DNA from: a virus
Lineage: Duplodnaviria; Heunggongvirae; Uroviricota; Caudoviricetes
Virus record (IMG/VR): IMGVR_UViG_2799113139_000004
Length of the DNA stretch: 64,000 nucleotides
Direction: 5' to 3' (one strand)
Both the position numbers and the translations under genes were made by a program. How positions within the stretch are numbered: position 1 is the stretch's first letter; every line of letters starts with the position of its first letter. The notes beneath the pieces were generated by a model, which made no database searches, was not told where the DNA came from, and worked only from the letters and a program-made list of their open reading frames with translations. Shown piece by piece: positions 1 through 64,000 of this stretch.

Positions 1-337
1 ATGTTCGTAGCGCTGCTTCCGGCTACCGGAGAGGTCATTCATCACTATGTCGGGGGGCATGCGATGGTCTACATAGGTCAGCTTATTCAACTGCTCGGCG
101 GCGGCGTGCTCGCCACGCCGTGTCGGCGCGTAAACGGTCTACAGCTCGCAGCGCACTACCGCGCACTCAAGGACCAGGACGTCTGGACCCAGACCGCGGA
201 GGGTCTGCTGACACACGTCTCCATACCCCAAAGTAGTTGGAGGCATTCATGTCTCACGCCAATCCACGTGAAGCGCGGACGGCACTATAAACCGAGCTGG
301 ATTCACTGCCAGGCGTCAACCCCGCCAGGTGTTCAGA

Positions 338-832
338 TCATTTAACCGCTTTCGCCCTGGTTGTCCGCGTCGTCGTCTTCGCGGTCACTCGTCGCGTCGT
401 CGTCTTCGTCACCGGTTCCGGTTTTGTCTTGGAGCCCACGACTTTTGGGGCAACGTCATCGTCCTCCGTGTGCGAGCTGAATCTGACCAGTTCGCGCAGG
501 ATGGATAGGGCGGCGCTCAGTTGGTTGTCGTCGAGCTGATTGATGCCCGGTGGCAGCATCGCTTCGAGACGTGACTCGTTTTCGTTGATCGACATACCGA
601 GTGACCGACCGATGGCGAGAAGGACGATAGACGTCTTCACGTTGAGCGTCTTGCTGATGGCCTCGATCGTTTCCGGCTCGGGGAACACCTTGATCTCCCG
701 GCCGCTGGCGAACTGCCACCAACGCTGAGCCGAGATGGCGCCACCGCACTCAACCTCCAGCTCGTTGTAGGAGCGCGTGCCCTTCAGTGACGAAACAAGA
801 TCCTGTAAAGCCATGCCCTCGGATGATGCCAT
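338..832 (-). CDS. HTH (XRE-like) DNA-binding protein; candidate immunity repressor
   Basis: 164-aa ORF with an N-terminal helix-turn-helix segment (LQDLVSSLKGTRSYNELEVECGGAIS) and a basic low-complexity C-terminal tail. It is divergent from a Cro-like HTH gene across a 214-bp region rich in CTAGTA half-sites. Confidence 0.6.
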   Translation of the reverse strand: MASSEGMALQDLVSSLKGTRSYNELEVECGGAISAQRWWQFASGREIKVFPEPETIEAISKTLNVKTSIVLLAIGRSLGMSINENESRLEAMLPPGINQLDDNQLSAALSILRELVRFSSHTEDDDVAPKVVGSKTKPEPVTKTTTRRVTAKTTTRTTRAKAVK

Positions 833-1046
833 GTGAAACCCCTTCTACTCTCTCGGTCGTCGGTAGCTAGTAGTTAGCACCGTCTCATGGAGGAGATTCT
901 ACTGGTTTATGCGCTAGTGACTAGTGGTTGCTGAAGCCTATAACACCACAGCTCAACATGTGGGCTTTGGTTAGTCCGCGCGTTTGAAGTGCTAGTAACT
1001 TCGCTGGCGCGCCTAATCCAGTGGTTGACAGTCATAGTGCTAGTAA
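833..1046. promoter_or_regulatory. Divergent repressor/cro switch region with multiple CTAGTA/TCTACT operator half-sites
   Basis: 214-bp intergenic region between oppositely oriented HTH genes. Repeated half-sites are present (ttctactctc, ctagtagtta, attctactgg, ctagtgactagtgg, gctagtaact, gctagtaatt). Confidence 0.5.
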
Positions 1047-1400
1047 TTGATGATCAACGCATCCCGTTCAATCATCAGTCACCTCGTCTTCGAGGGGCGA
1101 AGGAGCGCAACCGTGGGCCGCAACGTCACATCAGTACAGGTCAAAGACCTGGGGCTGTTGCGGCACCTCGTAGGACCGGAGCCGGGCAAAGTGATGTCTG
1201 CGACGACGCTTGCACGTCGAATCGGCAGGCACCGTTCGTTTGTCGGGCATCTACTCAGTGGCGACCCTGATCGCTGCCGCACGTTCTCGGTTGAAGTGGC
1301 ACAAGCTATTTCGGTGGCGCTCGGCGTCAAGATGTCGCTACTTTTTCAGCCCGCGATATCAACCAGTAGACCTATAAATGTCTACCATGAGGCCGGCTGA
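1047..1400 (+). CDS. Cro-like HTH DNA-binding protein
   Basis: 117-aa ORF with an HTH segment (MSATTLARRIGRHRSFVGHLLSG), divergent from the repressor. The true start is uncertain. Confidence 0.5.
   Translation: MMINASRSIISHLVFEGRRSATVGRNVTSVQVKDLGLLRHLVGPEPGKVMSATTLARRIGRHRSFVGHLLSGDPDRCRTFSVEVAQAISVALGVKMSLLFQPAISTSRPINVYHEAG
1354..1378 (+). promoter_or_regulatory. First copy of the 25-bp element CGATATCAACCAGTAGACCTATAAA
   Basis: Lies within the 3' end of the Cro-like ORF, immediately upstream of the excisionase-like/methyltransferase operon. Confidence 0.45.
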
Positions 1401-1635
1401 CATGACCGACGTAGACGACAACGCAGTCGTTCAGATGGAGCCGATCTTCGTCGGCAAGAAGACCGCGGCGAGGGCTCTCGGGGAGATCTCGATGAACAAG
1501 CTGAATGAACTCATCAGAGCTGGGCGCATAAACCCCCGGATTCTGGACGGTCGCGTGATGTTCGCACCCGAGGAGCTTCGTAGGTTTGCTGCTGACCTAC
1601 CCTCTTGGGAGCCACCCGATAGCCGGGGTGTCTGA
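1378..1635 (+). CDS. Excisionase-like / MerR-type HTH DNA-binding protein
   Basis: 85-aa ORF with an HTH segment (AARALGEISMNKLNELIRAGRI), typical of Xis-like DNA-binding domains. Confidence 0.5.
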   Translation: MSTMRPADMTDVDDNAVVQMEPIFVGKKTAARALGEISMNKLNELIRAGRINPRILDGRVMFAPEELRRFAADLPSWEPPDSRGV

Positions 1636-1636
1636 A

Positions 1637-2872
1637 ATGACACTGAAACTTGGCTCTCTGTTTTCCGGCGCGGGCGGCTTGGATCTTGCTATCTCGGCTG
1701 TTTTCGACACCGAGACGGCCTGGGTCGTCGAGTTCAACAAGGACGCCCAGAAGGTTCTCGCGACACGCTTCCCCGACGTTCCGAATCTCATCGACGTGAC
1801 GCTGGTCGACTGGAACCAGGTCGAACCCGTGGATGTGCTTGCGGGTGGCTTCCCATGTCAGGACGTGAGCTGCTGCGGTGCCCGCGCTGGTCTGACCGAG
1901 GGCACGCGCTCGGGTCTGTGGTCGTACTTCGCCGACGCCATCGCCATCTTGCGTCCGAAGTTCGTCGTCATCGAGAACGTAAGGGGTCTGCTCAGTGCAA
2001 CCGCCAGTCGCAACGTGGAATCAGCAGACGCAGACCTGGGAGAAGACCCAAGCCGGCCTGACCTCAACGCAGCCGGAGCCGTACTCGGAGACCTGGCCGG
2101 ACTCGGGTATAACGCGAGCTGGCGAACTGTACCCGCGTCATGGTGGGGAGCCCCGCATAAGCGCGAACGAGTCTTCATCCTTGCCCACCGCGCAGACGTC
2201 ACCGCGGCTGAAATCCAAGAAGCCATCCGACCCGGATCAGGGCTCACTTCTGAGCTGATCACCGAGCCCGTGCCGGTTCTACTGCCGACGCCGATCGCGC
2301 TCCAGAACAACACGCATACCAGCAGCGGCAAGCCACTGCTGACCGGCCTCGTCAAAGAGCTGTTCCCACTTCTGCCGACACTGCGAGCGAGCGACGCCAA
2401 CGGTGCTGGTGCACCACACGGTGACGGCGGTCCCGATCTGCGCACCGTAGTAGCCGAGACGTTCCCGCTGCTGCCAACGCTGATGGCGACCGATGGGCAG
2501 CGCATGGGCTACGCGCCAGACAGGCGGCGCAGCTTCGGAATCGGCGCATCGGTCGTCCAGATGATCGATCTGGCGACCGTCTACGGCGAACCCGAATGGA
2601 AGCAATACCAACCAGCGATCGACCGATGGTCCGCATTGTTCCGTCCCGCGCCCTACCCGGTCGTTCCCGGCAACGGCTCACCACAGCTCAGCGCGCGGTT
2701 CGCCGAATGGATGATGGGCTGGCCGCTCGATTGGGTGAACCTCGACGGCCTCTCGCGCCGCGCGCAACTTCGCATCTGCGGCAACGGCGTTGTCCCGCAA
2801 CAGGCCGCGGGCGCGCTCGGATGGATGCTCAACGACCTTCTGGCAGAGCTGACGCAGGCGGTGGCTGCATGA
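1637..2872 (+). CDS. DNA (cytosine-5)-methyltransferase
   Basis: C5-MTase motif I (LFSGAGGLDLA), motif IV (GGFPCQDVS) and the ENV motif (VIENV). ATG at 1637 lies right after the upstream stop. Confidence 0.85.
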   Translation: MTLKLGSLFSGAGGLDLAISAVFDTETAWVVEFNKDAQKVLATRFPDVPNLIDVTLVDWNQVEPVDVLAGGFPCQDVSCCGARAGLTEGTRSGLWSYFADAIAILRPKFVVIENVRGLLSATASRNVESADADLGEDPSRPDLNAAGAVLGDLAGLGYNASWRTVPASWWGAPHKRERVFILAHRADVTAAEIQEAIRPGSGLTSELITEPVPVLLPTPIALQNNTHTSSGKPLLTGLVKELFPLLPTLRASDANGAGAPHGDGGPDLRTVVAETFPLLPTLMATDGQRMGYAPDRRRSFGIGASVVQMIDLATVYGEPEWKQYQPAIDRWSALFRPAPYPVVPGNGSPQLSARFAEWMMGWPLDWVNLDGLSRRAQLRICGNGVVPQQAAGALGWMLNDLLAELTQAVAA

Positions 2873-2999
2873 GTGCCAACCCCGCACACCTCGACTTCAG
2901 GCCGTCCCGACAGCGTGCATGGGAGCTGCCGACGACGACCTGAAGATCCGCAACAACACAACAACACAACAACGCACCAGCGGAAGAAGAGAGATCGAA

Positions 3000-3116
3000 A
3001 TGCGAAGCAACAGAATGACTCCGGGCGATTACTTCGCCTGGGGTATGACGACTGTCCTTATGTTCATTATGGGCGGCGCGATCATGGGCGCCTACATCGC
3101 GACGGTAGGTGTCTGA
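3000..3116 (+). CDS. Small membrane protein (38 aa)
   Basis: ATG at 3000 preceded by an A/C-rich run plus GGAAGAAGAGAG SD. The product has one hydrophobic TM helix (WGMTTVLMFIMGGAIMGAYIATVGV). Confidence 0.5.
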   Translation: MRSNRMTPGDYFAWGMTTVLMFIMGGAIMGAYIATVGV

Positions 3117-3427
3117 TGGGACACCCCACCTACCCCAGCGGCTCTGTCGCCATCGGCGTGTGCAGCAACGGCGACAACCACGTCATGACCCTGCTTCGAG
3201 ACGCAAAAGGCTGGCACGCCATAGGTGTTGACGAGGCTGGCGTCTTCGAGATGTTCATTCAGCCCGCCGACCTCATCGCCCAGCTCGTCACCGGAGCAGA
3301 GATGCCCGCCATCACCGACGACGAGTTCTATCACCTGCAAGAGGGGTCGAAACACCTCGTCTTCAAGGTGGTCCACCAGCCGACAGCAGAGCTGGCTAGC
3401 GTCGAGGAGGGTGTCACCAATGGCTGA
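3116..3427 (+). CDS. Hypothetical protein (paralog of the N-terminus of 3420-3980)
   Basis: ATG at 3116 overlaps the upstream stop. The N-terminal motif YPSGSVAIGVCSNGDNHV recurs in the next gene. Confidence 0.55.
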   Translation: MGHPTYPSGSVAIGVCSNGDNHVMTLLRDAKGWHAIGVDEAGVFEMFIQPADLIAQLVTGAEMPAITDDEFYHLQEGSKHLVFKVVHQPTAELASVEEGVTNG

Positions 3428-3980
3428 GTATCCGCGCGGCACAATGGCCTTCGGGGTTTGCCCCGCGAACGACAATCACGTCCGAATCGCGATGAAGGCC
3501 GATGACGGTTGGCACGTGTCCAGTGTCAACGAGGGTGGTCAGGCGATGATCCATCAGGAACCCAGCCCTGAGCATGAATTCATCGCCTCGATGCAAGACG
3601 AGGTGTGGATCATCTGCCATCACCCAACCGAGCCGATGACACCGCCGACATTCCCCGAGATGACGGATTACCCCAGTGGGAGCGTCGTCTACAGGCCCGC
3701 TGAGGAATACGACGACATGCCGATCATGAGCGGACTGAAGACACCGACGGGCTGGCTGCTGTTCCGTGTCACACCGGATGGCGGCTTCGAGTCGATGGCG
3801 TTGATCGCGGCGATGATCAAGCAGATGTTCCCCGGCGCTAAGACGCCATTCCCGCAGGACTATCAGATGTTCGGCGACCCCGAAGAGCCAACCACCATGG
3901 GCGGCAAGGGTTTCTGGAGAGTGGCCCATATCCCGAAGAAGACGACCGCGGCGGCGTCGCTGAAGGCGATGTGGAACTGA
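3420..3980 (+). CDS. Hypothetical protein with internal duplication
   Basis: ATG at 3420 overlaps the upstream stop (ATGGCTGA). The N-terminus is homologous to the previous gene (FGVCPANDNHV) and a second YPSGSV motif sits mid-protein. Confidence 0.6.
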   Translation: MAEYPRGTMAFGVCPANDNHVRIAMKADDGWHVSSVNEGGQAMIHQEPSPEHEFIASMQDEVWIICHHPTEPMTPPTFPEMTDYPSGSVVYRPAEEYDDMPIMSGLKTPTGWLLFRVTPDGGFESMALIAAMIKQMFPGAKTPFPQDYQMFGDPEEPTTMGGKGFWRVAHIPKKTTAAASLKAMWN

Positions 3981-4510
3981 TGGCCGACATGGATCTGATC
4001 GTGGTGGACCTCGAAACCACCGGACTGGACAGCGTGATTCACCGCCCCTTGGAGGTGGCCGCCATCAACGTGACCACCGGAGAAGAGCTGTACTTCGTCC
4101 CCTTCATCGACTCGCGAGACATGGTGAACGCCGACCCGGAATCGTTGCGCATCAACCGCTACTACGAGCGCGGCGTCTTCCGCAACATGTTGAAGAGCAC
4201 AGCAGACAATATGCTGCACTATAACCACCTATTCACAATGTTGCGCGGCAAGCGATTTGGTGGAGCGAACCCTCGCTTCGACGCGCAAATGCTGACGACT
4301 GCGGCCAACATGCCGGAGAGCTGGCACTATCGCCTGGCCGATGTCTGCTCGTACACGAGCGGAGCACTCGGCTTGGACGGTAGCGACATTCGGGGCCTGC
4401 ACGACATATGCGCCTCGCTATCGGTCGAGCAGAGCGAAGCACACAGCGCCTTGGATGACGCTCGCGTGACGGCCGAGTGCTTCCGGCGAGCAATGGAGCG
4501 ACGCCGATGA
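3980..4510 (+). CDS. DnaQ-like 3'-5' exonuclease (DEDDh)
   Basis: Exo I motif (VVDLETTGL) and Exo III motif (HSALDDARVTAEC). Alternative start at 3971. Confidence 0.7.
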   Translation: MADMDLIVVDLETTGLDSVIHRPLEVAAINVTTGEELYFVPFIDSRDMVNADPESLRINRYYERGVFRNMLKSTADNMLHYNHLFTMLRGKRFGGANPRFDAQMLTTAANMPESWHYRLADVCSYTSGALGLDGSDIRGLHDICASLSVEQSEAHSALDDARVTAECFRRAMERRR

Positions 4511-4926
4511 TCACACGCATCAAGCAGATCATCGTCAACCTGATTCAGCCATCGCCCGGCATGGAGGCGCGCATCGAGGTCGATACCTGGCTGATCGGTG
4601 AGAGCTGCTTCGTCATCGAACCCAGCGCCGACGACGACCAGGTGACCATCCGTGACCGGACGAAAGACTGGCCGCTGATCAGTGGAAACTACTGGCTCGC
4701 AACGAGTCTCGGGCGGGTTATCGCAATCGGCATCCGGTTGCTCGATAGCGATCAGTGGTCTATCTCAGTCGGCGCGGAGTCGGGCGGACACGACGGTCCA
4801 CCGCCTGACGCATGGGACATCAAGTTTCGCGCCATGCCGTATCGGGGCATGCACGACCCGCTGATCGTCGTGCAGCTCGAAGAGGGCGAGTACATCGCCA
4901 GCATCGTGGAGGAGGTCGACCAATGA
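4507..4926 (+). CDS. Hypothetical protein
   Basis: ATGA overlap with the upstream stop; coding-like composition. Confidence 0.5.
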   Translation: MITRIKQIIVNLIQPSPGMEARIEVDTWLIGESCFVIEPSADDDQVTIRDRTKDWPLISGNYWLATSLGRVIAIGIRLLDSDQWSISVGAESGGHDGPPPDAWDIKFRAMPYRGMHDPLIVVQLEEGEYIASIVEEVDQ

Positions 4927-5654
4927 CACTCGCACTCGTTCAAGACGTCGAGGTCGATGTCAACGACGCGCTGATCAACGCCAAAACGCCGACAGAAACA
5001 CGGAAATCCCGGAAAGCGGTCTACTGGCGCAAGAGACGCGCGGAGCTGTCAGCGACGGCGTTGGACCGCCTAGACGATGCCGGAATCGTGCTCCCGTTGT
5101 TCGGTGGAATGATGACCATCCCCGAGATCTGCGACTACTTCGGCATCAGCCGGTCTGCCCTGACCAACATCGCGCGCGCCAACTACACGGAACTGATTGA
5201 CGTCGGGTACATGCCCGGCAGCGTCACGCGGCCCACGCGGTATAGCGAGATGGCGATCATTCACGTCGCGATGATCTTGCGGTCCAGTACATCTGATCAG
5301 GCCGCGGAGATTCAGAAGGCGCTCGGCATGTTCAAGCCGCCGCGCACCGCGAAGAAGCGACACATCAGCGCCGCGCACATCAAGGTCTGTGGTCGCATTC
5401 TCGATGAGGCTTACGCGCTCATCAGCGACATTCGCGAACAGGACCCCGAGGAGGTCTGGCGCGATCTGGACCGGCGAAGTCGTCACGATCTTCAGATGAC
5501 GGCCGTCGCTCTGGCGTCGCTGATCCCGGCTGATCAGGGTGGCTTGCGCGCCTGGCTGTCGCGTCTGGGCATGAACCTTCGATCGTCAGCGCTGAACAAG
5601 GCCGCGGTCGGTCTGGCGAGCCTGGTGCCGAGCCGGCAGGAGATCGCCGAATGA
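4923..5654 (+). CDS. Hypothetical protein
   Basis: ATGA start/stop overlap; 243-aa ORF with coding-like composition. Confidence 0.5.
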   Translation: MTLALVQDVEVDVNDALINAKTPTETRKSRKAVYWRKRRAELSATALDRLDDAGIVLPLFGGMMTIPEICDYFGISRSALTNIARANYTELIDVGYMPGSVTRPTRYSEMAIIHVAMILRSSTSDQAAEIQKALGMFKPPRTAKKRHISAAHIKVCGRILDEAYALISDIREQDPEEVWRDLDRRSRHDLQMTAVALASLIPADQGGLRAWLSRLGMNLRSSALNKAAVGLASLVPSRQEIAE

Positions 5655-5965
5655 CACTGGACGTCAAGAGGTATCGAAGAAGCGAGCCGCAGGACGTGGA
5701 GGTGGTGGAGTTTCGTGCCGACATGTCCCCGGCGGAGGTCAGCGAACTAGCAGACTGGTGCGGTGGCATGGCGATCGCATCGCCGAGAGACGATGGAACG
5801 CTGCGATATTCAATGCTGGTTCCCAATCCCACCAGTCGCGAAAATGATCTGCTGGCCACGCCTGGGGGCTTGATCGTCAAGGCGCAAGCGCGGGACGGGC
5901 ACGCCTTCTATCCGGCCAGTCGGGATGCGCTCATGGGTATGTATCACGAGGTCACGACGTCGTGA
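5651..5965 (+). CDS. Hypothetical protein
   Basis: ATGA overlap; 104 aa. Confidence 0.45.
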   Translation: MTLDVKRYRRSEPQDVEVVEFRADMSPAEVSELADWCGGMAIASPRDDGTLRYSMLVPNPTSRENDLLATPGGLIVKAQARDGHAFYPASRDALMGMYHEVTTS

Positions 5966-6237
5966 ATGTCAACGAAGTACCGAATCGTCGCCGCGCGGTC
6001 TACGACGGTGATGCGCGCGAGGTTGCCGGGTCCAAGCAGTTGCTTGGCCCGTGCAACCGCGGCATCTTCTGGCGGCCAGTCAACGCCATCTACGACAGTG
6101 AGAACGACAAGACCACAGTCGTATTCGCGCCCGTCCCGCGCGATGAGGTCATGGCCATCGCGTCGGAAGCGCTCACGACACAGCGCGAGACGCTGGCTGA
6201 TCTCATGGCCATCGGCCTGCTCGGCGGTCGGCAGTGA
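5962..6237 (+). CDS. Hypothetical protein
   Basis: GTG start overlapping the upstream stop; 91 aa. Confidence 0.4.
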   Translation: MNVNEVPNRRRAVYDGDAREVAGSKQLLGPCNRGIFWRPVNAIYDSENDKTTVVFAPVPRDEVMAIASEALTTQRETLADLMAIGLLGGRQ

Positions 6238-7286
6238 CCGAATCAGGTGATCTCTTCGACGGTCCGATGAGTTCAGCGCCCACCGACGCTGGACCCAAGC
6301 GCGATCACTTCGGTGTGTACCGCAACGGCAACAACCAACCGCTGATCATGACGCCCGAGGGCGACAAGCGACTGGCCTACCAGCGCACGACATTGTTCAT
6401 CGAGCATCTGGAGGACGGCAGCAGCGACGGCCTGCGCATCTGGCAAGAGCGCCTGACGCTGATGGGTCTCATTCAGTCCGCGGAGCTGCGCGCGGAACTG
6501 ATGGCGTGGAACGGCGAACTGCGCGACCTCACCGACATCGCCAAGCGCGCAGCGCGTCTGGCTGGCCGCGACGAGAAGCAGGAATGGGGGTCGATGATGC
6601 ACCAGATCACCGACGCCTTGGACCGCGGCGACATGATGCCGCGCGAGTGGTGGAACGAGAACACGAAGTCATTCGAGCCCGTACCGCCGGAAGCCCGTCG
6701 CGACGCGGACGCCTATCAGATGGCTACGCGCTGTCTTGAGCATGAGCTGGCTGAGCACATGCACGTGTACGACGAATACCGTGTGGCCGGCACCCCTGAC
6801 CGGCGATCTCGGTACAAGTCCCGCGGCAAGGTGGTCGGTCGGCCCAAGATCGTTGACCTGAAGACCGGCACGTTGCATCCGCGCATGGTCGAAGCACAGC
6901 TTGCGATGTACGCGCACAGCACCCCGTACGACGTCGAGAACGAGGTTCGCGAGGACTACGGGCCAGTAGACATCAAGCGCGGCATCGTGATCCACCTACC
7001 GATGCAGCAGGCCACGTGTGAACTGCACTGGGCCGATCTAACGAAGGGGTGGAACGACTGCAAGATTGCGCGTGAGAAGCATCAGAAGGGCTTGCGCCGC
7101 AAGCTCGAAGCGCTCGGGCGCATCGTCGAGCTAGGGCCGGATATCCCGCTGACTGACCGAATCAGCTTGGCATGCAACGTCGAGGCCCTACGAGACGTGT
7201 GGACCGAGGCATCTCAACGCGGTGAACTGACCGATGGATTCAAGGCCGCGATCAAGGAGCGTCTGACCCGCCTGGGTGCAGCGTAG
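6234..7286 (+). CDS. PD-(D/E)xK nuclease, Cas4/RecB-family exonuclease-like
   Basis: IVDLKTG motif matches the RecB/Cas4 (I/V)DYKTG motif, followed by a QLAMYAH (QhxxY) motif. GTG at 6234 overlaps the upstream stop (alternative ATG at 6267). Confidence 0.55.
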   Translation: MTESGDLFDGPMSSAPTDAGPKRDHFGVYRNGNNQPLIMTPEGDKRLAYQRTTLFIEHLEDGSSDGLRIWQERLTLMGLIQSAELRAELMAWNGELRDLTDIAKRAARLAGRDEKQEWGSMMHQITDALDRGDMMPREWWNENTKSFEPVPPEARRDADAYQMATRCLEHELAEHMHVYDEYRVAGTPDRRSRYKSRGKVVGRPKIVDLKTGTLHPRMVEAQLAMYAHSTPYDVENEVREDYGPVDIKRGIVIHLPMQQATCELHWADLTKGWNDCKIAREKHQKGLRRKLEALGRIVELGPDIPLTDRISLACNVEALRDVWTEASQRGELTDGFKAAIKERLTRLGAA

Positions 7287-7319
7287 TCACAACAACAATC
7301 AACGGAAGAAGGGTACGAA

Positions 7320-8315
7320 ATGAGCTGGCAGATGTGGACATTCATTGTCCTGGCGGTGATCGGGCTGCCGATTCTGGCGTTTGGTCTATCGGCATTCTTC
7401 GGGGCCAAGGAGCCTGGTGAGTATCCGGAGAAGCCCGAGTGTAATCAGTACGACAGCGCCTATATGAAGTGGGAGGACGACACCAGGCGATGGAATCGCG
7501 ACGATGAGAGCTACCTAGAGCGCCGACACGCAGGCAAGCTGATCGCCGGCGCTGGGGTTGGAGTGCTCACGCTGGCGACGCTCATCCTGATCTTCGGGTG
7601 CTTCACTATTGTTGCGACGCGCAGTGTCGGCATCGTGACCACGTTCGGAAAGCCTTCAGGCGCAACGCTTCAGAACGGGCTTCATACCAAGACTCCATGG
7701 TCGACCGTGACCGAGATGGACGGCGCGATTCAGAACGATGTCTTCAACGGCGATCATCGCGTGAAGATCCGGCTCGGTAACAACTCGACAGCAGACGCAG
7801 ACGTCAACGTGCGCTGGCAGATCAAGCCCGACGCTGCTGATGTGCTCTTCGTCCAGTACAAGACGTTCGACAACGTGAAGAGCAATCTCGTCACTCGCTC
7901 GCTTCAGTCGGCCATGAACGAGACCTTCGCGTCATTCGATCCCCTGACGCCGAAGAACGCGACCAACGGCGCTGACCTGGGCTCACTGTCGAAGCAGGTT
8001 CAGCAGCGTCTCATCGACAAGATCAACAGCCAGATCGACGTCCTGGAGGTCAACGTACCGATCATCGACTACGACCAGCAGACCGAGGACAAGATCAACC
8101 AGTTCAACGCCGAGAAGGCCAACACGGCTGTCGCGGAGCAGGCCAAGCAGACGGCACAGGCTCAGGCCGACGCCAACCGCATTCTGGCTGGCTCGGTGTC
8201 CAACGACCCCAACGTGATCATCATGTACTGCATTCAGAAGTCGTTGGAGAAGGGTCAGCCCACCGCGGGCTGCTGGCCGATCAACGGCGCTATCCCAACG
8301 GTGCCGGTCCGATGA
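7320..8315 (+). CDS. SPFH/band-7 family membrane protein
   Basis: Two N-terminal TM helices, then VGIVTTFGK (HflK/C-like) and an Ala/Gln-rich coiled-coil tail (AEQAKQTAQAQADANRILAG). Strong upstream SD. Confidence 0.7.
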   Translation: MSWQMWTFIVLAVIGLPILAFGLSAFFGAKEPGEYPEKPECNQYDSAYMKWEDDTRRWNRDDESYLERRHAGKLIAGAGVGVLTLATLILIFGCFTIVATRSVGIVTTFGKPSGATLQNGLHTKTPWSTVTEMDGAIQNDVFNGDHRVKIRLGNNSTADADVNVRWQIKPDAADVLFVQYKTFDNVKSNLVTRSLQSAMNETFASFDPLTPKNATNGADLGSLSKQVQQRLIDKINSQIDVLEVNVPIIDYDQQTEDKINQFNAEKANTAVAEQAKQTAQAQADANRILAGSVSNDPNVIIMYCIQKSLEKGQPTAGCWPINGAIPTVPVR

Positions 8316-8659
8316 ACACCCTCTCGGAGTACCAGCGCGAAGCGGCGAAGACGGCCATCTACCCCGGCGCTGGTGACACAACGAGCGTTGACGGATTGTC
8401 ATACGCCACCATGGGGCTGGTCGGTGAAGCCGGTGAGATCGCCAACAAGGTCAAGAAGATCCTGCGCGACAACGAAGGCGTGATCACCGACGAAGCCAGC
8501 TTGGCGATTTTGTACGAGCTGGGTGACGTGCTCTGGTACGTCGCGGCGCTGGCTACTCAGTTGAACGTCGATCTGACGGACATCGCCGGTTTGAACCTCG
8601 GCAAGCTGCAAGCTCGCGCGGCCGCTGGACGCTTGCAAGGCGCGGGCGATAGTAGATGA
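8312..8659 (+). CDS. MazG-like nucleotide pyrophosphohydrolase
   Basis: Matches the MazG fold (GLVGEAGEIANKVKK, YELGDVLWYVAALA). Confidence 0.8.
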   Translation: MNTLSEYQREAAKTAIYPGAGDTTSVDGLSYATMGLVGEAGEIANKVKKILRDNEGVITDEASLAILYELGDVLWYVAALATQLNVDLTDIAGLNLGKLQARAAAGRLQGAGDSR

Positions 8660-8844
8660 CAACCTCACTGAAGCATCACAATCCACACGCGCTGTACATG
8701 CCTCTCGACGGCGGTGATGCTCAAGCGAGACGTCTGAATGCGCAGATAGCCATGATCAGACGAGCACGGGAGACGGGTCACTACATCACCGAAACCGAAG
8801 CCAATCTGGCTGGACTGCAATATAAACCGCTGACTAGAGCCTAA
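8656..8844 (+). CDS. Hypothetical protein
   Basis: 62-aa ORF with an overlapping start. Confidence 0.35.
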   Translation: MTTSLKHHNPHALYMPLDGGDAQARRLNAQIAMIRRARETGHYITETEANLAGLQYKPLTRA

Positions 8845-8913
8845 CCGGCATCGTCCGGTGAAGGGCATACGTGCGTCGTGCGTATGAACTACTGGTAAGA
8901 AAAGGATGAACCA

Positions 8914-9390
8914 ATGAGTGATGACCAGTTCGATGGACCCGGCTCAGCCGACCAGATCAACTGGGAAGACCTGGAAGGTCGGCTGATGCTGCTCCAGCCG
9001 CTTGAGCTGAAGGAGCGCGTGAAAACGAAGTCGTATGGCGAGAAGGACGCGATCGTGGTGAACCTTCACGTCCTCGATGGCCCGGAGGCCGGCACGGTGT
9101 ACCGCAACGGGTACGTCTTCCCGCTGGTGCTTCAGGGTCAGATCCGCGGCAACCTCGGCACCGGGCGATTCAACCTGGGCCGACTCGGCAAGGGTGTACC
9201 CAACCCCGGCCAGAAGCCGCCGTGGAAGCTGTCCGACCCCACTGACGCCGAGAAGGACACGGCGCGTAGGTATCTCGCCAGCGACAAGTACAAGCAGAAC
9301 AGCGCGGCACCGGTTGCGGCAGCATCGGCACCAGCGCCAGCACCGGCCAGTGATCCGTGGTCGAACGCGAGCGATGAGCCGCCGTTCTGA
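8914..9390 (+). CDS. Hypothetical protein; possible SSB-like (OB-fold plus disordered acidic tail ending DEPPF)
   Basis: Strong SD (aaaaggatgaacca). The disordered Ala/Pro-rich C-terminus ending SDEPPF resembles the SSB tail tip DDDIPF. Sits among replication genes. Confidence 0.5.
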   Translation: MSDDQFDGPGSADQINWEDLEGRLMLLQPLELKERVKTKSYGEKDAIVVNLHVLDGPEAGTVYRNGYVFPLVLQGQIRGNLGTGRFNLGRLGKGVPNPGQKPPWKLSDPTDAEKDTARRYLASDKYKQNSAAPVAAASAPAPAPASDPWSNASDEPPF

Positions 9391-9425
9391 TGAGCCGCTG
9401 AAGGGTACCTCCTAGCCCTTCGGCA

Positions 9426-9488
9426 GGGGACGCCCCGCCTCTGCGACCAACTCCTACTCGGTCGCCAAGGGAAGAGGGGCGGGGCGTC
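9426..9488 (+). terminator. Large stem-loop downstream of 8914-9390 (possible terminator or regulatory hairpin)
   Basis: GGGGACGCCCCGCCTCT ... AGAGGGGCGGGGCGTC inverted repeat, about 16-bp arms and about 30-nt loop. No clear U-tract. Confidence 0.4.
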
Positions 9489-9569
9489 ATCCCAAACACG
9501 CTGACACACAACAACAAACGAACGAGCGGAGAGCATCTTGATTGCCGCTAACGGCAGGAGCATTCACCC

Positions 9570-9779
9570 GTGAGCGACCCGACAAAGGCTTGCGCTTGTG
9601 GCCACGACGAGGACACCCACGTGGCTGGATTCGGTCAGTGTCTCGGCTGCGTGCGGTGCCCCGACGTGCCACACAGCGCGAAGTCCGGTCACGTCTACGG
9701 CCGCTGCATATGCACCGGCTTCCAAGTCGATGACGAATCAGCCAGCTACGCAGAACTATTGAGAGGAATGCAAGGGTGA
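9570..9779 (+). CDS. Small Cys-rich (zinc-binding) protein
   Basis: GTG start; 8 Cys and several His in 69 aa (CACGHDEDTH ... CLGCVRCPD ... CICTGF). Confidence 0.45.
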   Translation: MSDPTKACACGHDEDTHVAGFGQCLGCVRCPDVPHSAKSGHVYGRCICTGFQVDDESASYAELLRGMQG

Positions 9780-11071
9780 GCGACTACGCCAGTTTCCTTG
9801 CGCGCAAGCAGCGAAAGCCCGCCAGGCGCGGCCCGAGTATCGAACAGATGGCGCTTCACCCGTCGCTGCACGAGTGGCAAGCACGCATCACCGAATGGGC
9901 GATAAGCACTCAGCGCGCGGCGATCTGGGCCGACACTGGTCTGGGCAAGACGCGCATGCAGATCGAGTGGGCGCGCATGTCCGGTAACTCGCCGCTGATC
10001 GTGGCACCGCTGGCAGTCTGCGCTCAGACGGTCGCTGAGGCCGAGAAGATCGGTGTCGAAGCGCGGTTCGTGCGCAACGGCGACGAGATCACCGGGCCGG
10101 GCATCATCTCTGTCACCAACTATGAGCGCGTCAGCTCAATGCCGGCATCCAAGATCGACGCGGTGGTGCTCGACGAATCCAGCATCTTGAAGCAATCGGA
10201 CGGCAAGACGAGAAACCTTCTCATCGAACACTTTCAGAACGTGCCAGCGCGTCTGGCCTGCTCGGCGACGCCGGCACCCAACGACCCCGAAGAGCTGACC
10301 AATCAGTCGGAGTATCTAGGGCGCATGGCGCGTAATCACATGCTGGCCGCGTACTTCGTCCACGACAAGGACGGATGGCGACTCAAAGGGCATGCGCGCG
10401 GTCCGATGATCGACTGGATGTCTTCGTGGGCGCTGGCCATCCGGCGGCCGTCAGACATCGGGGGCGACGATGCTGGATATGTGTTGCCAGGCTTGGAGAT
10501 CAAGCCAGAGCTGATACCCGCAGACATGTCCGGCGCGCTCGTTGGTCCCGGTCCACTCGGCGGTGTGACCGAGCGTGCGCGACTACGGCGAGAGACGCTG
10601 ACAGCTCGCGTCGCGCGTGCTGCTGAGCTGGTGGCCGCCGAACCCGATGAGCCCTGGCTTCTGTGGTGCGGCCTGAATGATGAGGCCAACGCACTGGCCG
10701 CGGCGATACCCGGCGCGGTCAACGTCCACGGCGCGATGAGCCCGGAAGAGAAGGCTGAGCTACTGCTTGGCTTCGCGGCGGGTGACTACCGCGTGCTGAT
10801 CACCAAGCCATCGATCGCGTCATTCGGAATGAACTTCCAGCACTGCGCACGCATGGCCTTCGTCGGCCTCGGCGACTCGTACGAGCAGTACTACCAGTCG
10901 ATTCGGCGCTGCTATCGGTACGGCCAGACGCGCGTGGTGCACGCCCATGTCGTGTTGTCCGAACTCGAAGCGGCCATTGCAGAGAACGTCATGCGCAAGG
11001 AACAGCAGGCGTCAGAGATCACCAGCGCACTCATCGAACGAGCAGCACTGAACGGAGCCGTGGCCGCATGA
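9776..11071 (+). CDS. SNF2/DEAD-like superfamily II DNA helicase
   Basis: Walker A (ADTGLGKT), DExx box (VVLDESS) and a C-terminal helicase domain (HGAMSPEEKAELL ... YRYGQT). Confidence 0.7.
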   Translation: MSDYASFLARKQRKPARRGPSIEQMALHPSLHEWQARITEWAISTQRAAIWADTGLGKTRMQIEWARMSGNSPLIVAPLAVCAQTVAEAEKIGVEARFVRNGDEITGPGIISVTNYERVSSMPASKIDAVVLDESSILKQSDGKTRNLLIEHFQNVPARLACSATPAPNDPEELTNQSEYLGRMARNHMLAAYFVHDKDGWRLKGHARGPMIDWMSSWALAIRRPSDIGGDDAGYVLPGLEIKPELIPADMSGALVGPGPLGGVTERARLRRETLTARVARAAELVAAEPDEPWLLWCGLNDEANALAAAIPGAVNVHGAMSPEEKAELLLGFAAGDYRVLITKPSIASFGMNFQHCARMAFVGLGDSYEQYYQSIRRCYRYGQTRVVHAHVVLSELEAAIAENVMRKEQQASEITSALIERAALNGAVAA

Positions 11072-12042
11072 TGGAGAATCTGGACGAGTATCGCGAGGAT
11101 GAGGCGCATGGGTCGAATTGGTCGCTGTACCTTGGCGACTCGTGCGAGCGGCTGGCCGAATTCGACACGGAAAGCATCGACTTGACGGTCTGCTCGCCAC
11201 CGTTCGACAGCCTGTACACCTACTCGCCGTCGATGCGTGACCTCGGCAACAGCAGCTCGCGCATCGAGTTCCTGGACCATTACCGCTTCATCGTCGAGCA
11301 TCAGCTACGCATCACCAAGCCGGGACGTAACGCGTGCGTTCACGTCCAGCAGATAGCGACGAAGAAGGCTGTAGACGGGTATGTCGGCCTGACCGACTTC
11401 CGCGGTGACGTGATCCGGCTGTTTCAGTCGGTCGGCTGGATCTACTTCGGCGAGGCGACCGTCTGGAAGAACCCGCAGGCGCAGAGCATTCGGACCAAGA
11501 GCCAGCAGCTCACCTTCACGTCCAAGAACCGCGACAGTGCGCGCATCAGGCCGGCGCTGGCCGACTACCTGCTGATCTTCAAGAAGCCCGGAGAGAACGC
11601 TGTACGCATCCCGCATGAGGTCAACGCGGGCGAGGTCACCAACGATGACTGGATCGAGTGGGCAGCGCCGATCTGGGAGGACCGGCACGACGGCGGCTGG
11701 CTGACCGAGGATGGCCACATCTGCCGGGTCTGGTACGGCATCCGCGAGACAGACACGCTCAACGTGCGCGTAGCGCGAGAGTCGGCCGACGAGCGCCACA
11801 TCTGCCCGCTACAGCTCGGATTCATCGACCGATGCGTCAGGCTCTACTCCAATCCCGGCGAAACGGTTCTGACGCCGTTCGCGGGCATCGGGTCGGAGCT
11901 GTACCAGTCGGTGAAGCTCGGCCGCCGCGCGATCGGCATCGAGCTGAAGCCGTCGTACTGGCAGACCGCAGTAGAGAACATGACGCGCCTCGATGGTGAA
12001 CTTGCAGCGTCGTCAACGCTTTTCGATGAGGCAACGTCATGA
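11068..12042 (+). CDS. DNA methyltransferase (beta-class N6-adenine or N4-cytosine)
   Basis: SPPF catalytic motif (DLTVCSPPFDSLY) precedes the C-terminal AdoMet motif FAGIGSE, the order typical of the beta class. Confidence 0.8.
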   Translation: MMENLDEYREDEAHGSNWSLYLGDSCERLAEFDTESIDLTVCSPPFDSLYTYSPSMRDLGNSSSRIEFLDHYRFIVEHQLRITKPGRNACVHVQQIATKKAVDGYVGLTDFRGDVIRLFQSVGWIYFGEATVWKNPQAQSIRTKSQQLTFTSKNRDSARIRPALADYLLIFKKPGENAVRIPHEVNAGEVTNDDWIEWAAPIWEDRHDGGWLTEDGHICRVWYGIRETDTLNVRVARESADERHICPLQLGFIDRCVRLYSNPGETVLTPFAGIGSELYQSVKLGRRAIGIELKPSYWQTAVENMTRLDGELAASSTLFDEATS

Positions 12043-12251
12043 GTGAGTTGACTAACCGTGTTCGTGAGGTCGCCCGAATGGTCATCGCGGACGCTGAAGA
12101 TGATGTGCAGAGATTCAACGGCAAGCGTCTGACCGGCGATCTAGTCGGTGAGATACAAGGCTGCACCAATGGTCTCATCTTCGGTCTGGCGAGCTGCATA
12201 GAGAATCTGGCAGACGAGATCGATCGCCTAGATCAACCGAAACAGCCATGA
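12039..12251 (+). CDS. Hypothetical protein
   Basis: 70-aa ORF with ATGA overlap. Confidence 0.4.
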   Translation: MSELTNRVREVARMVIADAEDDVQRFNGKRLTGDLVGEIQGCTNGLIFGLASCIENLADEIDRLDQPKQP

Positions 12252-12943
12252 CCATCGGATACTTCACCAGTTGCGCGGCATGCGGCGAGCTGTTGCGCAT
12301 CGAGCGTGACGACCAGCGCATTCACGACACCTGTGAGGAGCCGTTGCCGTCGCGCGCCGACGTGTTGCAAATGGAACTGCGCGCGTGCGTCTACATGGGT
12401 GATCAACAGAAGCTCGAAGCGGAGATCATCGCCGAACTCGACCAGATCGAGAGCCGACCACCGAACCTGGGGCTAGCGGCGGTCACGTACGCCACCGAAT
12501 ACGGCTGGCCAGTGTTCCCGCTGCTCCCAGGCGGCAAGAAGCCGGCCATCCCGAAGAGCGCTGGCGGCAATGGATTCAAAGACGCGACGACCGACGTCGA
12601 ACGCATCAAGAAGTTCTGGACCAAGAACCCGACGTGCAACATCGGCGTGCCGACCGGCATTCACTTCGACGTGATCGACGTAGACCCACCGAACGGCATG
12701 CTGTCGTATCTGGAGCTGGTAGGCGATGGTCTGCTGCCCGAGGTGCATGGACAGGCCAGGACGCCGCGTGGGCTGTTCCATCTGTTCATAGAGCCGACCG
12801 GCGACGGGAACTCGGCCGACATGAAGCCCGGCATCGACTACCGCGGAGCGGGCGGTTACGTCGTCGTCGCACCATCGATCGTCGGTGAGCAGCGGTATCG
12901 ATGGGCGGTCAAGCCCAGTCCGAAACTTAAACCAGTGGGGTGA
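12248..12943 (+). CDS. Bifunctional primase-polymerase (prim-pol) N-terminal domain protein
   Basis: GWPVFPLLPGGKKP ... NIGVPTG ... VIDVD motifs match the prim-pol domain; N-terminal Cys cluster. Confidence 0.6.
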   Translation: MTIGYFTSCAACGELLRIERDDQRIHDTCEEPLPSRADVLQMELRACVYMGDQQKLEAEIIAELDQIESRPPNLGLAAVTYATEYGWPVFPLLPGGKKPAIPKSAGGNGFKDATTDVERIKKFWTKNPTCNIGVPTGIHFDVIDVDPPNGMLSYLELVGDGLLPEVHGQARTPRGLFHLFIEPTGDGNSADMKPGIDYRGAGGYVVVAPSIVGEQRYRWAVKPSPKLKPVG

Positions 12944-13034
12944 TACACATCACCCAGTAGTTCATAGATGTAGTAGAGTGCTCTACTAGCCGAGCTTCGG
13001 CACATCACAACAATCCCAGCGGAAGAGGGACGAA
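12944..13034. promoter_or_regulatory. Regulatory region with palindromic operator TAGTAGAGTGCTCTACTA and GGTGAT..ATCACC inverted repeat
   Basis: The palindrome at 12971-12988 matches the consensus seen at 58577-58596 and 61535-61554. An A/C-rich leader plus SD lies upstream of 13035. Confidence 0.5.
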
Positions 13035-13352
13035 ATGAACAGACAGAACGAATGCACGGATCACGTCCACGTCTCTATCAAGGAGATCAGCGACGAGGTT
13101 CTTCTTGAGATCTGGCTCGACGGATTCGCGAGCGGCGCGATGTCGTTGATGGCGAATGCGATCGACGGTGATCCTGACGGTCCGACCGAAGAGCGTCAGC
13201 TTGAGCTAGCTCATGCGATGGTCGCGTCGCTCATGAACGACCCTGTGGCGGTAGCGACCACGCGCAAAAACATCTTCGCGCGCATGACTGTCGGCAATCT
13301 CGCTGCTGGCGTGACCAAGATCGACTCAGGCAAGAAGGTCAAGCAGTCATGA
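13035..13352 (+). CDS. Hypothetical protein
   Basis: Strong SD (ggaagagggacgaa ATG); 105 aa. Confidence 0.5.
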   Translation: MNRQNECTDHVHVSIKEISDEVLLEIWLDGFASGAMSLMANAIDGDPDGPTEERQLELAHAMVASLMNDPVAVATTRKNIFARMTVGNLAAGVTKIDSGKKVKQS

Positions 13353-13690
13353 GGGGCAAGATGATCGCTGCGGTCATCGCTGTCGCGTCAGCGCTCGCGC
13401 TACCGATGCCAGCACCGACCGCGAGCGCTGAACCCGGATGCGAAACAGTGCTCTGGGGATTCCTCGGTCCCCAGCGTCGCACGCTGTGTGATCAACCGAG
13501 GCGTGGTGCTCAGTGGACGCGTCTGCGCGTCATCTGGACGCCAGCGCATCAGGTCCCCATGACCTGCTCGGGTCGCTACTACGTGACCTGCTGGGGTGGG
13601 TACTTCGTCGGTCAGTCCGAGCAGTCGCGCGAGACGTATCCCGTGACTGACGACACCGTGTTACCTGACGAGCCGGGCTACTTGCGTTAA
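13349..13690 (+). CDS. Secreted protein (signal peptide) with 6 Cys
   Basis: N-terminal signal peptide (MRGKMIAAVIAVASALALPMPAPTASA), then a Cys-containing mature region. Confidence 0.5.
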   Translation: MRGKMIAAVIAVASALALPMPAPTASAEPGCETVLWGFLGPQRRTLCDQPRRGAQWTRLRVIWTPAHQVPMTCSGRYYVTCWGGYFVGQSEQSRETYPVTDDTVLPDEPGYLR

Positions 13691-13699
13691 GTCAGCTCT

Positions 13700-13724
13700 C
13701 GATATCAACCACTAGACCTATAAA
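13700..13724 (+). promoter_or_regulatory. Second copy of the 25-bp element CGATATCAACCA[G/C]TAGACCTATAAA (promoter/operator-like)
   Basis: 24/25 identical to 1354-1378. Contains a TATAAA -10-like hexamer and a CAGTAGAC/CACTAGAC operator-like half-site. Confidence 0.5.
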
Positions 13725-13892
13725 CAACAACTAGCGCAACAAGATTGGAAAGAAACCATGGTGCAGAAGAGGACTCTCAAGTGGTGGGCCAAGCGCATTC
13801 GCGTTCGGTGAGCAGCCCAACCCACCCGTCATCACGTCGATCTACGCGGAGACGATCGCGGCGCTCGGCTTCGACCCGAAGGCGTTGTGGTC

Positions 13893-14153
13893 ATGAGCAA
13901 TTCACCGTTTAGCCCAGACGCTAGCGCCGAGGCTGTGGTCTGGTACAGCGAGATCTCGAAGGGTATCGATCAGATGGTCGAGGACCACAAGCTGATCGCA
14001 GACGAAGAGCATCGCGAGCTGGGTTGCCGCTTCACGTCGACCCTTCTGAACGCCACCTACAAGTCGGCAGGCCTGAAGGAAAGCGATCTGATCGATCTCT
14101 TCGTGGTCGCGGTGGATCGTCTTGCGCAACAAGCGAAGGAGGCAGTCAAGTGA
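13893..14153 (+). CDS. Hypothetical protein (tandem paralog 1)
   Basis: ATG at 13893 (GTG at 13887 also possible). The C-terminus (LIDLFVVAVDRLAQQAKE) is homologous to the next gene. Confidence 0.5.
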   Translation: MSNSPFSPDASAEAVVWYSEISKGIDQMVEDHKLIADEEHRELGCRFTSTLLNATYKSAGLKESDLIDLFVVAVDRLAQQAKEAVK

Positions 14154-14407
14154 CCGTTCCGGCAGACGTTCGCGCCAGCGTCGATCAGTGGCACGCAACG
14201 ATCAACGATGAGCTGGACGAGATGATCGAGGCGCACATCGACGACATCGACAACGTGCATCCCGATCGTGCAACAGCGCTCGGCATGATGGCGACTCGAC
14301 TGACCATGCAGAGCCAAGAGATGGATGAGAAGGAGCTATTCGAGTTCATCAGTCTGCTGGTGATCGCCATCGATCGGTTGGCGACGAAGAAGATCGCAGA
14401 TGGCTGA
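14150..14407 (+). CDS. Hypothetical protein (tandem paralog 2)
   Basis: GTG start with a strong SD (gaaggaggcag). The C-terminus (FEFISLLVIAIDRLATKKIAD) is homologous to the previous gene. Confidence 0.5.
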   Translation: MTVPADVRASVDQWHATINDELDEMIEAHIDDIDNVHPDRATALGMMATRLTMQSQEMDEKELFEFISLLVIAIDRLATKKIADG

Positions 14408-14636
14408 CACCCGGATCATCTACAGCTTCCCCGGTCCGGTGGTGGTGCTGTTCGTCGCCATCTGCCACAACTGCGACTTCCGCTGGCCGTGCGAGACACG
14501 CGAGCAGCGTGACCAGTGGGTCGATGGACACGGAGCAGATACCGGCCACAACATCACAACGACAGTCGAGGTGCACACCAATCGGAAGATCCCCGAGTGC
14601 ACCGTGACCATCGCGCAAGCTAGCGAAAGGCATTGA
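14400..14636 (+). CDS. Small Cys-containing protein (tandem paralog A)
   Basis: Shares the CxxC ... EQRDQWVDGH ... H motif with the next gene. Confidence 0.45.
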   Translation: MADTRIIYSFPGPVVVLFVAICHNCDFRWPCETREQRDQWVDGHGADTGHNITTTVEVHTNRKIPECTVTIAQASERH

Positions 14637-14643
14637 TACACAA

Positions 14644-14865
14644 ATGATCAAGGGGATTGTTCTGAGCATCCTGGGACGACCGACGGTGACGTTCGCTGCG
14701 ATGTGTCAGGAGTGCAAGACGGAGAGAACCTATGGGTTCGCCACCGAGGAGGAGCGTGACGAGTGGGTTGACATTCACGTCGATACGACGGATCACGTCG
14801 TCTTCGTAGGTGTCGAGGTCGTGTCTCAGCCAGAGGGGGTGAGCGTTGTCCCCGCCGAACAATGA
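14644..14865 (+). CDS. Small Cys-containing protein (tandem paralog B)
   Basis: Shares the CQEC ... EERDEWVDIH motif with the previous gene. Confidence 0.45.
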   Translation: MIKGIVLSILGRPTVTFAAMCQECKTERTYGFATEEERDEWVDIHVDTTDHVVFVGVEVVSQPEGVSVVPAEQ

Positions 14866-15352
14866 GCGATGGCTACGAAAGCTGCTGACCGGCGAGCCGC
14901 ATCAGGTGATCACCAATAACGAAGGCTCACCGTATCTTCGACGCTGGTACGTCATCCCGCGCAATCGTTGGGTGAACATCTATGTTCACCAGTTCTTACG
15001 CAGCGACGACGACCGCGCGATGCACGATCACCCATGGCCATTCTTCTCCTGGGTGCTCAAGGGACGTTACTTCGAAGAGATTGATCTCGGCGTAATCGTC
15101 CGTGAGAGATGGTCATTCGCCTACCGGCCAGCGGTGCACCGGCATATTGTCCGGCTCGATGTGACGATGGTCCAAGATCGTTACGAGGATGATTCATGGG
15201 CGAGAAGCGCCAGCCCGCAGGATATTCCGGTCTGGACCCTGATAGTCACCGGGCGACGAATGCGCGAGTGGGGCTTCTGGTGTCCAGACCCCAAGACGCT
15301 GGTGGAGCGCTTCGTGCCGTGGCGGGAGTTCGGCGCGAGGGGGTGCGAATGA
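14846..15352 (+). CDS. Hypothetical protein, possible cupin-like metal-binding fold
   Basis: MHDHPWPFFSWVLKGRYFEE and HRH motifs loosely resemble the cupin/cysteine-dioxygenase HDH ... E motif. Weak. Confidence 0.45.
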   Translation: MSPPNNERWLRKLLTGEPHQVITNNEGSPYLRRWYVIPRNRWVNIYVHQFLRSDDDRAMHDHPWPFFSWVLKGRYFEEIDLGVIVRERWSFAYRPAVHRHIVRLDVTMVQDRYEDDSWARSASPQDIPVWTLIVTGRRMREWGFWCPDPKTLVERFVPWREFGARGCE

Positions 15353-15353
15353 C

Positions 15354-15545
15354 GTGGCTCGCCGCAATCGTGATCATCGTCATCGCCGCGCTTCGCGCGT
15401 TCGTCGCCAGATACACACGCTGACCAATCACCCGAAGCTACAGCACCGGATCTGCGACCGATGCGGAAAGGGGTTCGAGAGCAACAACATTCGCGCCATG
15501 CACTGTCCACCCTGTGACTTACACCAACCGAAAGGAGTGTCATGA
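15354..15545 (+). CDS. Arg-rich zinc-ribbon protein
   Basis: GTG start with GAGGGGG SD; ICDRCGKGF ... HCPPCD zinc-ribbon. An alternative 24-codon TM peptide (ATG at 15349) overlaps in another frame. Confidence 0.35.
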   Translation: MARRNRDHRHRRASRVRRQIHTLTNHPKLQHRICDRCGKGFESNNIRAMHCPPCDLHQPKGVS

Positions 15546-15970
15546 AGACACGTGAAGAAGTGCTCGACAAGCTGGACTCGCTGCGCCAGAAGGTCAGGCG
15601 CTACGAGAGTCTGCTCGCGAAGCTGCCGGAGATGCCGAAAGAGCCGTTCGGGACATTTACGGTAGTGCGATTCAAGAAGATTCGCGAACGCGACGGACAG
15701 AGTTTGACCTACGCCGCCATTCGAAACGGCGACCAGTGGACGCTCACCCAACACCCGAGTTCAAACTACCCACAGAACCCGAGACGTTGGGCCGACCTGA
15801 TGAATTGGATCGGGCAGGATCAGTGGCACACGGTAGAAGTGATGAGCGCGAGATCAACTACTGGCGTACCCGGTGCGGGTGGTGCAGGTGGTGGTGTCAG
15901 CGTCGGTGGGATATTGATCGGCCCGAATCCGCCTTCCCGCGATGAGATGAAGTTGCGAGGTCTCCTGTGA
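15542..15970 (+). CDS. Hypothetical protein
   Basis: SD (aaaggagtgtc ATG); Gly-rich C-terminal segment. Confidence 0.5.
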   Translation: MKTREEVLDKLDSLRQKVRRYESLLAKLPEMPKEPFGTFTVVRFKKIRERDGQSLTYAAIRNGDQWTLTQHPSSNYPQNPRRWADLMNWIGQDQWHTVEVMSARSTTGVPGAGGAGGGVSVGGILIGPNPPSRDEMKLRGLL

Positions 15971-16419
15971 AGATGAAGCGAGAGGCCATCATCGCGGCCG
16001 CCGATGAAGCGATCGCCAAGTACGAGGCCGACAAGATTCGGTACGCCAACGAGGTCAAGGAGTGGCAGCAGAAGCGCCGCGAACGCTGGTTTGCAGAGGA
16101 TCTGCCACATCTGAAGGCATTGCGCGACATGCTGACTCAGAAGATCCGGCATGGTGAGACCATCTCGTACGACGAGATGAAACGAGCCGTCAGAGCGCAT
16201 GACGGCTGGGGTCAAGTCAGTGATCACGCATGGGCCGAGGATCGCAACCCCAACTCACGCGAGGTCAGCCCGCCGATTCGCATTGACGTGGATGGGCTGA
16301 AGGCGCTGAAGCGGACTATCGAGGCCATCAGTGACCCCGAGGTCAGTGACGGTCAACTGGAGCGTCTGGGCTTCCGCAAGATGTACAACGTCTTCCGTGC
16401 CGCTGCTGGCGTGCCGTGA
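15967..16419 (+). CDS. Hypothetical protein
   Basis: GTG at 15967 or ATG at 15973; 150 aa, coiled-coil-like N-terminus. Confidence 0.45.
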   Translation: MKMKREAIIAAADEAIAKYEADKIRYANEVKEWQQKRRERWFAEDLPHLKALRDMLTQKIRHGETISYDEMKRAVRAHDGWGQVSDHAWAEDRNPNSREVSPPIRIDVDGLKALKRTIEAISDPEVSDGQLERLGFRKMYNVFRAAAGVP

Positions 16420-16613
16420 TGATGACCGAAACCACGATCGAAACGGGCAAGGCACAGACGCTAGGCGAGATCGAAGATCTGCTCGCGAAGGCGTATCAGC
16501 TCGGAGGCAACCGCGATACCCGCTGGAGTGTGGTGAGCAAGGTATGTGGCGGATACGAATTCACGGGTGATGCCAAGGAGTTTCAGGCCATCAGCGTGAA
16601 GTTGACGAGCTGA
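16416..16613 (+). CDS. Hypothetical protein
   Basis: 65 aa; start overlaps the upstream stop. Confidence 0.4.
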   Translation: MMMTETTIETGKAQTLGEIEDLLAKAYQLGGNRDTRWSVVSKVCGGYEFTGDAKEFQAISVKLTS

Positions 16614-16698
16614 CTGCACGTCGGCGCACGCGCGGGGGTCAGTGCGCCGACGTGGCCCACAATGAGAGCAGTCGCAACACTGCCGAAGGGAATGCTTC

Positions 16699-16905
16699 GT
16701 GACGACGACCGACATACCCCAACATCAGATCTGCGGGCCGAAGTCGCTGATAGATCGCGTTATCGCCGGTGAAGAACTACTTGAGCTGACGCGCGAAGAG
16801 TTCGCTAATGCCGAAGGCGAATGGGTGGCAATCTCGGTGCCCGAGAAGGTCGCTCAGCGCTGGGCCGCTGTCGGCTCGCAGTCCGGCGAGCTATGGCCAG
16901 CGTAA
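16699..16905 (+). CDS. Hypothetical protein
   Basis: GTG start; 68 aa. Confidence 0.35.
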   Translation: MTTTDIPQHQICGPKSLIDRVIAGEELLELTREEFANAEGEWVAISVPEKVAQRWAAVGSQSGELWPA

Positions 16906-16908
16906 ACC

Positions 16909-18567
16909 GTGACGACGATGAGCGACGAGAACAACGACGACACACCTGACGATGCAGCCGAACCGGAAGACGCTGGCGATAACGTCATCTCATTCAAGGA
17001 GCGCTTGCGTCGCGCGGGGCATCTGAACACCCCGAAGCCCAATCCCGCTCCACCACCTAGACGTTTACCACCCGGCGCTGAGCTGCCGGGCGAAAGCCGT
17101 TACGGCCGGGTCGCTCTCGATGACGAGCTGACCATTCTTGCCAACACTCCCGAGGGTTCGCGGAATCAGCAGCTCAACACCAGCACGTTCAACCTCGCCG
17201 GTCTGGTGCGCCGCGGTGAACTCGACGAGCAGACCGTCATCAACGAGCTGATCAGCACCGCCCGCGGTATCGGGCTGGATGAATCCGAGATCATGCCGAC
17301 GATCAGATCGGCGTTCCGCGGCAGCGACCACAAGGTGGGGGCGCGCGTGGTGCCCGAGCGCGACGAAATCCCGCCCGCGTTCACGATCGATCCCAACGAG
17401 CTGCCGACGCAGCACACCGAGCCCGACGATGACACGAACGAGTTCGACAGCGACGACCAGGCCGACGCGGATCACCTGGCGCTGCACCGTACGCGCGTTG
17501 TGCGCGCCGCTTATGAGCTTCGCGTGTCAGACGAAGGCCGGGCGCTCTACGCGGCCCAGCAGGCTCACGAGCTGGGCCAGATCGCACCCGAGCCGGTATC
17601 GCTGACCGACTTCTTGAGCATTCCCGATGAGGATGCGGTCTACCGGATAGGCGAGCTGCTGCCCATCGGCGGCCGAGCGCTGCTGGCGGCCCAGTACAAG
17701 GCCGGCAAGACAACGATGATGGCCAACCTGCTGCGCTCGCTGGCCGATGGTGTGTCATTCCTGGGCCGGTTCCCGACGTCGCAGGTCGAGCGCGTGACGG
17801 TGATCGATACCGAACTCGATGAGCGCATGTTCCGCAGATGGCTACGTGCGCAGGGGATTCAGGACACTGACCGGGTTCAGGTGCTCCCGATGAAGGGGCA
17901 CCTCGCGACGTTCAACATTCTGGACGCCACCACGCGCGCCCAGTGGGCCGAGAAGGTGCGCGGCAGCGACTTCATCATTCTGGACTGCTTACGGCCATGT
18001 CTGGACGCGCTGAACCTGTCCGAGGACAAGGACGCCGGTAAGTACCTGGTCGCCTGGGATGCGTTCGTGGCCGAGGCCGACGCGTCGGAGTCGATCGTGG
18101 TGCATCACATGGGACATAGCGCCGAGCGCAGCCGCGGGGACTCACGCCTACTGGACTGGCCCGACGTTCTCTGGAAGATCGTGCGCGAGCAGGTCGAGGA
18201 AGGGGAGGACCCCGCAGCCGATGGGGGCAAGCGCTTCTTCTCCGCGCACGGGCGAGATGTGGCGGTCGCTGAAGGTTTGCTGGAGTACCAGCCCGAGACG
18301 GGCGGGCTCGTCTTGCTGGAGGGTGGCCGGGCTGCCACGAAAGCGCGCGACGGGCTACCGGCGATCGTGCAGATCTTGTCCGATCCTGACTACATCGGCG
18401 GGCTTGGGACGCGCCAGTTGACGACCAAACTGACCGAGACGGGCATGAGTTTCCATGCCGCCCGGAGGGTCATTCAGACCGCCATCGATGAGTCGGTCAT
18501 CTACGTCGGAGAGGGTGCCCGAAATGCGCGAATCCTATCCCTGAACCCATCGGCGAAGCCGCTATGA
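16909..18567 (+). CDS. DNA primase C-terminal (PriCT-like) plus AAA/RecA-like P-loop NTPase; candidate replicative primase-helicase or initiator
   Basis: Walker A (AQYKAGKTTMMANLL), Walker B-like (FIILDCL), and an N-terminal region resembling PriCT_1 (RYGRVALDDELTILANTPEGSRNQQLNTSTFNLAGLV). Confidence 0.55.
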   Translation: MTTMSDENNDDTPDDAAEPEDAGDNVISFKERLRRAGHLNTPKPNPAPPPRRLPPGAELPGESRYGRVALDDELTILANTPEGSRNQQLNTSTFNLAGLVRRGELDEQTVINELISTARGIGLDESEIMPTIRSAFRGSDHKVGARVVPERDEIPPAFTIDPNELPTQHTEPDDDTNEFDSDDQADADHLALHRTRVVRAAYELRVSDEGRALYAAQQAHELGQIAPEPVSLTDFLSIPDEDAVYRIGELLPIGGRALLAAQYKAGKTTMMANLLRSLADGVSFLGRFPTSQVERVTVIDTELDERMFRRWLRAQGIQDTDRVQVLPMKGHLATFNILDATTRAQWAEKVRGSDFIILDCLRPCLDALNLSEDKDAGKYLVAWDAFVAEADASESIVVHHMGHSAERSRGDSRLLDWPDVLWKIVREQVEEGEDPAADGGKRFFSAHGRDVAVAEGLLEYQPETGGLVLLEGGRAATKARDGLPAIVQILSDPDYIGGLGTRQLTTKLTETGMSFHAARRVIQTAIDESVIYVGEGARNARILSLNPSAKPL

Positions 18568-18586
18568 CCGAGCAGCAGATTCGCAA

Positions 18587-18745
18587 CGACTGTTTCAGTG
18601 TTTCAGCGAGTGAAACAGTCAAAATGAAACAGTCAGAAACGGTTGCGAGTTGCGACTGTTTCAAGAACCCTAAAGGGTTCTTGAATACAGGTCGCGAAAC
18701 ACTCGCCCTGGAACCGGGTTTCAGACTTGGGCTGAAACAGTCGAA
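18587..18745. repeat. Iteron-like array of GACTGTTTCA / TGAAACAGTC repeats plus the palindrome CAAGAACCCTAAAGGGTTCTTG; candidate replication origin
   Basis: At least 5 copies of the 10-mer in both orientations within about 160 bp downstream of the primase-helicase gene. Perfect 10-bp-arm palindrome at 18663-18684. Confidence 0.5.
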
Positions 18746-18892
18746 GAGAAACACACCCGCCGTTTTGGAGCGCTCCGCGTTGGACGTGGGTCGCTTGTCT
18801 TTGGCCTCTGAATCAACCACTGAAGCTATGAACATGAACCAATGGGTGATTGAGCGCCAGACGTCAGATCGACCGTCAGAGGAGGTCCTGGG

Positions 18893-19351
18893 ATGCCAGA
18901 AGCGATGAAGCAACCGGTGAGCGATTCCTCACCACCACCGTTCGTCTCGTTCTTCGTGCCGGGGAAGCCCGCCCCGCAGGGTTCGAAGAAGCACGTCGGC
19001 CACGGCCGCATGATCGAAAGTTCGAAGGAACTTGGATCGTGGCGATCAGACGTCGCAGTGTTCGCGCAACAGGCCATGGCTGGTCGCTCGATCTACACCG
19101 CGACTGGATTAGCTGTCGAGCTGACTTTCATCGTGCCGCGTCCAGCGTCGTCACCGAAGACGTACACCAAGCCAGCCATCAAGCGGCCAGACCTGGACAA
19201 ACTGGAGCGCGCAGTTCTGGACGCACTGACTCACGTCGTTTTCGATGACGACTCGACAGTCATCGATCTGCGCGGCCGGAAGCGCATCGCTGAGATCGGT
19301 GAGACGCCGGGTGTTTCGGTCTTCGTGACGCCTACGCAGGTGGTGGCGTGA
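18893..19351 (+). CDS. RusA-like Holliday junction resolvase
   Basis: FVPGKPAPQGSKKH and VFDDDSTVIDL match RusA family motifs. Confidence 0.7.
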   Translation: MPEAMKQPVSDSSPPPFVSFFVPGKPAPQGSKKHVGHGRMIESSKELGSWRSDVAVFAQQAMAGRSIYTATGLAVELTFIVPRPASSPKTYTKPAIKRPDLDKLERAVLDALTHVVFDDDSTVIDLRGRKRIAEIGETPGVSVFVTPTQVVA

Positions 19352-19458
19352 TGGAACCTGATCCGATACTGCAAGCACTCATCCTCGGGCTGATCTTCGG
19401 TGTACTCATCGGCTTCGTCCTTGGTGCGGCGCTCTGCTCACAGGTGGTCGCCTCATGA
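19351..19458 (+). CDS. Small membrane peptide (35 aa)
   Basis: ATG overlaps the RusA stop; single TM (ILQALILGLIFGVLIGFVLGAAL). Confidence 0.35.
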   Translation: MEPDPILQALILGLIFGVLIGFVLGAALCSQVVAS

Positions 19459-19601
19459 TCGGCGTGACGTTCGGGGCGCAAGAGCCTGGCTGGTGCCATC
19501 TCTGTGGCAAGACGTACCCGCGGGATGCTCGGGTGACGTACCGCAGCCACGACGAAGAACCGGTGCATCTGGAATGCGCGGAGCTGATCGATGGCCGGTA
19601 G
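19455..19601 (+). CDS. Small zinc-ribbon-like protein (48 aa)
   Basis: ATGA overlap; CHLCGK ... HLEC. Confidence 0.35.
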   Translation: MIGVTFGAQEPGWCHLCGKTYPRDARVTYRSHDEEPVHLECAELIDGR

Positions 19602-19836
19602 ACCGTTTCAGGCGAAGTACGAAGGTCACTGCTTCGAGTGCGGCGAGATGATCAGCGTTGGCGAAGGTGTGATGTTCGACGATGACGGCGATCTCTGCCA
19701 CGAAGGCTGCTATACGGATTCGACGTCATTCGATCCCACTGGCGACGATGAGGTGAAGCGCGTCAAGTTCGTGCCGGTGGCCGAAGAGAAGCCTTGCGAG
19801 AAGTGCTATCTCGTTCACGCTGGGGACTGCTTCTGA
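19591..19836 (+). CDS. Small Cys-rich zinc-binding protein
   Basis: CFECGE ... CHEGC ... CEKC. Confidence 0.45.
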   Translation: MAGRPFQAKYEGHCFECGEMISVGEGVMFDDDGDLCHEGCYTDSTSFDPTGDDEVKRVKFVPVAEEKPCEKCYLVHAGDCF

Positions 19837-19838
19837 CG

Positions 19839-20198
19839 ATGACCACGGATCAAGAGGTGTTGCAGCAGCTCGACTTCACACCCGAACCGATGCGGTGCGA
19901 GTGCAGAACGTGCGGTACCTCGGAGGTTGGACACAAAGGTGAATGCGATCGAAATGCTCTGTACAGCACTGAGATACACGCGATCGACCATTGCAACGAG
20001 GCTGGTCTGACGCAGAGCGGAGGCGTCTCGCGACTGCTCTGCCATCGGTGCGCGATGGCCTGGCGCGCACACGTCACTTTGGTCGCCAAAGGCAATCAGA
20101 AGCTCTATGACAGAGAAGGTTTCATCATCAAGTGCGTCACCTGTCAGCGTCCATTGGTCAAGGTGAAAGACCTGCTGAGCCTGGAGGTGCTGAAGTGA
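19839..20198 (+). CDS. Cys-rich zinc-binding protein
   Basis: ATG at 19839 overlaps the upstream stop; multiple CxxC pairs. Confidence 0.45.
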   Translation: MTTDQEVLQQLDFTPEPMRCECRTCGTSEVGHKGECDRNALYSTEIHAIDHCNEAGLTQSGGVSRLLCHRCAMAWRAHVTLVAKGNQKLYDREGFIIKCVTCQRPLVKVKDLLSLEVLK

Positions 20199-21103
20199 CC
20201 GAGATCAGACGATGCAAGGCTGGCCGCTTGTGCGACGGGTACGAGGTGGTCGGTGGCCAGAGGCGACCGGCGCAGCTCATGCACGACCATCACCTTTGCG
20301 AACCCTGCATGGTCCGCGTGCGAAAGATCATGCGCCGACTGCCAAACGAGTGGTGCAAGCTCAAGCTGACCATCGGCGAGAAGCGTTCGCGCGGTGCGCA
20401 AGAAGAGGTCAGTCGTCGGCCCAAGCCTGGTTCCAAGGTGCTGATCAACGTCGATACCGCCGAGCTGATGGGCGAGATCGTACTCATCTGCGACGAGGCC
20501 ACCCGCGGCGTTCTGAAGTCTATTGAGCGCGAGCATCGTCGCGGCTACCCGGCGCTTGGCCGGTCGACCGCCGACCGCTACGACTTCGCGATCGTGCTCA
20601 AGGCTGTCGATGTCGTCACGCATGACATCGGTGTGCTGGCAAGCAGTTCCGAGGGCGTGATGATCTGCCTGAAGCTGCTCGATCTGGCTTATCGCATCCG
20701 CCGGCACCTTGGCGAGACGCTGTACCGCGAGCGTCAGCACTTGCCCTGCCCGTCGTGCGGCGAGCTGGCTTTGGTGAAAGAAGTTCAGGACAAGCGCGGC
20801 CGGGTGAGTTCGGACGATCAGGAGGACATCACCCCCGAGGTCATCAGATGCCTGGCGTGCAACGGCGGCCCGAATCAGAACGGCACATGGACCGAGACCG
20901 AGTACCGCTGGCTGGCGAAGATGGTTCTGTCCGAGCGAGAGGAGCACGAGATGCTGAAATGGCTACTTGCAGAGGCGCAGTGGAAGGGTGACGTGAACGC
21001 CTGGCTGGCCGCCGAACGTCTGTGGCTTCTGGATCTTGCGCGCGCTACCACCGGCATGCCGATGGAAGACTTCATCGCGGCGCTCGAAAGATCAGTCACA
21101 TGA
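20195..21103 (+). CDS. Hypothetical protein with CxxC motifs (possible DNA-binding regulator)
   Basis: GTG at 20195 overlaps the upstream stop; CDGY ... CEPC and CPSCG ... CLAC motifs. Confidence 0.45.
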   Translation: MTEIRRCKAGRLCDGYEVVGGQRRPAQLMHDHHLCEPCMVRVRKIMRRLPNEWCKLKLTIGEKRSRGAQEEVSRRPKPGSKVLINVDTAELMGEIVLICDEATRGVLKSIEREHRRGYPALGRSTADRYDFAIVLKAVDVVTHDIGVLASSSEGVMICLKLLDLAYRIRRHLGETLYRERQHLPCPSCGELALVKEVQDKRGRVSSDDQEDITPEVIRCLACNGGPNQNGTWTETEYRWLAKMVLSEREEHEMLKWLLAEAQWKGDVNAWLAAERLWLLDLARATTGMPMEDFIAALERSVT

Positions 21104-21477
21104 CGACCACTCATGTTCACGTCTACCGGGAGTCGCGCGAGGCTCGCAACAAGCGCATAGCCATCACAGCGATAGACCTGCTGACGCGCATCGTCGCCGG
21201 CGACATTAGCGATCCGGCAGCAGCGCTGGCCAGGTTCCATCAGGAGCGCATCAACGAGCACGTGTACTGGACTCAGCCGAGCACCATGCCCTACGACCCT
21301 GATCAGTGGTTGACCGCCAATGAGATGGCCGAGATCGCCGATGTCGAACCAGGGACCGTGCAGAAGTGGAACCACCGCGGCTATATCACCAGCTCAGAAG
21401 CGCACGACGGTACGAAGCTCTACAACGTCGGAGAGGTCAACCGGCTGCTGGCAAAGCGTCAGCGGCGACAGGACTGA
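21100..21477 (+). CDS. HTH DNA-binding domain protein (excisionase/MerR-like)
   Basis: LTANEMAEIADVEPGTVQKWNHRGYI is an HTH similar to Xis-type domains. Confidence 0.5.
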   Translation: MTTTHVHVYRESREARNKRIAITAIDLLTRIVAGDISDPAAALARFHQERINEHVYWTQPSTMPYDPDQWLTANEMAEIADVEPGTVQKWNHRGYITSSEAHDGTKLYNVGEVNRLLAKRQRRQD

Positions 21478-21525
21478 ACTACACTTGACACTGCACCTCT
21501 TCCGCTGGTGCAGTTGTTGTGATGG

Positions 21526-21560
21526 CGAAGGCCCTCCGTGCAAACGGGGGGCCTTCGTTC
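21526..21560 (+). terminator. Stem-loop terminator candidate
   Basis: GAAGGCCC-loop-GGGCCTTC hairpin downstream of 21477. Confidence 0.4.
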
Positions 21561-21685
21561 GTCTGTGGCTCAACCGAGGCGCGCCGTTAACGTCTTCAAT
21601 AAACCAGTGGTACTAGACACGTCGTACACTGGGCTACTGACAGATCCATCTCAAAATCAGGTCCAGGCCCCTGCGGGAGGCGATT

Positions 21686-23110
21686 TTGGCTGCATCAGTG
21701 CTGATAGATGGGGTCGAGTTCATTCCGTCGTACAGATCGGAACGGCCGCGGGTTGGTGTAGCCATCACGACACGCAATCGCCCCGACGTTCTCAAGACGA
21801 CGCTCGAACATATTCGACAGTTCACGCCTGACGCACTGGTGGTTGTCGTAGACGACGCCTCAACACCACCAGCACCCGAGGCGACCTACCGATTCAGCGA
21901 ACGCGCGGGCGTCGCCGCAGCCAAGAACAAGTGCATCGAGCTGCTGATGGACGCCGGTTGTACCGAGCTGTTCCTACTCGATGACGACTGCTACCCGATC
22001 ACCCAAGGCTGGGTCGATCAGTACATCGACCATCCCGAGCCGCATCTCTGCTATCTCTTCAAGACGCTGGACGCGAACGGCAAGCCAGTCGGCACGCCGG
22101 CCACCATCTACGAGGACAGTCGAACCAAGGCGTTCGATCACCCGATGGGCTGTCTGCTCTACATGAACCGCAGCGTGATCGAGCGGTGCGGTGGGATGCG
22201 AACAGTCTTCGGCGTGTGGGGCCATGAGCACGTCGAGTACAGCATTCGGATCAACAACAGCGGCCTGACCACCAATGCTTTCCAGGACGTCGCCTGGTCG
22301 TATCAGTACATCTACTCGATCGATGAGCACTGGTACAAGCATCCTGAGTTCAAACGAAGCGTCAGCGATCGCGAACGAAGTGCGCAGATCGCACGCAACG
22401 ACGAGATCCTTGACGGGATGCGCGAGAGCACAGTCGGTTTCGTGCCCTACCGACAGCTCGGCAACGAGGTCATCACCACCATGTTGACGAGAGTGGTTGA
22501 CCCGCAGCGCAAGAATGCGGCGAAGCTGACGACGAATGACTTCGCAGCCTGGCGCAAGTCGATCAAGGGTGCCAAGTCCGTCATTCTGACTGATGCGCCG
22601 TGTGAAAGCGATGGCGGTGAGTTTGCGAGCGTTGAGCACGGCCTGAATCCGTATCTCCAACGCTGGATCGTCACCTATCACCACCTGCGCGAGCATGAGA
22701 GCGCATGGGTATGGGTCACTGACGGAACTGACGTCGAGATGCTGAGCCAACCATGGCTGATCATGAAGCCGGGCACGCTGTATGTCGGTTACGAGCCAAC
22801 GGTTCTGGACATTCCATGGATGCGGCAGAACCATCCGCCGTATCAGCAGTGGATAACAGAGAACGGCGATCTTCAACTACTCAACGCTGGCGTGGTCGGC
22901 GGCGATCACGCGACGGTTCTCGAGTTCAGCTCCGACATGGTGCGCGAGATCTTTCGCGTCGGACCTGGCGCAGTGAAGGGTGACATGGCCGCGTTCAACT
23001 ACGTTGCGCGGTCGCCCAAGTGGCGCGACAGGATCGTATGGGGTAGTCGCTGGCTGACGACGTTCAAGGCCAACGAACGCAACGACTGGAGCGTCTGGAA
23101 GCACAAATGA
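21686..23110 (+). CDS. Glycosyltransferase (GT-A fold, family 2-like)
   Basis: VGVAITTRNRPD, VVVDDAS and the DxD motif LLDDDCYP. Confidence 0.7.
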   Translation: MAASVLIDGVEFIPSYRSERPRVGVAITTRNRPDVLKTTLEHIRQFTPDALVVVVDDASTPPAPEATYRFSERAGVAAAKNKCIELLMDAGCTELFLLDDDCYPITQGWVDQYIDHPEPHLCYLFKTLDANGKPVGTPATIYEDSRTKAFDHPMGCLLYMNRSVIERCGGMRTVFGVWGHEHVEYSIRINNSGLTTNAFQDVAWSYQYIYSIDEHWYKHPEFKRSVSDRERSAQIARNDEILDGMRESTVGFVPYRQLGNEVITTMLTRVVDPQRKNAAKLTTNDFAAWRKSIKGAKSVILTDAPCESDGGEFASVEHGLNPYLQRWIVTYHHLREHESAWVWVTDGTDVEMLSQPWLIMKPGTLYVGYEPTVLDIPWMRQNHPPYQQWITENGDLQLLNAGVVGGDHATVLEFSSDMVREIFRVGPGAVKGDMAAFNYVARSPKWRDRIVWGSRWLTTFKANERNDWSVWKHK

Positions 23111-23790
23111 CACTGAACCTTGACGCCATCGCGCAGAAGCACGACACGGACAAGTCATCGCTGCATCACAACTACACAGCGATCTACGAACCTCTGCTGA
23201 AGCCGTTGCGCAACAAGCCGATCACCCTCCTAGGGCTGGGGTGGGGTGGCCATGAAGACCCAAACGCTGGTGGCAACAGTGCCCGCACCCGGGCCGAATA
23301 CTTCGGCCACCCCGAATCTCAGATCATCGTTGTAGAGCTGGAAGACAAGAACTTTCAGCCAGAAGGCGACGAAGACCGCATCAAGCTATGGCAAGGCTCG
23401 CAAGATGATCAGGAGATGATCGATCGCCTGGCCGCCATCTATGGCCCCTTCGATGTCATCATCGACGATGCGAGCCATCTGTCATCGAAGACCATTCGGT
23501 CATTCGAGCTGCTGTTCAGACACCTCAAGTCGGGTGGCCTGTACTTCATCGAGGACACTCACGCGTCCTACCACGAGCACTACTACGGTTCGATGGAAGC
23601 CAACGAGAATCCAGAAGCACGCCGACGCGGCGGTGACTTCACGATGATGCAGTTCTTTCAGCGGCTCACCGATGAGGTCAACTTCAAGGGACGCACAGAC
23701 CTCGATCTGTTCCCCGCCAAGTACGCGTGGGGCGTGCCGGTTGAGTCAATGTCGTTCTACTTCAACATGGTTGTGGCGACCCGGCGATGA
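23107..23790 (+). CDS. SAM-dependent O-methyltransferase (TylF/MycF-like)
   Basis: VIIDDASH motif and overall TylF-like layout. Confidence 0.6.
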   Translation: MTLNLDAIAQKHDTDKSSLHHNYTAIYEPLLKPLRNKPITLLGLGWGGHEDPNAGGNSARTRAEYFGHPESQIIVVELEDKNFQPEGDEDRIKLWQGSQDDQEMIDRLAAIYGPFDVIIDDASHLSSKTIRSFELLFRHLKSGGLYFIEDTHASYHEHYYGSMEANENPEARRRGGDFTMMQFFQRLTDEVNFKGRTDLDLFPAKYAWGVPVESMSFYFNMVVATRR

Positions 23791-24500
23791 ATATCAACAT
23801 CGGAATCGTCGGTCACGTTGATCGTGTGGAGGAAACGCAAGCACTCGCTGAGCAGGTCAACGCATCAACGGTTGCCATTGACGATGGCTCACTTGGCTGC
23901 GAGGCCAACCATCAGCGCGTGTGGCAGATGCTCACCATTGGCGACTCTGACTGGTCGGTCGTACTCGAAGACGACGCGCAACCTGTCGAAGGATTTCGGC
24001 AGCAGCTGGAATCGGCATTGACGGTCGCGCCAACGTCGGTCGTTTCGCTGTATCTGGGCAAGGGTAGACCAGAGTTCGCGCAGACCGAGCTACGCAAGTT
24101 CGCCAAGGCGTACCCACCCGAAAAAGACTATGCACCATGTTGGTTCGTCTCCGAAGTGCTGCTTCACGCGGTCGGTATCGCGATGCGTACCGAGCTGATA
24201 CCCGAGATGCTGGAACACCTGCGCCAACCGCCGGCGGTGTTTCTGGCGCAGGATGAAGCGATAGGGCACTGGGCCAGGCATAGGGGCCACTCCATCGGCT
24301 ACACCTGGCCAAGTCTGGTGAATCATGCTGATACGCCAACGGTTATCGATGAGCACCCAGACGGGGTGCCCCGAGGGCCGAGGGTCATAGACGGACAGAT
24401 AGTGGTCACCCCTCGCCGAGGGTGGCAGGTGGGTACGCGCGACACATGGACTCATCACCACGTCGAGCTGGCGCTCAGGAGACCGCATGTACATCGCTGA
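23787..24500 (+). CDS. Glycosyltransferase (second, GT-A-like)
   Basis: VVLEDDAQP DxD-like motif in a Rossmann-like N-terminus. Confidence 0.5.
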   Translation: MNINIGIVGHVDRVEETQALAEQVNASTVAIDDGSLGCEANHQRVWQMLTIGDSDWSVVLEDDAQPVEGFRQQLESALTVAPTSVVSLYLGKGRPEFAQTELRKFAKAYPPEKDYAPCWFVSEVLLHAVGIAMRTELIPEMLEHLRQPPAVFLAQDEAIGHWARHRGHSIGYTWPSLVNHADTPTVIDEHPDGVPRGPRVIDGQIVVTPRRGWQVGTRDTWTHHHVELALRRPHVHR

Positions 24501-24792
24501 TCCTTACCCATCAGATCGTGGTGGCTCTACGGATTGGGACGTCGCAGGTGAGCAGCGCGTGTACATCACCGCAGATCATGAGGTGCTGATCGATGGGGTA
24601 CGCGTGCCGGGTGTCATCGCAGAGGACGGGGTGACCGTGCATCGCGGGAGTACGGACACCTGCACACTCAACACACTCACGCTCACGCTTCTCGTGTCGG
24701 ACTTGGAGATTGACGACGCAGTGATCAACGACGTCACTGTCATAGAGCCATTGACCCTCGACATCAACGACACATCAACCGAAGAGAGCTGA
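24487..24792 (+). CDS. Hypothetical protein
   Basis: 101 aa, Thr/Leu-rich C-terminus. Confidence 0.4.
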   Translation: MYIADPYPSDRGGSTDWDVAGEQRVYITADHEVLIDGVRVPGVIAEDGVTVHRGSTDTCTLNTLTLTLLVSDLEIDDAVINDVTVIEPLTLDINDTSTEES

Positions 24793-24795
24793 CCG

Positions 24796-25104
24796 GTGGT
24801 GTGGTCGGGTGACGGCCGCGGCACAGGAACCGACGTACCTGCGTCTGTGAGACGCGCTGTACGCATCAGAGACGGCGATCAGTGTCAGTTGCGCTACGAC
24901 GGCTGCACGGGCGACTACGAAGAGCTGGACCACATAGAAGGCGTGGCTGAGCGTGGTGTCGATCGACGCCGCACGTTGACCGTCGATGAGCTGCAATGCG
25001 CTTGCCGTTGGTGCCACAAGCAGAAGACGGCAAAGCAGGCAGCCCGAGGTAGGTCGCGCAATCGATGGCGGGAGTCCGAGCCACACCCTGGTCGCGGTCG
25101 CTGA
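24796..25104 (+). CDS. HNH endonuclease
   Basis: DHIEGVAERGVD ... CACRWCHKQK matches the HNH motif. Its position just upstream of the terminase is typical. Confidence 0.7.
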   Translation: MVWSGDGRGTGTDVPASVRRAVRIRDGDQCQLRYDGCTGDYEELDHIEGVAERGVDRRRTLTVDELQCACRWCHKQKTAKQAARGRSRNRWRESEPHPGRGR

Positions 25105-25371
25105 CCAGCAAACAGGGATGGGGAGGCAACCCCCTGGGGGTACCCAAGGTCCCCGGTTGGCATAGGCGCTAGGACTCCGCCTACCTCTGGGGTTTTCCGA
25201 TCGGGCCGAAATGGCCTTTGAGCTGCGGAAATGACTGTTTCACTGAGTGTTTCACCACGTCGAAACGGTCGCGCTGGTCGAGCCCCTGAGCTGCGACAAG
25301 CCCGAATCGTCACCCAGGACGCAACGTCCGCTACTGCCCGCAACGGTGCAGCTAACTAGATCGGAGCAATC
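25105..25371. promoter_or_regulatory. Putative cos/packaging region containing GACTGTTTCAC / GTGTTTCAC / GAAACGGTC repeats
   Basis: Non-coding region between the HNH and small terminase genes. The repeats are related to the 18587-18745 array. Confidence 0.4.
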
Positions 25372-25854
25372 ATGGCTGGAATAGGACCGCCTCCCAAGGA
25401 CTCAAGCCGCCTGGCTGGGCATGGTGCAGCAAAGAAGCGTGATTCAGTGCTCCGAATCATCACAGCGACACCCGTTGAGCAACCGCCGTTGCCTGAATTC
25501 GACCTCGAAGTCACCGTTGACGGCAATGTCGTAACGCAGAAGTTCAAGTGGCCGCCGCGGACTCGTGAGTGGTGGCAGATGTGGAAAGACTCGCCGCTCT
25601 CGGCAGAGTTCACGTCCACCGATTGGTCCGAGCTGCTGGACACCGCCGTTCTGCACGCCCGCTATTGGTCTGGCGATCACAAGGTCGCCGCGGAGCTGCG
25701 GCTCCGTGTCGCGAAGTTCGGTGCGACGCCGGAAGATCGCGCTCGGTTGCGCATTCAGTTCGCAGCCGCCAACGAGGCCGACAAGAAGCAGAGCCAGCCG
25801 AGCGAGAAGCCGGGTGGTGGCTCCAAGGGTCGGTACGGTCCGCTAGGCGCTTAG
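25372..25854 (+). CDS. Terminase small subunit
   Basis: Position immediately upstream of the large terminase; 160 aa with the typical charged C-terminus. Confidence 0.6.
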   Translation: MAGIGPPPKDSSRLAGHGAAKKRDSVLRIITATPVEQPPLPEFDLEVTVDGNVVTQKFKWPPRTREWWQMWKDSPLSAEFTSTDWSELLDTAVLHARYWSGDHKVAAELRLRVAKFGATPEDRARLRIQFAAANEADKKQSQPSEKPGGGSKGRYGPLGA

Positions 25855-35824: not shown

Positions 35825-36086
35825 CCGAATTCGCATCAAGCACAAGATCAGCGGCTACTACAAGACTCGTTCCGCGCCCGGTGTCGTCAAAGATCTGGAG
35901 AACCGCGCCAGTCGTGTCGCTGATGCGGCCAATTCTGATTCGGGCACAGGCGGTTTCAAGACAAGCAGCAGGCAAGGTGCGAAGCGCCCAGAAGGCCGTT
36001 GGCGTACGACCGTCATCCCGACGACGTTCAAGGCTATCCGGCACAACGCCAAGCACAACACGTTGGTGAAGCGGCTCCATGGCTGA
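35814..36086 (+). CDS. Head-tail joining / tail completion protein candidate
   Basis: Synteny; 90 aa, basic. Confidence 0.4.
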   Translation: MASSRIRIKHKISGYYKTRSAPGVVKDLENRASRVADAANSDSGTGGFKTSSRQGAKRPEGRWRTTVIPTTFKAIRHNAKHNTLVKRLHG

Positions 36087-36501
36087 GCTGATTATCGCCA
36101 AACCATCCGTAGCCATCGCGGTCAGCGCTCTGACCGCTGGGCTACCACAGACCGGCCTCAGTGGTGTTTACGTCAGCTCGAAAAAGCCTGGCGTCGCCAC
36201 GGGTCATCGCGTCCTGCCGAGCAAGTTCATCCGCGTAACGCGGATAAGCCCCGGTGGGATGCTGAATCGCGTTACCGACCTTGCGCACTTGCTGATCGAG
36301 TGCTGGGCCGATGACGGAGAAGGCGAGAGCCTGGCGAACGCTGCGCGTGGGGTGTTGCGCGCCAGCGCAGGCCACACGATCGCCAGTGGATTCATTCGCA
36401 GTTTCGGAAACGACAGCGGCCCGGTGGACTTCCCCGACCCTGACGTCCCGAGTCATGACCGATATCAGTTCACCGGCGATCTGCTGATCTCCACCAACTA
36501 A
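36079..36501 (+). CDS. Tail terminator protein candidate
   Basis: Position immediately upstream of the major tail gene. Confidence 0.45.
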   Translation: MAELIIAKPSVAIAVSALTAGLPQTGLSGVYVSSKKPGVATGHRVLPSKFIRVTRISPGGMLNRVTDLAHLLIECWADDGEGESLANAARGVLRASAGHTIASGFIRSFGNDSGPVDFPDPDVPSHDRYQFTGDLLISTN

Positions 36502-36568
36502 CCCGTAACGGGTGTCCCCAAGGTCCGGTCCACGTTCCGACTCACTTCTTCAGTGAAGGGGATTAACA

Positions 36569-37150
36569 ATGGCCAATTCCAAGAACATTTGGGCCGCAAC
36601 ACTTCACGAGGACGGCGGTAGCTTCTACCGTGCACCTCTGGGGACTCCGCTGCCCGATGACGCTCTCGATGTCCTTGACGCTGCATTCAAGGACCACGGG
36701 TGGATGGGCGACGACGGCTTCAAGGTAAGCCCGAAGCGTGACACCACCAAGCACAAGGCATTTGGTGGCAGCACCGTGAAGACCACTCAGGACAACTACG
36801 AGTGCACCGTCACGGCCACCATCTACGAGCAGAACATCGTGACGCTGAAGACCGTCTTCGGTGACAGCAATGTCACGGTGGACTACTCCAGTGGTCACGC
36901 CAAGTACCGCGTCGAGTGGTCCGATGCTCAGCTGCCTCGGTCCTCGTTCATTCAGCGGTACATCGACGGTCGCAAGACCGCGCTGAACGTGATCGAAGAG
37001 GGCCAGATCGTTGAGATCGAGGACATCGAGTATGTCCACGACCAACTGGTCAAGTTCACGGTTCACATCGACGTCTACAAGCCGGAATCCGGCAATCCGG
37101 GCGTCTACTCGCTGATCGACGATCCCGACGCCACTGGTACCGGCTCGTAG
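36569..37150 (+). CDS. Major tail protein
   Basis: 193 aa with strong SD; followed by the tail chaperone and tape measure. Confidence 0.7.
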   Translation: MANSKNIWAATLHEDGGSFYRAPLGTPLPDDALDVLDAAFKDHGWMGDDGFKVSPKRDTTKHKAFGGSTVKTTQDNYECTVTATIYEQNIVTLKTVFGDSNVTVDYSSGHAKYRVEWSDAQLPRSSFIQRYIDGRKTALNVIEEGQIVEIEDIEYVHDQLVKFTVHIDVYKPESGNPGVYSLIDDPDATGTGS

Positions 37151-37257
37151 ATCGAAACCTCACCCCGGCATGGGTTGTACCCCTGGACCGGACCGCCCCT
37201 GCCGGGGTGGGGCCGTCCGGTTCGCAAGCAAAGTAACACCGAAAGGTTCGGTCCACC

Positions 37258-37716
37258 ATGACTTTCCGTATCACACCGGCATTTGAAGCGGTGATCGCGT
37301 TCGAGCTTCCCTTGGCCGACGGTGCGACGTTGAGCTTCAAGCTGCCGCACATGAACTTCCTTGGCGAAGACCTCGCCCGCCGGATGAAGAAGAACCTCAC
37401 CGACCTCGATGCGCCGGTGCCGGTCTTCGATGAAGACGGCAACCCCATCCTTGACGACGACGGCGAGCAGGTGACAGAAGTCCCGCGCCGCACCGTTCAC
37501 GAAACTACGCGCGACTCCGCACGCGCCATGCTCAGCGCTGTACTCGATGAGGAGCTGTGCGACCGACTGATGAAGCTGACGGTCGGTGAGCTTGACCAGA
37601 TTCTCGCGCACTGGGCGATGGAATCACGCAAACCTGTTGGCCAGCAAGGCGAAACAACAGACAGCGGCGACACCGGGGTCAACCTGGGGGAATCTTCCGC
37701 CTCCTCGAACTCCTAG
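37258..37716 (+). CDS. Tail assembly chaperone (G-like)
   Basis: Position between the major tail and tape measure genes; acidic. Confidence 0.7.
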   Translation: MTFRITPAFEAVIAFELPLADGATLSFKLPHMNFLGEDLARRMKKNLTDLDAPVPVFDEDGNPILDDDGEQVTEVPRRTVHETTRDSARAMLSAVLDEELCDRLMKLTVGELDQILAHWAMESRKPVGQQGETTDSGDTGVNLGESSASSNS

Positions 37717-38135
37717 ACGAGTGGGGGGAGGCGATCCAAGCAGATCTACTGGATCGCCAGCTTCATCGCCGCGACGTCGGCACACCCGCTCTGTCCTGGC
37801 AAGAGTTCCGAGTGTTCTTGGAGCACTTGGGAACCGACTCCGCGCTATTCAGAGCGCGTCACCCGCGAACGTGGGCGTGGGACCTGAACATCGACATCCT
37901 AGTCGCCATTCTCTTCACCCTGCAGGGTGCGAACTGGCAGCGCGCAGGTGGTCGCGGAGCCAAGCCCAAGCAGATCAAGCGACCCAGTGATGAGGGTCCG
38001 ACGATCGATACGTCAGTCCCGATGGCCGTACGTAAACAGCGGCATGACGACGAGATCGCTCGTCGTCGCGCGATGCGAGATAAGCGGCGCAACAAGAAGT
38101 CTCAGATGATACCGAGAGGAGTTTCCGTTGGCTAA
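37258..38135 (+). CDS. Tail assembly chaperone, -1 frameshift product (G-T-like); slip near GGGGGAA at 37686-37692
   Basis: The -1 frame downstream (LLELLDEWGEAIQADLLDRQLHRR ... SWQEFRVFLEHLGTDSALF) is open to 38135 and coding-like. A G-run slippery site precedes the frame-1 stop at 37714. Confidence 0.5.
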
Positions 38136-41100
38136 AGGCGTTGAACTAGCGGTCGGTTACGTCTCTCTCGTCGCCGAAACGAAGGACCTCCAGAAGGGTG
38201 TCACGCGGGCGCTGAACGCTGCCGGTGACGACGCCGACTCTGTAGGCCGCAAGATCGGCGCGAAGATGGGCCAGGGTGCCTCTTCGTCATTCGGCGACTT
38301 CATGAAGAAGGGCCTCGCGACCGCGGGTATCGCCGGAGGCCTCGCGTCGATCACCGCTGGCTTCACCGCTGCCGTTCAGTCGGGACTCGAATTCGAACGC
38401 AACCTCAACACGATGAAGGGCGTCTCAAGCGCCACCGCCGAAGAGATGGCCCAGATCAGCGCCAAGGCGCGCGACCTGGGTCGTGATGTCACCTTGTCAG
38501 GCACCTCGGCGCAGAGCGCCGCAGCGGCGATGACAGAGTTGGTCAAGGGTGGTCTGAGCGTTCAGCAGGCGATGGAAGCCGCCCGCGGCACCGTTCAGCT
38601 CGCCGCGGCCGCCCAGGTGGACGCCGCGACGGCCGCGACCATTCAGGCGCGCACGCTTCAGACCTTCCATCTGGACGCCACGCGTGCAGCCGACGCTGCC
38701 GATGTGCTGGCCAACACCGCGAACGCATCTACCGGCGAGATCGGTGACTTCGCCTACGGCATGCAGGCCGGTGGCGCGGTCGCGGCCCAGTTCGGCCTCA
38801 CGATGGAAGACACCGCGGCCGCGCTCGGTCTGTTCGCCAACAACGGCATCGTCGGGTCTGACGCGGGCACCATGCTCAAGTCCGCACTGCTGGCACTGAC
38901 CGACTCCGGTAAGCCCGCTGTGAAGGCGATGGAGATGCTGAACCTGCATCTCTACGACGCCAAGGGCAACTTCGTCGGCGTTCGTGAGCTGATCCAGCAG
39001 GTCGCCCAAGCCGCCAAGGATATGACCCCCGAAGAGTTTCAGGGGAACGCCGCGACGCTATTCGGCTCTGACGCTATGCGATTCGCCGGTGTGGCCGCGA
39101 AAGAAGGCGCCGAGGGCTTCGACAAGATGCGGACAGCCGTCACCCGGCAGGGTGGCGCTGCGCAGTTGGCCGCGGCCCAGAACGAGGGGCTACCGGGTGT
39201 CTTCGAGCGACTGACGAACACGCTCGACGACGCGAAGCTAGCGCTCGCTGATGTTCTGAACGGACCGCTCCAGAGTCTCGGCAACTGGGCTAACCAGAAC
39301 CTCGGAGACCTGCTGGACGCGCTCAAGGGTGAATCCAGCAGCGGCGTCTTCTCTGATATCGCCAAGAGCATCAAGGATGCCTGGCCGGATATCCAGAAGT
39401 TCGGCAAGGCGCTGGCGAGCGTGCTCGGCACCATGGGTAGCGCCGCGTGGTCCGCATTCGCGTTGTCTCTCAAGGCGGTTGGTGCGGTAGCTAGCGTTCT
39501 AGCTCCAGTCCTCGGCGCTGTCGCTGACGCTCTCGACGGCCAAGAGGGTGCCGTCATGGGTGTCGCCGTCGCCTGGGCAACGTGGAAGTTCTTGCCTGGC
39601 ATGCTTGATCGGCTGCCGGGGCCACTCGGAAACATCCGGCAGACGCTTCCCGGTGTCATCTCCGGTATGCGCGGATTCCGCGAAGAGATGCAGCTTCAGC
39701 GCAGTCTCGCGCAGATGCAGGGAATCCACCTGAACACCGTCAACAGTGCCATGGCAACGATGGCCGCACGCTACCCGGCGCTTGCGCAGATGGGTGCGGC
39801 ATACCGTTCCGGCTTCGACGGCGCTGACCGATTCCAGCGCACTGCTGGTATCGCGGCCGGCGCGACCAAGGGACTGTCGATCGCCGCTGGCGGTCTGGTC
39901 AGCGCGCTCGGTGGCCCGTGGGGACTCGCGCTCGGTGGCGCATCGATCGCACTCGGCCTACTCGCACAGAAGCATCAAGAGGCCGCCGACAAGGCGGCCC
40001 AGCAGCGCCAGGAGGAAGAAGCGCTTCGGGCCACGCTGGACAAGTCCACGGGCAAGATCACCGAGCAGACGCGCGAAGAGATCGCCAAGAAGTTCCAGGA
40101 CATCGGCACCGATCAGCGTGCGAAGAGCTACGGCCTCGATCCGGCCCAGCTCATGGACGCCGCGACGGGCCTCGGCGATCCCAACGCGTACAACAACATT
40201 CGTAAGAGGGCTGCTGACATCATCGGCGAGCAGACCGCCGACAAGGGCTTCCGTACGCGAAGCGCCATGATCGACCTCAAGAACGCTGGTATCTCAAATG
40301 AAGAGTTGGTCGCCGCACTGCTGCGCGAAGGCAACGCATGGGATGAGGTCAACAAGAAGCTCACTGACTACCAGAACAATCAGAAGAGCCTCGACAAGAA
40401 CTATCAGAAGGGTGTCGATGGTCTTCAGGGATTCATCGACATCATGCCCGATGCGCGCGAATCCTTCATCACGCTAACGCAAAACGTCAACGACCAGCGC
40501 AACTCCATCGGTGATCTGTCGCAGAAGAATCGCGACCTTCAGCAGATGCTCAGAGGTACGTGGGAAGCGACCGACGAAGGCATCGCGCGATTCAAGGATC
40601 TAGGCGCGTCCATCGTCGCGGTACCCAGCGACAAGGAGATCGTCGTAAACGCGCTGACCGACAAGGCTCAGCAGACGTTGAAAGACCTTGGCTACCAAGT
40701 GCAGAAGATGCCCGATGGGTCGTTCAAGGTCACCGCTGACACCGAAGAGGCGCAGCGTCGCATCGCTGAACTCGTCAAGAAGGTCGAGCAGCCACACTCG
40801 ATGCCGATTGACGCAGCGCCAAAGACGTTGCTGAACAACGTCGCTCAGGCGACACCAGAACCCAATAGCGTTGCCACACCGGCACCTGCCGGGCCACAGA
40901 ACCCGCTTGATCTTCTGATTCCCAAGCGTGCTGATGGCGGCGCGGTCTATGGAGAAGGTTCCGCGAAGTCCGACTCCGTTCTCATGTGGGGTTCCAACGG
41001 CGAGCACATGCTGACCGCCAAGGACGTTCAGAACATGGGCGGCCATCGCGGTGTCATGGCGCTACGTCAGGCCGCTGCTCAAGGAATGCTGCCGGGATTC

Positions 41101-42687
41101 AAGGACGGTGGCCCCGTTGATCTGGAAGATCTCTTCGGCGGCCAATTGCCAGCCGGTCTGGCCGACGAAACGGGCATGCAGAACAAAACGATTCTGATGA
41201 ACCGCGCGCTGTCGCTGCTCTTCGGTGACCGCATTCAGAGGATGGGTGGCGTACGGCCCGACTCGATGCCGTTCCATCCGTCCGGGCGTGCGCTCGACAT
41301 CATGATTCCGAACTGGAACACCCCAGAGGGTAAGCAGCTCGGCGATGAGATTCGCCAACATCTGCTGGAGAACGCCAGCGCCTACGGCCTAGAAGACGTT
41401 ATCTGGCAACAGAACTGGACCGGTGCTGGTGGTCAGTCGAGCATGATGGGCGACCGCGGTTCGCCGACCCAGAACCACATGGACCACGTTCATGCAACCA
41501 GTATCGGTGGCGGTAAGCCTCGCAAGAACTCGAAGTATGTTCTCCCCGAAAAGGTTCAGCGCCAGCTCTTGGCGCAACTGATGGCCAATGGCGGTGACCC
41601 GACTGGCGTAAGCGCATCAGGTCTGATGGCGCAGATCATGGGCAACGGGGGAGTGCCGACCAACAGCGGCGTCGGGCGACCGAAGAGCGGTGGCATGGAC
41701 GGCCGCGGAACCGATCGCACCGAGGGCTACATTCCCGCGGCGGCAGGATCGACCGGCCAGGCCGGTACCAGCTTCGCGGCCGGTCTGCTCAACATGGGCG
41801 CAGAAGCCGTCAACGGACTCATCGATCAAGCAGCGTCGGCCGCCGCGACCGCCGCGTCTGCTGCGGCCACCGCTGGCAGCTTCGGCGCTGGTGGTCAGGC
41901 TGCCGGCCCGGCTGCGGCCTTCGCGATCGGCCTGGGTGCGAACGCGGCGAAGCGCGGGGTGAGCTACGGCTTCCAGATGGCCGGTATCGGTGTCGATGCC
42001 CTGGTTGAGCAGTTGTTCCCGTTCGGCGCTCCCCGCTGGCTCGGGTACGACTACACGGGTTTCGTGCCGCACCTTCAGAACCAGGAGGCCGCAACCACGA
42101 CGCTGGAGAAAGCGCAGGCCCAGCAGTCGGCGGTCAATCCCAACACCAAGGAACACGGCAAGGGTGGTGGCGCAGCGCCCGGACCCAAACTGCCGGGTGA
42201 TCCGGTACAACCCGACCAGATACCGGGTGGTGGCGGCGAGATGGCTCAGCCGGTGGCGCAGCCCGGAGGACTCCCCGGTGTAGGTGGTGGTCAAGGACCG
42301 CTGCCCGCACCACCGGCCAGTGCCAACCCGTTCAGTGCGACGACGACACCAACGCCCACGTCGGCTGGACCGGCACCGCAACAGCCGAATTCACCGATGG
42401 GGCCGGAATGGATGCGGATGATGGGCATCTTCGACTCGGGCGGCATGCTTCCTCCCGGTGGCATGGCTATCAATCTGTCCAAGTCACCCGAGCCGGTGCT
42501 CACCGGGCGCCAGTGGTCCGACATCAGTACTGCGGCCGCACGCCAGCCACTCGACCCAGCCGCGCTCCAGGGCAATGACTTCAGCGTGCGGATGGAGAAC
42601 GTCAACGTCAAGGACGTCAACGAGCTGATGGGCCAAATCGAGTCGAAGCAGAAGCTCCAGATGATGCGTTACGCGGGGCGTCCATGA
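38128..42687 (+). CDS. Tape measure protein
   Basis: 1519 aa, Ala/Gly-rich coiled-coil N-terminal half; canonical position. TTG start. Confidence 0.8.
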   Translation: MAKGVELAVGYVSLVAETKDLQKGVTRALNAAGDDADSVGRKIGAKMGQGASSSFGDFMKKGLATAGIAGGLASITAGFTAAVQSGLEFERNLNTMKGVSSATAEEMAQISAKARDLGRDVTLSGTSAQSAAAAMTELVKGGLSVQQAMEAARGTVQLAAAAQVDAATAATIQARTLQTFHLDATRAADAADVLANTANASTGEIGDFAYGMQAGGAVAAQFGLTMEDTAAALGLFANNGIVGSDAGTMLKSALLALTDSGKPAVKAMEMLNLHLYDAKGNFVGVRELIQQVAQAAKDMTPEEFQGNAATLFGSDAMRFAGVAAKEGAEGFDKMRTAVTRQGGAAQLAAAQNEGLPGVFERLTNTLDDAKLALADVLNGPLQSLGNWANQNLGDLLDALKGESSSGVFSDIAKSIKDAWPDIQKFGKALASVLGTMGSAAWSAFALSLKAVGAVASVLAPVLGAVADALDGQEGAVMGVAVAWATWKFLPGMLDRLPGPLGNIRQTLPGVISGMRGFREEMQLQRSLAQMQGIHLNTVNSAMATMAARYPALAQMGAAYRSGFDGADRFQRTAGIAAGATKGLSIAAGGLVSALGGPWGLALGGASIALGLLAQKHQEAADKAAQQRQEEEALRATLDKSTGKITEQTREEIAKKFQDIGTDQRAKSYGLDPAQLMDAATGLGDPNAYNNIRKRAADIIGEQTADKGFRTRSAMIDLKNAGISNEELVAALLREGNAWDEVNKKLTDYQNNQKSLDKNYQKGVDGLQGFIDIMPDARESFITLTQNVNDQRNSIGDLSQKNRDLQQMLRGTWEATDEGIARFKDLGASIVAVPSDKEIVVNALTDKAQQTLKDLGYQVQKMPDGSFKVTADTEEAQRRIAELVKKVEQPHSMPIDAAPKTLLNNVAQATPEPNSVATPAPAGPQNPLDLLIPKRADGGAVYGEGSAKSDSVLMWGSNGEHMLTAKDVQNMGGHRGVMALRQAAAQGMLPGFKDGGPVDLEDLFGGQLPAGLADETGMQNKTILMNRALSLLFGDRIQRMGGVRPDSMPFHPSGRALDIMIPNWNTPEGKQLGDEIRQHLLENASAYGLEDVIWQQNWTGAGGQSSMMGDRGSPTQNHMDHVHATSIGGGKPRKNSKYVLPEKVQRQLLAQLMANGGDPTGVSASGLMAQIMGNGGVPTNSGVGRPKSGGMDGRGTDRTEGYIPAAAGSTGQAGTSFAAGLLNMGAEAVNGLIDQAASAAATAASAAATAGSFGAGGQAAGPAAAFAIGLGANAAKRGVSYGFQMAGIGVDALVEQLFPFGAPRWLGYDYTGFVPHLQNQEAATTTLEKAQAQQSAVNPNTKEHGKGGGAAPGPKLPGDPVQPDQIPGGGGEMAQPVAQPGGLPGVGGGQGPLPAPPASANPFSATTTPTPTSAGPAPQQPNSPMGPEWMRMMGIFDSGGMLPPGGMAINLSKSPEPVLTGRQWSDISTAAARQPLDPAALQGNDFSVRMENVNVKDVNELMGQIESKQKLQMMRYAGRP

Positions 42688-43637
42688 GCACCAACCCGTT
42701 CATCATCGAACCGGATTACTACGAGAACAAGATTCTCGCGATGTGGGTCAGCGGTGACGGTCGCAAGTTCCACACACACGGCGACATTCAAGGGCACGAA
42801 GGAATCTGGAATGCCAAGGGTCAGGTCAAGGGAATCTACGACGCGCCCGTGAAGACCACATGGAAGTCCGGCGCGTTCCAGGATGGTGCAACACAGAAGG
42901 GCCGCAAGGTACTTCAGCGTGACATGCAGCTCGGCTTTCACTGCATCGATACGCAAGGTCGCACCGCTGAAGAGAATGAGTCGGAGTTCCGCAAGATCTT
43001 CGGCTACGAGATCGATGAGTACGACGACGAACCAGAGCCAACGACGCTCGGCATCGAGACCGAGAAGTCCGGCCTTCGCATGCTCGATGTCCTGATGTAC
43101 GAGCAGCCTGATACAGACTTCGACGTCGATCCGATCAAGCAGCAGCACATCAACCTGATTCTGAAACTCCGTGCCGGTCAACCGATGTGGTACGAGGAGC
43201 CGGTCATCTCGAAGTTTATGGACGGTGGCACGTCAGCTTCCGGGTTCATCGAAGTCGAGAACCCTACGGACCAACCGATGCGTCAGAAGTGGATTCTCAC
43301 GCGTGGCGAGTGGGAAGTTCCTGACTTCAGTTGGCGTGGCAAGAAGTATCGCCGGAAGCCTGGTGGCGCTTGGCGTAGCCGAATGATCTCGGTCCCCCCG
43401 ATTACCGATGTCCAAGGTGGCGCAGTCATCAGCCTCAACAAGCAAGACCTGATGATCCGAGATGTCCACTACACCAACATGCTTCCGCTGATGAACGGCA
43501 AGTTCTTCATGCACGTCATACCGCCGTACACGCCAAAGCAGCTTCTCCCGATCAGCTACAAGAACGCTCCCGCAGGAGGTGCCATGGCACAGCTCATTCA
43601 GCCGCGGCTCTGGTCGCGGCCGTGGGGTCTTGAGTGA
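42684..43637 (+). CDS. Minor tail protein (distal tail)
   Basis: Synteny after the tape measure gene. Confidence 0.6.
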   Translation: MSTNPFIIEPDYYENKILAMWVSGDGRKFHTHGDIQGHEGIWNAKGQVKGIYDAPVKTTWKSGAFQDGATQKGRKVLQRDMQLGFHCIDTQGRTAEENESEFRKIFGYEIDEYDDEPEPTTLGIETEKSGLRMLDVLMYEQPDTDFDVDPIKQQHINLILKLRAGQPMWYEEPVISKFMDGGTSASGFIEVENPTDQPMRQKWILTRGEWEVPDFSWRGKKYRRKPGGAWRSRMISVPPITDVQGGAVISLNKQDLMIRDVHYTNMLPLMNGKFFMHVIPPYTPKQLLPISYKNAPAGGAMAQLIQPRLWSRPWGLE

Positions 43638-45361
43638 GCGTCACTGACGCCACCGCCGTACTCGACTACGAACCCATTCATCTTGACTTCGCCAACTTTG
43701 ACCTAGAGGCCCAATGCGAGGTCATCTGGCACGAGACGCTGAAGCAAGAGCGCGCCGAGATCCGGCTACGGCGCCAGCCCCCCGTTGTCCGAATCTTCGA
43801 TGGCGAGTGGGAACTTCACCACGTTCTGGCCGACGAGTACCGCGCTGAATTCTCGTTCATCTCCAACGACTCTGGGCCTGGCCAGACCGACATACCGTTC
43901 ACTTCGGAAGTCGCACAGTGGATTCACGACATGCAAGGTCGCATGGATCGCGGTGAGAAGCGCAACGTCCACATCACTGTGGACTACTGCGGGTCGCGCT
44001 GGTCTGGCCGCCTCGACAAGGCGACTCTTAAGTCCGACGAAGACGGCGACCAAACACTAAGCGTCACTTGGCTTCACGACTACGAAAACCTCAAGTGGTA
44101 TAGCGTTTGGAGTAATCCATTCTTGCCCGCGGCGTTCCAGGCGCCCCGAGCATTTATTCTCGCGGGTCCAGTCCCTTGGATCTTGAAGCTAAGTCTTTTT
44201 CTCCAATTCCTCCGGGAACACAACCCGCTCATCACAATTCCCGATGACCCGCTGAATCTGGCTCAATGGTTCGGCAGTCTCGACCAGTCGAACTGGAGCA
44301 TCGTCGTCAAGCCGACGACCTTCTTCGAAGAGATGGCCAGCGGTGCCATCTGGGGCATGGTGTCGTCGCGCTGGGCGAACTGGCACGACATGGCCAAGGT
44401 CATGCTCGAAGACGCCGAGTACAGCGTGGTATGTCGCCGGTTCCTCGATGGCGACCCTGAACCGTGGCCCGGCGCGAACCTGCGAAGCGGAACGCTGGTC
44501 ATCGACATCGTTGACAAGTCCGGCGTCTACATCGGAACGTCCAACGGCGGAACGATGTTCGACGGCCTTCTCCGCACGGCCGCTGAATTCTCCGATGACT
44601 TCATCGACTCAACAGACGATCTGATCGCTGACAACGACATACCCGAGGACTACTTCATCCCCGGCTTGCGGCTGACGCACAAGTCACGGCCCTACGTCAT
44701 CTTCCGCGACGGCGACCAATCACCAATCCAGACATCAGAATTCACCGTCTCGCCAGCCAAGGGTATTCAGGTCAACGTCGGTGGTCACTCGATGCCTGGC
44801 GTGAACGAGGCCATCAGTGCATCTATCCAGGCATCCTTCGACATCATCGGCGGCATAGCTCAGATCGGCTCGCTCGGCGGCACCGTTGACACGCTCGTAA
44901 AGCCCCTCTACGAAGACACCGTACTCGCCTGGTGGAGCGTCAAATCGACAGAGCGGGCGCAACATTCGGGATGGTCGCGGTACTTCGAATACTTCCAAGA
45001 CGGCGCAAACAAGGCGTACACAATCGCGGCGCTGATGGTGATGAGGGCGGGCTTTTGGGCAACCAAGACGACCATCAGTTGCAAGGTATCTGTCATCGAC
45101 GGTGCACCATTCATGGTGGGGGACAACGGATTAGGGCATTTTTTCCTTGACGACCGTGTGGGTATATCCATACGAAACGACACGCGTCACCGAATCCAGA
45201 TGGATCGGTGCCGACGACTCGATCTCAAGTGGGACGAAGAGAACCCGCCTGAGTGGCAACTGACCATTGGTGACGAGCGAGCGCTTCAGGACCCGGCCCA
45301 AAGGGCTTGGGGCAAGATTGAATCCATCGTCGCTGCCCTTCGAGACCTGGGGGTCTACTAG
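43634..45361 (+). CDS. Minor tail protein (baseplate hub/Tal-like)
   Basis: Synteny; 575 aa. Confidence 0.55.
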   Translation: MSVTDATAVLDYEPIHLDFANFDLEAQCEVIWHETLKQERAEIRLRRQPPVVRIFDGEWELHHVLADEYRAEFSFISNDSGPGQTDIPFTSEVAQWIHDMQGRMDRGEKRNVHITVDYCGSRWSGRLDKATLKSDEDGDQTLSVTWLHDYENLKWYSVWSNPFLPAAFQAPRAFILAGPVPWILKLSLFLQFLREHNPLITIPDDPLNLAQWFGSLDQSNWSIVVKPTTFFEEMASGAIWGMVSSRWANWHDMAKVMLEDAEYSVVCRRFLDGDPEPWPGANLRSGTLVIDIVDKSGVYIGTSNGGTMFDGLLRTAAEFSDDFIDSTDDLIADNDIPEDYFIPGLRLTHKSRPYVIFRDGDQSPIQTSEFTVSPAKGIQVNVGGHSMPGVNEAISASIQASFDIIGGIAQIGSLGGTVDTLVKPLYEDTVLAWWSVKSTERAQHSGWSRYFEYFQDGANKAYTIAALMVMRAGFWATKTTISCKVSVIDGAPFMVGDNGLGHFFLDDRVGISIRNDTRHRIQMDRCRRLDLKWDEENPPEWQLTIGDERALQDPAQRAWGKIESIVAALRDLGVY

Positions 45362-45792
45362 TGACGATGCCCGCGATGAATCCTAACTTCGGGATGCAGA
45401 ACGCCAAGGCGGCCGACTACGAGTTCACCAAAGGATTTCCTACGCGCGACAACTGCGACCTAGAGAACCCGCGGGAGATGTTTCTGTGGACACTGGTTGC
45501 ACTGCCTGGTGTCGTCGGCGCTCAGTTGGTCATGCCGATCAGCTACAACATGGCCGTCTCGGAACATCTCTACGAGTGTGGCGCGCGACCGACTGCTGAG
45601 CCGGTCAAGAAGTGGATCGCACCGAAGGCCAACGGACCGCACTGGATGACCTCACCGGGTCAATGGGTGCCGCTCGATACCCCGGTGGAAGAGCAGCATC
45701 CGGCTGATGTCGCGATCGACAAGCTGTCACGTCTTCAGCAGGCCGAACTGCTTGAGCGGCTTCTGAAGAAGCGCGAGCAGGGCGAGCTGTAG
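45361..45792 (+). CDS. Minor tail protein / hypothetical
   Basis: Synteny; GTG at 45361 or ATG at 45367. Confidence 0.4.
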   Translation: MTMPAMNPNFGMQNAKAADYEFTKGFPTRDNCDLENPREMFLWTLVALPGVVGAQLVMPISYNMAVSEHLYECGARPTAEPVKKWIAPKANGPHWMTSPGQWVPLDTPVEEQHPADVAIDKLSRLQQAELLERLLKKREQGEL

Positions 45793-45796
45793 CTAG

Positions 45797-48403
45797 ATGA
45801 CGCAGCCTGACGGATTCAATCCAGACCAGGCAGCCAACTACGACAGCTTGGCCGATTGGGCGGCCATGACTGAAGCCGACTGGCGCACGAAGTACAACGC
45901 GCCCTATCAGTCGGCGATAGACAAGTTCACGGGTGGATTCTTCGGTGGTCTGCCGACGAACATGCCGCACAGCCTGGCGATGCTGACAGCGCTGGTACGG
46001 AGGCTCATCGGCAACCCGTCGATCACGTTCCCAACCCCAGAACAAGCGCTCGATGCGCTGTTCCAGATTCCGATCATCGGTGACATCGCCGAAGTCATCA
46101 TGACTGTTCTCAAGGATGCACCGCTCAACGCGGCCAACCTGTTTGGACAGATCCTCCCGAACCGTCTCGGCGCGATACCGCTCGCGCAGGTGGTTGATAT
46201 CAACCCGGAGCTGCTGACCAATCCGCACTTCGAAGGTGTGGAATCAATGTCAGGCCAGAGTATCTGGTTCTGGGATGACACCGAAGGGCACGGCGAACCA
46301 GGTTGCGCGCGAACTGAAGCTGACGGCACCGAGAAGGAACTTCTCTCCAACTACATCACGGTTGCGCCGGGCCAGAAGCTACGCGCGTTCACCTGGGCCA
46401 AGTGGTCTGGGCTCGTCGCCTCGGGCAACGCCATCACATTGCAGTTCGCGATGTACGACGCCAACGGCGCGCCACTCGGGGCGCTCGATGTCGACCATTT
46501 CACGGCACCCACCGGCACACATGGTTGGTCCCAAATCGTCGGCACGGTAACGATTCCGGCGAATGTGTTCGCGGTTCGCCTGCGGTTGTGTGTCAAGGCG
46601 GATGCGCTCGCGGGCACGATCTGGTTTGACGACGGCTCGGTCAAGGCCACCGACGTCCCGACGTGGCTTGCCGACGCGTGGGACCGCGTACAGCAGGTCG
46701 TCAACTCCGCGTGGACCGCGATCACCGGGCTACCCGCCGCTGTGGACAAGACGCTGGCCGAGCTGATTCACGCCTTGCAAAACATCCCGCAGATCAACGT
46801 CATCGGTCTACCCCTCTTGCAGACGGTGCAGAACCAGATCAACGACGTACTTGCGGGAAACATAGTGACGCCGATCAACCAGGTCGTGCAGGACGTCAAA
46901 GACTGGTTCGCTGGTTTGGGCCAGCAGGTTCAGCACCTGACCAGCTCGGGCACGCTGTCGCCGATACACGTCGGCAGTCCCGTTGGCGGTACGAGCCTCG
47001 GCTCGGACTTCGGCAAGGTGATGGACGGCTTCTGGAACGTCATCTTCGGTGACACCGCCACAGGTAAGAATACCGACGATTTCGCGACGGCTACAGCGGC
47101 TCTCAAGCAGACTGCCGACGACGCCAAAGCCGCAGCGATCTACGCCTCCGACCTGATCAACCTCCCTCGTAGATCTCCGCGCTGGTTGAGCACGGGTACC
47201 CACGATGACGTCTCGTTCCCGATCATAAACGCGACTTCGACATTCACCCCGGCGCTCGGCAAGTTGGTGCTGATCCCGATTACGCCCGATGTCGCCCGCG
47301 TCTATAAGTCCGCGAAGATCGGCATCACCGGCACGACCATGACGCAGTTGTTCGTTGGGATATACCGCATCGACTCGGGCGGCATCATCGTGCTCGACAC
47401 CAATCTTGGAAACGTAAAGTCAAGTGTCACAGCGTCAAAGGTGCAGACGTTCGCGATTCCTGACCCGTACTTAGCTGTTGATCGCGGCGAGACGGTGTTC
47501 ATCGGAGCGCTACAGGTTGGCGGCACCGCGGCCCCAATACTGACCAACAACGCGATGCTGTCGGTGCTCGAATCTGTTCAGCCGGTGCCGTTGTTCTTCA
47601 CGCAGGACGGCGGCGGGTCACTGAGTTCTCTGCCGTCATCGGTGGGAACTTCGGTCGAACTTAATCCCGCATGGGGCGCTCTCGGTGAGGTCCTGATCGA
47701 AAGCCAGTGGACTGACTTCAATTACACCGGAGGCCCAGGATATTCCGGCCAGTGGTTCACCTACACGATCCCGTCAACGAGCAGGTACCTCTACCTGGTC
47801 GGACTCGGCGCGGGTGGTGCCGGCGGTGGCGGCGACGGTGGTGCTGGGTACTCGGGCGAAGGTGGTCGTGCCGGCCAGTGGGTCGCGAAACGCATTGAGC
47901 GCGGCGTCGATATCGACTGGGGTGTCACGACTCTCAGTGTTCTTGTCACCAACGGCGGTATCTACACCGAGAAGGAAACGGCCGGTGGCCCAGGTGGTGG
48001 TTCTAACCGGACCTACAACTGGTATCACACCACCACGACTAACGGGTTCCCCCGATACGCCTCCGGTATTGCTCTGAGCCGAAACGATTCGCAGCTCTAC
48101 TACGCGAATGCGGACACTCCTCCGAGCGGCACCCAGCCGCTCCTACTAGCTCCGTCTGGTAACGGCGGTCGCGGTTCTTGGTTCAACGGAGCATTTACCC
48201 CCGATGGTCAATCTCCGGGCAACTTCGCCTTCGGTGGACGTCTATTCATCGGCGCGGCAGCGATACCCGGTACGCCACCCGGTGTGGGGGCGGACTCTGC
48301 CGGGATTGGTGGCGGTGGGCAAGGTGGCCACGGCGGTTCGGGTGGTAACGGAACAAGGGGTGGCGCTGGTTCACCCGGACTGGTCGCGATCAAGGCCGTC
48401 TGA
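45797..48403 (+). CDS. Minor tail protein with Gly-rich C-terminal domain
   Basis: 868 aa; the C-terminal Gly-rich module (GLGAGGAGGGGDGGAGYSGEGGRAGQWV ... GVDIDWGVTTLSV) is paralogous to the C-terminus of the next gene. Confidence 0.6.
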   Translation: MTQPDGFNPDQAANYDSLADWAAMTEADWRTKYNAPYQSAIDKFTGGFFGGLPTNMPHSLAMLTALVRRLIGNPSITFPTPEQALDALFQIPIIGDIAEVIMTVLKDAPLNAANLFGQILPNRLGAIPLAQVVDINPELLTNPHFEGVESMSGQSIWFWDDTEGHGEPGCARTEADGTEKELLSNYITVAPGQKLRAFTWAKWSGLVASGNAITLQFAMYDANGAPLGALDVDHFTAPTGTHGWSQIVGTVTIPANVFAVRLRLCVKADALAGTIWFDDGSVKATDVPTWLADAWDRVQQVVNSAWTAITGLPAAVDKTLAELIHALQNIPQINVIGLPLLQTVQNQINDVLAGNIVTPINQVVQDVKDWFAGLGQQVQHLTSSGTLSPIHVGSPVGGTSLGSDFGKVMDGFWNVIFGDTATGKNTDDFATATAALKQTADDAKAAAIYASDLINLPRRSPRWLSTGTHDDVSFPIINATSTFTPALGKLVLIPITPDVARVYKSAKIGITGTTMTQLFVGIYRIDSGGIIVLDTNLGNVKSSVTASKVQTFAIPDPYLAVDRGETVFIGALQVGGTAAPILTNNAMLSVLESVQPVPLFFTQDGGGSLSSLPSSVGTSVELNPAWGALGEVLIESQWTDFNYTGGPGYSGQWFTYTIPSTSRYLYLVGLGAGGAGGGGDGGAGYSGEGGRAGQWVAKRIERGVDIDWGVTTLSVLVTNGGIYTEKETAGGPGGGSNRTYNWYHTTTTNGFPRYASGIALSRNDSQLYYANADTPPSGTQPLLLAPSGNGGRGSWFNGAFTPDGQSPGNFAFGGRLFIGAAAIPGTPPGVGADSAGIGGGGQGGHGGSGGNGTRGGAGSPGLVAIKAV

Positions 48404-49830
48404 TGACTGCGCCGTGGAACCCCAACCCTGGCTGGTTCGAGATTCCGCCATCGGTCACGCCGCAACCCGTTCTGGGTTGGTGGGCTGTTCAGCACGACGG
48501 TGGATACCTGAACGCCGAAGGCACCCTGACATCAGAGGCGTACGCGAAGACGCCCGCGACCGTCGCTCTCAGCGGTGACGGACAACTCACGAGTGCCGCC
48601 TACGCGAAAACCCCTGCCGCTGCGCCACTATCGGGCGCAGGAGAGCTGTCTAGCCAGGCGTACGCAATCGTTCCGGCGGCCGTGGCACTCTCGGGTCAAG
48701 GCGTGTTGTCGGCCGCAGCGTTCGAGAAGTATCTACGCATGGTCGGGTTGTCCGGCTCCGGTGCGCTGACCGCAGCAGCGATCCAGCAGTTCTTGGCCGT
48801 CGCAGGATTCACTGGGTTCGGTGCACTGACAGCGCAGACTTTCGAGAAGTACACCCGCGCAGCGAATCTCGGTGGTGCCGGTGTGTTGTCGAGCGCTGCC
48901 TATGCCATTGTTCCTGGCGCAGCGCTGCTTTCAGGGCTTGGCGTCCTGTCGTCGGCGGCCTATGCGATCGTGCCCGCCGCGTCGAACCTGGCCGGCTCTG
49001 GAGCGCTGAGCGCCGCGGCGAAAGAGCAGTATCGGTCGCCGGTCAACATGCAGGGCTCGGGTGCTCTCTCGGTGGCGGCGATCCAGCAGTTCAGCTCGGC
49101 GGCAGCTTTTTCCGGTAGCGGCACCCTGGCAGCCATCGTCGGCTCGAAGTATCTGCGCGACGTCAATCTATCCAGTCTCGGTGTGCTTTCAACTTCGAAC
49201 GTGTACGCGATCGTGCCGGCCGCGGTGCCGCTAGGCGCGCTCGGAACACTGGCCGTAACAGCGGCATTTCCACCCAATTCGCCTGCACCCGCGATGTTTT
49301 CAAATTCGGGTACATACACGATCCCCTGGTGGAGCCGCGCCATCGATGTCATCCTCATCGGCGGCGGTGGCGGGGGTGGTAACGGCTCACTGTTTCTACC
49401 AGGAAACGGTGGTGCTGCCGGTTCGTGGCAGGTCGTCACCCTCGTACGCGGTGTCGATATCCCATGGAGCGCAGAGACAATCACTGTCACCGTGGGTGCA
49501 GCGGGAGCACGCGGTGAGGCTAACTCTCCCAGTAGTGGTGCCAATGACGGCGGACCCGGAGGGAACACGGTCATCGTTTGTGGTGCCTACACGTTGACCG
49601 CCAATGGCGGTGCGGGTGGTACCGGCTGGGGCAACGGCACCCGAAATGGTGCAACGCCTTCGCCGACAAGCCAATCCCGCAACAGCCAGACCTACAACGC
49701 CGGTTCTGGTGGTTCGGGTGTCGGCGGTGAGCCTGGCGCTGGCGGTGCCAGTCAGCAGGGAACTTTCACCGGCAATAACCCCGGCTTCGCAGGCGGCAAA
49801 GGCCGCGCGTGGTTCTACGCCTACCAGTAA
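48403..49830 (+). CDS. Minor tail (fibre-like) protein with 12 tandem 20-aa repeats and Gly-rich C-terminal domain
   Basis: Repeats of consensus AYAIVPAAxxLSGxGxLSxA, then GGGGGGGNGSLFLPGNGGAAGSWQV ... GVDIPWSAETITV. Confidence 0.6.
   Translation: MTAPWNPNPGWFEIPPSVTPQPVLGWWAVQHDGGYLNAEGTLTSEAYAKTPATVALSGDGQLTSAAYAKTPAAAPLSGAGELSSQAYAIVPAAVALSGQGVLSAAAFEKYLRMVGLSGSGALTAAAIQQFLAVAGFTGFGALTAQTFEKYTRAANLGGAGVLSSAAYAIVPGAALLSGLGVLSSAAYAIVPAASNLAGSGALSAAAKEQYRSPVNMQGSGALSVAAIQQFSSAAAFSGSGTLAAIVGSKYLRDVNLSSLGVLSTSNVYAIVPAAVPLGALGTLAVTAAFPPNSPAPAMFSNSGTYTIPWWSRAIDVILIGGGGGGGNGSLFLPGNGGAAGSWQVVTLVRGVDIPWSAETITVTVGAAGARGEANSPSSGANDGGPGGNTVIVCGAYTLTANGGAGGTGWGNGTRNGATPSPTSQSRNSQTYNAGSGGSGVGGEPGAGGASQQGTFTGNNPGFAGGKGRAWFYAYQ
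48535..49260 (+). repeat. About 12 tandem 60-bp in-frame repeats inside the minor tail gene
   Basis: The peptide repeat AYAKTPA..LSGDGQLTSA recurs with variation 12 times. Confidence 0.6.
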
Positions 49831-49866
49831 AGGCGTTTCACCCCTACAGAGAAGGGAATCGCCGTC

Positions 49867-50211
49867 ATGGCAATCGCGATAGCAACATCTCGACAGGCGC
49901 TCGCCGACACTTACAAGACGCTCGGAGCCTATTTCGGTCTATGCACCGGAAACCCTGGCACCACGTCAACCCCGGCGAATGAGACCAGCGGCAGCGGCTA
50001 CGGCCGCATTCAGTCCACCTGGACTAGTGCAACCGGCGGTGTCGTCAATGGCTCCGCGGTGACGATCAACGCTGGCGCGGGTACATACACGCACACACCG
50101 CTCTGCTCGGCGTCCACCGGCAACAACATGATCGACTGGGCTGCAATAGTGTCCACGATTCTGTCAGCAGCCGGGCAGATCGTATTGACCCCCACGTTCA
50201 CCCAGAGCTGA
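49867..50211 (+). CDS. Minor tail protein candidate
   Basis: Synteny; Gly/Thr/Ser-rich. Confidence 0.4.
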   Translation: MAIAIATSRQALADTYKTLGAYFGLCTGNPGTTSTPANETSGSGYGRIQSTWTSATGGVVNGSAVTINAGAGTYTHTPLCSASTGNNMIDWAAIVSTILSAAGQIVLTPTFTQS

Positions 50212-50558
50212 TGACTGACGTCGCCGCTGACGGCGTTCTAGGGGTACGCGTCTGGCCGACCTACGTCGGGCTGGGCACAGTAAATCCGGTCACTGGCCTC
50301 GCGGAAGAGCCGGATGGTGAGTATGCGCGAGGTCAAATCGACTGGGAGACAGGCCTAAACGGCGAGCCACGTGGACGCTCGCGGATTCTCACACCGGCTG
50401 GCCAGTACACGCACCTGATCTACGCGCAGGCGCCACAAGGCGCGCTGTCGGTGGTGAAGCTCAAGAAGCTGGAGCAACCGCTATGTCTACCAGCGGCTCT
50501 CGGTGTCGATGTCACCGACATCACGAACGAAACCATCGAGGGGAAGTTACTGACGTGA
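50211..50558 (+). CDS. Hypothetical protein
   Basis: ATGA overlap; 115 aa. Confidence 0.4.
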   Translation: MTDVAADGVLGVRVWPTYVGLGTVNPVTGLAEEPDGEYARGQIDWETGLNGEPRGRSRILTPAGQYTHLIYAQAPQGALSVVKLKKLEQPLCLPAALGVDVTDITNETIEGKLLT

Positions 50559-50677
50559 AGTACACCCCGCTCTACGCCGTCGCCGCGGTGTTCGGGTTCC
50601 TACTCGGTTGGCGCGCATCGGACTGGCTGTCTACGTTCGCGGACGAGTATGACCCACGCGTCGAAGGGCGCTGGTGA
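50555..50677 (+). CDS. Small membrane protein (40 aa)
   Basis: GTG overlaps the upstream stop; TM helix (LYAVAAVFGFLLGW). Confidence 0.3.
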   Translation: MKYTPLYAVAAVFGFLLGWRASDWLSTFADEYDPRVEGRW

Positions 50678-50949
50678 TGGGCATCTTGGATAAATGGCGT
50701 CGCGAGCTGTTCGAAGAGATCGGCGAACGGGTCGCTGCCGTGGTTCGCGAATTGCTGACCAAATTCTTCGATGGCACCCGCGACGATCTGAAACAGATTG
50801 TGCGGGAGACCCTGCCGACAAAAGATGAGATCACCGGCGCGATAGATCGCATCACTGACGCGATACCTGGTGCACTCGATGATCGCGTGATCGACGGACT
50901 GGTCGGCAAGATCATTGCGCGCATCCCGTTCCTTGGCGGTAGCCGATGA
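50674..50949 (+). CDS. Hypothetical protein
   Basis: 91 aa; precedes the Lysin A gene. Confidence 0.4.
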   Translation: MMGILDKWRRELFEEIGERVAAVVRELLTKFFDGTRDDLKQIVRETLPTKDEITGAIDRITDAIPGALDDRVIDGLVGKIIARIPFLGGSR

Positions 50950-52388
50950 GCTTCGTATGGCTGGCCGACAAACCGCTTCGGTCGCGTGAAGAGATCGCTC
51001 AGATTGTTCACGCGGTGTCCCTTGCACGCGGTCTCGATGAACTCGCGAGCGCGATGGTTCTGATGTGCATCGACGTCGAGGTCGGCGCAAACGACCGCAA
51101 CGGCAAGCGCCAGTGGTGGTGCCCGTGGAACGCGAAAGATCCTTCTTCGCAGAAGTTTCCGCACGACTCGGAATCTAACGACGGCCGCTCGGTCGGCTAC
51201 TTCCAGCAGCAGAACGGCCGTGCCGGTGAAGTGCTGCCGGTTGACGACCGTGATAACTGGTGGGGATCGATGACGTCGCGCATGACACTGGCGCTTGCCG
51301 CGGACACGTTCTTAGATCGGCTGAGCGACGACTATCGTGGCGCGGCTGACAACCCCGCGCTGGCTGGCCAGTTCGTGCAGCGCGTGCAGGGCTCAGCGTT
51401 TCCAGATCGCTACGCACAGAGCTGGAATGAAGCCTGGTCGGTGCTACGTCGCGCGCTTGATGGCACTACTGAGCCGAGCGAACCGGGCGTGCTGACGCCG
51501 ACACCTGGATTCAGCGGCGACCCGTTCTGGCTGGCCGACGTGCTGCGCGCCGAGGGTCTGAACGTCGTTGAGATGGACGGCTGGCGTGAGCGCGGCGAGG
51601 GCGATCAGGGCGTGCTCTGGGGCGCGGTCTTCCACCACACCGGGAACGTCAACGAGACACCCGAGGGTATCGCGTTCCACCCCGACCTGGGGCTTGCCGC
51701 GCATCTGCTGATTCGGCCAGACGGGACGGTCTGGGTCTGTGGCATCGGTATGGCGAACCACGCCGGTGTGGGGTCGTGGCCGGGTATTCGAACCGACAAC
51801 GCCAACCCGGTGACCATCGGCGTTGAGGTGGCCATCCTGCCGGAAAAGGACGCACCGCACCGAACCGGCTGGCCCGCCGTGCAATACGACGCCACCGTCA
51901 AGACGTTCGCGGCCATCTTGCGAAAGCTCGCGCTCGGCTCAGACCGCGCGATCTCCCACAAGGAATGGGCACAGCTCGGCCCAGCCGGTTACCGGCAGGG
52001 CAAGTGGGACCCCGGCGCGATCGACATGAACATCTTCCGCGCCGACGTTCAGGCGCAAATCGGTTCCAACACTGGAGGTTTCCTGATGGCACTGTCTGAC
52101 ACCGAACAGCGCGAGATCCTGTCCTTCGTACGCGAAATGAAGACGCAGGTCGCTTCGCTCTCACCGTTCCGTCATCTCGGCGAAGAGGCGGCCAACAACA
52201 TCCCTGGCTTCGTGCGTGTGATCGATGCGAACTCACACGTCGAGATCGTCGAGAAGCTGGCCGGATACGGCGACCAAGGCGCGTTGGCGCTTCTGCATGA
52301 GATCGCCGACGCCGACCTAGAGCGCTACCCGGATCGACGCAACGACGCCGAGCTGGCACGCCGGGTGCTCGCGAAGGTGGCGAAATGA
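50946..52388 (+). CDS. Lysin A (endolysin with amidase_2/PGRP domain)
   Basis: N-acetylmuramoyl-L-alanine amidase-like segment (VFHHTGNVNETPEGIAFHPDLG ... GMANHAGVG) and an N-terminal peptidase-like region. Confidence 0.75.
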   Translation: MSFVWLADKPLRSREEIAQIVHAVSLARGLDELASAMVLMCIDVEVGANDRNGKRQWWCPWNAKDPSSQKFPHDSESNDGRSVGYFQQQNGRAGEVLPVDDRDNWWGSMTSRMTLALAADTFLDRLSDDYRGAADNPALAGQFVQRVQGSAFPDRYAQSWNEAWSVLRRALDGTTEPSEPGVLTPTPGFSGDPFWLADVLRAEGLNVVEMDGWRERGEGDQGVLWGAVFHHTGNVNETPEGIAFHPDLGLAAHLLIRPDGTVWVCGIGMANHAGVGSWPGIRTDNANPVTIGVEVAILPEKDAPHRTGWPAVQYDATVKTFAAILRKLALGSDRAISHKEWAQLGPAGYRQGKWDPGAIDMNIFRADVQAQIGSNTGGFLMALSDTEQREILSFVREMKTQVASLSPFRHLGEEAANNIPGFVRVIDANSHVEIVEKLAGYGDQGALALLHEIADADLERYPDRRNDAELARRVLAKVAK

Positions 52389-53458
52389 TCGTCAGCGGGC
52401 AGTTCGTCGGATACGGGCGCGGCGACACCGGCCCGGAGGTTGAGCGTGTCCGGTACTACCTCACAGAGAAGTTCGCATGGGCCCGCGCAATGGGCATCAC
52501 CCATGGTGATGTCTTCGATGAGCTGACCGAGAAGGTTCTGATCCGGTTCCAGATCATCGTCGGACTACCAGCAACCGGCATCGCCAACTACGCGACCAGG
52601 CTTCGCCTCTACGGGCTGAAACCGACACCCTGGCAACGCATCACGGTCTACACATTCGCCGGCACCTGGTCCGCTTCAGACTGGGGCATTCAGGCCGACG
52701 TAGCGCGAGGCCTCGACGCATCCTTCTTCACGTGGGTACCCGTCGAGTATCCGGCCAGCTTCGGCCCGATACCTGGCGGCCCATCCGCCGGCGGTGGTGC
52801 ACCGTCCTATCAGGAGTCTGTCGCTGCGGCTGTCTCGACCGGGATTCGTCAGGTCAACAACACGCCGGGCAAGCTCATGATCGGTGGCTACTCGCAGGGT
52901 GGGGAAGCAGCCTCGCTGCTGCTCAAGGAAATCCTCGGTGGATCGCTGACGCATCGGCGCGGCGATCTGGTCGGCGGGTACACCTTCGGCAACCCCAGTC
53001 GCGAGGCCAACCACACGTGGCCCGGTGACAGTCTTCCCGGTCGTGGCATCTCGCCGAATCGCATCGTCGGCACGCCCTCGACCTGGCATGACTACGCGCA
53101 CGCGGGTGACATGTACACCGCGACGCCGAATGACGATGCAGGCGATGACATCACGGCCGTCTATTCGGTCCTGACGCGCTTGCAGATCCACGACCCGTGG
53201 GAGCTGGCTCAGAGCATCGTCGCCGCGCTCAAAGGTAAGGGCGGGCTCGTCGAGCAGATCACCGAGCTTCTTGGTAACCCGCTGCATCTCATCGATGCGG
53301 CTCGCGCCGCCGGTATCGCGCTCCAGTTCCTTGCATCCGGTCTGCGCGATCACGGCAACTACTGGGAAGACGACGTGATGGACGGTTCAGGACGCACGTC
53401 GGTACAGCACGCCATCGATTCGATGAACGCGTATGGCCGCAAAGCGCTTGCGGCGTAG
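52385..53458 (+). CDS. Lysin B (mycolylarabinogalactan esterase)
   Basis: N-terminal peptidoglycan-binding domain (VLIRFQIIVGLPATGIANYATRLRLYG) and the GxSxG serine esterase motif (GYSQGG). Confidence 0.75.
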   Translation: MIVSGQFVGYGRGDTGPEVERVRYYLTEKFAWARAMGITHGDVFDELTEKVLIRFQIIVGLPATGIANYATRLRLYGLKPTPWQRITVYTFAGTWSASDWGIQADVARGLDASFFTWVPVEYPASFGPIPGGPSAGGGAPSYQESVAAAVSTGIRQVNNTPGKLMIGGYSQGGEAASLLLKEILGGSLTHRRGDLVGGYTFGNPSREANHTWPGDSLPGRGISPNRIVGTPSTWHDYAHAGDMYTATPNDDAGDDITAVYSVLTRLQIHDPWELAQSIVAALKGKGGLVEQITELLGNPLHLIDAARAAGIALQFLASGLRDHGNYWEDDVMDGSGRTSVQHAIDSMNAYGRKALAA

Positions 53459-53479
53459 CAAGTTACGGAGGGAACGAGC

Positions 53480-53692
53480 ATGCCCAATCTGAATGAGAAG
53501 CTGTCTAACGAAGTGCGTCTCGGGCTGTATGTGGTGACGTTCGTCGCGTTGTTCGCGCTGGCTGCGGCCAATGTCATCGACCGGGATGCGGTTCCCGAGC
53601 TGCTTGAGCTTGCCGGTGGTCTGCTCGGCGTCAGCGTGGTCGGCGTGGCCGGCAGAGTGCTGCACGAGCAGAAGCGGGACGGGCTGCTGTAA
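53480..53692 (+). CDS. Holin
   Basis: 70 aa, two TM helices, charged C-terminus; follows the lysin genes. Confidence 0.6.
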   Translation: MPNLNEKLSNEVRLGLYVVTFVALFALAAANVIDRDAVPELLELAGGLLGVSVVGVAGRVLHEQKRDGLL

Positions 53693-54016
53693 ATGAACTT
53701 CAGCGGCATCGGTGCCGACAACTACCTGGATCTGGTCGCCTACGGCATCATCGCGTTCGCGTACGTCTGGTCACAACGACGAACGCGACACGACCTCGAA
53801 GCCATCCGCGGCCAGGTCCAGAACGGTCACAAGACTCCAATGAGGCTCGATCTCGATGAGGTGGCCAAAGACATCCGCGGTACGCGAAAAGATCTGGGCG
53901 ACTTGCGCGCTGAGATGCGAACCGGATTCCGCAACGTGCGCGAAGACCTTCACGCCGAGCGTGAAGAACGCATCGCGTCCGACAAGGCTCTGGCCGAAAG
54001 GCAGCGTGGAAAGTGA
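53693..54016 (+). CDS. Membrane protein (single TM; lysis-associated candidate)
   Basis: N-terminal TM (YLDLVAYGIIAFAYVW) and a charged coiled-coil tail. Confidence 0.4.
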   Translation: MNFSGIGADNYLDLVAYGIIAFAYVWSQRRTRHDLEAIRGQVQNGHKTPMRLDLDEVAKDIRGTRKDLGDLRAEMRTGFRNVREDLHAEREERIASDKALAERQRGK

Positions 54017-54333
54017 TCGGCAACGTCGCGATCGTTGATCGCATCAACCTGATTCAAGGCCAGGACCTCGCGCACCGCTGGGACGTGCCGGAAGGTGACG
54101 AGCTACCGGCAGGCACGACCGTCACGCTGTACATCTACAGTCACAACTTCAGTGAGACGCTTGGAGTCTGGCCCGCGATAGACGTTGACCCGCAAGGTGC
54201 GTCATTCTTTGTTCAGTCCAGCGATCTGGACCCGATTCCCATGGGTGCCCGGTTCCGCGTGTACATCACCTACCCGGCCGCACCACACCCGCGGCTGGTC
54301 TGGGTGCTCGGCTCGATCTCTCGACAGGGGTAG
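54013..54333 (+). CDS. Hypothetical protein
   Basis: GTG start overlapping the upstream stop. Confidence 0.35.
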   Translation: MIGNVAIVDRINLIQGQDLAHRWDVPEGDELPAGTTVTLYIYSHNFSETLGVWPAIDVDPQGASFFVQSSDLDPIPMGARFRVYITYPAAPHPRLVWVLGSISRQG

Positions 54334-54337
54334 TCAC

Positions 54338-54670
54338 ATGATGATCGAAGATCTTCTGAATCAGTTGTGCACCACACTGACTGGCGCATTCGACCTGGTT
54401 TCTGTCCACTCGGGTAATCCCGGCACGACCGGTGCAAACGAGATCCCCGATGTCACGCGCCAGGCCACAACCTGGCCGACCGCTGACGACGGTGAATCTA
54501 CCGCCGTCGTCACATTCCCTGGATTCGTTGGAACGGCAGCGTATCTCGGCTTCTGGAATGCCGGTCAGTTCGTCTGCTCGCGAGAGTTCGTCGCGACCTT
54601 CGACGTTGCGGCCGACTTGGTGATCGCGCTGAACGCATACGTCATGGAGCGCCAGGAGCGCGCAGCGTGA
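54338..54670 (+). CDS. Hypothetical protein
   Basis: ATG at 54338, five nt after the upstream TAG. Confidence 0.4.
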   Translation: MMIEDLLNQLCTTLTGAFDLVSVHSGNPGTTGANEIPDVTRQATTWPTADDGESTAVVTFPGFVGTAAYLGFWNAGQFVCSREFVATFDVAADLVIALNAYVMERQERAA

Positions 54671-55362
54671 CGCTGGTACGCGCGCCGAAGATGTTCACGC
54701 GTATGGTCGAGCCTCGGCCAGGTGTCCTGTCGCAGCCGATCAACGGCGTCGGCAAGGGGAGTTCGGCGGCCATCGAGGCGGGTGTCAGGATCACCGGCAA
54801 GGTATCGGTGACCGACGACTTCTCGACGCTGAACAAGTTCACGATGGTCTACGGTGGCCTGCCGTTCATCGGTGGCGATCCATTCATTGACACCGGCAAG
54901 CTCGCTGGTCACGGCGTGGTCCGTCACAGGGTACAGGCGTTGTCGGACAACGGTAAGGCGACTGCGGTTATCGGCTCGCTGGCATCGGGAAAGACGCGTC
55001 TGATGATCGACGCCGATCCGCTGTTCAACACGTTCTACGGTATCGAGGTCGAAACCGGCATCATCAACAACAAGCTGCACATCATCAAGGGGCGCGGCAA
55101 CGCGGCCACCGTGACCAAGCACGCGACTGTCAACGTGACCTGGGCGGCCAGTGATCAGGTGGCCGTCTGGTTCGATGAGGCAGCTGAGACGATTCGCGCT
55201 TACCGCAACGGCACGCAGATCAGCAGTCTTCCGGTGCGACGCAACGAGATCAGCCACGGGCCGGGGTTCCGTCATCACGGCGTGGCGGTCGGTGTTGACT
55301 TGTTCCTCGGGGTGATCAACGTCGGCGCGCTGTTCACGTCGTACGCCTTCGCGGACATGTAG
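54667..55362 (+). CDS. Hypothetical protein
   Basis: 231 aa; GTG overlap. Confidence 0.4.
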   Translation: MTLVRAPKMFTRMVEPRPGVLSQPINGVGKGSSAAIEAGVRITGKVSVTDDFSTLNKFTMVYGGLPFIGGDPFIDTGKLAGHGVVRHRVQALSDNGKATAVIGSLASGKTRLMIDADPLFNTFYGIEVETGIINNKLHIIKGRGNAATVTKHATVNVTWAASDQVAVWFDEAAETIRAYRNGTQISSLPVRRNEISHGPGFRHHGVAVGVDLFLGVINVGALFTSYAFADM

Positions 55363-55445
55363 AACCCGTAAACCTACGGGACTATGAGTGTCAACTACCG
55401 GCCTAGATTTGAACCCAGAGACCCCGACAACGCTCTGGAGTATCA

Positions 55446-56645
55446 ATGCCTGACCTATCGTTTACCATCGACCGAGATGCGTTCTCAGAGGCCGTAACCT
55501 GGGCTGCACGCGTCATTCCGAGCAAGCCGCAGCAGCCGATCCTTGCGGGCATGCTCGTCAACGGCGCAGACGATGCGCTGACCATCAGTAGCTTCGATCT
55601 CGACGTCAGCGCGGAGGTCGGCCTGTCCGACGCTACCGAGATGACGTCGGGTAGCTCTCTGGTCAGTGGCCGGCTACTGGCGACGATCGCCAAGGTATTG
55701 CCGCGCAAGCCCGTCCACTGGCACGACAAGGGCACATCGGTCGCGATCCAGTGCGGAAAGGCCGACTTCAGCTTGCCGACGATGCTCGCCGACCAGTACC
55801 CGGTCCTACCCATTCTGCCTGCCGACATGGGCCGTGTGAACGCCGAAGACTTCAGCCGGGCGGTCGCTCAGGTGATTGGAGCGGCCAGCACTGACGAGGC
55901 CAGGCCGGGAACCATGTGCGTCAACCTGGAGGTCACCAGTACCTCGACGCTGACCCTGACCACCACCAACGGACACCGAATCGCCATGCGCGAGATCAAC
56001 TGGTTGCCGCTCATCGACGATGACGCGGTGCCGGTCGGCCAGCGCCTTCTCATCCCGACGCGTGCACTCAACGAGATCGGCCGGCTTGGCGACGACGACG
56101 TATATCTGGCTTTCAGTGGGTCCGGCGAAGACGCGAATCTTCTTGGTATCCATGGCGGTCAGCGCCGCATGACTTCGCGACTCGTTGACGACAAGTTCCC
56201 CGACTGCCGGAGCGTAATGCCGAAGGAGTACAACGCGACGGCCGCGATCGTCATCCCCGACGTCATCGAGGCCGTCAGCCGCGCGCTGACCGTGACCGGT
56301 ACGTCATCCGAGAACCATCCACGCATGCGCCTGACGTTCGATGACGACGCGCTGACGGTGTACGCCAGCACGTCGATCGGTACCGTCAACGAGAGTCTTG
56401 ACGCCGAGCTGACCGGCGACGCCATCACCCTATGGCTGAACCCGGTGTACTTCATGGACAGCCTGAACTCACTCAACACCGACAAGGCGACCATCGGTCT
56501 ACGCGAGGGCATCAGGGGATTGATGCTCGCGCCCGGTGTCGTCAGCGCGGATGATCTGATCGCGAACCCGCTCGTCGGTCAGCGTCTTCAGATGATCCAA
56601 CCCATCCGGCACCAGGAGCCGGTCACAAGCCCCGCTGGCGGTTGA
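55446..56645 (+). CDS. dnaN: DNA polymerase III beta sliding clamp (DnaN-like)
   Basis: 399 aa, three-domain length. The N-terminus (LSFTIDRDAFSEAVTWAARVIPSKPQQPILAGMLV) is typical of DnaN. Confidence 0.7.
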   Translation: MPDLSFTIDRDAFSEAVTWAARVIPSKPQQPILAGMLVNGADDALTISSFDLDVSAEVGLSDATEMTSGSSLVSGRLLATIAKVLPRKPVHWHDKGTSVAIQCGKADFSLPTMLADQYPVLPILPADMGRVNAEDFSRAVAQVIGAASTDEARPGTMCVNLEVTSTSTLTLTTTNGHRIAMREINWLPLIDDDAVPVGQRLLIPTRALNEIGRLGDDDVYLAFSGSGEDANLLGIHGGQRRMTSRLVDDKFPDCRSVMPKEYNATAAIVIPDVIEAVSRALTVTGTSSENHPRMRLTFDDDALTVYASTSIGTVNESLDAELTGDAITLWLNPVYFMDSLNSLNTDKATIGLREGIRGLMLAPGVVSADDLIANPLVGQRLQMIQPIRHQEPVTSPAGG

Positions 56646-56719
56646 AGCCCAACCGTCGTCCGCGCGAAGAATCTTCGGGGGTTCCGAGCGCGTGAGGCTC
56701 CCGCCAGTGGGTCAAACAG

Positions 56720-56766
56720 AAGCGCCCCCAACCGCATTCAGTTGCGGTTGGGGGCGCTCTTTTGCG
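56720..56766. terminator. Bidirectional rho-independent terminator
   Basis: AGCGCCCCCAACCGC-loop-GCGGTTGGGGGCGCT hairpin followed by CTTTTG, between convergent gene blocks. Confidence 0.7.
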
Positions 56767-56940
56767 TTGCTCAGTTGAATGTGTGAACTTCGACGTCTAC
56801 GAAGTCGAGATAGGCGACCCATTCGCCATCGACTATCGCGACTAGATTGCCAACCGCATTCGTCCCTAGCTGAGCGTTCGGCCATCGGCTCAGCGTCTCT
56901 GTAATCAGTTGTTGCAACTCAATCCCGGAAATGAGCCGCA

Positions 56941-57159
56941 TCAGTCGGCGCTCGGTGTGTAGTTGTCCATCCAGCCATCCTGGACACCCTCGGCGTACGC
57001 GTGGGCCGCCTCTGGCCAGCCGTCATGCCTCTTGGGTCCAGGATCAGCGGCCCAGCGATGGGGGATAGACACCGCACCAGGGAACTTGTCTCGATACAGC
57101 GCCCTCTTCTTGCCGACCTCGTACCCCTCGACGTACGGCTCACTTTGCTTGTTAGTCAT
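56941..57159 (-). CDS. Hypothetical protein
   Basis: 72 aa; start overlaps the stop of the upstream ADP-ribosylglycohydrolase gene on the minus strand. Confidence 0.4.
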   Translation of the reverse strand: MTNKQSEPYVEGYEVGKKRALYRDKFPGAVSIPHRWAADPGPKRHDGWPEAAHAYAEGVQDGWMDNYTPSAD

Positions 57160-58181
57160 CAGAACTCATACCCTTCTGCTTCCAGGATCTCTTGCTGGTA
57201 GCGCGGTTCGAGCCGCGCGAACCACTCGGCAGGCCACGGGTCATCGTGAATAGCACCGAGAATGGAGCCAGCGACAGCAGCGATCGAATCGCTGTCACCG
57301 TTGGTCACGGTCGCGCGACGCAGCGCCGCAATGGGGTCATCAGGAAACAGGTCAGCGCACAGCAGCGCGGTCGAGAGTGCGTGTTGCGCACGCCAACCTT
57401 CGCCCGCCAGTTCGCATGGGTCAAAGCTCCATGGGTCCAGTTCGGACCGTCGAATGGTGTTGAGCGCGATGTCAGCATCGACCAGAGCGTCAGCGATCGC
57501 GAGTAGCCCGCGCGTGATGAACCGACGTACACCGTCCTCGTAAGCGGGACCGTAGTAGTCGGCGTTCTCACCGATCCATTCGTCCAGTCCGGTCAGAAGC
57601 GAATCGTCGGCATCGTTGATCGCGTCGAGTGTCATCCCAAGCGCGAACGCGACTGCCTCACCCGGTGCTGGCCTCATGCGAATGAGGGCAGCAGCGACAA
57701 GAGATGCAGCGACACCCGATGCCTTGCCGTGAGTCGAAATCGCCTGCCACGCAGCGATTCCCTGCCAGCTCTTCGGATCACTGGTGAACGCAGCAGGACT
57801 GACGCGCATAACGGTTCCGCAACCGTCCGAACCTTCAACTGAAGCGTCGAGCCAGTCGATGCCAGCCTTCATCGCACCGATGGCGCGCATGCACGTGTTG
57901 CCAGGTGCGCGATTGTTGTCCGGGTCACTGAACCATTCGATCCACTCAGCGATGACGTCTTCGCGAATCTCGCTGTCGGTCTTGTTGCCTGCATCGTTGA
58001 GCGCACGCGCGAGCGCGAGTGTCATCTGAGTGTCGTCGCTGATGACCAGCTTCTCGGGAAGATTCGGCCCGAGGGGGCTACCCTTCGTCAGCTCGGCATA
58101 GCTTCTGAACTCGTTCTTGTACCCCCACGCGTCGCCATAGGCGACACCGCGGAGCACGTTCGACCATTTGCGCTTGTCCAT
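57159..58181 (-). CDS. ADP-ribosylglycohydrolase (ARH/DraG family)
   Basis: GVAYGDAWGY and ISDDTQMTLA match ADP-ribosylglycohydrolase family signatures; 340 aa. Confidence 0.75.
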   Translation of the reverse strand: MDKRKWSNVLRGVAYGDAWGYKNEFRSYAELTKGSPLGPNLPEKLVISDDTQMTLALARALNDAGNKTDSEIREDVIAEWIEWFSDPDNNRAPGNTCMRAIGAMKAGIDWLDASVEGSDGCGTVMRVSPAAFTSDPKSWQGIAAWQAISTHGKASGVAASLVAAALIRMRPAPGEAVAFALGMTLDAINDADDSLLTGLDEWIGENADYYGPAYEDGVRRFITRGLLAIADALVDADIALNTIRRSELDPWSFDPCELAGEGWRAQHALSTALLCADLFPDDPIAALRRATVTNGDSDSIAAVAGSILGAIHDDPWPAEWFARLEPRYQQEILEAEGYEF

Positions 58182-58196
58182 GAGTGTCCTTTCGAT

Positions 58197-58331
58197 TCAG
58201 TCGGAGCAACGCTCTTCGTCGCTGTGCCAGTAGTCGCCACCGGTCACGTAGTACTCACCGTTGATGTAGATCTTTCGATGCACGTACTCACAGACGTGAC
58301 CGTGTGAGCAGCGACGCTCGTTGCCGCTCAT
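58197..58331 (-). CDS. Small Cys/His-rich protein (44 aa; not in ORF track)
   Basis: Reverse-strand ATG at 58331, TGA at 58197. Product MSGNERRCSHGHVCEYVHRKIYINGEYYVTGGDYWHSDEERCSD. Coupled by ATGA overlap to the gene upstream on the minus strand. Confidence 0.4.
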   Translation of the reverse strand: MSGNERRCSHGHVCEYVHRKIYINGEYYVTGGDYWHSDEERCSD

Positions 58332-58531
58332 GCTTCGATCCTCGAAAGACCGACCGCGCGGCAGGTTGCGAGGTCGAGCACACTCCCGCGGAAGAGCTGC
58401 ATGATCATGCAGTCGATCATTTTCTGGTTGTAGTTCTTCAGGAACTTGGTCGGCATCTGCGCCTGACGTCCGTCGGTCGCAGTGACGACGGTCATCTCCA
58501 GTCCGATGGTGTCAAGATCGCTGTTACGCAT
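58328..58531 (-). CDS. Hypothetical protein
   Basis: 67 aa; first gene of the minus-strand cassette downstream of the operator region. Confidence 0.45.
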   Translation of the reverse strand: MRNSDLDTIGLEMTVVTATDGRQAQMPTKFLKNYNQKMIDCMIMQLFRGSVLDLATCRAVGLSRIEA

Positions 58532-58545
58532 GGCATTCCCGCTTT

Positions 58546-58648
58546 CACTAGTAGAACTGTCTACTACTCTAGCAGACTAGTAGACATGTCTACTAGGTGG
58601 TTGCGAGAATGACCTGCAGGTTCGTTGCTCCTTAGTAGACACGCCTAC
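58546..58648. promoter_or_regulatory. Operator cluster: TAGTAGAACTGTCTACTA, perfect palindrome CTAGTAGACATGTCTACTAG, and TAGTAGACACGCCTAC
   Basis: Three copies of the TAGTAGAC..GTCTACTA motif in a divergent intergenic region (58532-58690). Confidence 0.6.
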
Positions 58649-58690
58649 CGATCGCGGAACTAGACTGAGAGGCGAGATCTGGAGGACACT

Positions 58691-59065
58691 ATGACGATGG
58701 CGGCATCCCCACCGACGAACGCAACAGCCTGGTTGCGTGACAATGGCATCGAACTATCGCGCCCAATGCAGGCGCGCTTCACTGACGCATTCAACGACCT
58801 TGTAGAGCGCTACACCGAGCAGTCTGAGCGGCCAATGCGCGACGCGTCGATCATGGCCGCAGCGCGCTATCTGGCCGGTGAACTGACGCTCGAAGAGGCC
58901 GGCAGTGCGCTGGAGAAGGTCAGAGCGAAGGCCGAGGTCGCGATGGCAGTCACCCGCATCGTGACGCTGCTGTCGCTCGACGATGATTCCGTGAGTGAGT
59001 ACGGCGCGCAGCGTGCGGCCCGCGTGGATCGTATGACGATACGCAAATGGCAGGGCAAGCGATGA
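58691..59065 (+). CDS. Hypothetical protein with C-terminal Xis-like HTH
   Basis: ARVDRMTIRKWQGK resembles the HTH of the 21100 and 1378 genes; divergent from the minus-strand cassette. Confidence 0.45.
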   Translation: MTMAASPPTNATAWLRDNGIELSRPMQARFTDAFNDLVERYTEQSERPMRDASIMAAARYLAGELTLEEAGSALEKVRAKAEVAMAVTRIVTLLSLDDDSVSEYGAQRAARVDRMTIRKWQGKR

Positions 59066-59337
59066 CCGAGATCGGTATCACCGACATCTGCAAGTGTGGT
59101 CACGATCTGGTCAGTCACGATCTGGGCGACCCACACCATCGAGCCGGCGCATGCGCTGGCCATGAACTCGATGGCCCGTGCGAGTGCAGCCATTACCGCG
59201 AGGTCTGCCGGTGCGCCGAGTGTGACGCCGACGAACTGGACACGGATACGGTCGTGGTTGTTCCGTTCTCGCTCATCACGCTCGCGCTCGGTACCTTCGT
59301 CGGCATCTTCATCGGTGCGTTGCTCAGAAGGCGATAA
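59062..59337 (+). CDS. Cys/His-rich membrane-anchored protein
   Basis: ATGA overlap; CKCGHDLVSHD ... CECSHYREVCRCAEC, then a C-terminal TM (VVVVPFSLITLALGTFVGIFIGALL). Confidence 0.45.
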   Translation: MTEIGITDICKCGHDLVSHDLGDPHHRAGACAGHELDGPCECSHYREVCRCAECDADELDTDTVVVVPFSLITLALGTFVGIFIGALLRRR

Positions 59338-59343
59338 GAAAAC

Positions 59344-59496
59344 ATGAGCGTGGGCGGGCAACCGGCTTGGCCCTGCGCGACCTGCGGAGGTCTAATGACC
59401 GTCAAGGGCAACTACGCGTACAACAGCAAGGATGAACCTGTTCACAACACCGTTTGGTGTTCTGACCTAGTTTCCGAGCTTTATGCGCCACAGTGA
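59344..59496 (+). CDS. Small zinc-ribbon protein (50 aa; not in ORF track)
   Basis: Product MSVGGQPAWPCATCGGLMTVKGNYAYNSKDEPVHNTVWCSDLVSELYAPQ; followed by a terminator. Confidence 0.4.
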   Translation: MSVGGQPAWPCATCGGLMTVKGNYAYNSKDEPVHNTVWCSDLVSELYAPQ

Positions 59497-59512
59497 CGAA
59501 ATACGTTGATAC

Positions 59513-59555
59513 AGAAGCACCCCCGAGAATTTATCTCGGGGGTGCTTCTTCGTTT
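59513..59555. terminator. Bidirectional rho-independent terminator
   Basis: GAAGCACCCCCGAGA-loop-TCTCGGGGGTGCTTC followed by TTCGTTT; sits between convergent genes. Confidence 0.7.
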
Positions 59556-59563
59556 GGTGACTG

Positions 59564-60997
59564 TTACACGTCCGCGTGTAGACGGTAGTACGAGTCATCA
59601 TCATTGAGATCCTTGACCTTGGTGCTGTTCAGGGTCTCTCGGATGACGTCCTGGATCTGATCGTCGATCGAGAAGCCGGTCTCACCTTCGTCAGCTTCGT
59701 ACTGAGCACGAAGCTGGTTGTGTAGTGAGATCGCAGCGCCGACCAGATCGGAGGTGTCGAGCTTGTAGTCAACACCGCCACCCAGACGCCCGATGGCGTA
59801 CGTCTTAGCCCGCTCCAGAGCCTCGCGCACGAACGCCGGGTAGAAGCCGACCGCTTCACCGTTCACGTTGATCGTCATGGCCTCGTAAACCTTGTCGTAG
59901 TCAACGTCATCGGCCAGGCGGTTCGGAGCGACCACGGCGCGCACCAGGCGCTCAGTGCCGTTGCGATCCAGCGCGGCGACCTCCACGACAGCATCGATGC
60001 GACCAGGGCGAAGCATGCCCTTGTGGATTCGCTCGAAGTGGTTGGTCGTCATCAGAAGCGCCAGCTCGGAACCCTTCGACGTCACGCCGTCGAACGACTC
60101 CAGCAGCTTGGACACCTCATCCGAGTCGCCGGTAGACGCCTGGTTGTCCACGTCCTCGATGAACACCACCGCGGGCTGGTACAGCTTGGCCGTCTTCAGG
60201 ACCTCGTTGATGTTGTCACCAGGACGCGACGCGATGAACGTCCAGCCGCTCGCAACCGCTTCGAGCGCGGTCAACTGACCAGCGGAGGTCTTTCCGGTGC
60301 CGTACGGGCCTTCCAGCAGCAGCGCGCGCTTGATACGCACACCTTCGCTCTTGAGCACTTCACGGTGACGGATGACCGACCACAGGGTGCCCTCCAAGGT
60401 GCTCATCACCTCGTCGGAGAAGACGATCTCCTCGGGTTTGACGCTCGACAGGTTCAGGAACTCTGGTTCCTCGGTGCCGACGATCGCCTGACCGCGATAG
60501 ATCGAGTTCGTCTTCAGCTCTTGACCGATGGCGTCCAGGAACTCAACCGCCTTGGGAGAGTTCTTCTTTGCTGTGATCACGCTGATGTACGCGATCATCC
60601 CGTGCTCGCGATCCCGTGTGCCAGACACCATGATGACGCCACCATCGCCGAGCGACGGGACATACACCCGACCCCAGGGGACCTCCAGTGTTTCGGTGGC
60701 AGAGATCTGCACCGTGCGCGTCTCCGGTGGCTCCGGCGGTGAGAAGAAGCCGCCCGGAGTTGGCATGCCGATGGTGATACCGAACATGCGCTTCATAACG
60801 CGCTGCGCTGCCACCGCCCCATCGAACGGACGGAACTGGTAGGTCCGCTTCTTCTCCATCATCGTCTCGGCCTCATCCTGCATTCGCTGCAAGATGTCCT
60901 TGGCGCGACCGTAAGTGATGTTGCGCGGCAACACAATATCGGTCTTATCGTGGAAAGTGACCTCATCACCGGTGATGATCTCGTCGTCCTTCATGGT
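59564..60997 (-). CDS. AAA+ ATPase (classic AAA clade) with N-terminal domain of unknown function
   Basis: Walker A (GPYGTGKT), Walker B (VVFIEDVD), SRH/arginine finger (TTNHFERIHKGMLRPGRID). Start at the internal Met with SD (gagaaagagagaacc ATG). The ORF track extends to 61153. Confidence 0.7.
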   Translation of the reverse strand, partial: TMKDDEIITGDEVTFHDKTDIVLPRNITYGRAKDILQRMQDEAETMMEKKRTYQFRPFDGAVAAQRVMKRMFGITIGMPTPGGFFSPPEPPETRTVQISATETLEVPWGRVYVPSLGDGGVIMVSGTRDREHGMIAYISVITAKKNSPKAVEFLDAIGQELKTNSIYRGQAIVGTEEPEFLNLSSVKPEEIVFSDEVMSTLEGTLWSVIRHREVLKSEGVRIKRALLLEGPYGTGKTSAGQLTALEAVASGWTFIASRPGDNINEVLKTAKLYQPAVVFIEDVDNQASTGDSDEVSKLLESFDGVTSKGSELALLMTTNHFERIHKGMLRPGRIDAVVEVAALDRNGTERLVRAVVAPNRLADDVDYDKVYEAMTINVNGEAVGFYPAFVREALERAKTYAIGRLGGGVDYKLDTSDLVGAAISLHNQLRAQYEADEGETGFSIDDQIQDVIRETLNSTKVKDLNDDDSYYRLHADV

Positions 60998-61237
60998 TCT
61001 CTCTTTCTCTATTCCGCTGGATATCTGTTGTTGGTCGGCACCCCCACCCGCCATGGTTTCCAGGTGGGGGTGCCGTGCCGAACTGACCTGGGAGATCGTC
61101 AGATCAGTCGGCGAATGTTGATGTCGTGAGCCAGACAGGAGTCCCGCGCCCAATGATCACTTTGCGCGCTAGCTCGCGTCCTTACCGTGATCGCGACCAA
61201 CGTAATCACATTCGCGACAAGCGAATTCGAGGGGACC

Positions 61238-61269
61238 AGGTGGTCGAGATTGCTCCCGACCACCTGGCG
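61238..61269. promoter_or_regulatory. Perfect inverted repeat CCAGGTGGTCG-N10-CGACCACCTGG
   Basis: 11-bp arms; lies just past the stop of the minus-strand 61274-61465 gene. Confidence 0.35.
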
Positions 61270-61273
61270 TCTG

Positions 61274-61465
61274 CTAGTTGGTCAGCAGATCTTCGCCTTG
61301 CTCGATTTGCTCAAGCTCTGTCTCCAGTCGTTGCACCTCGGCAACGAGAGCACGAAGCTCGCGTTTGCGATTTGCAATCTTCTGGGTGACGACTCTGCGC
61401 CGCTGGCGCAGAGTAGCAAGAGCCTCGTCGCGGCTCATCCCCTCGGGAAGTTGAATCATGTTCAC
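61274..61465 (-). CDS. Small coiled-coil protein
   Basis: 63 aa; start GGAGG SD-like (aggaggtgaac ATG on the minus strand). Confidence 0.45.
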   Translation of the reverse strand: MNMIQLPEGMSRDEALATLRQRRRVVTQKIANRKRELRALVAEVQRLETELEQIEQGEDLLTN

Positions 61466-61534
61466 CTCCTTCTGTTTCCGCTAGTCGTTGTTGTGATTGA
61501 CACCTTGTCGGTGTCGTCTTCGACAGTAGCACAG

Positions 61535-61652
61535 CTAGTAGACAAGTCTACTGGTTTGACGAGTATTTCTATGAACTAGTGATAAATGGTACGTCTACTG
61601 CTGGACCTATGCGGCAGGTTTCAGCAGATAGTAGACTGATCTACCATCTACC
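61535..61652. promoter_or_regulatory. Operator cluster: CTAGTAGACAAGTCTACTGG, GTCTACTG half-site, and TAGTAGACTGATCTAC
   Basis: Same motif family as at 58546-58648 and 12971-12988; divergent intergenic region 61466-61671. Confidence 0.55.
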
Positions 61653-61671
61653 CCGAGAGAAGGAGGACGAC

Positions 61672-61863
61672 ATGTCCGAGATCATTCGTTTGCGTGACGA
61701 TGACGGTGACCAGCTCGTCGTTGAGCACGAAGGCAAGGCCCAGCACTTCACGTTTCGAGTGGTGGACCCGGACGGTAATCACATGGCCGCCTACGTGCCC
61801 TATGCCGACGCGGCCGCGCTGGTGACGACGATCAGCGAGACCTTGACGGAGGCGGTGGGGTGA
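61672..61863 (+). CDS. Hypothetical protein
   Basis: ATG with a strong SD (gagaaggaggacgac ATG); 63 aa. Confidence 0.5.
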   Translation: MSEIIRLRDDDGDQLVVEHEGKAQHFTFRVVDPDGNHMAAYVPYADAAALVTTISETLTEAVG

Positions 61864-62132
61864 GTGCCGCCAGACTTGCTGCCAAACTCGCCGAAGAGCT
61901 GGGCTACAACTACCAAGTCATCATCACCCCGCAGGGCTGGATCGACATTCGGATGGATTGCAAGATCACGTTGTCAGATGAACTCGACTTCGCTCGTATC
62001 ATCCCCGAAGACAATCAGTATCGTCTTGTGCATCTGATCCACAACGAGATCAGCAGAGGTGAAGCAACATTCAGCGGATCTATGATCGCCTATCTACCAG
62101 GCGTGGTGCGCGCGATGATTAGCGCGAGTTGA
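61860..62132 (+). CDS. Hypothetical protein
   Basis: GTG overlap; 90 aa. Confidence 0.4.
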   Translation: MSAARLAAKLAEELGYNYQVIITPQGWIDIRMDCKITLSDELDFARIIPEDNQYRLVHLIHNEISRGEATFSGSMIAYLPGVVRAMISAS

Positions 62133-62466
62133 CACTTTTCACCGCGGCATCGATCCGATCGACGCGCGTCGGACAGACATAGCGCATTCCCATGCGCAGC
62201 CCGTCGAGATTGTCCATCGTGCCGTTGTCGTGCGCGATCGCGACTTGCATATTCAGTTCGTCGTCACTGTCGTCACACGTGTCAGCGATCAGCTTGTAGA
62301 TGCGCTCGAATGAGAACGTGCCGTCTGGATACGTCCGCTCGAAGTCGGTCTGCCAAGCCTTCTGATCGACCTTCTCGCGCGGCAAGATGGGCTCGTCGGC
62401 TGGTGCTGGCGAGCACGCGACCGCGCCGGCCACGGCCAACACTGCGACGAGACATTTCGGGGTCAT
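62119..62466 (-). CDS. Lipoprotein
   Basis: Signal peptide with lipobox (LAVAGAVACS). Confidence 0.5.
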   Translation of the reverse strand: MTPKCLVAVLAVAGAVACSPAPADEPILPREKVDQKAWQTDFERTYPDGTFSFERIYKLIADTCDDSDDELNMQVAIAHDNGTMDNLDGLRMGMRYVCPTRVDRIDAAVKSVNSR

Positions 62467-62506
62467 CAGGCGATGTTAGGCCGTCCGAGACGAAACGGGG
62501 AACGAA

Positions 62507-63271
62507 TCAGGCTGCGCTGCCCTCGGGCCAGCCAGGGTCGTTCGGCAGTGTGGGTGGCGGGTCGGTTCGGATGTATGGCTTGGGCCAGTTGTCGGGGGTG
62601 CCGGGTGCGAGCTTGTTGCACTGTGGCAGATCGATCGCCGCAATGTCTACATGGGTGAGCACCCAGGTTCCGAACACATTGTCCACGGGCTGCTTGGCCG
62701 GGCCCCGTTGGTTTGACATCGGCGAATGCTGCTGCTCCGCAGGTAATTTCGGGTCTGGACCGAAGGTGAACCATTGGGCGTGCCCTAAGGATTGTGAACC
62801 ACTGCTCTCGTACGTTCCATCCGGTAACTTCCCGGCTGTCAATGAGCCGTACTCACAAACCCCGGCCGTGAACTGATCGCCGTCGCGGCGAAGCTCTACG
62901 ATCTGGGCATACCTGGTCCCGACCGTTTCATACGGGTAGCGAACAGTGCCACCGACCCCTTCGGGTCGCCATGCGTTGTTGAAAGCGTGGTCGAAGCCGG
63001 GGTACCCGCCAGCCCTTATCGCGTCCATTCCCTCGCCTGGCGCGGACTGAGCCGCGCTCCACGATTCAGTAACGGCGCGCACGAATGTGCCTTCAGGTGA
63101 CATGAGATCAGCGACCGGATTGGGAATCCACCGCGTGGTGCTGCGGTCCTTATCTTCCCAAGTGGGTGTGGGCTGCTGGGGTTTTTCGTGTGTGCACGAG
63201 GTGAGCAACGAGACGCCCAGCATTGCAGCGGCCAGTGCGACGGTTCGGGGGCTCACTTGTGGGGGTCCCAC
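62507..63271 (-). CDS. Lipoprotein
   Basis: Signal peptide with lipobox (AMLGVSLLTSC); Pro/Gly-rich mature protein. Confidence 0.5.
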   Translation of the reverse strand: MGPPQVSPRTVALAAAMLGVSLLTSCTHEKPQQPTPTWEDKDRSTTRWIPNPVADLMSPEGTFVRAVTESWSAAQSAPGEGMDAIRAGGYPGFDHAFNNAWRPEGVGGTVRYPYETVGTRYAQIVELRRDGDQFTAGVCEYGSLTAGKLPDGTYESSGSQSLGHAQWFTFGPDPKLPAEQQHSPMSNQRGPAKQPVDNVFGTWVLTHVDIAAIDLPQCNKLAPGTPDNWPKPYIRTDPPPTLPNDPGWPEGSAA

Positions 63272-63990
63272 TCCCAGTCTGGATTGCTGGCGCCCATCTG
63301 TTCCTGGGCTTTCCAGTGATCCAGGTTGACGTTGTAGTCACGCGGACCAGTGGTTTGGAACCACCTCTCCAGATCGCCCTGTGCCTTCTCGATGTCCGTC
63401 CTGTCACCGATGGTGGTGGGGTCGAAGTGTCCGCCGTTGATGTACTTGCCGACGAGCGGGTCGTCGGCAAGGCCGGGGTGGGCTTGTGCGAGTGCGTCGA
63501 GGACGCTGGCCTGGTAGGCGGTGATGTTACCGAAACTGCCTGACTGGGCGAGGTTTTGGGCGAATCCATCGGGCAGTTTCATGGCGTTGTCCATGTGCTT
63601 TTGAACGGCTTCGAGAACATCGATCCCGTCGCCTGCGCCGGGGAACTTGCTCGCCAGTTTCTTGAAAGCGTCCACGTTGTCATCGGTGATCTTGTTGTTG
63701 ACCGAATCAAGCGCCCCATCGAGCATGCCGTGGGACAGTCGTCCAGCCGCCTTGAGGTCGTAATCGCTGCCGGTGCGGGCGGCGTCGTCGAGAAGCTGCT
63801 GATGCTGTTGCTGTCCAGCTTCGTTGATGATGTCACCGGAGTAGCGGCCTTGGTCGAGGGTGGACACCATGTTTTTGAACTCATCGGCACTCTTGAATGG
63901 TTCGATGGCGGGGTCGTGCCGGTGGGTGGGGTCGGAGTCGGCGAACTGGCTCAGGTATTCGCCTTCGACTTTGGCTGTGGTTCCGGCCAT
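63253..63990 (-). CDS. Hypothetical protein
   Basis: 245-aa ORF with start at 63990; 19-nt overlap with the downstream lipoprotein gene. Confidence 0.4.
   Translation of the reverse strand: MAGTTAKVEGEYLSQFADSDPTHRHDPAIEPFKSADEFKNMVSTLDQGRYSGDIINEAGQQQHQQLLDDAARTGSDYDLKAAGRLSHGMLDGALDSVNNKITDDNVDAFKKLASKFPGAGDGIDVLEAVQKHMDNAMKLPDGFAQNLAQSGSFGNITAYQASVLDALAQAHPGLADDPLVGKYINGGHFDPTTIGDRTDIEKAQGDLERWFQTTGPRDYNVNLDHWKAQEQMGASNPDWEWDPHK

Positions 63991-64000: not shown

Follow-up and report, generated by a model that had tools for sequence, protein, structure and literature searches.

A family of conserved palindromes in a Mycobacterium abscessus MabR prophage as putative operators of accessory genes, and gp91 as their candidate regulator

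The window, that is, the whole 64,000-nt stretch analysed, was identified as Mycobacterium phage prophiFSQJ01-1 (BK061312.1; 100% identity), a cluster MabR prophage from M. abscessus strain 712, here named FSQJ; record coordinates equal window coordinates plus 1847. The early side contains, in order, int, gp2, the immunity repressor gp3, Cro and the early genes, and is followed by the virion and lysis genes and by an attR-proximal accessory block (Table 1). This block comprises a clamp-like protein, a leftward ADP-ribosyl-glycohydrolase operon, the helix-turn-helix (HTH) protein gp91, an AAA-ATPase, small genes and a WXG-100 polymorphic-toxin cassette. Palindromes, operators and promoters are all unmentioned in the MabR cluster paper (PMC9434293).

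Table 1. Palindromic sites, predicted promoter and genes discussed in the text (window coordinates).
Feature	Position	Strand	Description
Immunity repressor gp3	338-832	-	
Switch repeat GCTAGTAGTT	866		
Switch repeat CTAGTGACTAGTGG	913-926		
Switch repeat AGTGCTAGTAA	988 and 1036		
Cro	1113-1400		
Putative operator A	12970-12989	.	GTAGTAGAGTGCTCTACTAG; 25.8 bits; 91-bp gap between primase/polymerase gene 24 and gene 25
Gene 25	13035-13352	+	105 aa; phrog_15181; 3' of operator A
In-gene site	29785-29804	.	CTGGTAGAGATGTCTACCAA; 28.7 bits; codon ~240 of the minor-capsid/ADP-ribosyltransferase gene (29068-32658)
Leftward operon from locus B	56771-58531	-	Genes 90, 89, 88, 87 and 86
Gene 88	57159-58181	-	ADP-ribosyl glycohydrolase; PF03747, E=4e-45
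Putative operator B1	58548-58567	.	CTAGTAGAACTGTCTACTAC; 24.1 bits; 17 bp 5' of the ATG of leftward gene 90
Putative operator B2	58577-58596	.	CTAGTAGACATGTCTACTAG; perfect palindrome; 27.6 bits
Predicted SigA-type gp91 promoter	58581-58610	+	TAGACA, 18 nt, GAGAAT, extended TG; consensus scan only
Putative operator B3	58632-58651	.	TTAGTAGACACGCCTACCGA; 19.9 bits (strong left arm 15.0, weak right arm 4.9)
gp91, proposed cognate regulator	58691-59065	+	124 aa; C-terminal HTH (…VDRMTIRKWQGKR)
Genes 92-94	59062-59588	+	3' of gp91; as annotated in the record
61-aa ORF	61274-61459	-	Basic region and coiled coil; strong Shine-Dalgarno sequence
Putative operator C1	61535-61554	.	CTAGTAGACAAGTCTACTGG; 24.5 bits; 5' of the leftward 61-aa gene
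Putative operator C2	61628-61647	.	ATAGTAGACTGATCTACCAT; 27.8 bits; 25 nt before ATG 61672
Rightward locus C genes	61672-62132	+	63-aa protein (ATG 61672), then gene 98

The six palindromes described in the initial annotation were all present, in the 20-mer registers of Table 1. With up to three mismatches, CTAGTAGACNNGTCTACTAG had four matches in the window versus 0.00 in 100 dinucleotide shuffles, and TAGTAGAC had seven versus 0.32 expected. A dyad weight matrix was built from 25 sites (50 half-sites) of five MabR prophages, namely FSQJ and the full sequences of McProf, prophiFVLQ01-1 (FVLQ), prophiFSAT01-1 (FSAT) and prophiFSIL01-1 (FSIL). At a cut-off of at least 14 bits it found six to eight sites per genome across all five, and the seven in FSQJ, compared with 0.05 per shuffled genome, are far above the chance frequency that the initial annotation had raised as an objection to its own proposal. 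The consensus was nT(A/G)GTAGA(C/G)-N2-(G/C)TCTAC(T/C)An, a pair of half-sites T(A/G)GTAGA(C/G) of 7-8 bp with their centres 10 bp apart, and the GTAGA core was unchanged in 49-50 of the 50 half-sites.

Six of the seven FSQJ sites are intergenic and stand 17-50 bp from start codons. The seventh was overlooked in the initial annotation, which had placed the motif in intergenic regions only; it lies within a capsid gene, in the variable linker after the VG15 domain, where it forms a perfectly conserved 27-bp DNA island in all five MabR genomes.

A SigA consensus scan predicted one promoter at the palindromes, that of gp91 (TAGACA-18-GAGAAT), in which the TAGACA of B2 would double as the -35 element and B3 would lie 3' of the transcription start. 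The other -10 assignments were read by eye: the palindromes hold TANNNT-type hexamers plausibly spaced from a start codon or Shine-Dalgarno sequence; C2 has TAGACT, site A (a site present in FSQJ only) and the C2 sites in the relatives have TAGAGT, and the third site at locus B in McProf has TAGAAT. At C1, a -10-like TACTGT comes next on the minus strand. In FVLQ gp91 (40148-40167) and FSAT gp89 (40926-40945) the palindrome ends on the A of the ATG, and the same arrangement occurs in McProf (14938-14957) at an in-frame ATG 14 codons 5' of the annotated gp56 start. This geometry suggests that the three genes could be expressed from leaderless mRNAs with the -10 element inside the putative operator.

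The initial annotation had assigned the palindromes to divergent intergenic regions flanking, among others, the AAA cassette. For the C1/C2 pair this placement holds only after re-annotation, and the AAA-ATPase gene does not directly adjoin the sites. The GenBank record puts C1 and C2 inside plus-strand genes 96 and 97. Gene 96 ("membrane protein", window 61250-61579) overlaps the conserved minus-strand 61-aa ORF, whose homologues are annotated on the minus strand in McProf, FSAT, FSIL and FVLQ, and by this comparison its annotation looks wrong. Gene 97 probably starts at ATG 61672, as in its homologues, rather than at the annotated 61579. With the minus-strand ORF and this start, 61460-61671 becomes a genuine divergent intergenic region. 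Tiny ORFs annotated over the same region in the relatives (McProf gp93, FSAT gp92, FSIL gp92 and FVLQ gp94) are probably spurious too. A GC-rich inverted repeat at 61038-61077 (GGCACCCCCACC…GGTGGGGGTGCC), between the 61-aa gene and the AAA-ATPase gene, may be a terminator parting the AAA-ATPase from the transcript under operator control; similar hairpins are found 3' of the AAA-ATPase gene in FVLQ and FSAT.

The five MabR prophages all carry the palindromes at orthologous loci, with diverged DNA in between. Locus B has two or three tandem sites, 24-32 bp apart, beside the HTH operon in every genome, and these are kept despite differing flanks: gene 90 of FSQJ is unrelated to McProf gene 87, and in three of the genomes a 265-aa gene is inserted before the HTH gene. 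Locus C has two sites with a 72-73 bp spacer in all five. Between FSQJ and the others, this spacer is conserved at random level (identity 0.62-0.66 versus a shuffle mean of 0.585), whereas the sites themselves are 78-89% identical. Extra sites accompany lineage-specific small genes, with two 5' of McProf gp56 and one each at the start codons of FVLQ gp91 and FSAT gp89. A putative role of the palindromes as operators is thus well supported, because the sites are conserved at orthologous loci and overlap -35-like or -10-like promoter elements.

The half-sites have also shifted in concert. In FSQJ, 10 of 14 half-sites have A at position 2, compared with 7 of 54 in the other four genomes (Fisher p=4e-5), and the two arms of a site vary independently, as at locus C2, where the left arm is TAG and the right arm TGG in all five. 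Both features fit co-evolution with a phage-encoded protein. The highly conserved product of the 61-aa ORF, in which a basic stretch (RQRRRVVTQKIANRKRELR) is followed by a heptad-like coiled coil in a bZIP-like layout, was considered as the binder and rejected, its basic region RRRVVTQKIANRKRELRAL being identical in the five MabR phages despite the half-site shift.

These patterns also bear on two readings that involve no dedicated regulator. The palindromes could simply be a symmetrical form of core promoter driving bidirectional transcription, since TAGACA resembles TTGACA, the hexamers TAGAGT, TAGACT and TAGAAT fit a TANNNT -10 element, and most sites are at divergent gene starts. We regard this as improbable: it offers no account of why positions 1-3, which fall outside the hexamers, are conserved, why the dyad keeps strictly to 10 bp, why copies recur in tandem at 24-32 bp, why the A/G shift spans a whole lineage, or why the in-gene site is conserved. 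A function in RNA, as terminators or as processing or stability hairpins, is more improbable still. A stem of 7 bp with a 4-nt loop could form (-3.6 to -11.1 kcal/mol), and a TAG-to-TGG change in both arms would keep the pairing. However, the folds are weak, four of the seven being at most 1 to 2.5 sd below shuffled sequence, no U-tract was found 3' of the palindromes, and many sites lie 5' of predicted transcription starts. The GTAGA core is invariant rather than co-varying, and the mixed arms of C2 would place an A-C mismatch in the stem in all five genomes.

The main switch (833-1112) is conserved across the five MabR phages and contains a repeat of its own, (A/G)CTAGTA(G/A), which is asymmetric, mostly in one orientation and present in 4-5 copies. 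A predicted P_cro (TTGACA at 1025, 18 nt, GATGAT) is overlapped by a CTAGTAAT repeat and has one copy in its spacer, and a leftward promoter (TAGTCA-16-TAGAAT, 923-896) was also predicted. The (A/G)CTAGTA(G/A) repeats are presumably the real gp3/Cro operators. The enrichment of CTAGTA reported in the initial annotation was reproduced, with 11 copies in the window versus 3.7 expected, three of them at 833-1112. The palindromic dyad, in contrast, was absent from the switch in all five genomes, where the best scores were -4.8 to -9.1 bits as against 20-30 for real sites.

The initial annotation had joined the palindromes and the main switch into a single regulon under the 338-832 repressor. In this reading gp3 would bind both, in one network like the operators and "stoperators" of L5. 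Several observations favour it: the FSQJ palindrome arms open with CTAGTA/TAGTAG, the core of the switch repeats; scored as a lone half-site, one switch repeat of McProf, FSAT and FSIL (CTAGTAGATT) reaches 12.7 bits; FSQJ gp3, too, differs from that of the other MabR phages; and in K2 phages such as Milly a gp3-like gene lies next to a gp91-like one. The switch repeats are nevertheless asymmetric, with no dyad in any switch, and they remain CTAGTAG in the four phages whose palindromes are of the TGGTAGA type, so the CTAGTA resemblance is peculiar to FSQJ, with its TAG-type palindromes. McProf gp56, whose promoter bears two palindromes, is transcribed in lysogens, at a low level (PMC8191103), despite high gp3 expression. 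Related palindromes were found, moreover, in the cluster K phages Boilgate and Anaya, in which neither gp3 (tblastn: none at E<=1, or a best match of 0.32) nor Cro has a homologue, and the authors of the cluster K papers argue likewise that the comparable elements of those phages are not bound by the immunity repressor (PMC3203893, PMC11373665). We therefore consider binding by gp3 unlikely. The part of the regulon proposal that stands is one operator family over several accessory and lysogeny-associated cassettes, a small regulon supported by the sites described above, and the parts that lack support are membership of the main repressor/cro switch and control by the 338-832 repressor.

Within MabR alone gp3, Cro and gp91 each differ between FSQJ and the other phages, so this comparison cannot by itself separate them, and a wider set of phages was examined. 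The phylogenetic profile was obtained by protein-level tblastn because tblastx was too insensitive for short proteins. gp91, which the initial annotation had listed only as an alternative protein to test, emerged as a better candidate than gp3. It matched the profile of phrog_2311 over residues 28-124 (E=3.9e-19), and its AF2 monomer was predicted with confidence (pLDDT 94) as an all-helical protein with a C-terminal HTH. With no Pfam match and no solved structure of close fold, it is not an HTH protein of the Cro/CI type. The family had 123 cluster representatives at E<=1e-3, and homologues were found in 91 phage records, mostly cluster K mycobacteriophages. Close homologues formed only four clusters at 90% identity, all of them MabR, and a profile search of genome contigs with the gp91 alignment gave zero further close relatives. 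By comparison, gp3 homologues were restricted to a few K2 phages, DS6A and some Gordonia and Arthrobacter phages. Scans of IMG/VR for exact palindromes recovered McProf, FVLQ, FSAT and one FSIL-like variant, together with single matches, mostly in low-GC contigs; none of these non-MabR single matches encodes a homologue of gp91, gp3 or Cro.

Exact matches to GTWGA-N4-TCWAC numbered six in FSQJ, five in McProf, seven in Milly and four in Boilgate, versus 0.05-0.25 in shuffles. Boilgate (K8) carries TGTAGAY-NN-RTCTACA (four exact matches versus 0.05 expected), whose core, GTAGAC-NN-GTCTAC, is that of MabR. These sites are all intergenic and come in tandem pairs spaced by 23-24 bp, and one site with two mismatches lies 5' of gp34, its gp91 homologue. 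In the Boilgate record the palindromes are at 34933, 34956, 53620, 53643, 54463, 54487, 55835 and 31741. In Milly (K2), TGTTGA-N4-TCAACA occurs in pairs spaced by 26-31 bp, and the gp91 homologue of this phage, gp36, has the first pair directly 5' of it. A pair in this position was likewise found in Anaya (K1), Pixie (K3), Kratio (K5), Ellie, Aminay (K7) and Nergal. Boilgate and Anaya, the two phages without gp3 and Cro homologues, both encode a gp91 homologue. Co-occurrence of the palindromes with the gp91 family is accompanied by co-variation: a recognition helix VDRMT(I/V)R goes with the GTAGA half-site in MabR and Boilgate, and is also present in Aminay, whose site is a GTTGA/GTAGC hybrid, while (V/I)(D/N)RLTVRK goes with GTTGA in six K phages.

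In Milly, gp35 (a gp3 homologue) and gp36 are adjacent and co-oriented (28944-29814) and lie away from the repressor/cro switch of that phage (genes 46 and 47). From this location the gp3-like protein of K2 phages is probably not an immunity repressor.

Another phage protein could share this distribution. The early-operon HTH protein gp12 (4923-5654) has homologues in MabR, Milly, Anaya and Boilgate (E=1e-14 to 4e-20), so that its phylogenetic profile matches as well, and palindromes overlapping a -35 element could serve a class II activator. Under this alternative gp12 or another phage-encoded protein would act as a lytic-phase activator or repressor, and gp91 would have a different role. The HTH helices of gp12 are, however, unrelated in MabR and Boilgate despite their common GTAGAC-NN-GTCTAC core, the gp12 genes are not beside the palindromes, and several sites cover the -10 element and start site or abut the start codon, positions unsuited to activation; overall, the geometry of the sites relative to the promoters fits repression better than activation. 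We judge binding by gp12 or another such protein to be unlikely, if slightly less so than binding by gp3. A transcription factor of the Mycobacteroides host, which would tie prophage genes to a host regulon, is highly improbable. Host regulators of the TetR type and the like typically use palindromes this long, although nothing direct points to one; the consensus differs among prophages of one host species, related motifs track phage lineages in M. smegmatis phages, and the exact perfect TGG palindrome TGGTAGACNNGTCTACCA was found, in a test of low sensitivity, in 0 Mycobacteriaceae among 185,579 species representatives. Five of the 44 exact genome matches to TGGTAGACNNGTCTACCA are in Chitinophaga species and may represent an unrelated regulator motif of that genus.

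The most likely binder of the palindromes would thus be gp91, and on balance we favour a model, with fair though not strong confidence, in which it is an autoregulating repressor of the promoters that bear them. The analysis shows the sites, their non-random occurrence and conservation, and the way they co-occur and co-vary with the gp91 family; binding and dimerisation, together with the promoter assignments and the sign of regulation, we infer. The palindromes would be operators embedded in SigA-type promoters of accessory genes, and two half-sites with centres 10 bp apart would suit a dimeric HTH protein. Binding should repress, because the half-sites coincide with -35-like (TAGACA) or -10-like (TAGAGT, TAGACT, TAGAAT) hexamers. 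Since the densest cluster of sites is on its own promoter, gp91 would autoregulate, with B2 on the -35 element and B3 3' of the start site, and from B1-B3 it would also hold down the divergent ADP-ribosyl-glycohydrolase operon. Genes 92-94 are probably co-transcribed with gp91. Through C1 and C2, gp91 could control the divergent small genes of locus C, and through site A a putative internal promoter ahead of gene 25. Such negative feedback would give low, buffered levels of the target genes in the lysogen, independently of the gp3/Cro switch. On this reading the initial annotation was right in proposing a regulon, but its choice of regulator and the link to the main switch were probably wrong.

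The cluster K palindromes point to a known element. Extended start-associated sequences (ESAS) are found in cluster K phages such as TM4, ZoeJ and Adephagia (PMC3203893; PMC11373665), and their inverted repeats are the paired GT[A/T]GA-N4-TC[A/T]AC palindromes of these phages. Pope et al. 2011 argued that proteins bind the ESAS, with a specificity that differs by subcluster, and that the elements are not operators of the immunity repressor (PMC3203893). In Adephagia they were described in 2024 as promoters plus inverted repeats, "plausibly" bound by a regulator that is "unlikely to be the immunity repressor" (PMC11373665), and a 2025 survey still lists their function as untested (PMC12699233). 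No ESAS regulator is named in these cluster K papers from 2011 to 2025 (PMC3203893, PMC11373665, PMC12699233). Boilgate was reported to be without ESAS (PMC12699233); the search criteria of that survey would miss its palindrome family.

The MabR sites are like ESAS in having several intergenic copies per genome just 5' of gene starts, inverted repeats with embedded -35/-10 elements (putative in MabR), a lineage-specific consensus, related half-sites GT[A/T]GA-N4-TC[A/T]AC, dyad pairs about 23-32 bp apart and a gp91-family HTH gene directly 3' of one copy. In some cluster K ESAS the last base of the repeat is also the first base of the start codon (PMC12699233), as it is at FVLQ gp91 and FSAT gp89. 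They differ in lacking the 13-bp SAS GGGATAGGAGCCC (0 matches in the window with up to two mismatches) and in being compact, sometimes single, 18-bp dyads with 8-bp arms and a fixed 2-bp spacer, so the resemblance is to the 16-bp sub-palindromes within the K2 and K8 elements and to the spacing of their pairs. The MabR sites are also at divergent promoters of an attR-proximal accessory region in an M. abscessus prophage, and the GTAGA core is shared only with K8 Boilgate and partly with K7 Aminay. From this comparison we see an even chance for a wider proposal, in which gp91/phrog_2311 (Milly gp36, Anaya gp37, Boilgate gp34 and, by position, Adephagia/ZoeJ gp36) would be the ESAS regulator, the MabR palindromes would be a compact SAS-less version of ESAS, and one helix residue would set the central base, with Met (DRMT) giving GTAGA and Leu (DRLT) giving GTTGA. 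The gp36 genes of Adephagia and ZoeJ are expressed in lysogens; we infer their homology to gp91 from position rather than from alignment.

Two better-known arrangements offer further comparisons. The lambdoid OR1-OR3 are dyad-symmetric operators of CI and Cro in the switch. The MabR loci are similar in having two or three dyads of 17-20 bp, one to three helical turns apart, between divergent promoters, with sites overlapping putative -35/-10 elements and a presumed autoregulating HTH protein as the neighbouring gene. They differ in that the palindromes are not the lysis/lysogeny switch, there being a separate gp3/Cro switch with a different repeat. In the cluster A phage L5, the immunity repressor gp71 itself binds more than 20 sites, which are 13 bp long, asymmetric and orientation-dependent. 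FSQJ would resemble L5 in having one phage-encoded regulator that acts at many dispersed sites, some inside transcription units; possible counterparts of the stoperators are site A and the site within the capsid gene at 29785. Its sites, in contrast, are seven in number, symmetric and apparently not bound by the immunity repressor.

If the wider proposal on gp91/phrog_2311 is correct, a second transcriptional circuit, independent of the immunity repressor, would set the levels of accessory genes expressed in lysogeny. The comparison also singles out the gp91 family as a specific candidate for the protein that binds ESAS in cluster K phages, among them TM4 and ZoeJ, which serve as tools in genetics and therapy. 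Clinical M. abscessus commonly carries MabR prophages, and in M. chelonae McProf increases whiB7 expression and intrinsic antibiotic resistance (PMC8191103, PMC9434293). The genes behind the putative operators form part of the attR-proximal accessory region, several genes of which are expressed in McProf lysogens. A dedicated regulator apart from the immunity repressor, probably controlling some of these accessory genes, would provide a handle to switch them on or off. As a minor observation, the conserved in-gene site lies in the virion ADP-ribosyltransferase gene and the main cluster of sites would serve the ADP-ribosyl glycohydrolase operon, a pairing of a transferase with a putatively regulated glycohydrolase that is worth attention.

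What the first reader, a model, noticed from the sequence alone, without database searches (positions are those of the whole stretch)
59564..60997. Standalone AAA+ ATPase moron on the minus strand, bounded by a terminator and an operator-bearing control region
A classical AAA-clade ATPase (GPYGTGKT, VVFIEDVD, TTNHFERIHKGMLRPGRID) has a 180-aa N-terminal domain of unknown function. It is transcribed against the flanking genes, ends at a bidirectional terminator (59513-59555), and lies downstream of the 61274-61465 gene and the 61535-61652 operator cluster. The layout suggests a lysogen-expressed accessory function such as superinfection exclusion, abortive infection or substrate remodelling, not a core replication gene.
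Basis: inference. Interest (0 to 1): 0.55.

Follow-up and report, generated by a model that had tools for sequence, protein, structure and literature searches.

The report
Bcs1/YjoB-like AAA ATPase in a prophage
This Mycobacterium abscessus prophage gene is already annotated as an AAA-ATPase; it resembles the chaperones Bcs1 and YjoB, which handle folded proteins, more than a protein-unfolding motor, and its family also occurs in strictly lytic phages, so calling it a lysogen defence gene is only partly justified.

Summary
The window is Mycobacterium phage prophiFSQJ01-1, a cluster MabR prophage of M. abscessus. The finding is its gene 95, annotated "AAA-ATPase".

**What holds up**
- The gene, its motifs and the 3' hairpin are real.
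- The upstream 61-aa gene is real. The conflicting GenBank + strand gene is spurious.
- The operator cluster is real.
- The true start is ATG 60994, not 60997.

**What it most resembles**
- The Walker B motif is an invariant E-D instead of D-E. The YjoB paper reports this as exceptional to Bcs1 and YjoB.
- Pore loop 1 is short and has no aromatic residue.
- The best full-length structure matches are Bcs1 and YjoB.
- This points to a ring chaperone for folded clients, not a threading unfoldase.

**Lysogen expression and the moron label**
- Published RNA-seq lists the McProf ortholog and its small upstream gene as expressed in lysogeny.
- The same two-domain family has about 1,000 clusters at 50% identity.
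- It also occurs in virulent N4-like phages and in apparently non-temperate Gordonia phages.
- It has no conserved partner gene.
- Its base composition matches the rest of the phage.

So "lysogen-expressed" is supported. "Defence moron" is neither shown nor favoured. The biological client is unknown. Verdict: new member of a known kind, moderate interest.

The parts
59564..60994 (-). AAA-ATPase gene (GenBank gp95), 476 aa plus stop. N-terminal domain residues 1-185, AAA domain about 186-410, C-terminal helices to 456.
   Evidence: Conserved start. AF2 model pLDDT 87.6. PHROG 10440 matched full length, E 4e-70.
60440..60994 (-). N-terminal alpha/beta domain: three helices plus about eight strands, no transmembrane segment.
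60287..60310 (-). Walker A, GPYGTGKT (residues 229-236).
   Evidence: Invariant.
60146..60169 (-). Walker B, VVFIEDVD (residues 276-283), with E280-D281 in place of the usual D-E: the Bcs1/YjoB signature.
   Evidence: Invariant in the 43-sequence alignment and in N4-like phage homologs. Bcs1 has LLEDVD. YjoB has VLVIED, and its E280Q and D281N mutants are inactive (PMC9565160).
59993..60049 (-). Sensor 1 and second region of homology, TTNHFERIHKGMLRPGRID (N318, R329, R332).
   Evidence: Aligns to Bcs1 [20 protein letters not shown].
59513..59549 (.). Hairpin between the convergent + strand genes (ending at 59496) and the AAA gene. Likely bidirectional terminator.
   Evidence: 16-bp perfect stem, -34.8 kcal/mol, z -7.8. 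Conserved in McProf, L008 and L009. Function as a terminator is inferred.
61036..61075 (-). GC-rich hairpin (13-bp perfect arms, 14-nt loop) about 40 nt upstream of the AAA start codon.
   Evidence: -37.3 kcal/mol, z -5.3. Orthologs carry a different sequence that also forms a GC-rich hairpin at the same place.
61151..61210 (-). Non-coding core, highly conserved, between the two upstream hairpins. Candidate promoter or leader of the AAA gene, or a small RNA.
   Evidence: 85-100% identity in 20-nt windows against three MabR prophages. ORFs across it carry stops in orthologs. No Rfam match.
61236..61267 (-). Hairpin immediately after the stop codon of the small gene.
   Evidence: -29.6 kcal/mol, z -6.0. 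Structure kept in orthologs despite 62-66% sequence identity.
61274..61459 (-). Small basic coiled-coil protein gene, 61 aa (equivalent to McProf gp92). Start is ATG 61459, after AGGAGG.
   Evidence: 82-88% amino-acid identity with an open frame in orthologs (one has a stop at codon 3). The opposite-strand GenBank gp96 has stops in all orthologs. Found only in MabR prophages.
61537..61645 (.). Operator cluster in the divergent control region 61460-61671: palindromes at 61537-61552 and 61630-61645, plus a half-site at 61593-61599.
   Evidence: Same position in McProf. Region GC 0.476 against 0.609 for the window.
58550..58649 (.). Second cluster of the same palindrome (three sites), between gp90 (-) and the HTH gene gp91 (+).
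   Evidence: Same position in McProf.
58691..59065 (+). Helix-turn-helix protein gp91, candidate binder of the palindromes.
   Evidence: PHROG 2311 'HTH DNA binding protein', E 3.9e-19. Adjacent to operator cluster 1. Binding is inferred, not shown.

Best explanation

**Proposed mechanism (inferred by analogy)**
- A ring of N-terminal alpha/beta domains sits on a ring of AAA domains and encloses a chamber.
- ATP binding and hydrolysis at the E-D Walker B site open and close that chamber.
- The machine thereby holds, releases or hands over a folded client protein. It does not thread an unfolded chain through a pore.

**Transcription in MabR prophages**
- The gene is a leftward unit with its own conserved 5' non-coding region and a hairpin on each side.
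- It is transcribed in lysogens (published for the ortholog).
- It lies next to a divergent control region carrying 16-bp palindromes. The same palindromes occur at the promoter of a nearby HTH gene, so that HTH protein probably co-regulates both regions (inferred).

**Biological role**
- The same two-domain protein is kept by virulent N4-like phages in their early/middle gene regions.
- Its basic job is therefore probably to chaperone or neutralise a particular phage or host protein early in infection. That job is retained or co-opted in the lysogen.
- The client is unknown.
For: **Shown**
- Classical AAA motifs are present and Pfam AAA scores above threshold.
- E280-D281 are invariant in 43 family members and in N4-like phage homologs.
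- PMC9565160 states that Bcs1 and YjoB 'exceptionally' carry ED in Walker B, and that YjoB E280Q and D281N are inactive.
- Foldseek of the full-length AF2 model (pLDDT 87.6) ranks Bcs1 and YjoB first, with E from 4e-16 to about 1e-13 and alignments of 416-448 columns. Rpt, Cdc48 and FtsH align over about 250-340 columns.
- hhalign of the family profile against mammalian BCS1 gives probability 98.7, E 3e-16 and 35% identity. The alignment shares EDVD, MTTNH and a short pore-loop-1 segment without an aromatic residue.
- The secondary-structure content of the N-terminal domain (three helices plus an antiparallel sheet) matches the published description of the YjoB NTD, as do the two short strands and two helices before Walker A.
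- Weak BFVD matches of the N-terminal domain alone go to the N-termini of other viral AAA ATPases, several of them named BCS1.
- There is no transmembrane segment.
- The family is large and its architecture is fixed.
- McProf gp91 and gp92 are listed as expressed in lysogeny (PMC9434293; PMC8191103).
- Operators and hairpins are real and conserved.

**Inferred**
- Ring and chamber assembly, action on a folded client, regulation by the HTH protein, and an early-infection role.
Against: - The N-terminal domain shows no sequence similarity to Bcs1_N or to any PDB chain.
- Foldseek TM-scores for the full-length matches are low (0.30-0.46) with high rmsd. The two-domain match could therefore be partly an alignment artefact.
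- By sequence score the AAA domain matches Cdc48/p97 and PAN about as well as it matches Bcs1.
- Oligomeric state, ATPase activity and client were not tested.
- Expression evidence comes from an ortholog with 76% amino-acid identity and from a summary sentence, not from read counts that I could inspect.
Confidence: 0.5

Rival explanations
1. It is a prophage-encoded defence or superinfection-exclusion protein. In the lysogen the ATPase senses or disables a component of an incoming heterotypic phage, or triggers abortive infection.
For: - The ortholog is expressed in lysogeny.
- It lies in the right arm with other lysogen-expressed cassettes: the WXG-100 toxin/immunity genes and the ADP-ribosyl glycohydrolase.
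- It gives a weak AAA-domain match to the defence ATPase IetA (PADLOC 4.6e-7; NCBIfam IteA 24.8 bits).
Against: - The IetA match covers only the generic AAA core and falls far below the cut-off (24.8 against 510 bits).
- No protease, nuclease or other effector gene is next to it.
- No neighbour is conserved in 80 related loci; the commonest occurs in 8 of 80.
- The family is present full-length in virulent N4-like phages and in Fryberger, which has no annotated integrase.
- The gene is conserved in all MabR prophages rather than varying between them (PMC9434293).
- Its base composition matches the phage.
Confidence: 0.2
2. It is a virion-assembly chaperone or translocase that loads large folded cargo proteins into procapsids. 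This is the role proposed for BCS1 orthologs of jumbo phages.
For: - Iyer et al. 2021 (PMC7824862) report BCS1 orthologs in jumbo phages and propose that they translocate folded proteins packaged into the head.
- The family occurs in N4-like phages, which package a giant virion RNA polymerase (established knowledge).
- This prophage encodes a 1,170-aa minor-capsid/ADP-ribosyltransferase fusion, gp54.
Against: - The gene lies outside the late structural operon and on the opposite strand.
- In N4-like phages and most metagenomic loci it sits among early or DNA-metabolism genes, such as a PD-(D/E)XK nuclease, AAA_25 and DUF932.
- The ortholog is transcribed in lysogens, where no virions are built.
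- There is no membrane anchor.
Confidence: 0.12
3. It is a conventional threading unfoldase of the Cdc48/PAN/FtsH type that feeds host or phage proteins to a protease.
For: The best sequence matches in the PDB are Cdc48/p97/VAT and PAN. NCBIfam's weak best matches are PAN and CDC48. Many database records name homologs 'FtsH-like' or '26S proteasome subunit'.
Against: - Pore loop 1 is three residues shorter than in Cdc48 and has no aromatic-hydrophobic-Gly motif. It reads ASRPGD-NINE here, and the family consensus is KPGRDK.
- Walker B is ED.
- There is no protease domain, no OB or double-psi-barrel N-domain, and no conserved C-terminal HbYX motif.
- All curated family scores are far below their cut-offs.
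Confidence: 0.08
4. It services a neighbouring module of this prophage. Either it acts as a loader for the phage-encoded DNA polymerase III beta clamp (gp84), or it acts as an EccA-like chaperone for type VII secretion of the WXG-100 toxin (gp100-102).
For: The clamp, the AAA-ATPase and the toxin cassette all lie in the same 10-kb right arm and are shared by MabR prophages. There is a marginal PHROG clamp-loader match, E 0.006.
Against: - The protein belongs to the classical AAA clade (SRH motif, Pfam AAA). It does not belong to the clamp-loader clade or to the CbbX-type EccA group.
- It has no TPR N-domain.
- The family is widespread in Gram-negative phages, which have neither an ESX system nor a phage-encoded clamp nearby.
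- Neither module is a conserved neighbour.
Confidence: 0.04

Closest known systems
Bacillus subtilis YjoB (PDB 7W42), a soluble hexameric AAA chaperone
   Same: - Both are single AAA domains of the classical clade preceded by an alpha/beta N-terminal domain of about 160-185 aa with no sequence relatives.
- Both have ED in Walker B.
- Both have a short pore loop without an aromatic residue.
- Both are soluble, with no transmembrane helix.
- YjoB is among the top Foldseek matches, aligned over both domains (E 7e-14, TMq 0.46).
   Different: - No sequence similarity is detectable in the N-terminal domain.
- YjoB is a sigma-W stress protein reported as conserved in Bacillales (its abstract says class Bacilli), not a phage protein.
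- Its clients (KatA, GapB) have no known relevance here.
- Ring formation and chaperone activity of gp95 are untested.
Mitochondrial Bcs1 (PDB 6SH3, 6UKO), a heptameric translocase of the folded Rieske protein
   Same: - Bcs1 structures are the best full-length Foldseek matches (E 4e-16).
- The core is 35% identical and shares EDVD, MTTNH and RPGR(I/V)D.
- Both have an N-terminal domain directly ahead of the AAA domain.
   Different: - Bcs1 is anchored by an N-terminal transmembrane helix; gp95 has none.
- Pfam Bcs1_N is not matched.
- There is no membrane-translocation context.
BCS1 orthologs noted computationally in jumbo phages (Iyer et al. 2021, PMC7824862)
   Same: Both are phage-encoded Bcs1-type AAA ATPases of unknown role. 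Weak or partial matches to jumbo phages appear.
   Different: - Whether those jumbo-phage proteins belong to this exact family was not tested.
- Matches to PA5oct-like jumbo phages cover only the AAA domain at 24% identity.
- The role proposed for them is in virion assembly.
IetA, the AAA ATPase of the Iet (IetAS) anti-phage system
   Same: A classical-type AAA core. It is the only hit in the defence library.
   Different: - Scores are far below family thresholds.
- The match is limited to the AAA core (residues 187-360).
- No IetS protease gene is nearby.
Cdc48/p97/VAT and PAN/Rpt unfoldases
   Same: Same clade and the best raw sequence scores.
   Different: gp95 has a single ring, no aromatic pore loop, ED in Walker B and a different N-terminal domain.

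Membership tests
Classical AAA clade (Pfam PF00004) | Walker A GxxGxGK[ST], and a Pfam AAA score above the gathering threshold | tested here: met
   GPYGTGKT is present. PF00004 scores 55.8 bits against a cut-off of 21.2.
Classical AAA clade (Pfam PF00004) | Second region of homology: sensor-1 Asn followed by two arginines (xTNxxxxLDxAxxRPGRxD) | tested here: met
   TTNHFERIHKGMLRPGRID is present. N318, R329 and R332 are invariant.
Classical AAA clade (Pfam PF00004) | Walker B hhhhDE | tested here: not met
   The order is inverted, VVFIED, and this is invariant across the family. It is the known Bcs1/YjoB variant and is catalytically competent in YjoB (PMC9565160).
Bcs1/YjoB-type AAA chaperones | ED instead of DE in Walker B | tested here: met
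   E280-D281 in gp95. Bcs1 has LLEDVD. YjoB has VLVIED.
Bcs1/YjoB-type AAA chaperones | Bcs1-type alpha/beta N-terminal ('middle') domain directly preceding the AAA domain | tested here: inconclusive
Bcs1/YjoB-type AAA chaperones | Hexameric or heptameric double ring enclosing a chamber; nucleotide-gated binding of folded clients | not testable with these tools
   Needs SEC-MALS or cryo-EM, and client-binding assays.
Bcs1 proper (mitochondrial translocase) | N-terminal transmembrane anchor | tested here: not met
   The maximum Kyte-Doolittle 19-residue hydropathy is 0.96, so there is no hydrophobic helix.
Threading AAA unfoldases (Cdc48, PAN/Rpt, FtsH) | Pore loop 1 with an aromatic-hydrophobic-Gly motif | tested here: not met
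   The segment 'ASRPGD...NINE' aligns to Cdc48 'SKMAGESESNL' or 'SMWFGESESNI' with a 3-residue deletion and no aromatic residue. The family consensus is KPGRDK.
Threading AAA unfoldases (Cdc48, PAN/Rpt, FtsH) | Family-specific accessory parts: a double-psi-barrel or OB N-domain, an HbYX tail, or an M41 protease domain | tested here: not met
   The N-terminal domain has a generic alpha+beta fold. The C-terminus is not conserved. There are no other Pfam domains. NCBIfam scores are 22-61 bits against cut-offs of 280-1008.
Iet anti-phage system (IetA + IetS) | IetA-family ATPase above the family threshold | tested here: not met
   NCBIfam NF042959 scores 24.8 bits against 510. The PADLOC IetA hit of 27.6 bits covers the AAA core only.
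Iet anti-phage system (IetA + IetS) | Adjacent subtilisin-like protease IetS | tested here: not met
   The neighbours are small hypothetical genes, an HTH gene and a membrane protein.
Phage 'moron' (independently transcribed accessory gene expressed from the prophage) | Own terminator and own promoter, and expression in the lysogen | tested here: inconclusive
   The flanking hairpins are strong and conserved. No promoter was identified. Lysogenic expression is published for the McProf ortholog only.
Phage 'moron' (independently transcribed accessory gene expressed from the prophage) | Atypical base composition or patchy presence among close relatives, indicating recent acquisition | tested here: not met
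   GC is 0.604 against 0.609 for the window, and GC3 is 0.79 against 0.75-0.80 for other phage genes. The gene is present in all five MabR GenBank records and is reported as shared by all MabR genomes (PMC9434293).

The most novel reading that the evidence does not exclude
The Bcs1/YjoB-like phage ATPases could be a widespread, uncharacterised class of phage 'capture chaperones' that enclose and neutralise a specific folded protein.
- In virulent phages the target would be a host factor or immune protein.
- In MabR lysogens the target would be an ejected protein of superinfecting phages, or a host regulator. The second option could contribute to the McProf-dependent whiB7 and aminoglycoside-resistance phenotype.
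- In the prophage the gene would belong to a small regulon run by a dedicated HTH protein through 16-bp palindromes. That regulon would also control the ADP-ribosyl glycohydrolase cassette.
Probability: 0.15. Interest if true: 0.7.

Novelty: new member of a known kind. Interest (0 to 1): 0.4.

Why it matters
**The family**
- About 1,000 clusters at 50% identity share this fixed two-domain architecture.
- They occur in virulent N4-like phages, in the large Delftia phage phiW-14, in uncultured metagenomic phages of 460-595 kb and in actinobacteriophages.
- None has an assigned function.

**What the re-classification changes**
- Placing the family with Bcs1 and YjoB gives a testable mechanism: a chamber chaperone for folded clients.
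- It also warns against database names such as 'FtsH', '26S proteasome subunit' and 'metalloprotease'.

**Relevance to Mycobacterium abscessus**
- The ortholog is one of only 16 prophage genes expressed in a lysogen whose prophage raises intrinsic aminoglycoside resistance.
- It is therefore a reasonable candidate to test.

**Annotation and regulation**
- The analysis corrects three GenBank calls:
  - gp96 is spurious.
  - gp94 is dubious.
  - The start codons of the McProf and FVLQ01-1 AAA genes are over-extended.
- It also points to a local operator/HTH circuit.

Tried and rejected
- **Known defence protein.** Only weak IetA hits on the AAA core. Rejected as membership.
- **Conserved partner gene.**
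  - ORFs from 80 IMG/VR loci were clustered, and no neighbour family occurs in more than 8 loci.
  - The small upstream gene is confined to MabR prophages.
- **Consistent antisense or 'moron' orientation across the family.**
  - Orientation is mixed. In 26 of 78 loci the gene is co-oriented with both neighbours.
  - My ORF caller is crude, so this is only indicative.
- **N-terminal domain by sequence.** No Pfam family and no PDB sequence.
- **N-terminal domain by fold.**
  - BFVD gave weak hits to other viral AAA N-termini.
  - The afdb50 library was unavailable.
- **Known RNA family in the conserved 5' region.** No Rfam match; the only weak hits fall on the terminator hairpin.
- **Coding potential of the conserved block.** Both ORFs across it carry stops in orthologs.
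- **Palindromes as immunity-repressor operators.** The repressor/cro intergenic region (window about 833-1112) carries a different repeat, GCTAGTA-type. No cluster of the AGTAGAC palindrome lies there.
- **Sigma-70-type promoter scan.** Nothing upstream of the AAA gene or the small gene.
- **Expression values.** No supplementary files are held for PMC8191103.
- **Later functional work on McProf gp91.** None found.
Full report
**Identity of the window and the gene**

The region 59400-61800 is 100% identical to BK061312.1, Mycobacterium phage prophiFSQJ01-1. This is a prophage of Mycobacteroides abscessus. About 79% identical DNA occurs in McProf (from M. chelonae) and three other prophages. These form cluster MabR (PMC9434293).

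The finding is GenBank gene 95, 'AAA-ATPase'.
- The ATG is at 60994, not 60997.
- That ATG, with its upstream purine-rich stretch, is the start conserved among MabR prophages. Sequence upstream of it diverges with indels that do not keep the frame.
- The protein is therefore 476 aa, and the 525-526-aa versions annotated for McProf and FVLQ01-1 are over-extended.

**Surroundings**

The gene runs leftward. It converges on the rightward genes gp91-gp93, which end at 59496. Between them lies a 16-bp perfect hairpin at 59513-59549 (-34.8 kcal/mol, z = -7.8). Orthologs keep this hairpin.

Upstream there is a 61-aa basic coiled-coil gene at 61274-61459 (-).
- Its ATG lies 5 nt after AGGAGG.
- Orthologs keep the frame open at 82-88% amino-acid identity.
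- GenBank's overlapping + strand 'gp96 membrane protein' has stop codons in every ortholog.

Two further strong hairpins lie between this small gene and the AAA gene.
- One is at 61236-61267, directly after the stop codon of the small gene.
- The other is at 61036-61075, about 40 nt before the AAA start.
- Both are kept as structures in orthologs although their sequences differ.

Between the two hairpins lies a non-coding core at 61151-61210.
- It is 85-100% identical in 20-nt windows across MabR prophages.
- It holds no conserved ORF and matches no Rfam family.
- The AAA gene thus looks like a unit with its own 5' control region. Co-transcription with the small gene is possible but not established.

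**The operators**

The 16-bp palindrome AGTAGAC-NN-GTCTACT occurs 9 times at up to 3 mismatches, against 1.07 expected. Six of these fall in two AT-richer divergent intergenic regions.
- One is 61537-61645, between the small gene and the rightward gene. The conserved part of that rightward gene starts at about 61672.
- The other is 58550-58649, between gp90 and the helix-turn-helix gene gp91.
- McProf carries GGTAGAC-NN-GTCTACC-like sites at the same two places.
- The repressor/cro region has a different repeat.

The simplest reading is a local regulon of the gp91 HTH protein. This is an inference.

**What kind of AAA ATPase**

Sequence searches place the AAA domain in the classical clade.
- Pfam AAA scores above threshold.
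- The best PDB sequence matches are Cdc48/p97/VAT and PAN.
- Every curated family score is far below its cut-off.

Three features separate it from threading unfoldases.
- *Walker B.* It reads VVFIED, so Glu-Asp replaces Asp-Glu. This is invariant in 43 relatives and in N4-like phage homologs.
- *Pore loop 1.* The segment is three residues shorter than in Cdc48 and has no aromatic residue.
- *Whole-protein fold.* Foldseek of a confident AlphaFold model (pLDDT 87.6) ranks mitochondrial Bcs1 and Bacillus subtilis YjoB first. Those alignments cover 416-448 columns, so they include the N-terminal domain. Proteasomal Rpt subunits, Cdc48 and FtsH rank lower and align over the AAA domain only.

The YjoB structure paper supports the link.
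- It states that Bcs1 and YjoB are exceptional among classical AAA proteins in carrying ED in Walker B.
- It shows that both residues are needed for ATPase activity.
- It describes both proteins as rings whose N-terminal domains cap an internal chamber used to hold folded clients (PMC9565160).

I also tested a mammalian BCS1 sequence.
- I recalled it from memory, then validated it. It matches mouse Bcs1 of 6UKO almost residue for residue over 418 residues (E 1e-277).
- It aligns to the family profile with probability 98.7, E 3e-16 and 35% identity.
- The alignment shares EDVD, MTTNH and the short aromatic-free loop.

**Limits of that assignment**

- The N-terminal domain has no detectable sequence relatives outside the family.
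- BFVD gives only weak matches, though several are to N-termini of viral proteins named BCS1.
- TM-scores of the full-length matches are low, 0.30-0.46.
- gp95 has no transmembrane helix, so in this respect it resembles YjoB and not Bcs1.

I file it as Bcs1/YjoB-like, not as a Bcs1 ortholog.

**Distribution and context**

The family is large.
- More than 950 proteins matched in the word-indexed search; all 120 listed cover at least 90% of the query.
- A profile of the N-terminal domain alone finds 1,258 clusters at 50% identity. Apart from shorter entries that look like fragments, they are mostly 470-530 aa, with the domain at or near the N-terminus.

In annotated phages, matches covering most of the protein (82-96% coverage, about 30% identity) occur in several groups:
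- virulent N4-like podophages: Escherichia phage Pollock, Erwinia phages Frozen and Ea9-2, Klebsiella phage Pylas, Salmonella phages FSL SP-058 and SP-076, and Pseudomonas phages Zuri and Littlefix
- Pseudomonas phage KPP25
- Delftia phage phiW-14
- uncultured metagenomic phages of 460-595 kb
- Gordonia phages of genus Ronaldovirus, at 52% identity

I aligned only the Pollock and Frozen proteins residue by residue. They share both domains, including the ED motif and the N-domain motifs.

Position varies with the phage.
- In Pollock and Frozen the gene is co-oriented with the early/middle genes, near RNA polymerase 2, the helicase and the DNA polymerase.
- In Fryberger it forms a reverse-oriented three-gene cassette between the tail assembly chaperone and the tape measure gene. 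No integrase or repressor is annotated anywhere in that genome.
- In Gordonia bronchialis a 70% identical copy sits in a long run of co-oriented small genes.

Across 80 IMG/VR loci I found no conserved neighbour, and orientation was mixed. The recurrent neighbours that could be named are DNA-metabolism genes.

In this prophage the gene has the same GC and GC3 as the other phage genes. It is reported as shared by all MabR genomes (PMC9434293).

**Expression**

The McProf RNA-seq study reports 16 prophage genes expressed in lysogeny. [quoted passage not shown] The later MabR paper names gp91 (the AAA-ATPase) and gp92 (the small gene) among them. I could not see read counts. I found no later functional work.

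**Interpretation**

- 'Lysogen-expressed' has published support for the ortholog.
- 'Substrate remodelling' is the part of the interpretation that the protein features back. They back a specific form of it: a Bcs1/YjoB-type chamber chaperone for folded clients, not an unfoldase.
- 'Moron' and 'defence' are not supported. The composition is native, the gene is core to the cluster, the family thrives in virulent phages, and there is neither a defence-family membership nor an effector partner.

A defence or exclusion role in the lysogen remains possible; I put it at about 0.2. So does the virion cargo-loading role proposed for jumbo-phage BCS1 orthologs (PMC7824862). The gene's position and its lysogenic expression argue against that second role.

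The client, and hence the biological function, is unknown. The decisive experiments are listed separately.

**Novelty**

The gene is already annotated and has been mentioned in two papers, and BCS1-type ATPases have been noted in jumbo phages. New here are:
- the assignment of this large phage family to the Bcs1/YjoB type
- its span from virulent Gram-negative podophages to temperate actinophages
- the local operator circuit and the conserved leader
- the annotation corrections

This is a new member of a known kind and of moderate interest.

Noticed in passing
window 58550-58649 and 61537-61645; McProf locus L002 6179-6220 and 9821-9928: Two clusters of the 16-bp palindrome AGTAGAC-NN-GTCTACT sit in two divergent intergenic regions 3 kb apart. 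One flanks the HTH gene gp91 (58691-59065). This suggests a local HTH regulon distinct from the immunity repressor. The regions control the leftward ADP-ribosyl glycohydrolase cassette and the leftward small-gene/AAA region.
   Followed up: partly
window 61151-61210 (minus strand): A 60-nt non-coding core between two hairpins is 85-100% identical across MabR prophages, while the flanking hairpins diverge in sequence. It has no conserved ORF, no Rfam match and no obvious promoter.
   Followed up: partly
window 61250-61579 (+), GenBank gp96 'membrane protein': This annotated gene is probably spurious. Its frame has stop codons in all orthologous prophages, whereas the 61-aa gene on the opposite strand (61274-61459) is conserved.
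   Followed up: yes
window 59493-59588 (+), GenBank gp94: This 31-aa annotated ORF overlaps the terminator hairpin and the 3' end of the AAA gene, so it is likely not a gene.
   Followed up: no
window 61579-61863 (+), GenBank gp97: Conservation with orthologs starts only at the internal Met (MSE..., about 61672), which follows GAAGGAGG. The annotated GTG start at 61579 is probably too far upstream, and it would run through the operator region.
   Followed up: partly
window 29146-32658 (record 30993-34505, gp54) and window 57159-58181 (gp88): The phage encodes a 1,170-aa minor-capsid/ADP-ribosyltransferase fusion, likely ejected with the DNA. It also encodes an ADP-ribosyl glycohydrolase on the lysogen side (Pfam E 4e-45), whose McProf ortholog is listed as expressed in lysogeny. 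These could form a toxin/antidote or superinfection-related pair.
   Followed up: no
window 12972-12987: A perfect palindrome AGTAGAG-TG-CTCTACT, related to the operator motif, lies in the gap between gp24 (primase/polymerase) and gp25 of the early operon.
   Followed up: no
L008 about 6267-6285 and L009 about 6587-6600: In two other MabR prophages an extra GGTAGAC-NN-(T/C)TCTAC(C) palindrome sits just downstream of the AAA terminator hairpin.
   Followed up: no
window 833-1112 (repressor/cro intergenic region): This region carries repeated GCTAGTA-type motifs (for example GCTAGTAGTTAGC, GTGCTAGTAAC and GTGCTAGTAATTG). They are likely the immunity-repressor operators. They share the CTAGTA core with the flanks of the AGTAGAC palindromes.
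   Followed up: no
L003 7781-10401 (Gordonia phage Fryberger genes 48-50): The AAA homolog and two hypothetical genes with no Pfam match form a reverse-oriented cassette between the tail assembly chaperone and tape measure genes. The phage has no annotated integrase.
   Followed up: partly
L006 18021-19628 (Gordonia bronchialis prophage-like region): A TROVE (Ro60-like) plus VWA protein is encoded 7 kb from the AAA homolog. Proteins with a vWA-like MIDAS motif (no Pfam match at E <= 0.001) recur near the AAA gene in 5 of 80 metagenomic loci.
   Followed up: no
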